A stretch of 37,703 nt of DNA, filler included, from Candidatus Woesearchaeota archaeon (GTDB lineage: Archaea > Nanobdellota > Nanobdellia > Woesearchaeales > ARS49): assembly GCA_016188265.1 (NCBI GenBank). It is 2 parts of 2 records of this genome, joined end to end, with 100 filler letters (N's around TTAATTAATTAA, not from the genome) between each part and the next. Parts side by side here need not be neighbours in the genome. Positions count along the whole stretch, not along the records: positions 30,017 to 37,703 come from JACPID010000005.1; 1 more part is not named here. One strand, 5' to 3'. This document shows, piece by piece, positions 1 to 37,703 of this stretch (position 1 is its first letter; each line of letters starts with the position of its first letter). The notes under the pieces were generated by a model. It was given only the letters and a program-made list of their open reading frames with translations. It made no database searches and was not told the DNA's origin. The translations under genes were made by a program, and so were the position numbers.

Positions 1-140
1 TCGATTGAATCTTGGTGTGCTCAAGCACTAGAAAATCAAAGATTTTCTGTGCACAGAAAATGCGTTGCATTTTCTTGTGAACCACCGGATGCTGAAACCG
101 AAGTTTCATGCCACTGGTCTATTGACCAGTGGTTCTTGAC
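1..140 (+). mobile_element. Multi-hairpin MITE/REP-like element, copy 1 (5' part lies outside the window)
   Basis: 7-140 matches the reverse complement of 34058-34191 with 5 mismatches. Stacked hairpins GTGCTCAAGCAC, AGAAAATC-AAA-GATTTTCT, AGAAAATGC-GTT-GCATTTTCT, CCACTGGTC-TATT-GACCAGTGG; ends GGTTCTTGAC. Confidence 0.8.
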
Positions 141-336
141 ACTTGATAATCGCGAAAGGATGCGTATTGAGAAAAAATTGGCAAAGTTAAAAGAAGACCC
201 ATATCAAGGGAAGCCTCTGGGCTATGACTGGTTCAGTGAACTGAAATTAAATGATAAAAGAGTTTATTTTCTTATTTATGAAAAAACTCAAAAAAATAGG
301 TCTTGTTGCAATCAGTCAGTAGTCATACAGCATTAA
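141..336 (+). pseudogene. RelE/ParE-family toxin, disrupted
   Basis: LDNRERMRIEKKLAKLKEDPYQGKPLGYDWFSELKLNDKRVYFLIYE is RelE-like. The N-terminus of ORF 49..336 is element sequence; the likely C-terminus (KIGLVAIS) is in another frame after the A-run at 281-286 and then stops. Confidence 0.65.
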
Positions 337-421
337 TAGCTAAACTATTATTTAAAACTTAGCTTTCTATAATTTAAGGCGAGGATTATTACAAATTGCT
401 GTAAATCGATATAAGGAAAAA

Positions 422-560
422 CGCCGGCGCCAGGACTTTCATTAGTAACATTGTTTTTGCAACAATGAAAAACTATTTTTGAACCTGGAGGCCCTTACGG
501 ACGGCAGTTAGCTCGGATTTATTTCGAGACTGCTGCCTTACCAGATTAGGCTACGCCGGC
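422..560 (-). tRNA. tRNA-Ser(CGA) with two introns (13 nt at 37/38, 510-522; 42 nt at 59/60, 436-477)
   Basis: Acceptor GCCGGCG/CGCCGGC, anticodon stem GCAGT/ACTGC with CGA, long variable arm, T stem CCAGG/CCTGG; BHB-like junctions (CTCG/CGAG and TTCA/TGAA helices with 3-nt bulges). Confidence 0.92.
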
Positions 561-659
561 AAATATTAACTACTAATCTTACCATTATCTGCAAACAACA
601 GACCACTAACTATACTTACCATTATATTTTTATACTGTTTAAGAATTTTTCTCTCATAC

Positions 660-734
660 GGCGGAGTAGCTCAGCCTCGTTAGAGCGCATCGCTCATAAC
701 GATGAGGTCGCGAGTGCAAATCTCGCCTCCGCCA
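660..734 (+). tRNA. tRNA with CAT anticodon, probably elongator Met
   Basis: GGCGGAG/CTCCGCC acceptor, CATCG-CTCATAA-CGATG anticodon arm, GCGAG-TGCAAAT-CTCGC T arm. Confidence 0.9.
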
Positions 735-844
735 TTAATATGATATTTATACGAATAGTGTGTTTATGATGTTGTTGATATGAGTTTTGTGGGACTGAAC
801 AAAGTGAAGTCGCACACTTTCTCCCAGGTCTTTGGTAAAGACCT

Positions 845-866
845 GTGCAGAATTTCGCCTCCGCCA
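845..866 (+). repeat. Duplicated 3' end of tRNA(CAT), att-like
   Basis: GTGCAGAATTTCGCCTCCGCCA versus GTGCAAATCTCGCCTCCGCCA at 714-734. Confidence 0.75.
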
Positions 867-885
867 CTTATAATAAAAATCATAC

Positions 886-958
886 AGCCCTGTAGTATAG
901 TGGTTAAGTATGTCAGGCTCTGGCCCTGAAGACCTCGGTTCGAATCCGAGCAGGGCTA
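886..958 (+). tRNA. tRNA-Gln(CTG)
   Basis: AGCCCTG/CAGGGCT acceptor, TCAGG-CTCTGGC-CCTGA anticodon arm, TTCGAAT T loop. Confidence 0.95.
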
Positions 959-977
959 TAATTTATTTTATTTACTG

Positions 978-992
978 GAAAACTTTTTATAA
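978..992 (+). promoter_or_regulatory. BRE/TATA box for tRNA-Gln(TTG)
   Basis: GAAAACTTTTTATAA about 27 nt upstream of the tRNA. Confidence 0.55.
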
Positions 993-1018
993 TACTCAAT
1001 AATTTTACAGAATAACGC

Positions 1019-1125
1019 AGCCCCGTCGTATAGTGGTCAAGTATAGCGGACTTTGGCAGTTAAAAAAATAATTTTTAATAAACTGCAGAAATCCGTTGAC
1101 GGCGGTTCGAATCCGCCCGGGGCTA
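1019..1125 (+). tRNA. tRNA-Gln(TTG) with 34-nt intron at 37/38 (1057-1090)
   Basis: AGCCCCG/CGGGGCT acceptor, GCGGA-CTTTGG[intron]A-TCCGT anticodon arm, TTCGAAT T loop; relaxed BHB. Confidence 0.92.
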
Positions 1126-1178
1126 TTTACTATTAGTATACAATACACTTTTTATAATTTCTTCAAATCCTTAAAGAA

Positions 1179-2564
1179 ATGTTTGAAAATCATTATCATG
1201 AACAATTGCCAGAATCTGTTGAAGCTATTTTAGAATCTATTGATTGTGAACAGAGAAAAAAAAGTTTTTATGATCTTTTAAAAGAATTTAAAATTAAGTA
1301 TCATGGTGTTGTGATACCTACATCTTTTTTACCAAGAGTTATTCCATTAGAATATGCAAAAACTATTGACAAGACTGCGAAAACACTGACAAAAATCTTG
1401 CTTCGCACATTATACTGTGATGAAAATAAAGAGGTTTTATCAAATTCAGCTTTGAATCAGCATTTTATTAAAAATCATAAAGTACTTGATCATTTGCCAA
1501 AGTTTTTAATTGGCGGAGTAAGATATGATTTAGCTGTTGAAGGGCATTTACATAAAAACAACCCTCCAAAATTGTTAGAAGTAAACATGATTGATTATGG
1601 CGGTTGTGGCTGGATTCCCTATACGCAAAAAGCATTTTTAGAAATAGTTCCTGAATTACAGCCGTTGCTTTGGTATACTCATTTTGGCCACCATTTAGGA
1701 GAGTTGCTTAAAGAAAGAGCAAAAAAAATATTAATGGTTACTCCTGGTGAAACAGATGATTATTTAACTGCAAAAGATATTATGACTAAAGGAGTAGATG
1801 TTACTATTATTAATGATGAAACTTTTATCAGCGCAGTTCGCAAAAAAAAGCTCATTTGTTCTCAAAAAGGCATAGATTTGAAGAATCAACATTATGATTT
1901 TCTCCACATGAGAGGATTGAGCACTCCAGAAGATATGCAAAAATATGAAGATGTTATTCATACTCTAATCAAACAAGAAGTTCCTATTTGTGATCATTTT
2001 GCTACAGTTTTATTAGAAGATAAAGGGCTTGTTTTTGATCTGCAAGAAGTACTTCCTTTAATAACAAAAAGAAATGAAGATTATTTTCTTGAAAAAGTTT
2101 TCTTGAAAACAGAACGCCTTACACATAAACGAGCAAAAGAATTGCTTAAAGAAAAGTCTCTTGAAAAATTTGTGTTAAAGCACAGCAATAAACATTATAG
2201 TGAAGGGGTGTATTTTGATGCTAATATGAAGAAAAAATTGTTAAATCAAAATTTTACTCCAGCACTCTGGACAATTCAAGAAAAAGTAAAATTAAATGTA
2301 TGCTCTGTTGATGTTGTAGGTGATCGTGAAATAAAAGGTTGTAAAGAACGCATTAAAAACATGAAAGGTGAAGGTGTTGCAGATCTTGCTGTTTATGCAA
2401 TTTATGTTTGGGATGGTGTGGAGAAGAAATTACTTGCTTGTAAAACTGCTGGTTTGCTTTCCCGCTGTAATCCGCAAAGTTACAAAGTAAATGTTTCTTA
2501 CGGAGGATGCATTTTGCCTTTGTATGTGGAGAAAAGTATGGATTTATCTAAAATAGTGCACTAG
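1179..2564 (+). CDS. Circularly permuted ATP-grasp ligase (glutathione/glutathionylspermidine synthetase-like)
   Basis: RYD...PKLLEVN..YGG, FVLK...SEGVY, WTIQE and terminal R...KVNVSYGG motifs in permuted ATP-grasp order. Confidence 0.7.
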   Translation: MFENHYHEQLPESVEAILESIDCEQRKKSFYDLLKEFKIKYHGVVIPTSFLPRVIPLEYAKTIDKTAKTLTKILLRTLYCDENKEVLSNSALNQHFIKNHKVLDHLPKFLIGGVRYDLAVEGHLHKNNPPKLLEVNMIDYGGCGWIPYTQKAFLEIVPELQPLLWYTHFGHHLGELLKERAKKILMVTPGETDDYLTAKDIMTKGVDVTIINDETFISAVRKKKLICSQKGIDLKNQHYDFLHMRGLSTPEDMQKYEDVIHTLIKQEVPICDHFATVLLEDKGLVFDLQEVLPLITKRNEDYFLEKVFLKTERLTHKRAKELLKEKSLEKFVLKHSNKHYSEGVYFDANMKKKLLNQNFTPALWTIQEKVKLNVCSVDVVGDREIKGCKERIKNMKGEGVADLAVYAIYVWDGVEKKLLACKTAGLLSRCNPQSYKVNVSYGGCILPLYVEKSMDLSKIVH

Positions 2565-2592
2565 AGTGCTGTGTTTTAATCAACACGCGATT

Positions 2593-3036
2593 TTATCTTA
2601 AATTGAAAAGATAAAGATATGCTGCATAACCACTTGGCAGTGTTTCAGGAGGTTTTTCTAATGACGCATATTTTACAGCCATTTCTAAAAAGTATTTTGC
2701 ATGAAAGAAAGCTTCAAGAATAGGTCGTGTATGCAAAAGCCAGGCATTATTATGGCTCAAATCAAATTTTTTATTTGTTCCTTCTGCAATAATTTGTTTA
2801 AACAATGAATTTATTTCTCTTTCAGGAAGAAGTGATTGCAAGATATCTGAAATTCTCTTTGTTGTATCTTGAAGTTTGTAAACTTTAAAACTATTATGAT
2901 AGAATCTATAAACTGGATCTTCATAACCCCAATGACTATTGCATGCTTTAAGAAGTGTTTCAAGTTCTAGAAGCTTTTTCTTTGTATTATCTAATAGTTT
3001 TTGTTCTATTTTGCGTTTTTCATAAAAAAACTCCAT
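2593..3036 (-). CDS. Hypothetical protein
   Basis: 147-aa ORF, aromatic-rich segments (WGYEDPVYRFYH, EAFFHAKYF); no family recognised. Confidence 0.7.
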   Translation of the reverse strand: MEFFYEKRKIEQKLLDNTKKKLLELETLLKACNSHWGYEDPVYRFYHNSFKVYKLQDTTKRISDILQSLLPEREINSLFKQIIAEGTNKKFDLSHNNAWLLHTRPILEAFFHAKYFLEMAVKYASLEKPPETLPSGYAAYLYLFNLR

Positions 3037-3093
3037 AGTTTCATAATAAAAGAAAAGATTTAATAAACTTAATTAAAAAAACATTTTATTATT

Positions 3094-4185
3094 ATGAAAA
3101 TAACAAGCCAGAAATTATTTGACAAAGTTGTACAAACTATTGATAAAATTTCAAGTAAAGACAAAATTGCTATTTTTTATGATGGAGATAGTGATGGTAT
3201 TTGCGCATTCACGCTATTACGAAAAATACTTGAACGATTAAATAAGTCAATTGCAATAGTGTCTCATGAATTCCATGGCAATGTACAGTTTACTCAAAAA
3301 CATTTAACAGTGTGGAGAGAACAAGGGATCAGTCACATCATAACTCTCGACTTACCTGTTGATCATGTTAAAGAAAATTTTACTTTCTTAAAAGATTTCA
3401 AAACAATAATTATTGATCATCATCCTTCAAGAAACAAACCTGAAAAAAAAAATATTATTTTATTCAAGCCAGAATTTTTTACCGACATGGAAAATCCAAG
3501 TTTTTATTGCACAACAAAAATAGTTTATGATGTAATGAGCAAACTTGTAGATATCAATGATCTCACTTGGATTGCTCTAACAGGACTTATTGCAGATTAT
3601 TGCTGGAAAGATTGGGAAGCATTTTTGAAAGAAGGATTCAAAAAATATAAGATAGCTTGGAAAGATAACCTTTGGGAAACTGATATTGGCTTGCTTACAA
3701 AGCTTATCAGTGGTGCAGGAGCATTTGATGATAAAGGCGAAGCATTAAACAAATGTATTCAATCAATGTACAATGCAGAGAACTTGAAAGATGCATTACA
3801 AAAACTTGCTCAATTTAGCATTGTCAATGAAACTGTTCAAAACTATGTTGATCACTTTGAAGAACGTGCTGAAAAGCTTAATGATGATAAACTATTAATT
3901 CTTGAAGTAAAAACTCATTACAAGATTGTTTCACCTATTAGCACAGCAGTACACACTAGTGGAAAATTTCCTAAAAGTTTTATTCTGGTTATCCAAACAT
4001 CAGGTGAATTTGTTAAATTAAGTGCACGTACACCAGAACAATGGGATGCAAACAAGATTCTCCAAGAATGCGTCAAAGGATTTGAACAAGCAAACGGCGG
4101 AGGCCATGCAAGAGCTTCAGGAGGAAAAGTACTTAAAAAAGATTATCCTGAATTCAAGAAAAGATTGATTGAAATATTGAGATAA
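3094..4185 (+). CDS. DHH/DHHA1 phosphoesterase (RecJ-like)
   Basis: DGDSDG, ITLD, IIIDHH, IAD and GGGHARASGG motifs. Confidence 0.9.
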   Translation: MKITSQKLFDKVVQTIDKISSKDKIAIFYDGDSDGICAFTLLRKILERLNKSIAIVSHEFHGNVQFTQKHLTVWREQGISHIITLDLPVDHVKENFTFLKDFKTIIIDHHPSRNKPEKKNIILFKPEFFTDMENPSFYCTTKIVYDVMSKLVDINDLTWIALTGLIADYCWKDWEAFLKEGFKKYKIAWKDNLWETDIGLLTKLISGAGAFDDKGEALNKCIQSMYNAENLKDALQKLAQFSIVNETVQNYVDHFEERAEKLNDDKLLILEVKTHYKIVSPISTAVHTSGKFPKSFILVIQTSGEFVKLSARTPEQWDANKILQECVKGFEQANGGGHARASGGKVLKKDYPEFKKRLIEILR

Positions 4186-4262
4186 TTAAAATCTTTTATC
4201 TTTATCATATAACATTCATTCATGTTAAATGCAACAAGCTATGATTTAAAAGCAGAAATTAT

Positions 4263-5051
4263 TTAGTGGTTACAAGGAATTGTTCCAGCATTATTTGCCA
4301 ATATTCGTTCATAATTTCTGTGTTCAGAAACCTTAAAAATAGCATAAACACAACTTTCAGAACATGTTTTTTTTGATTTTAAAATAATGCGGACAGGTGA
4401 TTTTTTTGCTCCAAGATCAATCCAATCATTAGCAGTGCGTATCTCGTTTTTAGGGGGCTTTGTTAAATAACGAATAATAACTCTTAATTCTTCAATATTA
4501 AAATCATAATTTTTAAGCCTTTTTAGCGGATTAAATGCTCCTTGAACATTCCAAACTTTTTGAGCGCCAACACCAATTGATTTATCAAGAATAAAATCAC
4601 AAATTTGGTTAACACTTAATCCAGAATCAACAATATTTTCAGGTGTAAAAATATTATTTACAAAAAATTTTCTCAATTGCTTAAATGCAGATAATATTTC
4701 AAGAAGAATATTCTTTATTTTTTTCCAATTTATCATTTCTCTTCTATCTGCGGGTTCGTTTAATAAAATAATAATTTGATCTATAACCAGCTGTAAATCA
4801 TTCCAGACACTTTTAACCAGCACATTATCAAACTTAATAACAAAATTTATCCATTGAGCCTTATAATTTTCCCACAAATTAATCATACTTTCCTGATTAT
4901 ATATATTAGGCATATTAATTTTTAAAAGCTCATCAAGCAAATAATTCAAACTAGTTTCTTCTAGAACAACATTAAATTCTTTTATATTTAAAATTTTAGA
5001 ATATTTTGAAAGTTGTTTTGCTTCTTCAATAATCTTTTTTTTAAAATCCAC
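4263..5051 (-). CDS. Hypothetical protein, helical N-terminus, possible RelE/HigB-like C-terminal domain
   Basis: 262-aa ORF; C-terminal VRIIL...YAIFKVSEHRNYERIL resembles RelE/HigB ends. Confidence 0.55.
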   Translation of the reverse strand: MDFKKKIIEEAKQLSKYSKILNIKEFNVVLEETSLNYLLDELLKINMPNIYNQESMINLWENYKAQWINFVIKFDNVLVKSVWNDLQLVIDQIIILLNEPADRREMINWKKIKNILLEILSAFKQLRKFFVNNIFTPENIVDSGLSVNQICDFILDKSIGVGAQKVWNVQGAFNPLKRLKNYDFNIEELRVIIRYLTKPPKNEIRTANDWIDLGAKKSPVRIILKSKKTCSESCVYAIFKVSEHRNYERILANNAGTIPCNH

Positions 5052-5069
5052 AAAATCTTGCCTCTTTAA

Positions 5070-5336
5070 TCAAAATAATCCATCAAGCATGCTTACAACA
5101 TTGTACAATTGAGTTCTTGTATACGGCTCCATGTTAACATCTTCACCTAATTCTTCAAGAACAGCCATTGCTCTACTTTTAAGCAATGATAGTTCTGACT
5201 TTTTTTCAGATAATATTAATATTGTTTCATCAATTCTCAACTGAATATTTTTTGGAACAGATAAGTCATTTTTAAATTCCATTAATGCTTCTATAACAGA
5301 CAAGAAAGGTTGTTCTGATATTTTTTGCTGCGCCAT
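5070..5336 (-). CDS. UPF0147 family protein
   Basis: DLSVPKNI...LEELGEDVNMEPYTRTQLYNVVSMLD signature. Confidence 0.9.
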   Translation of the reverse strand: MAQQKISEQPFLSVIEALMEFKNDLSVPKNIQLRIDETILILSEKKSELSLLKSRAMAVLEELGEDVNMEPYTRTQLYNVVSMLDGLF

Positions 5337-5345
5337 TTTTTTTTT

Positions 5346-5663
5346 TTACTTTTTAAGTGATTGAAGAACTTCCTCTTGTAATTTTTGTGCTTGTTCTTTT
5401 AATTTTTTTTCTTGCTTTTCAAAAGCCTGAACTCTTAATTGTGATAATTCTTTTTTTTGAGAAAGATCTTTCTTAAGATCTTCAGAACTTGTTAAAACCA
5501 TGATGTTACCTACAATTTTATAAGCTTTTTCAGTAGAATTTATTTCTTTCAGTGCATTATCAATTTCAATAATTTGGCTTTGAAATTGCTGCTTTTGCGA
5601 CATAATTGACTGCATATTATGCTCTATAAGTTGTAACTGTTGAATCTTATCTTGATCAGCCAT
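5346..5663 (-). CDS. pfdB: Prefoldin subunit beta
   Basis: Coiled coil with AYKIVGNIMV hairpin; conserved position after rpl37ae-rpoP. Confidence 0.92.
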   Translation of the reverse strand: MADQDKIQQLQLIEHNMQSIMSQKQQFQSQIIEIDNALKEINSTEKAYKIVGNIMVLTSSEDLKKDLSQKKELSQLRVQAFEKQEKKLKEQAQKLQEEVLQSLKK

Positions 5664-5667
5664 ATTG

Positions 5668-5805
5668 CTAAACTGCTTTTATTTTTGTAATAGTTGAACG
5701 TGATTTATACAGAATTTTACTTCCGCAATAAGGACAGCGCACTCTTCTACCCATAATGTCTTCACTGATTTTTTTACTGCAAAGAAAACATGTATATTTT
5801 ACCAT
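5668..5805 (-). CDS. rpoP: RNA polymerase subunit P (Rpo12); not in the ORF track
   Basis: Translated by hand: MVKYTCFLCSKKISEDIMGRRVRCPYCGSKILYKSRSTITKIKAV; TAATG overlap with rpl37ae. Confidence 0.92.
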   Translation of the reverse strand: MVKYTCFLCSKKISEDIMGRRVRCPYCGSKILYKSRSTITKIKAV

Positions 5806-6104
5806 TATTCCTCACCTTCACTTTCTTCTTCAGTATTATCTTTACTTTTTACTAGCTCTTCTTCTTTAACTTCTTCAACAACTAACGGCATAACTGTATA
5901 AGCCTGGCCTGTGAATTTTGCCAAACACTTATTGCATTTAAAAATACCCATTGAAATTCTTTGTACTTGAAACTTGCTACAATATGGGCATTGTTGCGGC
6001 TTTTTTTGAAGTTTTTCAACTTGTGCAAATCTGAATTTAGTAGTAGTGCCATACCGCACTCCAAAACGCTTCACTGGTCCTAAACCCTTATCTTTTGCAG
6101 CCAT
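5805..6104 (-). CDS. rpl37ae: 50S ribosomal protein L37ae (eL43)
   Basis: RFGVRYG, CPYC...RISMGIFKCNKC..KFTGQAY; acidic C-terminal tail. Confidence 0.95.
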   Translation of the reverse strand: MAAKDKGLGPVKRFGVRYGTTTKFRFAQVEKLQKKPQQCPYCSKFQVQRISMGIFKCNKCLAKFTGQAYTVMPLVVEEVKEEELVKSKDNTEEESEGEE

Positions 6105-6206
6105 ATTATAATAGTAAAGCAGAGAACACCTCGGGGTTTTTAAAGCTTACTATAACTACAATTTCTCTGCGACTAATCAAATTTACATTTTTTCCAGCAA
6201 CACTAT

Positions 6207-6221
6207 AAAAAACTTTATAAA
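6207..6221 (+). promoter_or_regulatory. BRE/TATA box for rps6e (probably leaderless transcript)
   Basis: AAAAAACTTTATAAA ending 25 nt before ATG 6246. Confidence 0.55.
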
Positions 6222-6245
6222 TCAACCCATCACACCAATTCTATT

Positions 6246-6674
6246 ATGGCTAACTTTAAACTTGTAATAGGCCTAAAAGGTGGAAAATGTGTTCAGAAAG
6301 AGATTAAAGACCAGCACGCGCAAGTATTAATTGGAAAAAAAATAGGCGATTTAGTTAAAGGAGAAGAAATCGGCTTATCAGGTTATGAATTTATGATAAC
6401 TGGAGGAAGTGATTATTGTGGTTTTCCTATGAGAAAAGATGTTGTTGGCTTAACAAGAAAGCGCGTTCTTGCTGTTCGCGGAACAATTGGGCTTACTGGT
6501 TGGCGATCTTATAAAAAAAGAGGGAAAGTGCTTCATTACAGACTTGGAAAAGGAATACGCTATCGTAAAACAGTTTGCGGCAATGCAGTAAATGATAAAA
6601 CAGTTCAAATTAATCTTAAAGCAGTAAAAGAAGGAGTTGAACCAATAATTCATGAACCTTCTAAAAAAGAATAA
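6246..6674 (+). CDS. rps6e: 30S ribosomal protein S6e
   Basis: LIGKKIGD, GYEFMITGGSDYCGFPMRKDV, RKTVCGN, QINLK. Confidence 0.96.
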   Translation: MANFKLVIGLKGGKCVQKEIKDQHAQVLIGKKIGDLVKGEEIGLSGYEFMITGGSDYCGFPMRKDVVGLTRKRVLAVRGTIGLTGWRSYKKRGKVLHYRLGKGIRYRKTVCGNAVNDKTVQINLKAVKEGVEPIIHEPSKKE

Positions 6675-6687
6675 AGAGTTGAAAAAT

Positions 6688-7245
6688 ATGAAAACAGCAA
6701 TAACACTAATGTTCACTGTACTTCTTTTAACACTAGCAAGTTGCAGTGCAAAAAATAATGAGCAAGAATCAGCGCCTCTTTTTAAAGTACCTGAAAAATT
6801 ATTAGAGAACCAAACTGAAAAAGAAGAAAAAAGTGAAGAAAGAATTCTTCCTGTATTTGAAGAAAAACCTTTAGCAGAGTGCGCATTATTAACTAAAGAA
6901 GAAGGAAAAGAATGGTGCGGGTTAGAATATGAAGAATCTGAAGAAACAAGTGTTTCCTGCACACAAGTATTTAGAAATAAAACAGCGCTTCCTGTTGGCA
7001 TAGAACTACAAATTTGGAAAAAAGACTCAATTGCTGATGCTAAAGAAAAATTTGAAATGGACTTAGCAAAACTAAATGGCAAGCTTGTTGATAAAAAACT
7101 CCCGCTACAGTTCAAGGTTGAAGATCAAGTTAAAGAAATAACTGAATTTGTAAATAAAAAAAACGTTGTTAAAATAACTTCACTGCCTAAAAATAGTTGT
7201 GCAAACATTAATAAAGTTGTTTCAACACTAATTAAAAGAACATGA
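6688..7245 (+). CDS. Putative lipoprotein
   Basis: MKTAITLMFTVLLLTLASC lipobox signal; start moved from 6652 to 6688. Confidence 0.7.
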   Translation: MKTAITLMFTVLLLTLASCSAKNNEQESAPLFKVPEKLLENQTEKEEKSEERILPVFEEKPLAECALLTKEEGKEWCGLEYEESEETSVSCTQVFRNKTALPVGIELQIWKKDSIADAKEKFEMDLAKLNGKLVDKKLPLQFKVEDQVKEITEFVNKKNVVKITSLPKNSCANINKVVSTLIKRT

Positions 7246-7448
7246 ATGACTTGTTTGAAGCTTTTAGCAAAGCATATGTTAAAGCACTTGAAGCAACAGA
7301 AAAGAATAATTTTAGTTTAGCAAGAAAACAATACCTTCTAATGCTTCACTTTCATGAAAGAATACAAGCAATAAATTCAAAAACACACATTCTTGACATT
7401 ACCCACAATAATATAACTAAAGTTTTTTCTATGATTAATAAAACATAG
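7242..7448 (+). CDS. Small hypothetical protein
   Basis: 68 aa, ATGA overlap with the upstream gene. Confidence 0.55.
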   Translation: MNDLFEAFSKAYVKALEATEKNNFSLARKQYLLMLHFHERIQAINSKTHILDITHNNITKVFSMINKT

Positions 7449-7498
7449 CAATATTTATAAAGAAAAAAAAGCTTTTTTTAGTTAAAAGAGGGATTTAT

Positions 7499-9640
7499 TT
7501 GAACTCGAAAAAAGGACAGCTAACTTTGTTTATAATTTTAGGACTGATTTTACTTATTTTAGCTGGTGTACTTATTTACTGGTATACTTTAGAGCCTGCT
7601 ATTACAGAGAAACTGCCTGCAATTGCTGTTGTTCCTGAAGAAATAAAAGAAGTAAGCGATGTTTTTAGTTCTTGCTTAAAAGAAAATCTTGAACAAGCGC
7701 TTATTCAGTTAGGAATGCACGGCGGGTTTTTAGAAACAAAAACATTTCTTCATAATTCATTGAGCCCAACTGAAGCAGGAGCTAACTCTATTAAGCTTAC
7801 AAGAGAGAGTTCATTAATTCTTCCATACTGGTGGTATTTAAGCAATTCAAATCAATGCGATAGAACAGGAAATTGCGAGTTTAAACAAAACAAGCCTAGT
7901 TTTACAAGCATCCAGCAAGATCTTACAAAAAAATTAAAAGAACAAATTCCTATTTGCATAGCACTAGTTCAAACAATGCCAGGTTATGAAGTAAAAGCTA
8001 AAGAACAACCTTTTTTTGATATTTTATTTCAAAAAGAATCAATAAGCGCACTTGTAAAATACCCCTTAGAAATTAAAAAAGGAGAGGTTGTTAAAACTAT
8101 TGACCAATTTTTAGCAGTTGTTGACTTGAATTTACGTGAAATACTAGATCTTGCAGATACAGTAACACAATATGAAGCTGTTAGTGGTTTTTTAGGAACT
8201 TTCTCTTACAATATAATAAATTATTATATGGGTTTAGATGAAAATGAAATACCTCCTTCTAATGCATACACTTTTGATTTCAGCGCAGGAAAGTATTGGA
8301 CCAAGTCAAAAGTTAAAGAAACAGTAAAAACATTACTTACAAGTTTTACACCATTTCTAAAAGCAGGAGGCACTCAAAATTATCAATATATTTTCGCTCC
8401 AAAAGGCCTCGCAGATCCTGAAAGATTTGAGCTGTTATACAACCGTGAATTCACACTTCCACTAGAAAAAACATTTCCTTCACTTAAAATTAGATTTGTA
8501 TACCTGCCTGATTGGGAGCCATATTTTGATCTTGACTGCAATGGAGAACTATGCCTGCCTGAATCTTTTTTAGGAAAATTTAATTTTGTTTTTGGACTGC
8601 AAAAATACCATTTTGTTTATGATTTAAGCTTTCCAGTGCTTGTTGAAATAACAAACCCAACAGCACTAGATGGAAAAGGATATTCTTTTAGATTTTTTTT
8701 AGAAGGAAATCTTCGCGCAAATAAACCCTTAAAAACAGACACGCCTCCAACAAGCACATTTGAAGAAACAAGCAACATGATGTATTGCAGTCCTGAACAG
8801 TTTACAAGCCCTCCCGTAGAACTCTCTTTTATAGATAGAAAAACAAAACAAAACATTCAAAACATCACAGTATTATACACTTGCGGAACAGATACCTGCA
8901 ATCTTGGAGTTGCAAGGCAAGGAATACTGAATCAGCCTTTACCGCGATGCATTGGAGGATTATTAACTGCACTAAAAGACAACTATGCAACATCATACAC
9001 TCTATTAGATGTAGAAGATGAAGCAGTAAAAGAAGCAGTAATTCTAGAGCCTTATGTTAAGTTTAATGTAAAAGCAGAAAGAATTTCTTTAAGAAAAACA
9101 CCTCAAGGATGGATTGCAGATGAGCAAGGAGTTGTTCCATTGCGTGATGAACATATTTTAATAATAATGACCAGGCAAAGCAAAGAAAATGAAGACAAAT
9201 ACTCTGCACTAGTAGAATTATATGGAAACCCTACCAGAGAGCAGAAAAAAACAATTGAAATAATTCCGGGAAAATATAATATACAAGTTGTAAGCATGCT
9301 AGAACCTGAAAAATCATTGATAATCCCTAAAGATGAACGCTGCTGGAATATTCCAAAGAAAAAGTTTCCCTTAAAAAAAGAAAAAGAATGCTTTTACATT
9401 CCTGAAAAAGATATTGAGTTTACAAAAGAACAGCCATTTATTACATCACAATTTTCCTATGAATGGAGTATTACACCACAAGTATTGGATGCTGGAAGAG
9501 AAATTATTTTTCCCTATCCTTCAATAGACATAGTGTCTCTATCACAAGAAAATAGAAAAATAGAAGATATTTCAGCAGTAAATATTGTGCAAAAAATAGT
9601 TGAAGAAAAAAAAACATTTTATGGCCCGAAAATAACATGA
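7499..9640 (+). CDS. Large exported protein with class III (prepilin-type) signal peptide
   Basis: KKGQ-LTLFIILGLILL N-terminus, paired cysteines, 713 aa, TTG start. Confidence 0.8.
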   Translation: MNSKKGQLTLFIILGLILLILAGVLIYWYTLEPAITEKLPAIAVVPEEIKEVSDVFSSCLKENLEQALIQLGMHGGFLETKTFLHNSLSPTEAGANSIKLTRESSLILPYWWYLSNSNQCDRTGNCEFKQNKPSFTSIQQDLTKKLKEQIPICIALVQTMPGYEVKAKEQPFFDILFQKESISALVKYPLEIKKGEVVKTIDQFLAVVDLNLREILDLADTVTQYEAVSGFLGTFSYNIINYYMGLDENEIPPSNAYTFDFSAGKYWTKSKVKETVKTLLTSFTPFLKAGGTQNYQYIFAPKGLADPERFELLYNREFTLPLEKTFPSLKIRFVYLPDWEPYFDLDCNGELCLPESFLGKFNFVFGLQKYHFVYDLSFPVLVEITNPTALDGKGYSFRFFLEGNLRANKPLKTDTPPTSTFEETSNMMYCSPEQFTSPPVELSFIDRKTKQNIQNITVLYTCGTDTCNLGVARQGILNQPLPRCIGGLLTALKDNYATSYTLLDVEDEAVKEAVILEPYVKFNVKAERISLRKTPQGWIADEQGVVPLRDEHILIIMTRQSKENEDKYSALVELYGNPTREQKKTIEIIPGKYNIQVVSMLEPEKSLIIPKDERCWNIPKKKFPLKKEKECFYIPEKDIEFTKEQPFITSQFSYEWSITPQVLDAGREIIFPYPSIDIVSLSQENRKIEDISAVNIVQKIVEEKKTFYGPKIT

Positions 9641-12600
9641 GCAATAAAAAAATAATTTCATTACTAATGATTTTTATTATTGCAAGCACTCCTTTTACCT
9701 TTGCCCAGCCTACACCACAGCCTTTGTTTAAAGTTGTTCATTTAGGAGGCAATGATAATATTAAAGGCTACATGAAACCTGGAGATAATTTTGTTGTTGA
9801 AGCGCTGGTTACAATCCCAGGACAATCAGTTGTGAAAGAACAGGTTCATTTAGAGTATGAAGGAGAATTTCAGTTTTTTCAAGAATGCACAAAAACAGAA
9901 GGAGATGCTTATAAATGTATTTTTGAATCTCCAACAGCGCTTCCTGGAGAGTATACTGTTTCTGCATACTTATACAAAGACAGATTAAGTGAAACCGCAC
10001 CTGCTTTGTATACTGAAAAAAATAGGTTACAAATCGACAGCCTTCCGCCAGCAATAACATTATTTGAATTAAACAAAGTTTTTACAAGAGATGGAAAAGT
10101 AAAAATAAATTACAAAGCAGAAGATTACTGGCCTAAAACAAAAGATACAACTTCATGCAGCGGAATTAAACAAGTAGAATTCAAAATAGGCAATGAAGTT
10201 GTTCAAACACGCCAAGGAAGTTTAGGAAGATGCACTCTTTCAGAAGTATTTGAGTACAACCATATAACAACTGAAGAATTTGAAGCTGTAAAATTATGTG
10301 TTTCTGCTTTTGACTTCTTTGATAGGCCAAGCAAAATAGTTTGCAAAGAGTTTTCAATTGATTCACATGCCCCTATAATTGAAAGCGCAGAAGTAACTGA
10401 TAAAAAAGGCTTTCACTTAACACATTTAAGACCTGGTGAAAAAGAAAGAGATGCAGACTTGATTGTTAAAGTTATTCCAGACACAATTAATGAAAAAAGC
10501 GATCTTGAAGAATCACTGCTTTTTGCAGATTTATCAAGCGCAAACCCTTCTGAAAAGCAAAGAAATTTTGATGAAAAAATAAATGATGAAACATTTTTAT
10601 GGAATGTAAGAATAAAAGATCCTGTTAAATGCAATGCTATTGTTAAAGCTCAAGATAAACTAGGCAATAAAGCAGAACAATCATTTCCTTGTAAATTGCC
10701 AGTTGATGATGTAGGCCCTGAGCTTGTAAAAACAAGTGCGCCAAGTGCAACAGAACAAGGGGTTTTAGTTTTTGGAATCAACGCCCCTATAAAAGCTGTT
10801 TTTAAAGATCTAGATAGAGAAGGAAATGCTGGCATTGGAATGCATGAAGATACTACAAGATTAAATCTAGGCTCATTAGGACTAGGCATTGTAAAAGCAG
10901 ACCTTTGTGAAAAAACAAGTGACAAAGAATGGACTTGCACGTGGAAAGTAAAACCAACTGTTAATTCTGGCAAATACTTTATTTCACTTGATGCATCTTC
11001 TATAACAGATGCTCTTGGCAATAAATTAAAAGAAAGCATTAAACAAGAGGTAGTTTTTGACCGCGACCCTCCAAAAATCTTCTCCATTGAACAAAAAATT
11101 ATTGCAGGAGAAGCTGAATTTGAAAATGTTATTGTTGCGCAAAACCAAGTTCGCTACATTGTTAACACAACAAGCGATGTTGTTTCAGGACTTGCAAACT
11201 TTACACAATTAGGCGGAGATGAAGCAAAAGGAGATTGCAGTTTAGTTGAAGATGAAGATAAAGTTCAATGTATTTTTGATAGTATTGTTCAAAAAACAGG
11301 CCCTTATAATTTTAGTGTAAATATCGCTGTTTTTGATGCAGCAGGAAACACTGCATTAACAAGCGCAAAAGGCAAAGTGTATGAATTAGTTGATGAAGCT
11401 AAAAATTACTGGAAAACCAGCATGGCTTGCACTCCTAAACTAATTGATAGAAGCCTTGCCTCACTTATTCCTCATACAGTATACTGCCATATAAAATTAA
11501 AACCCTTAGATCAAAGTGATAAAAACATAAAACCCTTAAGCGTTGTTCTAAGCAATTGGCCGGCAAACTGCAAAGGAGACATAGGGGGAAATATTGCAGA
11601 CATACAAGTTATCCATGAAGCAGAAAGCCAAGATGCTTACTTGCAAGTATTTTTACAACAGCAAGAAGTTGAATTAAACAAACTAGAAATTGCTTGTGAT
11701 GTCAGTGTTTTCACAATGCTGGACAATAAAGCTGTTAGAACCCCTGAAGTTGAATCAGTAAATTCTTCAGTAGGATTTTATAATCTGCCACATGGAGAAT
11801 TGTATGGTTCAATTGAAAACGAAATAAAAAAAGCAGTAAAAGATTCTGAAAACATGAAAAACATTCTTGAACCAATGTCTAAACTTTTAGATACTGCTGA
11901 AAATGTTTGCAAAACAAAAACAGCAATAACTGGAGCAATAACAGCATTATACCTTCTAGTTAAAAGCTTAGGAATTGTTGAAGATATTCTTGTTTTTAAT
12001 GATTGGATTCCAGGAGTAGCTGCAGTTCATGTAGCAGTGTATGAAGCAAGAGTAACTGCCTGCGGCGCTAAAGAAGCAGTAAGCTTAACTTATGAAGGAG
12101 GTATTTTTGGCTGGCTTGATAAATTCTGCCTGATATCAAACTGCCAATTACAAAGCGGTAAAGGCCCTTGGGGCATAGAAAACATTGTCGGCGGACAAGC
12201 ACCTTGGTGCAGAGCTCTTGAAAGCTCAGCTGGACAAGTTAAATTATTTGGCCAAGAAACATTAAAAGAAATAGATCAATTAAAAGGCACAGGAGCATAC
12301 TCGCCAGAAGCCTTAGAAAATATTGCAGAAAGCAAAGAAGCATTTGGCAAAGCACAAGAACAAACAACAGAACCAATAAGGCTATTAAATGTTAAAGACA
12401 GCATAATATGGAGTGTTGGATGTTTATGCCTTCCTGGAATTGTAAATAATTTAGAAAAGTACAGGCAAATAAAGTGCAGATATGCCCAGTGCTTAATTGA
12501 AGATGTTAAAAAATACGGAATTTCTCCAACAGAATGCCGTGATGAAAATCATTACTTATCATGCGCTTACTGGACTGGAGAAATATGGGAAACAATGCCC

Positions 12601-12858
12601 TTTTCAAGAATCTTTGACAGTTATGCAAAATTTATTGGAGAACTACTTACTGATCCAGGAGCGCTCATATCAGCAATAATAGGAAATTTTTGTTATTATT
12701 CATGCCCTTCACCAGAATCTGTTACTTACACAGTTTGTGCAAGCTTTAGAACACTTTCAACAATGGGCGAAGCAATACAATCATTTGTCCAAATAAGCAA
12801 AATGAAATCATTTACTAAATCAGGAAAAGATGAACAAGACTATTGTTCACAACTATAA
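9637..12858 (+). CDS. Large secreted protein with Ig-like repeats and Cys-rich C-terminal region
   Basis: Signal peptide; repeated D.AGN/D.LGN and D..PP.I boundaries typical of Ig-like domains; CLCLPGIVNNLEKYRQIKCRYAQCL block. Confidence 0.8.
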   Translation: MSNKKIISLLMIFIIASTPFTFAQPTPQPLFKVVHLGGNDNIKGYMKPGDNFVVEALVTIPGQSVVKEQVHLEYEGEFQFFQECTKTEGDAYKCIFESPTALPGEYTVSAYLYKDRLSETAPALYTEKNRLQIDSLPPAITLFELNKVFTRDGKVKINYKAEDYWPKTKDTTSCSGIKQVEFKIGNEVVQTRQGSLGRCTLSEVFEYNHITTEEFEAVKLCVSAFDFFDRPSKIVCKEFSIDSHAPIIESAEVTDKKGFHLTHLRPGEKERDADLIVKVIPDTINEKSDLEESLLFADLSSANPSEKQRNFDEKINDETFLWNVRIKDPVKCNAIVKAQDKLGNKAEQSFPCKLPVDDVGPELVKTSAPSATEQGVLVFGINAPIKAVFKDLDREGNAGIGMHEDTTRLNLGSLGLGIVKADLCEKTSDKEWTCTWKVKPTVNSGKYFISLDASSITDALGNKLKESIKQEVVFDRDPPKIFSIEQKIIAGEAEFENVIVAQNQVRYIVNTTSDVVSGLANFTQLGGDEAKGDCSLVEDEDKVQCIFDSIVQKTGPYNFSVNIAVFDAAGNTALTSAKGKVYELVDEAKNYWKTSMACTPKLIDRSLASLIPHTVYCHIKLKPLDQSDKNIKPLSVVLSNWPANCKGDIGGNIADIQVIHEAESQDAYLQVFLQQQEVELNKLEIACDVSVFTMLDNKAVRTPEVESVNSSVGFYNLPHGELYGSIENEIKKAVKDSENMKNILEPMSKLLDTAENVCKTKTAITGAITALYLLVKSLGIVEDILVFNDWIPGVAAVHVAVYEARVTACGAKEAVSLTYEGGIFGWLDKFCLISNCQLQSGKGPWGIENIVGGQAPWCRALESSAGQVKLFGQETLKEIDQLKGTGAYSPEALENIAESKEAFGKAQEQTTEPIRLLNVKDSIIWSVGCLCLPGIVNNLEKYRQIKCRYAQCLIEDVKKYGISPTECRDENHYLSCAYWTGEIWETMPFSRIFDSYAKFIGELLTDPGALISAIIGNFCYYSCPSPESVTYTVCASFRTLSTMGEAIQSFVQISKMKSFTKSGKDEQDYCSQL

Positions 12859-14525
12859 TGAAAAAAAAAATCACAACAATAATAATTGCATTAATTGTTT
12901 TACAAATAGCAATAGCCGTAGAAGCAGCAAATCCAGAAGATACTATGCTCGATGAAGAATCAACAGCCGACACTTCTGGAGAGGTTATAATTATTCCTTC
13001 TGTATCTAAGGATGAAATAGAATTAGATAAAGATACAAAAGCAAAAATAATATCAGGTAAAGCAGAAATAATACCAAAAAATGATGTTGATAAATATAAA
13101 AAATATGATCCAAATCTTGTTAAAATAGAAGATAAAAAATTAATAAAATTCATAACAGAAAATCCAGACCTAGATTATAGTAAAGTAGCAGAATTTATTA
13201 AAGAAAATAAAGAAATCAAAACAGTAGCAATTACTGGTCTTCTTATATTAACTTCTCATGAAGAAGTAAAACAAAAAATAACAGTGCATCCTAAACTTTT
13301 ATGGTGGGAGGCAAAAGAACAAACAAGAACATTAATAGTGGAAAAAGAAACAAGTGTAGATATTTCAAGAGGGACCATAGAAACAACAAAAAGATCAGTA
13401 AAAGATGAAAATGATGTAGTAGTTAAAGAAGTCGAAGTGACAAAAGAATTTGATGTAGACGGACTTTTACAAAGAGAATCAGAAACTAGAAAAATAGGAG
13501 ATGAAAAGTACAGCATTGAAAAAAAATATGAAAGAGAAAAACACTTATCTTCTTCAAAAATCACATTTGATCCAATAACTGTTTCAGGAGAACTAAAAGG
13601 AAAAAAAGTTACATTAAACATTAAAGGAGTAGAGCTAGATAGCCAGGGAAATACACGGGTTGTTTTAGAAAATGAAAAAATTAGTGATGTAATAGATTCA
13701 AGTGAAGTTGTTGGATTACTGAAAGATAAACCTGAAATTAGAAAGCAAGTAATGTTTTCAATTGCTGCAGCTCCAGGAGCAAATGGATGGGTGAAATGGT
13801 ATAATCGAGCTTTTAGTGAAGGATTTTGGGGATTTATGGGAGGATCACTAAAAGCATACGAACAATTCAAAGGACTCTCCACATGGACAAACCTTATACA
13901 AGATAAATCCTATGTTGAATGGAAAGAGTCATGGCGTGAGAAAGTAAGCAGTGTATTTTGCGCTATTTCAGGAATTGGAGATTGTTTTAAATCAGCAATA
14001 TGCGAAAGATATGCAAGAAGTCCTGGAGGTGGAACAGTTATTGGAGAATTTAAAGGCTCGCCAAGAAGTGTTGTTAAAATTGTCGCAGATAAAAGCCTGC
14101 AATTAGACACTCCTGAAGGCAAAGCACATTATTACAGAGTAACTTATTATTTAGCAAACCCAACACAACAAACAATGTCCTATAATCTTTATTTTATAAC
14201 TGACAAAGGTGAAAAAATTCCTTGGTTTATTGATGAAAAAGGAAATACAGCACCTCAACAAATTCTTGCAGGCAGTGCAGTTGGAAGATCAGCAGATTCT
14301 CCGTTAATAAGTAGGCCATCAACAAAAAATTATGTTAATATATGCCTTGAATTTAGTCCTAGAATAATAAAGTCAAATAAGTCAAAAACAGGATCTCACT
14401 GCGCAGGCCCGATTCCCAGTTATAGCGGAAGTATTCAAACTATTGAAAAACAAAAACAAATACTAGAAGAAAAAACAAAAGAACCAACAAAAACATCAGG
14501 ATTAAGAGAAGGTGCACTAATTTGA
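12858..14525 (+). CDS. Secreted hypothetical protein
   Basis: MKKKITTIIIALIVLQIAIAVEA signal peptide from ATG 12858 (TAATG overlap). Confidence 0.75.
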   Translation: MKKKITTIIIALIVLQIAIAVEAANPEDTMLDEESTADTSGEVIIIPSVSKDEIELDKDTKAKIISGKAEIIPKNDVDKYKKYDPNLVKIEDKKLIKFITENPDLDYSKVAEFIKENKEIKTVAITGLLILTSHEEVKQKITVHPKLLWWEAKEQTRTLIVEKETSVDISRGTIETTKRSVKDENDVVVKEVEVTKEFDVDGLLQRESETRKIGDEKYSIEKKYEREKHLSSSKITFDPITVSGELKGKKVTLNIKGVELDSQGNTRVVLENEKISDVIDSSEVVGLLKDKPEIRKQVMFSIAAAPGANGWVKWYNRAFSEGFWGFMGGSLKAYEQFKGLSTWTNLIQDKSYVEWKESWREKVSSVFCAISGIGDCFKSAICERYARSPGGGTVIGEFKGSPRSVVKIVADKSLQLDTPEGKAHYYRVTYYLANPTQQTMSYNLYFITDKGEKIPWFIDEKGNTAPQQILAGSAVGRSADSPLISRPSTKNYVNICLEFSPRIIKSNKSKTGSHCAGPIPSYSGSIQTIEKQKQILEEKTKEPTKTSGLREGALI

Positions 14526-15400
14526 AATATTTGCTAAAAATAATCGGAGGCTTAATTCTAGCATCAACACTTGTTCAAGTTTATGTTCAAATAATAGATT
14601 TTACATTAATACTAAAACTATTTGCAGGAATTACTTTATTATTTAGTTCAGAAAAGCATTTCAAGCATTTGATTTTAATTAAAAAGCAGGGATCTGTTTT
14701 TTTTACAACATTTATTCTTGAAACTGTTTTTTTTAGTTGTTTGTATGTTTTAAGCTTGTTATTAAAGAAGGTTTTACTTTTAGTTCAAAATAAATTTATT
14801 GAAAATGCAGTTATTGACCAGACACAACTCATAGATCCAATAATAGCAGCTCAAATGTTATCAGTTGGAAAAAGTTTTTTAGTACAGTATAGTATAACAA
14901 TACTTATGTATTTGGCTTTAGTACTAGTTTTGTATTCATCAACCAGGTCATTAATATGGGCATTTATTGCAAAAAAAGAATTTACAAAAAAAACATTGCT
15001 TCAATTTTTAAGATTAGATGCATTATGGTTTTTATTATGGATAGTTTTATTTTTGTTTTTTGCTTTTGGAACAAAACCTGAATTAGCAGTTTTCGGGTTT
15101 TATTTCATCATGATATGGTCAATTCACAGCACGTTGTTTGCTCACATTACACTTATAAAATCAAATAAAGCTCTTTATTCTTTTAGCCAAGGCTTAAAAC
15201 AAAGCTTTACAAAACTTAAACTAGCATTGCCTTATTATGGTGTTGCAATTGCAATTGCGTGGATTATTTTTCTATTGATTAATCTTACACCAGTTCCACA
15301 AACAATTATTTACCAGTTGGAAACAATTATTTTTATTGCATTTTTCAGCTGGTATAGAATTTACACGAGCAATTCAATATTACACTCTCCACACAACTGA
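14522..15400 (+). CDS. Multi-pass membrane protein
   Basis: About 7-8 hydrophobic segments; overlaps the upstream stop. Confidence 0.7.
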   Translation: MKYLLKIIGGLILASTLVQVYVQIIDFTLILKLFAGITLLFSSEKHFKHLILIKKQGSVFFTTFILETVFFSCLYVLSLLLKKVLLLVQNKFIENAVIDQTQLIDPIIAAQMLSVGKSFLVQYSITILMYLALVLVLYSSTRSLIWAFIAKKEFTKKTLLQFLRLDALWFLLWIVLFLFFAFGTKPELAVFGFYFIMIWSIHSTLFAHITLIKSNKALYSFSQGLKQSFTKLKLALPYYGVAIAIAWIIFLLINLTPVPQTIIYQLETIIFIAFFSWYRIYTSNSILHSPHN

Positions 15401-15414
15401 ACAAAGAGACTGCA

Positions 15415-16014
15415 TTATAATGTATAACGAAAAGGCAGTGTTTTAAAAGGATCATAAATAAATCTCCGACGTTCTGAAGCAGGCAAGTTTAAAAAATTCA
15501 TTTTAGCAAGTTTAGCATATGAAACATCTTGAAAATACTGGTCAATCCAAGAATAAAATTCTTGAATTGTTTTCTCAAGTTCAATCTTGTTATTTTTAAT
15601 TAAGTATGCTCTTGTCACAAATTCATTTAATTGCTTAAAAGAAAGCAATGCTTCAGGAAAATGCCAAGAGGCTTTTTTTGGAAGCAATTGGTTGCACTGA
15701 AAACTCCAAAAAAAAATATGAAACGGAGCATTAATAACTGCATATTGTTCTTTAGGCGTGTATTGTTTAAATTCAACACTTCCTGAAAATAATTCTGTTT
15801 TTAAAAGTGAAATATTTGATAATTCAAAATAAACAAAATCATTTTTAATAATACTGCCTTTAGTATGCCAGTCGGGAGTTATTAAAAAAGAATAATATGC
15901 GTGTGAATAAATAGGGTCTTTGACTTTATCAACAAGAATAGCACGAACATACTCTTTGCCAAATTCTTCAACAAGAGAATCAATACTAGGTATAGATGGT
16001 TCTTTTACAAGCAT
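15415..16014 (-). CDS. Hypothetical protein
   Basis: 199-aa ORF, no motif recognised. Confidence 0.6.
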   Translation of the reverse strand: MLVKEPSIPSIDSLVEEFGKEYVRAILVDKVKDPIYSHAYYSFLITPDWHTKGSIIKNDFVYFELSNISLLKTELFSGSVEFKQYTPKEQYAVINAPFHIFFWSFQCNQLLPKKASWHFPEALLSFKQLNEFVTRAYLIKNNKIELEKTIQEFYSWIDQYFQDVSYAKLAKMNFLNLPASERRRFIYDPFKTLPFRYTL

Positions 16015-16047
16015 TTAAGAATACTAATAAATAAAGTTTTTAAACAT

Positions 16048-17286
<1,239 letters not shown>

Positions 17287-17321
17287 ATAAAATAAAATGA
17301 GAAATAAAAGAAAGACTTTTT

Positions 17322-18287
17322 TTAGCGTCTTCCTTTTTTAGTATTAACAACAAGCTTTTTACGTCTGCCTTTTTTGCGCTCTTCTTTCATGCGTCGTTCA
17401 AGATCTAACTTGTCAAGCAATTCCTTATAACGATTTCTAATAGTAACTTCTGTAACTCCAGCAACATCAGCAACTTCACGTTGTGTACGCTTTTCTCCAT
17501 GCATTAAAGCAGCAACATATAATGCTGCAGCTGCAATTCCTGTTGGGCCACGGCCTGAAGTAAGCTCTTCATGCTGTGCTTCATCAAGGATTTCAACTGC
17601 TTTGCTTTGTGTTTCTGGATTTAATTTAAGGGAGCTTGCAAAACGCGCAATATAATCTGCTGGATTGCTTGGCAATATACTAATACCAAGTTCTCTTGTG
17701 ACAAAACGGTATGTTCTGCCAATTTCTTTTTTCTCAATATTGCTTGCTTCTGATAATTCATCAAGAGTTCTAGGAACTTCATGCCTTCTGCAAGCTGCAT
17801 AAAGCGCTCCAGCAACAACACTTTCCATTGATCTTCCACGTACAAGCCCTCTTTGAACAGCTTGAGTATAGATCATAGCTGCTTCTTCTTCTACACTTTT
17901 TGGAAGTTTAAGAAATGAAGAAACTCTTTTCAATTCTGCTAAAGCAAGCTTTAAATTTCTTTCAATAGCAGTACTAATTCTATACTGCCATTTTCTCAAG
18001 CGAAAGAATTTATTTCTATCTTTTGAATCAAGATTAAACAAATCTGCTTTTTGACCAACTTCTGTACCAAGACCTTGATCAAATTGAGTGTAAGTCATTG
18101 GCGCACCAGAACGTCTTCTTCCAGTTTCTCCGCCTTCAGCTTCAAACTCACGCCATTCCTGGCCTGCATCAACCATTTTATCTTCAATAACAAGTCCGCA
18201 AGCTCTGCAAATAATCTCACCTTTATCACGGTTTATGAACAAGTCATCACCGCTGCATTCCGGACATTTTTTAATAAAGTATTGCAT
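17322..18287 (-). CDS. tfb: Transcription initiation factor IIB
   Basis: CPEC..GEIICRACGLVI zinc ribbon, EWREF, two cyclin repeats; AGGTGA SD precedes ATG 18287. Confidence 0.97.
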   Translation of the reverse strand: MQYFIKKCPECSGDDLFINRDKGEIICRACGLVIEDKMVDAGQEWREFEAEGGETGRRRSGAPMTYTQFDQGLGTEVGQKADLFNLDSKDRNKFFRLRKWQYRISTAIERNLKLALAELKRVSSFLKLPKSVEEEAAMIYTQAVQRGLVRGRSMESVVAGALYAACRRHEVPRTLDELSEASNIEKKEIGRTYRFVTRELGISILPSNPADYIARFASSLKLNPETQSKAVEILDEAQHEELTSGRGPTGIAAAALYVAALMHGEKRTQREVADVAGVTEVTIRNRYKELLDKLDLERRMKEERKKGRRKKLVVNTKKGRR

Positions 18288-18422
18288 ATAGCTCACCTTT
18301 GATTTGGCTATCTAAGTTGCCTTTTCTTAACCCAACCCCTTGATTTTGTCAAATAATTTGTTTTGTTTTCTCTAATATATATTAAAGAAAACAACTAATT
18401 TTTTAAATAAATGTTGTATTTG

Positions 18423-18440
18423 ATATATAAATCTTTCGGT
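18423..18440 (-). promoter_or_regulatory. BRE/TATA box upstream of tfb
   Basis: ACCGAAAGATTTATATAT on the minus strand, a close match to archaeal BRE-TATA. Confidence 0.65.
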
Positions 18441-18492
18441 TTTCATTTAATATTTTCAATATAGAAAAGAAATAGTACGAGATTAGTTAAAA

Positions 18493-18618
18493 TCAATCAA
18501 GATCATTGTTTTCTTCTTCATTTTGATCAAAGTTAAGAAAAAGCCCGCAATTGCTACATTTAAGTTCGCCTTCATCAAGCTTGACAAATTCAGTTCCACC
18601 ACAAAAATGACATCTCAT
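18493..18618 (-). CDS. 41-aa zinc-ribbon microprotein; not in the ORF track
   Basis: MRCHFCGGTEFVKLDEGELKCSNCGLFLNFDQNEEENNDLD, two CxxCG motifs. Confidence 0.7.
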   Translation of the reverse strand: MRCHFCGGTEFVKLDEGELKCSNCGLFLNFDQNEEENNDLD

Positions 18619-18630
18619 AATAAAAAAAGA

Positions 18631-19053
18631 TTATTTTACAACAACAGTGCCTCTCATTGAAGGATGAACACTGCACAAGTAATCATATGTTCCTGGCGCT
18701 GTAAATGTGTAAACAAAATCTTCACCTTTGCTTAATCTTTGAGATGAGAATTCATCACCAGTAACTGTATGAGGAGCAGAATCTTTTTGCTTCCAAACAA
18801 CAGTATCTCCGACTTTTAAGGTAATTGTTTGAGGAACAAATGCAAACCCTTTAATTTCAACTATTTGAGTTGATGATTCAATAGTTTTTTCCAGTGGTTC
18901 TTGAACAACTGTTGTTTTCTGATTATTTAATTTATCTTCTTCTTGTTGAACTGTATTTTGAAGATTATTTTCTAATTTAGGAACTTGAGGAGTGCATCCT
19001 ACTATTAACAAAAACAAACTAATTATTGCAAAAATTGTTATTGCTTTTTTCAT
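18631..19053 (-). CDS. Plastocyanin/azurin-type blue copper lipoprotein
   Basis: IVGC lipobox, PHTVT, YLCSVHPSMRG type-1 copper ligands. Confidence 0.92.
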   Translation of the reverse strand: MKKAITIFAIISLFLLIVGCTPQVPKLENNLQNTVQQEEDKLNNQKTTVVQEPLEKTIESSTQIVEIKGFAFVPQTITLKVGDTVVWKQKDSAPHTVTGDEFSSQRLSKGEDFVYTFTAPGTYDYLCSVHPSMRGTVVVK

Positions 19054-19078
19054 GGTATACCACCTTTAAAGTGTTATT

Positions 19079-19762
19079 TTACTCATTAAGTTTGCGTTCT
19101 ATTATAAATTTTATTGATGAAAAAGGCTGAACGCCTTTAACTAATTCTCCATTGATTAAAAGCGAAGGCGTTCCTGTTAAGCCCATTGCTTTTGCTTCTT
19201 TTAAATCACGCTGCACATATTCTTGATATTTTCTTGCATCATAACATGAATTAAATTGTTCAATATTTAATCCAAGTTCTTTAGCCCATACCTTTAAGTT
19301 AGCTTCAGAAATGCCAAGCTGGTTTTCAAATAATTTATTGTGATAAGCCCAAAATAAACCTTGTTCTCCAGCACATCTTGCAGCAATCGCTGATTCAACA
19401 CTTAAAGGATGTATATTCGTAAGAGGAAAATCTTTGTAAACAAAACGAACTTTCCCTGTACTAATATACTCCTGCTCTAATTGCCCTAAAATTTCTGAAT
19501 AAAATTGTTTACAAAAAGGGCATTGAAAATCAGAAAACTCATAAATACTAACTTTAGCATCAGGACTTCCTTTCGCATAATTACCATTTTCATTAATGCC
19601 TTCAAATACTTGCTTTTGAGGAAGATACGGCTGTGTTTTATCTGCTTTATTCTGCCACCATAAAAAAACAAGAAATAAAAATAATAATACAAATAATAAT
19701 GCCATAAATTTCAAAATACTCATCGAAGACAATTTTATTACATCAGCCATTTTTATTATCAA
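19079..19762 (-). CDS. DsbA-family thioredoxin-fold protein, membrane anchored
   Basis: EFSDFQCPFC, DFPL..IH, GTPS. Confidence 0.92.
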   Translation of the reverse strand: MIIKMADVIKLSSMSILKFMALLFVLLFLFLVFLWWQNKADKTQPYLPQKQVFEGINENGNYAKGSPDAKVSIYEFSDFQCPFCKQFYSEILGQLEQEYISTGKVRFVYKDFPLTNIHPLSVESAIAARCAGEQGLFWAYHNKLFENQLGISEANLKVWAKELGLNIEQFNSCYDARKYQEYVQRDLKEAKAMGLTGTPSLLINGELVKGVQPFSSIKFIIERKLNE

Positions 19763-19825
19763 TTTATTAAGAGCATAAAAATCTTTCTATAAGAAAAGAT
19801 GAACACTCTTGAAGGAAAGAAAACT

Positions 19826-19985
19826 TATGGGACGGCTTCTCCTGTTAAACGAGGGTGAGGCGTAGCCGAAAGCGCAGCGCCACTAAGCGACCGTAGGGAG
19901 CGCAGAGTTTTCTTTGAGTTACAATAAATCCTGCGTTAGCAGACTAGAATTTAAGGGACACTAACATTTATAGTTACTACCATAA
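19826..19985. repeat. GC-rich hairpin segment bounded by inverted TTATGG/CCATAA half-sites
   Basis: TTATGGGAC at the left, ACTACCATAA at the right, short GC-rich palindromes between; non-coding. Confidence 0.45.
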
Positions 19986-20197
19986 TTAATATTTAACGCA
20001 CTTTTTGCTTTCTCGATATACGCTTTGCACAGATTATCATTTGGTTCTTCCAGTTTAATGCCTCGCTTCTGCTTCCAGCACCAAGAAACGTGGCTTTTAG
20101 AATCTTTATCCTCTGATTTCATTGTAATACCTCCATAATGCGTTAATGAAAATATCTGGGTTGTGCAAAATAATGTGGTATTTTAGTTTTTCCATAC
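19961..20197 (-). pseudogene. Remnant of a nucleotidyltransferase-HEPN toxin-antitoxin pair
   Basis: 20122 starts MKSEDKDSKSHVSWCWKQKRGIKLEEPNDNLCKAYIEKAKSALN (resembles HEPN N-termini) and stops after 53 aa; overlapping upstream fragment KLKYHIILHNPDIFINALWRYY resembles an MNT C-terminus. Confidence 0.5.
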
Positions 20198-20200
20198 TCA

Positions 20201-20785
20201 TCAACTCCATAGTTTTAGCTTAGGAATAAACCTAGGGACTTTTCTAGCATAGATTTGGTATTTTTTTCCAAATCTTCTTACTAATTCTTTTTCTTCAAAA
20301 ATACTTAAAAAATAAAACATTATTATTGTGTAAACAAAAATAAGATATGAGAATAAATAACCACTTATCAAAGCAAGTCCGAGAGATAATAACATGTATT
20401 CTAAATAACGTGGATGTCTTAGGTTGCTAAAAATTCCTGAAGTTATTAATTTTTGTTTTTGCTTAGGCATAATTTCTGGCAATCCTAATAATTGTTTAAG
20501 TGTAAATTCTTTTGAACGTATTCCGTCAATTATAATTGAAAGAACTATAATCAGAACTCCTGTAATTTCAAAATAAGTATTTTTCATAATAATGTATTTG
20601 AAGATGTTTTCTCTTAAATAAAACAAAACTGCACTTGTTATCACAATCATTATACCTATAATAAAATAATTGATAACGCCTATTTTTTTGGCAAAATCAA
20701 TCTTACTATGAATCCAAAACCACCAAAATGGCAAAGGAAGTATAAATCCAGAAAACAATATTGTTAATAATAGTGCAAATCGCAT
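20201..20785 (-). CDS. Isoprenylcysteine carboxyl methyltransferase/PEMT-family membrane protein
   Basis: LITSGIFSNLRHPRY, EEKELVRRFGKKY..Y..KVPRFIP. Confidence 0.9.
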   Translation of the reverse strand: MRFALLLTILFSGFILPLPFWWFWIHSKIDFAKKIGVINYFIIGIMIVITSAVLFYLRENIFKYIIMKNTYFEITGVLIIVLSIIIDGIRSKEFTLKQLLGLPEIMPKQKQKLITSGIFSNLRHPRYLEYMLLSLGLALISGYLFSYLIFVYTIIMFYFLSIFEEKELVRRFGKKYQIYARKVPRFIPKLKLWS

Positions 20786-20817
20786 AATACTGTCTCACAT
20801 CATTTTATTTGAGTTTG

Positions 20818-21006
20818 TTAATGGCATTTTTCTTTTTTTTTAGTTCCATGCATCATAAAAATGTGAATTAAAACACATGCAAGCAGTAAAATAAAATAAA
20901 TAAATGAATTACTTGTTTGAACAAAATTAAAAAAAATCAAAACAATAATGAAGACTAAAACTAGAAAAATCAGTCCTTTCTTATTGTTTTGCAAGTGGCA
21001 ATTCAT
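20818..21006 (-). CDS. DUF2933-like small membrane protein
   Basis: LLLACVLIHIFMMHG motif in a copper operon. Confidence 0.7.
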   Translation of the reverse strand: MNCHLQNNKKGLIFLVLVFIIVLIFFNFVQTSNSFIYFILLLACVLIHIFMMHGTKKKEKCH

Positions 21007-21161
21007 TTGAGCTTCTTACTTACTTCTTTCCATAATTTCCAAGCCCATAAGAACACAACTATTACAAGGCCTATGAGCAATAGATTTGCTAATAGCCAAT
21101 ACCAAGGCCATGCTCCGCCCATCATTTGTCCGCAAAGACCACCAAATGCATTATATGCCAT
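21003..21161 (-). CDS. 52-aa single-pass membrane protein; not in the ORF track
   Basis: MAYNAFGGLCGQMMGGAWPWYWLLANLLLIGLVIVVFLWAWKLWKEVSKKLK; GGAGGTGA SD; ATGA overlap downstream. Confidence 0.75.
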   Translation of the reverse strand: MAYNAFGGLCGQMMGGAWPWYWLLANLLLIGLVIVVFLWAWKLWKEVSKKLK

Positions 21162-21176
21162 TTAATTCACCTCCTT

Positions 21177-21593
21177 TTATTCTACTATTATATTTCCAGT
21201 TCCCATACCCATTGGGCATGAAAACTTAAATGTTCCTTTTTTTGTTGGTATAAATTCAATAATGTTATTATTTTTTGTTACAGTCTTACTTATGCCAAAA
21301 GCAGGTATATTAATGTTTGTCATACAACCACGCACAGTATTTGTATCTACAACTATTCTTACAGGAACATTATACTTAACTCGAATAATCTCAGGATCAT
21401 AATTAAATCCTTTAAAGCCAAGATTAATAATTTGAACATCACCTGATTCAGATGGCTGAACTTCATTTAGTACTGCATTATTTGTTAAATTATTGCCTAA
21501 AAAATTTCCTTTTACATAAAATACTCCAAAAATAAGCGCTATAAAGATAAAAAAGTAGCTTGCTGCTTTTTTAAGAGATACTTGTTCACTCAT
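21177..21593 (-). CDS. Membrane-anchored cupredoxin-domain protein
   Basis: RGCM, FSCPMGMGTG; GAGGTGA SD before ATG 21593. Confidence 0.85.
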   Translation of the reverse strand: MSEQVSLKKAASYFFIFIALIFGVFYVKGNFLGNNLTNNAVLNEVQPSESGDVQIINLGFKGFNYDPEIIRVKYNVPVRIVVDTNTVRGCMTNINIPAFGISKTVTKNNNIIEFIPTKKGTFKFSCPMGMGTGNIIVE

Positions 21594-21598
21594 GATTT

Positions 21599-23778
21599 TC
21601 ACCTCAATGTTTTTGTTTTCAATAATAATGAGTTTACCACTACACTTACTGAACTTAAAGCCATTGCTCCGCCTGCAATAATAGGGCTCAATAACCACCC
21701 TGTAAAAGGATACAATACCCCTGCTGCAACTGGTATTCCCAAGACATTGTAAATTAATGCCCAGAACATGTTTTGCTTAATTTTGCTCATTGTTTGCTTG
21801 CTTAAACGAACAGCTCTAACAACATCACGCACATCATTTTTCATTAAAACAACACTTCCACTTTCCATTGCAACATCTGTGCCAGAACTCATAGCAATAC
21901 CAACATCTGCTTGTGCAAGTGCAGGAGCATCATTAATGCCATCGCCAACCATAGCAACTTTTTTACCACTTGATTGTAATTTTTTCACATGCTCTGCTTT
22001 TTCATGAGGCAATACTTGAGCAAAAACATTAGTTATGCCTGCTTTTTCAGCAATGGCTTTTGCAGTTCGTTCATTATCGCCAGTTATCATATATGTCTTT
22101 ATGCCCAGGTGTTTTAAGGTTTTCATTGCTAAAGGCACTCCTTCTTTCATTGTATCAGCAACAGCAATCAAACCAAGTGTTTTTTTTGCATCTGTCAACA
22201 CCATGACAGTTTTTCCTTTACTTTCTAATAATTGAATTTGTTCTTCATATGCATCAAGAGCAATCTTGTTTTCTTTACATAAAGCAGGATTTCCAAAGAA
22301 AAAAGATAAATTTCCAATTTTAGCAGTTATACCTTTGCCAGGAATTGCTTTAAAAGAATTTATTTTTTGCAGTTTTATGCTGTTTTCTTCTGCATTTTTC
22401 ACAATTGCTTCAGCTAAGGGATGTTCTGAGGATTTTTCAATGCTTGCAGCAATGGCAATCAATTGATTTTCTGTATTATTACTAAAAGGAATAACATCAG
22501 TAACTATAGGTTTTCCAATAGTTATTGTTCCTGTTTTATCAAAAATAATATGCTTTATTTTATGTGTTGTTTCTAAAGCTTCTCCGCCTTTAATAAGAAT
22601 GCCACGCTGCGCTCCTTTGCCTGTACCTACCATAATTGCAGTAGGTGTTGCAAGACCAAGAGCGCAAGGACAAGCAATTACTAAAACTGCAATAGCTGCA
22701 ATTAATGAAAAAGAGAAATCTTGTCCTCCAAAATTATACCAAAAAACAAAAGTAGAAATTGAAATAAACAATACTATTGGAACAAACCATGCAGAAACAG
22801 CATCTGCAAAACGCTGAATAGGCGCTTTATTGCCTTGAGCGTCTTCAACAAGTTTAATAATTTGCGCAAGAGTTGTGTCAGCACCAACTTTTGCTGCTTT
22901 AAACATAATACTGCCATTTTTGTTCAAAGTTCCTCCAATAACTTTATCTTTTTTTTTTTTTCAACAGGAATACTTTCACCAGTAATCATACTTTCATCAA
23001 TACTTGTACTGCCTTCTACAACAAAACCATCAACAGGAATCTTTTCACCAGGCTTTACTTTGACAATATCTCCAACAACAACCTGTTCTGCAGAAATAAG
23101 CGCTTCTTTACCATTTCTTATCACCAATGCCTGCTTTGGTGAAAGATTCATTAATTTCTTAATAGCTTCGCTTGTTTTTCCTTTAGCACTAGCTTCAAGA
23201 AATTTACCAAGAACAACCAGCGTGATTAGTACAGCGGCAGTTTCAAAATATTGATCATTCATTGGATCGAAAAAAATAACATAAACACTAAACAAGTATG
23301 CAGCGCTTGTTCCTAGTGCAATCAATGTATCCATATTGCTAGTATAATTTTTTAATGATGTCCATGCTCCTTTATAGAACTGCCAGCCCACCATAAACTG
23401 CACAGGTGTTGCAAGCAATAACAATGCAATATTTCTATAAGGATAATTCATGAAAAGCATGCCAAAATATAATGCAGGAAGACTTAATGCAATGCCAATA
23501 TACAATAATATTTTCTGCCTTTGAATTTCTTTTTCACGCTTTACTTTTTCACGATCTCTATTTTTTCCTGTATCAAGCATAGCTCCATAACCTTTTTTCT
23601 TCACTATATCACATAACTGCTCTAGTGTAACTTCATCTTCATGCTCAACTGTTGCTTTTTCAGTAGAATAATTCACATTTGCGCTTGTTACTCCCTGAAC
23701 TTTTTGCAAACTTCTTGCTATCAAGGTTGCGCAACTAGCACAATGCATCCCTGTTATGTGAAGCGCTGTTTTTTTCAT
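21599..23778 (-). CDS. copA: Cu(I)-translocating P1B-type ATPase, frameshifted at an A13 tract
   Basis: GMHCASC and TGES in ORF 22924..23844; [28 protein letters not shown] in ORF 21599..22927; break at 22949-22961. Confidence 0.93.
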
Positions 23779-24470
23779 AGGAATAAAGCTGATTTCGGAC
23801 CGTAAAGCATAACCAAAATTGTTATAACTGTGATAAGAAAACAAATAAATACTAAATTTGTCAATGGATATGGCTTTATTACTTTTTCATCGTTAACACT
23901 ATGTTCTTTGTAAACCATATAACCAAGACCTGCAAGAATAATCGTGCATGATAAAATAAAAATTGGTGTGAAAATTAATAAGCGATCATTAATAAGCATC
24001 ACTGAAAGCATTGCACCCATAGTTCCACCCATTAATCCTGCCATAATTCCTTCCATAACACCCATAATACCACAACATTTTCCACACCATGCACCAGTAA
24101 TCATGCCAACAATCATTCCATACAAAGCTCCAGTAAACATGCCATTTGTTGCACCAACAAGAAAACCAATGCTCAAACCACTAATCATGCCAATAGTCAT
24201 GCCGATCATCATACCAGCCATGCAAGTCACTGCATTTCTATATGCTTTCAAATGATAAATCACAGTTGCATTAGCAACAACAGTAAAAATAAGATAAACA
24301 ATATGCCAACTATATTTTGTTGTAAATTCAGGAATAGATTCAAAAAATAATTTATACAATAGTACAAATAATACTGATAAAGCAATTAATGTAATGCCTG
24401 CAACTTCTAATACTTTTGCTTCAAAAACTTCATCTTTTTCTGGAATTGCATTTTGTTCTGCCATAAGCAA
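23775..24470 (-). CDS. Met/Gly/Cys-rich multi-pass membrane protein, probably copper related
   Basis: [13 protein letters not shown] and [26 protein letters not shown]; lies between copZ and copA. Confidence 0.75.
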
Positions 24471-24683
24471 TCATACACCACCAACTACTTTATATCCTTC
24501 TTTCTGAATAACTTTTTTTATTGCATCAAGGCTTGTTTGTTTTTCATCAAATTCTAAAAATAATTCTCCTTTTGCAGCGCTTACTTTAACATTGCTTACA
24601 CTTTGCAATTCATTCAAAGCATCTTTAATTAAAACTTCACAACTTGAACAATGCATTCCATGAACTTTAAGATTTAATTTCAT
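24471..24683 (-). CDS. copZ: Heavy-metal-associated domain chaperone
   Basis: GMHCSSC, terminal EGYKV, 70 aa. Confidence 0.88.
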   Translation of the reverse strand: MKLNLKVHGMHCSSCEVLIKDALNELQSVSNVKVSAAKGELFLEFDEKQTSLDAIKKVIQKEGYKVVGGV

Positions 24684-24862
24684 TTTTTATCACCTGCCAC
24701 AAGAAAATCATGCTTTTATTTAAACCATCCTTTTTAAAAAAAAGACAAGCACAGTTTAAAAAGCCAAAATTTTGGTTCGAGAACGTTTATAAACAGAAAT
24801 GAACTGAAAAATCCTAAGAGAGGTGCGAAGTTTTATAAAATACAAAATTTATTTATTGCTTT

Positions 24863-25405
24863 ATGCAGTCAAAAACACTTGCAGCAATACTAATATTATC
24901 TTCTATTGTACTTGCAAGTCTAGTGTATTCATTTAAAGTTCAAGAAGACAAACACATTGAAGCATTAGTATCATCAAATCAAGGATCTTGTTTTATTAAT
25001 GGCGTTTGTTTATATGAACAAAGATCTTACACAACATTAATACTTGGATGGGCAATTGCTGTTTTTCTTTTTGCCTTAGGAATTTATTCATACTTTTTTG
25101 ATAAAACACAAAAACAATTCATAGCATACCAGCAAAAAATCTCTACTTCATTGCAAGAAGCTCAGAAAAAAACAGAACATGAAGACAAATTCAAAGCGTT
25201 CCTAGCAGGCTTCAAACCTGATGAACAAAAAGTTTTAACTGCTGTTAAAGAACAAGACGGCATTCTTCAATCAACCCTTCGTTACAGAACAGGATTATCA
25301 AAAGCAACACTTTCATTAATACTCAAAAATTTTGAAGAAAAAAATTTGGTAACAAGACAAGTAAGTGGAAAAACAAATAAAGTATTTTGGAAAAAAGTAT
25401 ATTAG
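24863..25405 (+). CDS. Membrane-anchored winged-HTH (MarR-like) regulator
   Basis: Two TM helices with a C-x4-C loop, then QDGILQSTLRYRTGLSKATLSLIL...GKTNKV. Confidence 0.8.
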   Translation: MQSKTLAAILILSSIVLASLVYSFKVQEDKHIEALVSSNQGSCFINGVCLYEQRSYTTLILGWAIAVFLFALGIYSYFFDKTQKQFIAYQQKISTSLQEAQKKTEHEDKFKAFLAGFKPDEQKVLTAVKEQDGILQSTLRYRTGLSKATLSLILKNFEEKNLVTRQVSGKTNKVFWKKVY

Positions 25406-25424
25406 CAAAGAGGTGAAAAATTTT

Positions 25425-25697
25425 ATGGCAAAAAACAAACTTGATCTAAAAACACCAGCTCTAACTGGAGCATTGATGTTAGGTATTTTAAGCACTGTTT
25501 GGAACCTTGTTCTTGGTTTAACAGGCCAAGGATTGCTTAACTGGTTATTGTCAGTGCATTTCCTTAGCGTACCAGTAAAAGCACAACCACTTGTACTAAG
25601 CACGCTTGCAGTGAGTGTTGCCTACCATGTTGTTTTAGGAGCAGTGCTTGGAGCAGTTCTTGCATTAGTGTGGAATTGCGCAAAAAAGTGGAATTAA
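25425..25697 (+). CDS. Small membrane protein
   Basis: GAGGTGA SD before ATG 25425; hydrophobic helices with His residues. Confidence 0.7.
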   Translation: MAKNKLDLKTPALTGALMLGILSTVWNLVLGLTGQGLLNWLLSVHFLSVPVKAQPLVLSTLAVSVAYHVVLGAVLGAVLALVWNCAKKWN

Positions 25698-25737
25698 TAA
25701 AACAAAAGTTTATATACTGTATAAACTAAGAAACAGT

Positions 25738-26268
25738 ATGTTTTTAAGAATTAATAATCTTTTTTTTGCACTAAAAACAGTTTATTCAGAAGCAATTGCA
25801 TGGATTATTTCAATAATTGTAGCTATACTAGTGTTTTCAGTTAATGTATTGAGCACTAATTTTTATCTTTTACTTAAAAATCTTAATATACAATTGTTTA
25901 CTTACTTGATGATTGGAGTTACACAATCAATGAGCATAAGCTCGATTGTTCTTCTTTCAACAATTTCTGCACTTACAGGAATACTAGCTTCATTATTAAT
26001 CTATAAAATTAAGTCTATACAAAATATATCAAATGGTTTTTATAGTGTAGGCTCTGGAGGCGCTTTATTGGGATTGCTTGTTCCTTCTTGTTCTGCTTGC
26101 GGGATTGGTTTATTATCAGTGCTAGGTTATTCAAGCTTGCTTGCATTTCTTCCTTTCAGAGGACTAGAAATAGGTGTTCTTGGAGTTGGATTATTAGTTG
26201 TTAGCATTATTTCTTTATCAAACAAGATTGTAGAAGGCTGTAAAATAAAAAATCTCAAAATTATATAA
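25738..26268 (+). CDS. Membrane protein with CxxC motif
   Basis: PSCSACG in a hydrophobic context, C-terminal GCK. Confidence 0.75.
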   Translation: MFLRINNLFFALKTVYSEAIAWIISIIVAILVFSVNVLSTNFYLLLKNLNIQLFTYLMIGVTQSMSISSIVLLSTISALTGILASLLIYKIKSIQNISNGFYSVGSGGALLGLLVPSCSACGIGLLSVLGYSSLLAFLPFRGLEIGVLGVGLLVVSIISLSNKIVEGCKIKNLKII

Positions 26269-26371
26269 TTAAAAACAGTTTTCGACGTTTTGAAAAAGTG
26301 AACTTAAAGTTAGCGAGACACCTACTAAAATCTAGCTTTTTATCCAAATTTAGACCATTAAGCAAACATTT

Positions 26372-26399
26372 ATCTCGCTTAATAGGTGTTATACGCAAT
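26372..26399 (+). other. dif/Xer-like recombination site
   Basis: ATCTCGCTTAA-TAGGTG-TTATACGCAAT, 11-6-11 layout. Confidence 0.4.
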
Positions 26400-26411
26400 T
26401 GATTTTGGGCG

Positions 26412-26593
26412 CTATTTGTTGTATTTGTGTCTAAATACTATTTTTTCGAGATAAAGTTCTTGACGTTCTTTATTATATGAGAAAATAACACGTAATTTTC
26501 CAATTCTTATTCTTGAACTCCCACTCAAGTCATAATGAAGGTGTTTATATCTTTCTGGGTTTTCGCTGACTTCGGAAGAATTTTATAAGGCAT
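26412..26593 (-). pseudogene. RelE-family toxin with internal deletion and frameshift
   Basis: MPYKIL then, in another frame, EVSENPERYKHLHYDLSGSSRIRIGKLRVIFSYNKERQELYLEKIVFRHKYNK. Confidence 0.75.
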
Positions 26594-26759
26594 TCCAGTC
26601 AGCAAATTCTCTTTTTTTTATCTGCTCTTTTGATTTTTTGTAAGATTCCATGAATTCTTTATCGCTCATTAATTCAATAGATTCAACTATTACATCAAAT
26701 TCTTCTTTTACTTTTACTAGATCTACAATAGCTTGTTTGTTTAATAGTACTGTTTCCAT
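26583..26759 (-). CDS. Putative antitoxin (58 aa); not in the ORF track
   Basis: METVLLNKQAIVDLVKVKEEFDVIVESIELMSDKEFMESYKKSKEQIKKREFADWNAL, overlapping the toxin start. Confidence 0.75.
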   Translation of the reverse strand: METVLLNKQAIVDLVKVKEEFDVIVESIELMSDKEFMESYKKSKEQIKKREFADWNAL

Positions 26760-26846
26760 AGTGTTAGTGAAGATAGATCTATATATAAAGATTACGCGCC
26801 CAAAATCAACTCAAGCCACGCTTGTATATCTGCTTTATTATCAGTA

Positions 26847-28067
26847 TTATTCATATCTTAAAGCTTCCACAGGTTGTAATTCTGCAGCTTTTTTAGCTGG
26901 CATTACACCTGATAATGTTCCTATTACAAAAGAAAATAATAATGAAAAAAAAACTAATGAAAGAGTTATCTCTGCTCTTATTAATGGCGACCCAAACGCG
27001 TGGCTTGCTGCAATCTCAACTATTTTACTAAGCGCAATTCCTATAAAAACACCAATTGCACCGCCAAATAATCCTATTAAACTAGATTCTATTATGAAAA
27101 GTGTAAGAATGTTTTTTTTAGTTGCTCCTATTGCTTTCAAAATACCAATTTCTCTAGTTCTTTCAAGAACTGAAGTATACATGGTATTCATAATGCCAAT
27201 CCCGCCAACCAATAAACTTATAGCTGCAATGCCAATAAGAACTGCTTGTACTACATTAAATATAGTGTTAAAACTATTTAATAACTGTTGAGGGGTTTCT
27301 ACTTCAACATCTTCTTTGCCTTTTTCTAAATGCCTATCACGTCGAAGAGTTCTAGCAATATCTTCTGAAATTTTATCAACATTACTATTCTGGCTAACTT
27401 TTGCAATCAACATACTATACTCTTCAGGAACACCAAGCAATTGCCTCATTTCATTTTCATTAATCAAAACACTGCCGTCACGCTCAGGATCGCCGATAGT
27501 TTTTAAAATTCCAACAACTCTAAATTCTTTGTTATTAACTAAAATCTTATTTCCAGGCCTTACTTCTTCTCCGAAGAATTTATCTGTGTTAAAATTTTGG
27601 CCTAGCATAACCTTTCCTTTATCATTTTTATTTAACATTCTGCCTTTGTCAGCTTGATAATTATTAAACTCTCTAATAAGCTCCATTGCTGAATTTTTTT
27701 CAGGCCAGCTTACTGCAAAATTAGTTATAACTTTATTATTAAACTCAATCCTAACAGGCTTTAATAATCTTCCAGAAACTACTGCAACTCCATTAACACG
27801 TTCTATTAATTTTAAATCATCTTTTGTTATTTGTCCAGGTGAAAGAGCGCCAAGCGGTCCAAAACCAGCGCTTTTAGGATGAACAATTATTTTATCTGCT
27901 CCTATTATTGAAAATTGTTCATTAATCGCAACCTTCAATCCCTGGCCAATACTTATCAACGCAATAACAGCAGCAATTCCTATAAAAATTCCAATCATAG
28001 TAAGCCAGCTACGTAATTGTCTTTGCTTTAGATTTGTAAATGCCAAAGAAAAAAAATCAAAAATCAT
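26847..28067 (-). CDS. ABC transporter permease (MacB/FtsX family)
   Basis: RSWLTMIGIFIG, GGIGIMNTMYTSVLERTREIGILKAIGA, PVEALRYE. Confidence 0.95.
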   Translation of the reverse strand: MIFDFFSLAFTNLKQRQLRSWLTMIGIFIGIAAVIALISIGQGLKVAINEQFSIIGADKIIVHPKSAGFGPLGALSPGQITKDDLKLIERVNGVAVVSGRLLKPVRIEFNNKVITNFAVSWPEKNSAMELIREFNNYQADKGRMLNKNDKGKVMLGQNFNTDKFFGEEVRPGNKILVNNKEFRVVGILKTIGDPERDGSVLINENEMRQLLGVPEEYSMLIAKVSQNSNVDKISEDIARTLRRDRHLEKGKEDVEVETPQQLLNSFNTIFNVVQAVLIGIAAISLLVGGIGIMNTMYTSVLERTREIGILKAIGATKKNILTLFIIESSLIGLFGGAIGVFIGIALSKIVEIAASHAFGSPLIRAEITLSLVFFSLLFSFVIGTLSGVMPAKKAAELQPVEALRYE

Positions 28068-29191
28068 TGTTTTTTGGATCGTTTTCTAATTAAGTAAATT
28101 ACAGCCAACAAAACACCAGCCCCGACAATGTAAGGAAGTTTTGATTTTGGCTGCAATCCAAGTTTTTGAGCTGTTGTTCTATCAATAACAGGAACATTTA
28201 ATTCAACCTGCTGATGGTATTGCTGATTATTTGCATCTCTAAAATCAATAGTCAAAGGAACATTAAATGATTCTTCTGCAAAAACCTCCAAATCACTTGT
28301 CTGAAAATCATCAACATCAAGATCACCAATATACACAGAATGAGCTGAAATAATTGAAGGATGATCAATGCTTATTGTTAAAAACTTAACAAGTGTTAAT
28401 CCAGAATTAACAATTTTCAAAGTAAGCTCTCCTCTTTGCCCTATGATAATTTTGCCTTCACTTGTTATTTCTAGCCTCGGAAGTGCATTTATTTCCAAAG
28501 CAACAGTATTAAGTTTAGTGTACGCTTGCCCAAACTCGTCAAAGTATAAAATCTTAACAGGAATTTTATAAATTCCAACCTCTGCTTTTGGAAGCGCAGT
28601 TAAGCCAAAACTAATAACAGCATTATCTCTTGCATTCAATGATTGCACAATCCTCTCCTCAGTTCCATCTCTTGGAGCAAATGGAACTTGATTTAAATCA
28701 AAAATTACGCGCACATCCTTTAATTTAAAGCTCGCATGATTCTGCAAATTCAATTCAACACTAACATCATTTCCAGGAGAAACAGGTTTTGTGCTAACTG
28801 AGGTTATTTCTAAAGAAGACTCAATTGATTTAACCAAAAAAGGAATTTGAATTTCCAAGTGGGAAGTATCTGTATCAACATCAACATCCAATACATCATA
28901 GCCGGAAGGAGCATTTGAACTAACTTTAATACTCCATTGAACAACAACACTCTGGCCTGCAGCTAAAGATGAAACAGTTCTTTTATCATTATCTGCATCA
29001 AGGTATCTTGGAGCGTTTAGTTCTAGTTTAATATTTTGTATTGCAACACTATCTGAATTTGTAACTTTAACAGCCAAAGGAAAATAACTATTTGGCAAAA
29101 CTGACTGAGGAACAGTTGGTTCAACAATCAAACCTGCACTAAATACAGTTGGCATTAAAAGTAAAATTAACAACCAGATTATATTTTTCAT
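28064..29191 (-). CDS. COG1361-like S-layer/Ig-domain protein
   Basis: Signal peptide, three beta-rich repeats, C-terminal TM plus basic tail; inside the ABC operon. Confidence 0.8.
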   Translation of the reverse strand: MKNIIWLLILLLMPTVFSAGLIVEPTVPQSVLPNSYFPLAVKVTNSDSVAIQNIKLELNAPRYLDADNDKRTVSSLAAGQSVVVQWSIKVSSNAPSGYDVLDVDVDTDTSHLEIQIPFLVKSIESSLEITSVSTKPVSPGNDVSVELNLQNHASFKLKDVRVIFDLNQVPFAPRDGTEERIVQSLNARDNAVISFGLTALPKAEVGIYKIPVKILYFDEFGQAYTKLNTVALEINALPRLEITSEGKIIIGQRGELTLKIVNSGLTLVKFLTISIDHPSIISAHSVYIGDLDVDDFQTSDLEVFAEESFNVPLTIDFRDANNQQYHQQVELNVPVIDRTTAQKLGLQPKSKLPYIVGAGVLLAVIYLIRKRSKKQ

Positions 29192-29865
29192 TTCTTACCT
29201 CCAACAATTTCTCCATCATTAATTGTAATTATTTTTTTAGCATATTTTCTCATTCTAACATCATGGGTTACAAAAACAATTGTTTTACCTTGTTTATTAA
29301 GCTCCTGAAACAATTCAATAATTTTTTTGCCAGTTAGAGAATCAAGATTTCCAGTAGGTTCATCTGCAAGAATAATTTCAGGATCATTAACTAAAGATCT
29401 AGCAATAGCAACACGCTGCTGTTCACCGCCAGACATTTGAGGAGGCCTATGATTTAATCTATGCCCTAAACCTACAAAATCCAAAAGCTTTTTTGCTTTT
29501 TCCTGCCTCTTACTTAAAGGAGTTTCCTGAAACATCATAGGAAGCATAACATTTTGCAAAGCACTCAATGTAGGAATAAGATTAAACTTTTGAAAAACAA
29601 AACCAATAGTTTTACCTCTCACTTTAGCAAGTTCATCTTCTGAATAATTAGATAATTTTTTACCATTTAATTCCATGCTTCCTTTAGTAGGAATATCCAA
29701 ACAGCCAATTAAATTCATTAATGTTGACTTTCCAGAACCACTAGGGCCTATAATTGCAGTAAATGATTTATTAGGAATACTAATATTAATATTTCGCAAA
29801 GCATGGATGCTTTCACTTTTCAAATCATAAGTCTTCCAGACATTGTTCAAACAGATCAATAACAA
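29188..29865 (-). CDS. ABC transporter ATP-binding protein (LolD/MacB family)
   Basis: [37 protein letters not shown]. Confidence 0.96.
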
Positions 29866-29916
29866 CCCCCTCTAAGTTAGTTTTGAATAAAGTTTTATAA
29901 ATGTAATGAAACAATT

Positions 29917-30016
29917 NNNNNNNNNNNNNNNNNNNNNNNNNNNNNNNNNNNNNNNNNNNNTTAATTAATTAANNNNNNNNNNNNNNNNNNNNNNNNNNNN
30001 NNNNNNNNNNNNNNNN
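29917..30016. other. Artificial contig linker
   Basis: 44 N + TTAATTAATTAA (stops in six frames) + 44 N. Confidence 0.95.
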
Positions 30017-30017
30017 T

Positions 30018-30479
30018 GATGCTGATGGCGCCATTAAACTCGCACGTGCTGGTGTGTTGCATAAAGTTGTAGCGTTTGTGAGTTGCTTTATGCCAGAACA
30101 GGTTTATGCTGAGATTATGAAGGGAAAGGAAAAAATGTATGAAGATGCGTTTATCATTGAAGGATTGGTGGAGAACAAGAAAGTGAAAGTGGTAAAGGTA
30201 ACGCCCATGGAATCTGAAGGTCTTGGTCAAGGTGAGCGGAGCGTACTTGTGTATGTTGCAAAATCAGAAATTGATGCAGTCATTAGTGATGATCGAAAAT
30301 TCCTTTCAATCTTGGAAAGTAAGCACATTCCATATATCGTTCCTACCGACATCATAGCTGTCATGGCTATCACAAAGAATTTAACAAAGGTACAAGCACA
30401 TGAAGCGTTAGACGCCTTGCAACCTTTTGTGAGTGAATCAAACTATAAAGCTGCAAAAGAAGTTATTGAAGGAGGATGA
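30018..30479 (+). CDS. PIN-domain (VapC-like) toxin, 5' end cut by the contig edge
   Basis: Frame open from DADGAIKL; VYAE, LGQGE, VISDD PIN motifs. Confidence 0.85.
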   Translation, partial: DADGAIKLARAGVLHKVVAFVSCFMPEQVYAEIMKGKEKMYEDAFIIEGLVENKKVKVVKVTPMESEGLGQGERSVLVYVAKSEIDAVISDDRKFLSILESKHIPYIVPTDIIAVMAITKNLTKVQAHEALDALQPFVSESNYKAAKEVIEGG

Positions 30480-30787
30480 ACATGCAAACAATAGCGTATC
30501 CATTAAGAATTCCTGAAGAGATCGTGACACTTGCGAAACTACGGGCGAAGGAAGAATACGTTGATCAAGCAACTGCTCTCAGGCAGCTGCTTTACATTGG
30601 AGCAGAAGAGTATATCTTGAACTTAGTTGCGATGGGACGTATTTCAATCGGAAGAGCTGCAGATCTCTTGAAAACATCGATTCAAGATATTTACCGCCTT
30701 GCTGAAAAACACGGAGTAAAACTAGGGGCAACAGCAGAGCAACAAAAGAAGAGTTTGGAGACCGCGAAGAGGTTGCTGAAACGATAG
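30476..30787 (+). CDS. UPF0175-family antitoxin
   Basis: GRISIGRAADLL...IYRLAEKHGV; ATGA overlap with the PIN gene. Confidence 0.82.
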   Translation: MNMQTIAYPLRIPEEIVTLAKLRAKEEYVDQATALRQLLYIGAEEYILNLVAMGRISIGRAADLLKTSIQDIYRLAEKHGVKLGATAEQQKKSLETAKRLLKR

Positions 30788-30862
30788 ATGTGGAATACGT
30801 TAAAATGAAATGCAAGAATTGCAACAGGGAATATAAAACATTTACGCTCGCTATGTCGCGTA

Positions 30863-32989
30863 CTATTTAGAAAACGAAACTATTGTCCTATTATTTATTT
30901 CGTTTTCTATTAGTTTAAGCAGGTCATCTCCGTACTTAATTAATTTGTTAGGTCCAAAACCGTAAATTCTTTCTAGTTCTGCTTTGTTTGATGGGAGTTT
31001 TTGTGCTAATTCAATGAGTGTTTTGTCGTGCAGCATCATGAATGCCGGCAAGCCTTGTTTTGTGCTTACTTCTCTTCTCCATTCTTTCAGTCTTGTTAAT
31101 ATATCGCTTGATAAATTGATTTTTGGATTGTATTGTACTTTTGCTTTTTGTTCTTGAATTAGTTCTGTCATGTTTTTTGTTATGAAATTTGTTGGGCGTT
31201 TGCCTGTGTATGTCATATACAAATTGTTTTTTGCTCTGCTCATTGCTACATAAAAAAGTCTTCTTTCCTCTTCTTCTTTATCATACTCATCTACTTTTAC
31301 CATTTCTATTACTGGGTGTTCGCTTCCTTTGCAAGGAAAGTTTGAAATATTGCAACCTATTATGAAAACTGCTTCTGCTTCTAATCCTTTTATTGAATGA
31401 ATTGTTGCAACAGTAATTTCATCATCGGTTGATTCAATATCAGTTCTTGTTTCATCACTTCGCACAATATGTTTTATTCCTCTTAATTTCATGAGTTGAG
31501 ATAGCTCGTTTAGTTGCTTATTAGTTCTTGCTAAAACAAAGATTTCTTTTCTTGGAATTTCTAAAGCAAGAATTCTTTGAATTACAAACTCAAATTCCGC
31601 CCCTTCATTTTCAAAACTTAATAAGTGTATATTTTTTTCTCCCTGAATTATTGTTCTGAGATCTGGAAGATTCATGTTTTTAATTGAGCGATTAATTAAG
31701 TCAACTATATGATTTGTTGACCTGTAATTAAATGCCAATGTTATTGTTTCAGAGTTTGGATATTTTTCTTTAAAATTCAATATGTACTTTATGTCTGAGC
31801 CTCTCCAGCCAAAGATTGATTGTCTAGGGTCTCCAACGCAAAAAATATTTTTCGGAGTTAACAAATCTACTAATTTTATTTGTGTTGAATTAACATCTTG
31901 ATACTCATCTATCAGCACATGATCAAATTCGGGAATTAGGTTTTTATGTTTTTCAAATATTTTTATTGTTTCAATAAGTTGGTCTGCGTAATCTCTTAAT
32001 CCGTGCTTAAACATGTATTCTTCAAAATACTTGCACACTTTAAAAACTAAATCTGCACTGTCTTTATGCGCGAAATCGTTTGATTGAAATGCAGACTTTT
32101 CTAATGGTCTATTTTTGAACTTTAAGTAGTCGAGAATAAAAAAACAGTCGTTCAAAAAAATTCTAGCCAATTGTTCTGGCAGTTTTCCTATTTTTTGTCC
32201 TGTTGAAAAGTAAGAATCAATTGCTTGAGGCATTGTCAAGTTTAAACTCTGAAGCGCTCTATTCATCATGATAAGTTTATCTTTGTAATTAATAACTCTA
32301 AACTTTTTATCGTAAACCAAATCATTTTGTTTTTCAAGAATTTTTTCACAAAAAGAATTGAAAGTTTCAACAGAAACAAATTCCACATCTTTAAGCCTTC
32401 GCATCATTTCTTGCCTGGCTTTTCTAGTGAAAGTTATTGCAAGGATTCTGTTGGGATCAACAGAACGATACTTTACGAGAAACTTGATTCTTTTAACAAG
32501 TACTGTTGTTTTGCCTGAACCTGCTCCTGCAAGACAAAGAATGCTTTCTTTATTACTTATAATTGCCTTCTTTTGTTCATCATTATATGCTGATAAAAAA
32601 TCTCCGAAAGCGTTAAAGATCTTTTTGTCCTCTTCAGTTATTTGAGTTGCTGTCTCTTTAAAATTAAAAGCTAACTTTTTTTTGTATAATTCGGGATTTA
32701 GAATTTCTTTAATTCCTTTTTCTGTTAGTTCAAGAACTTTCCAAAACTTTTTACCATTAACAGAACTTATTTTAATCAAATTATTTGCTATCAAGTTATT
32801 TATTATTTCTCCAATTTCATCAGAAGAATAAGTCATACTGCCAAAATTACTTTTGGAATACAACTTATTGCGTTCAATTGAATCATTATCCTTATTGCCT
32901 TGCAAGAAATCAATCAATAATTGCTTTCCAACACTAAAAGGAATTTCTTGCAGAGCTTTCAAGATAAAAAGATAATCTGAATCATTCAT
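30863..32989 (-). CDS. UvrD/Rep-family helicase with N-terminal RQC-like and C-terminal HRDC domains
   Basis: AGAGSGKT, DEYQD, VGDPRQSIFGWRG, NYRS, TIHSIKGLE, EERRLFYVAMSRAK; LKEWRR..PAF..HDKTL..GFGPNK..YG. Confidence 0.92.
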   Translation of the reverse strand: MNDSDYLFILKALQEIPFSVGKQLLIDFLQGNKDNDSIERNKLYSKSNFGSMTYSSDEIGEIINNLIANNLIKISSVNGKKFWKVLELTEKGIKEILNPELYKKKLAFNFKETATQITEEDKKIFNAFGDFLSAYNDEQKKAIISNKESILCLAGAGSGKTTVLVKRIKFLVKYRSVDPNRILAITFTRKARQEMMRRLKDVEFVSVETFNSFCEKILEKQNDLVYDKKFRVINYKDKLIMMNRALQSLNLTMPQAIDSYFSTGQKIGKLPEQLARIFLNDCFFILDYLKFKNRPLEKSAFQSNDFAHKDSADLVFKVCKYFEEYMFKHGLRDYADQLIETIKIFEKHKNLIPEFDHVLIDEYQDVNSTQIKLVDLLTPKNIFCVGDPRQSIFGWRGSDIKYILNFKEKYPNSETITLAFNYRSTNHIVDLINRSIKNMNLPDLRTIIQGEKNIHLLSFENEGAEFEFVIQRILALEIPRKEIFVLARTNKQLNELSQLMKLRGIKHIVRSDETRTDIESTDDEITVATIHSIKGLEAEAVFIIGCNISNFPCKGSEHPVIEMVKVDEYDKEEEERRLFYVAMSRAKNNLYMTYTGKRPTNFITKNMTELIQEQKAKVQYNPKINLSSDILTRLKEWRREVSTKQGLPAFMMLHDKTLIELAQKLPSNKAELERIYGFGPNKLIKYGDDLLKLIENEINNRTIVSFSK

Positions 32990-32999
32990 TTCAACACAG

Positions 33000-33575
33000 T
33001 TAAGTCAACGCTTTTTTAATCTTTTTTATTATTTTCTTATTTGCTCCCTCTACACAAGAGTCTTCTGAGTTGATTATGTTAGCAACATTTCCATATTTTC
33101 TAATAATTGCCTTTGCTTTTTTAGGACCTATCCCTTCAACACACTGAAGAATCTTTTCTGCAACAGGAATTCTTTTAGGAAAAATTTTTAGGTTTTTATA
33201 AAAAAATATTTGATTATCTGAATTATTGAGTATTTTAATTGCTTCTGCAGTATTTTCCAATGATTGGGAGAATATTACAGGTATTCCTAATTGCAGAGTT
33301 ATATATTGCAGTGTTGAATAAAAAAGTTTAGGGTTGGTTAATAAATTAGGGTCGATTAAACCTTCTATTACTAAAATTGTTTTTGCATATTGGCTTTTTG
33401 TCTTCAATAATTGGTTGAATAATTTTTTGTTGTATACTGATTGCAAGAAATCACTGAAAGTTTTTCTTTCAACAGCAATACCCTCAATTAAGTAGTCACA
33501 ATTTAATCTGCATAATTTATGTTCGTGAAAATATTTTATTATTTCTCTTGGTTCGTTAAAGTCTATTAAAATCAT
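33000..33575 (-). CDS. ERCC4/XPF-domain nuclease with HhH motif
   Basis: CDYLI..AVERKTFSDF, LVIEG, EGIGPKKA. Confidence 0.88.
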   Translation of the reverse strand: MILIDFNEPREIIKYFHEHKLCRLNCDYLIEGIAVERKTFSDFLQSVYNKKLFNQLLKTKSQYAKTILVIEGLIDPNLLTNPKLFYSTLQYITLQLGIPVIFSQSLENTAEAIKILNNSDNQIFFYKNLKIFPKRIPVAEKILQCVEGIGPKKAKAIIRKYGNVANIINSEDSCVEGANKKIIKKIKKALT

Positions 33576-33763
33576 TTTTATTCATAACAACAACCTACTT
33601 GAACCATTTAAACACGCTACGCATAAATGTCCAGTGTCCAGTGAACTTAGCTGGTGGTTTTTGGTTTGTAGTCTATGGTATGTGAGTTTTTTAGTAATAT
33701 CTTCGAGACAGATTTCTCTAAATTTTGCGGTTAAGAATTCTCGAGAGACTAAATAGCAAGTAA

Positions 33764-34254
33764 TTATTTCAGTTCATATCTATTACTATCTCTTCCATAG
33801 CATTTATCTATAACTTTTTTGAAAGATTTGTCTAAACTTATTCCTTGAGAATTAGCTAAACAACAACATGTAAAAATAATATCTGCTATTTCTTCACCTA
33901 ACTCGCTTGTTTTTTCTGACGCTTTTTTCTTTTTAGGACCATAAATATGATTTATTTCTCTTGCTAACTCACCAGTTTCTTCAGTTAACCTTGCAAGTAT
34001 TTCATGAGGTTTCCAATAGCCAATCTTGTATTGTTTTACCCAATCGTCAACTAATTTGTCAAGAACCAATGGTCAATAGACCAGTGGCATGAAACTTTGG
34101 TTTCAGCATCCAGTGGTTCACAAGAAAATGCAACGCATTTTCTGTGCACAGAAAATCTTCGATTTTCTAGTGCTTGAGCACACTAAGATTCCACTACTAA
34201 ACCACTAGTGAAACACTAGTGGAATCTTAGTGTTTGAATATCTGTTAAAGACAT
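33764..34254 (-). CDS. MazG-like nucleotide pyrophosphohydrolase interrupted by a 176-bp insertion
   Basis: LARLTEETGELAREINH..EEIAD; removing 34058-34233 gives MSLTDIQ|KLVDDWVKQY (104 aa); TATA box about 23 nt upstream of ATG 34254. Confidence 0.85.
34058..34233 (-). mobile_element. Multi-hairpin MITE/REP-like element, copy 2 (complete, 176 bp)
   Basis: Begins with a 17-bp stem ACACTAAGATTCCACTA/TAGTGGAATCTTAGTGT, ends GGTTCTTGAC; 129/134 identical to 7-140. Confidence 0.85.
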
Positions 34255-34287
34255 TAGTAAAATAAATAAACACCATTATATAAATCT

Positions 34288-35040
34288 TTACTTGAACAAC
34301 TTCTCTATAGTATCTAAAGTGTACAAGATTATTGCATTGGTTTGTATTTTTGTTGGGTGAAATGCATCTTGTTTTTTGTGAACACTAAAAATACGCATTT
34401 GGTTTATTAAATGTATTTGGTTTGTTAGTCCTGGATCAAGTTTTACTCCTTTTTCATTCATTTTAGCAATTAAATTTCCTAAGCCCATTCCGGGACTTTT
34501 TTCAAGTAAATCTTGATCTGTGACTTCATAATATTTTCTATGAAGTACTGTTTCTAATAATCTGCCGCATAATATAATCGCGCTTCTGTAACAACATGCT
34601 TGAAAGCAGGTATTAAGTTCATCTACATCTGCAATAATTTCTGATTGAATTTCAATGGGAATGATATTAGAATTTATGTTTATCAGGCTTGTTTTAGGAA
34701 TGTTGAATTGATCTATATAATAATTTATTTTTTCTATTAGTTCTTGCAATCTAGTTGCATTTCTTTCATGATTTAATTGTTCAAGATGTTCTTGAAGTTT
34801 AACATTTATTCTTTCATTATGAGAATCAAATGAAGCTAATTCATTTAGTTTTCTACTTGTTTTCACGCATTTTTCTAATGCTTGAATAAATGCACGCTTA
34901 TAATATTCTTTTTGAATGCCTTTATAATCAAGTAAATGTTGTGGTTGTTCGCTTGTGCCTAAATCCGCTTTATTTGCTAAAGCTTGATTTAAAGCAAATT
35001 GCAAATCAATTAATGACTTTTTAAATTCATCCAAGGCCAT
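34288..35040 (-). CDS. DUF4145-like (HEPN-fold) domain protein
   Basis: YRSAIILCGRLLE, LGNLI, RIFSVH (Rx4H). Confidence 0.72.
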   Translation of the reverse strand: MALDEFKKSLIDLQFALNQALANKADLGTSEQPQHLLDYKGIQKEYYKRAFIQALEKCVKTSRKLNELASFDSHNERINVKLQEHLEQLNHERNATRLQELIEKINYYIDQFNIPKTSLININSNIIPIEIQSEIIADVDELNTCFQACCYRSAIILCGRLLETVLHRKYYEVTDQDLLEKSPGMGLGNLIAKMNEKGVKLDPGLTNQIHLINQMRIFSVHKKQDAFHPTKIQTNAIILYTLDTIEKLFK

Positions 35041-35121
35041 TATTAACTAAAATAAAGCTTTAGTTTTTATTATTTATTGTTCTGGAATGATTTTGATAAT
35101 TATTTAGCAAAAGAACTTAAT

Positions 35122-36315
35122 TTAGAAGTCAACTAATCTTTTTTGTGTTTGAATATTTTTTAATAACCAACTTTTTTTAAGAAGTATACTAAGATCATAA
35201 CTGAACTTTTTTTTAGCTAGCGCTGTTGCATATGCAATCATTAATTCTTTTGATGAAAATGTTATTGGTTTTTGATTCATTGTCTTACGGGTTGCTTCTC
35301 GTGTCACCCATACTCCCAATGGTAAAGTATATTCTTCTGTTATAAATCTAAATACAAGAATACTTGCTTGTTTTTTTATTTCTTTAAGTTTCTCAGCTGT
35401 TGCTAATCTTACAGTATAGTATCCTCCTGTACAAGCCTCTGAATAATTTGTTCTTCCGTTAACTCCTTCGTAATCTGTAGCAACACTATTAGTTGGAACA
35501 AAAATCTCGAACAATTCATAACTCCACATGTCAGGAATTAATAAGATTAAATAATAATTTCCTAAATAAGAACCAAAAAATGCTTGATATTCGGTTAATG
35601 AATTTTCTTTAATTTGGGAAATAACTTGTTTTCCAAGCTGGTCGTCTACAGCAGTTATTGCCCATCTTGTTGGAACAAGTTTTCTATTTTTTTTAATTCC
35701 AAGAATTCCAACACTCAATAATCTTGAAAGAGCGCTTTCTTCTATATTTTTTTTATACAAATAATTTATTGCTTCTTGTGCTTTAAGATCTGTATCATAA
35801 ACAACTTTTTCAATTTTTGCAGAAATATTAGGATTATTTGTTAGTTCTGCTTTTTTAAGAAGAGCTTTCGGACCATGGGGTGCTGAATAAGGGTCGAGAT
35901 GATTTGTTAATTTAGGCGGTTTTTCTAGTTTAATTTCTACTTCTGCTGAATTATTTTTTGCCATTGCAACTTCTTGGATAAGATCAAGAAATTTTGTATT
36001 ATTTTTAACATTTAAAATTATTCTTGAGTTAAGTAGAGAGGTTCTTAAATCAACTATTTGTTCAATATTGTAGGATTGCTCTGCCCATTTTTTTGGCGCA
36101 TCATAAATCCATGGCGAATTTGAATATTCTGGCAAAGAAAGAATTCCTACGCTTATGTTTGGATACCCGTAGTGTCCTAGGAATGGTGCAGGAGCGCTGC
36201 CATTTAAAGAATCTGTCAATGCTAAAGATTTTATTTTAGTTTGTGCTTTAGCTTTAAGCCAAAACAGGCATGATGTTTCTTCATGTTTTCCTTTGCAGTG
36301 TGGACATTGTTTCAT
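35122..36315 (-). CDS. nreA: Nre-family archaeal DNA repair protein
   Basis: GYPNISVG, RKLVPTRWAITAVDD, GGYY..RL, PLGVWVTRE, C-terminal PIP box QKRLVDF. Confidence 0.88.
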   Translation of the reverse strand: MKQCPHCKGKHEETSCLFWLKAKAQTKIKSLALTDSLNGSAPAPFLGHYGYPNISVGILSLPEYSNSPWIYDAPKKWAEQSYNIEQIVDLRTSLLNSRIILNVKNNTKFLDLIQEVAMAKNNSAEVEIKLEKPPKLTNHLDPYSAPHGPKALLKKAELTNNPNISAKIEKVVYDTDLKAQEAINYLYKKNIEESALSRLLSVGILGIKKNRKLVPTRWAITAVDDQLGKQVISQIKENSLTEYQAFFGSYLGNYYLILLIPDMWSYELFEIFVPTNSVATDYEGVNGRTNYSEACTGGYYTVRLATAEKLKEIKKQASILVFRFITEEYTLPLGVWVTREATRKTMNQKPITFSSKELMIAYATALAKKKFSYDLSILLKKSWLLKNIQTQKRLVDF

Positions 36316-36357
36316 AAACGAAATTATTAAATATTGTTTAACTCTATAAATATTTTG

Positions 36358-36585
36358 ATGGTGAATTTATTTTATCAAATAATAATTGAGTGTAAGGATA
36401 TTTCAAGTGATGTTGAAAAAGAATTAAAAGAGCTGAGATTTAGAAAGTACAGTGTAGATAATTCATGTTTTTATTCAGTATTTGTTAATACAAAGGCTAT
36501 GGCGAGAAGGTATAAAAATAATTTAATAGAAAAGCATAACATACCTGTAGATATTCTAGATGGTTATGGAATTTTTGTTCATTAG
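36358..36585 (+). CDS. Small hypothetical protein, paralog of 36621..36839
   Basis: Shared DIS..VE.EL...RF.......FY..FVN pattern; start codon uncertain. Confidence 0.6.
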   Translation: MVNLFYQIIIECKDISSDVEKELKELRFRKYSVDNSCFYSVFVNTKAMARRYKNNLIEKHNIPVDILDGYGIFVH

Positions 36586-36620
36586 CAATATTTATATATT
36601 ATTTAGTATAACTATATTCT

Positions 36621-36839
36621 ATGTTTCAAATATCAGTTGATCGGGATATTTCAGAAGCTGTTGAAGAAGAATTAAATTCAATGAGGTTTACTCTTTGCCA
36701 AAAACATAATCCACCGTTTTATTTTTTGTTTGTAAATAATAAATTACAGGTTGAAACTGTCTTGTACGAATTAAAAACAATGTATGGTATTAATGCTGAA
36801 TGCTTTAAAATTCCTGAATACATTTTAGATTATAGATAA
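36621..36839 (+). CDS. Small hypothetical protein, paralog of the upstream gene
   Basis: 72 aa; TTTATATA box about 22 nt upstream; similarity to neighbour. Confidence 0.65.
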   Translation: MFQISVDRDISEAVEEELNSMRFTLCQKHNPPFYFLFVNNKLQVETVLYELKTMYGINAECFKIPEYILDYR

Positions 36840-36853
36840 ATTATGAATAATAA

Positions 36854-37450
36854 CTAAATTGCTTTTTTTTCTTTGCCAAAATCTTTCTCACTGCCTTCAA
36901 ATTCTAGTTCATATTCTGGGGTTTTAGGTTGAGCTTTTTTTTCTTGTATAGGGGGTTTTTGCTTTTCAGAGAAAGGTTTTTGGCCAATGATAAGCCATAA
37001 AACTCCAATAAGTGTTGCAAGTCCTATTAGTGCAGGAACAAAAGGGCCTAGGCGTATTTGTGCTGTTTTTGGAGAAAACAGCATTATGCCAATAAGTAAA
37101 AATAACACTATTAATAGCATTGTTGTTCCAGGTTTAGGTACCCATTTTTCTGCCGATAACAACCTTGCAAGTATAATCACGAAAATAATAGCAATAAGAA
37201 TAAGCAAAAAATATTGAATAAAAACATGCATTAAGTTTACAAGATTAAGTGCTCCTACAAAAAAAAATCCAAGAACAAAAGCAACAACTGCATTAAGGTT
37301 GTGTTTTGCCTGTCCTTTGTCTATTCCTAAAACTTTTGTACGTTCTAATAATCCATATACAACTAAAAAAGAAATCATCCATGGAAGTATAACATCAAGC
37401 ACTCCTAATTTTACCCAAAACTGCAATGCCTCTTTTGCAAATGTCATCAT
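36854..37450 (-). CDS. Multi-pass membrane protein
   Basis: GVLDVILPW..FLVVYGLLERTKVLG..NAVVAFVLGFF; five TM segments. Confidence 0.75.
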   Translation of the reverse strand: MMTFAKEALQFWVKLGVLDVILPWMISFLVVYGLLERTKVLGIDKGQAKHNLNAVVAFVLGFFFVGALNLVNLMHVFIQYFLLILIAIIFVIILARLLSAEKWVPKPGTTMLLIVLFLLIGIMLFSPKTAQIRLGPFVPALIGLATLIGVLWLIIGQKPFSEKQKPPIQEKKAQPKTPEYELEFEGSEKDFGKEKKAI

Positions 37451-37533
37451 TCATATTTAAGTATTTGAGGTTTAAATAAGTTAGCATTAAAACACCACAA
37501 ACTATTTATTTTAGATAGTGTGAAGATTTTTAT

Positions 37534-37703
37534 ATGAGGTTAAGAAATATTTTTTTTGCTTGGACATTGTTTTTATCTGGATGTCCTTGGATGAAAAGAG
37601 ATACTATTATTAAAGAACCAGAAGCAGAGCAGCAGGTAGTTCTTGAACAACCTGCTAATCCAGATCAGGCAAGCAATCCTATTATTCAACATGAACCATT
37701 GAC
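37534..37703 (+). CDS. Putative lipoprotein, runs off the window
   Basis: MRLRNIFFAWTLFLSGC lipobox; frame open to the end. Confidence 0.55.
   Translation, partial: MRLRNIFFAWTLFLSGCPWMKRDTIIKEPEAEQQVVLEQPANPDQASNPIIQHEPL

Follow-up and report, generated by a model that had tools for sequence, protein, structure and literature searches.

IS608 finds its cleavage sites through a tetranucleotide that lies at the 5' foot of each end hairpin and pairs with the site (PMC3201880). In the account given there, the first guide base pairs with the second base of the site and the second guide base with the first, leaving the third base of the site unpaired; a further pair, fourth with fourth, was derived by us from the guide and site sequences in that paper. 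Among the non-autonomous relatives of such elements, the PATEs of Haloquadratum are described as hosting small repeats nested inside them, in genomes where intact tnpA is scarce (PMC3119063).

We analyzed a stretch of 37,703 nucleotides, called the window here, from Candidatus Woesearchaeota archaeon (assembly GCA_016188265.1). On its minus strand a MazG-like gene starts with an ATG at 34254, runs for seven codons, is broken by a 176-nt element (34233-34058) and continues for 97 codons to a stop at 33764. The features of the locus are as follows.

34277..34284, minus strand: TATA-like box; it starts 30 nt 5' of the ATG, a distance more frequent in this genome than any other
34234..34254, minus strand: codons 1-7 of the MazG/YpjD gene (first segment); Leu3 is conserved and Gln7 invariant
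34234..34238, minus strand: left cleavage/target site TTCAA (TTYAA in the family), outside the element; 16/19 left ends follow TTTAA or TTCAA
34058..34233, minus strand: non-autonomous IS200/IS605-type element (PATE) of family A, 176 nt, as judged from its copies, its guides and matching TnpA elements
34180..34233, minus strand: left arm, a long predicted outer stem around the left guide and hairpin, starting at the element's first base
34223..34226, minus strand: left guide GATT; under the rule of PMC3201880 its target would be TCnA, or TTnA with G:T wobble
34202..34222, minus strand: left subterminal hairpin, from the fold
34119..34172, minus strand: nested double-hairpin module of 54 nt, whose register slides by 3 (alternative 34116-34169)
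34088..34091, minus strand: right guide CATG, for which the same rule gives TGnC as the cleavage site
34066..34087, minus strand: right subterminal hairpin, in which a private change at 34069 breaks one pair in this copy
34067..34069, minus strand: TTG codon in frame with the gene, lying in the right hairpin; sister copies read GTG here, and no Shine-Dalgarno-like motif precedes it
34058..34061, minus strand: right cleavage site TGAC, the element's last four bases, as the right guide predicts
33764..34057, minus strand: second segment of the MazG/YpjD gene, 97 codons plus stop, free of stops and frameshifts

The host gene belongs to the MazG/YpjD nucleotide pyrophosphohydrolases: the part 3' of the element matches Pfam MazG (PF03819, E 3.7e-14), and a close homolog (P0003) resembles the solved YpjD proteins 5ie9 and 2gta with E about 1e-30. 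It carries the only MazG domain of the genome. Whether the 176 nt are removed at offset 21 or at offset 22, the result is one and the same open frame of 104 codons, with no target duplication, and 104 residues is also the length of 92 of the best 119 homologs (the window's own entry left out). The insertion point is preceded by exactly seven residues in 108 of these homologs, Gln7 is present in 119/119 and Leu3 in 110/119; judged by this alignment, the seven-codon first segment is real. The TATA-like box, at its modal distance of -30, suggests a leaderless transcript. Contigs assembled from public DNA runs contain both junctions of the element, so that the insertion is not an assembly artefact. 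The original prediction, an otherwise intact gene with a seven-codon first segment, split without target duplication by an insert made almost wholly of hairpins, thus agrees with the boundaries, the restored frame, the homologs and the junctions, and also with the folding energy of the insert as DNA (z -9.0, with 0/200 shuffles as good; z -6.5 for RNA with flanks). The insert is closed by stops in all six frames.

The element matches 27 places in the 924-kb genome, and an iterated search yields 50 intervals. These form two families, A and B, with a common right end closing in TTGAC. Five copies are 176 nt long and lie 0-4 bases from their consensus; the others span 51 to 310 nt, depending on which hairpin modules they lack or have in addition. 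The 19 left ends of family A follow TTTAA (8), TTCAA (8), TTGAA (2) or TTTCA (1), and the base after the right end is A in 13/13. Family A has neither terminal inverted repeats nor target-site duplications and inserts 3' of a conserved target of 4-5 nt; the ends of family B resemble inverted repeats. The repeats are short, multi-copy and devoid of a transposase ORF, as PATEs are. A 122-nt sister copy (G000:C13:22033-22154) lacks exactly the 54-nt double-hairpin module, which is also present in a family-B copy and away from element ends; in other genomes of the order the module or close kin likewise stands apart from such ends (L005, L006, L007, L008 and L013). Possibly the module is a mobile repeat in its own right, smaller than the element. 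Two further copies lie in the window. At 1-140, a family-A copy is cut off by the window start and followed by a short frame (142-333), similar to a RelE-type protein minus its N-terminus, for which a Pfam search gave no match. At 17147-17286, a complete intergenic family-B copy abuts the 5' end of an opposite-strand ORF of 366 codons.

The guides fit the IS608 rule. The target predicted from GATT at the left is the one observed (wobble would also permit TTAA), and CATG at the right predicts the observed end of the element; the same rule settles the 1-nt ambiguity of the junction. To see whether guides and targets vary together in the family, we fixed the first bases by motif, which avoids circularity; 23 of 69 right-end hits qualified, related and non-independent elements among them. 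In this set pairing holds at position 4 in 22/23 elements (shuffle mean 8.5), at position 1 in 14/23 (shuffle mean 6.0) and at all three pairs in 14/23 (shuffle mean 2.4; 0/20000 shuffles), while position 2, with 17 paired against a shuffle mean of 16.0, is uninformative. An automated boundary finder based on the outer stem had been dropped in favor of motif anchoring, since it bounded 27/45 cases, several of them wrongly.

Autonomous elements with ends of the same type carry a divergent clade of Y1 TnpA, found in 20/401 genomes of the order (one unpublished). Left ends of this clade were drawn from 80 metagenome loci, and 26 of the 29 distinct scorable ones obey the guide rule (mean 8.7; 0/10000). 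Two metagenome loci, L333 and L328, encode Y1_Tnp (E 1.7e-19 and 1.9e-18). The right end of L333, an element preceded by TTTAA, equals that of the 176-nt element at 35/37 positions; L328 is practically the same there, and its likeness extends back into the final codons of tnpA. Their left ends are of the same type as that of the element, not near-identical. Subterminal hairpins with 5' guides, together with ends homologous to those of an autonomous TnpA element, mark the 176-nt element as an internally emptied IS200 relative; from its ends and guides, it is a non-autonomous IS200/IS605 element, a PATE. The original attribution to HUH transposition is thereby upheld by the guide rule, by co-variation and by a matching autonomous element. 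Within the clade (L254-L358), guides and targets change together, as in CTTT/AGAA, ATTT/ATAA, AGTT/CTAA and TTTT/AAAA. The TnpA sets first taken from relatives as possible parents were set aside, as they had mostly other ends and only the divergent clade matched.

We propose that a Y1 HUH transposase, TnpA, supplied in trans, would bind both subterminal hairpins on single-stranded DNA and cut after TCAA/TTAA at the left and after TGAC at the right, at positions set by the guide of 4 nt at the foot of each hairpin. The excised strand would be circularised and then reinserted 3' of another TTYAA without duplicating it. An insertion of this sort would have struck codon 7 of the only mazG-like gene of this genome, probably a dispensable gene broken too recently to have decayed. 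Translation from the probably leaderless ATG would halt after 12 codons; the frame from 34254 does end there, at a TAG, which would leave the gene off or nearly off. We infer the transposition chemistry in this organism, the loss of MazG activity and the recency of the event from sequence. The scar-free ends follow from IS200-type insertion chemistry and imply no tolerance of the element by the gene. On balance, we estimate a probability of about 0.8 that the insertion is a recent knockout of a dispensable gene.

The distribution of the gene bears on its dispensability. A mazG-like match of any kind occurs in 14/61 genomes (one of them, G024, unpublished), and matches above 50% identity in just 4/60 relatives, one of these four being frameshifted into two frames (L024, G026:C6:24293-24579). 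By this patchy distribution, the gene is dispensable in this archaeal group. The broken gene keeps its promoter and 47/49 strongly conserved columns, which fits recency and equally fits continued use. Its protein has six rare residues, a number exceeded in just 3/119 homologs, with an overall rank of 30/120 and 81% identity to the nearest homolog. The original prediction held that an ordinary inactivating insertion would go with general decay of interrupted genes and no reads across an empty junction. The latter part is in line with the contigs described below; as to the former, the six rare residues stand beside a gene that is otherwise well kept.

The source of the transposase was sought in several ways. 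Neither Pfam, tblastn nor a profile of the clade detected a tnpA in this assembly, which is 98% complete, and none was seen in 20/55 element-bearing genomes; both results speak against our proposal. TnpA is present in 35/55 element-bearing genomes versus about 12/55 others, a co-occurrence that is suggestive only, because kin are non-independent and the comparison set was partly screened for the pattern. The source may have been lost, transient or unassembled. The genome has no TnpB zinc ribbon, and two right-end patterns gave 0 matches in viral contigs. The RRXRR domain of an IscB/IsrB parent gave no match in the genome or 60 relatives, in a search whose control matched nowhere either.

A further reading is a reversible switch, in which TnpA would precisely excise the element in some chromosomes and the population would keep a working allele. 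Scarless donor joints are normal for the family, with 0.7% excision in the assay reported in PMC10055086, and both ends of our copy are nearly intact. Precise excision, as originally suggested, is thus a real mechanism for the IS200/IS605 family, but no tnpA was found in the assembly, a mismatch is present in the right hairpin of this copy, and no contig of four public DNA runs skips the element (the runs come from one study, which may have used the source sample, and rare variants are lost in contigs). Contig depth across the element is many times that of the flanks in the four runs, and no 104-residue allele was found in the protein cluster. We regard such a switch as distinctly improbable.

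If the element were invisible at the RNA level, it should be tolerated inside genes. Both ends could be placed for 26/50 intervals, 25 by motif and the present copy added by hand. After excision in silico, 8/26 copies fall in ORFs of >=100 codons, compared with 84.8% coding DNA. For family A the numbers are 4/13 copies in ORFs versus 79.7% of target sites (P 1.9e-4), and 1/13, a doubtful case, in ORF cores versus 70.9%. The intragenic copies, five in opposite and three in the same orientation, are mostly <=15 codons from a gene end. This depletion, which could partly come from targeting preference, counts against invisible RNA removal, since copies removed in that way should not be purged thus. 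A cross-genome excision test bounded 22/45 hits, some wrongly, and its ORF count (9) was not used.

Splicing or ribosome bypass would rely on two long arms predicted to fold so that the element's terminal bases meet. The fold does place the ends close, with the left arm running from base 1 and the right arm to the last bases; IS605 elements joined to introns exist as IStrons (10.1101/2023.11.20.567912); and copies in the middle of genes occur, such as a family-B copy (G000:C21:12008-12147, L194) that divides a SAM-dependent methyltransferase into 148 + 87 codons, both open. Nevertheless, the intragenic copies lie in both orientations and are strongly depleted from ORFs, and the left outer stem is also found in ordinary autonomous IS200 ends. 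An Rfam scan gave only sub-threshold hairpin matches, none at cut-off, with no HEARO and no group I or II intron at E <= 5, which gives no grounds for placing the element among introns or IStrons. Archaeal introns of another kind are marked by a bulge-helix-bulge, whose general geometry we used here; neither register shows it across the two junctions: the central helix scores 0/4 in one register and 3/4 in the other, the latter with flanking helices of 1/6 each. We therefore hold splicing or bypass to be very improbable, and put a bypass lacking any known intron, which would make the element a 176-nt stealth transposon in archaea, at the same low level.

In a relative (G172, L205:1390-1533), a 144-nt copy sits midway along truD on the other strand. 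It is in frame and stop-free and adds 48 residues, which, for this one case, is as expected if ribosomes read through the element.

The original prediction also offered a restart at the element's own TTG. A start there would give a 101-residue MazG in which four element-coded residues replace the first seven, possibly by re-initiation after a five-codon in-frame ATG-TGA mini-frame just 5' of the TTG. Such a product is possible: the frame open from 34069 spans the entire Pfam MazG domain, the mini-frame closes 3 nt ahead of the TTG, and surviving intragenic copies are mostly near gene ends, among them an opposite-strand family-A copy (G000:C4:54498-54673, L182) in a membrane methyltransferase gene of the PEMT/ICMT family (codon 15), also with an in-frame GTG. 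It would be a poor start, however, buried in a hairpin with no ribosome-binding site, changed in this copy from GTG to the weaker TTG, and yielding a protein that loses the invariant Gln7 as well as Leu3. Moreover, the element end has start codons in more than one frame, so that an in-frame start is unremarkable. The sole apparent case in a vital gene is that of acyl-CoA synthetase alpha (G000:C17:20902-21140, L186:1503-1740), whose gene in the assembly begins in an element, its own start missing. Public contigs carry an intact form of 446 residues, otherwise identical, which rules this copy out as proof of element-driven restart; the difference is a strain variant or an assembly error beside the hairpin. 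Partial rescue of MazG by restart seems unlikely to us.

The recent knockout that was one of the readings first offered is thus favored by the depletion from ORFs, by contigs that all keep the element and by the dispensability of the gene. The MazG-like gene is most likely switched off rather than repaired by splicing.

The right-end pattern is found in 58/401 genomes of the order (including the unpublished G348, G167 and G156), while the reversed control gives 0 hits. The elements thus form a PATE family in at least 58/401 genomes, tied to a divergent TnpA clade, in which guides and targets change in step. Natural targets include TTAA, TCAA, TGAT, TAAT, TCAT, AGAA, AAAA and others, and this series is material for testing the retargeting range of HUH guide pairing. 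The mechanism is already known and the gene break itself is ordinary. The family is not described in the literature that we searched, nor in the parts that we consulted of a 2026 survey of archaeal IS (PMC13343696), and is apparently uncatalogued. For annotation, gene callers begin proteins at a GTG or TTG of the element, as in the 101-residue MazG entry, and assemblies can differ next to these hairpins. Elsewhere in the window (35332-35638), runs X1 and X3 show a second Nre allele with 23 differences, at about one third of the depth, which suggests either another strain or a tract that has recombined. At 29917-30016, two N runs join contig C24 to the end of C25, by scaffolding or concatenation.

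Rickettsia palindromic elements are likewise dispersed palindromes, to which the truD copy read in frame is similar, whereas the 176-nt copy in the MazG-like gene is out of frame. REP, BIME and REPIN sequences, as presented in PMC6006769, share the dispersed palindromes; in our elements the left and right ends differ, each has a guide of its own, and the match is to IS200-type TnpA elements rather than to a REP-associated transposase. With IStrons, as far as the account in 10.1101/2023.11.20.567912 goes, the element shares IS605-type ends, an intragenic position and a frame restored by exact removal, but IStrons carry a group I intron and the 176-nt element has none. Like IS608 (in the descriptions of PMC3201880 and PMC6006769), it has a guide tetranucleotide at the 5' foot of the hairpin and inserts 3' of a conserved target. 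It differs in target and right site (TTYAA and TGAC, instead of TTAC and TCAA), in having no internal tnpA or tnpB, and in that the related TnpA forms a divergent clade. The 54-nt module recalls SMR-A of Haloquadratum, described in PMC3119063 as a tiny repeat with inverted ends, nested in elements with no duplication; it is half that size and lies at the hinge between the arms, and its mobility is a candidate property only. Closest of all are the PATEs, as characterized in Haloquadratum walsbyi (PMC3119063) and Geobacillus (PMC10055086): both they and our elements are short and ORF-less, make no target duplication, have near-terminal palindromes akin to IS200/IS605 ends, are numerous in genomes that have few intact tnpA genes or none, and contain nested small repeats. 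Unlike those PATEs, the present family has another sequence and host group, long outer stems around both ends, and an interior that is a variable stack of hairpin modules with no match to omega-RNA.
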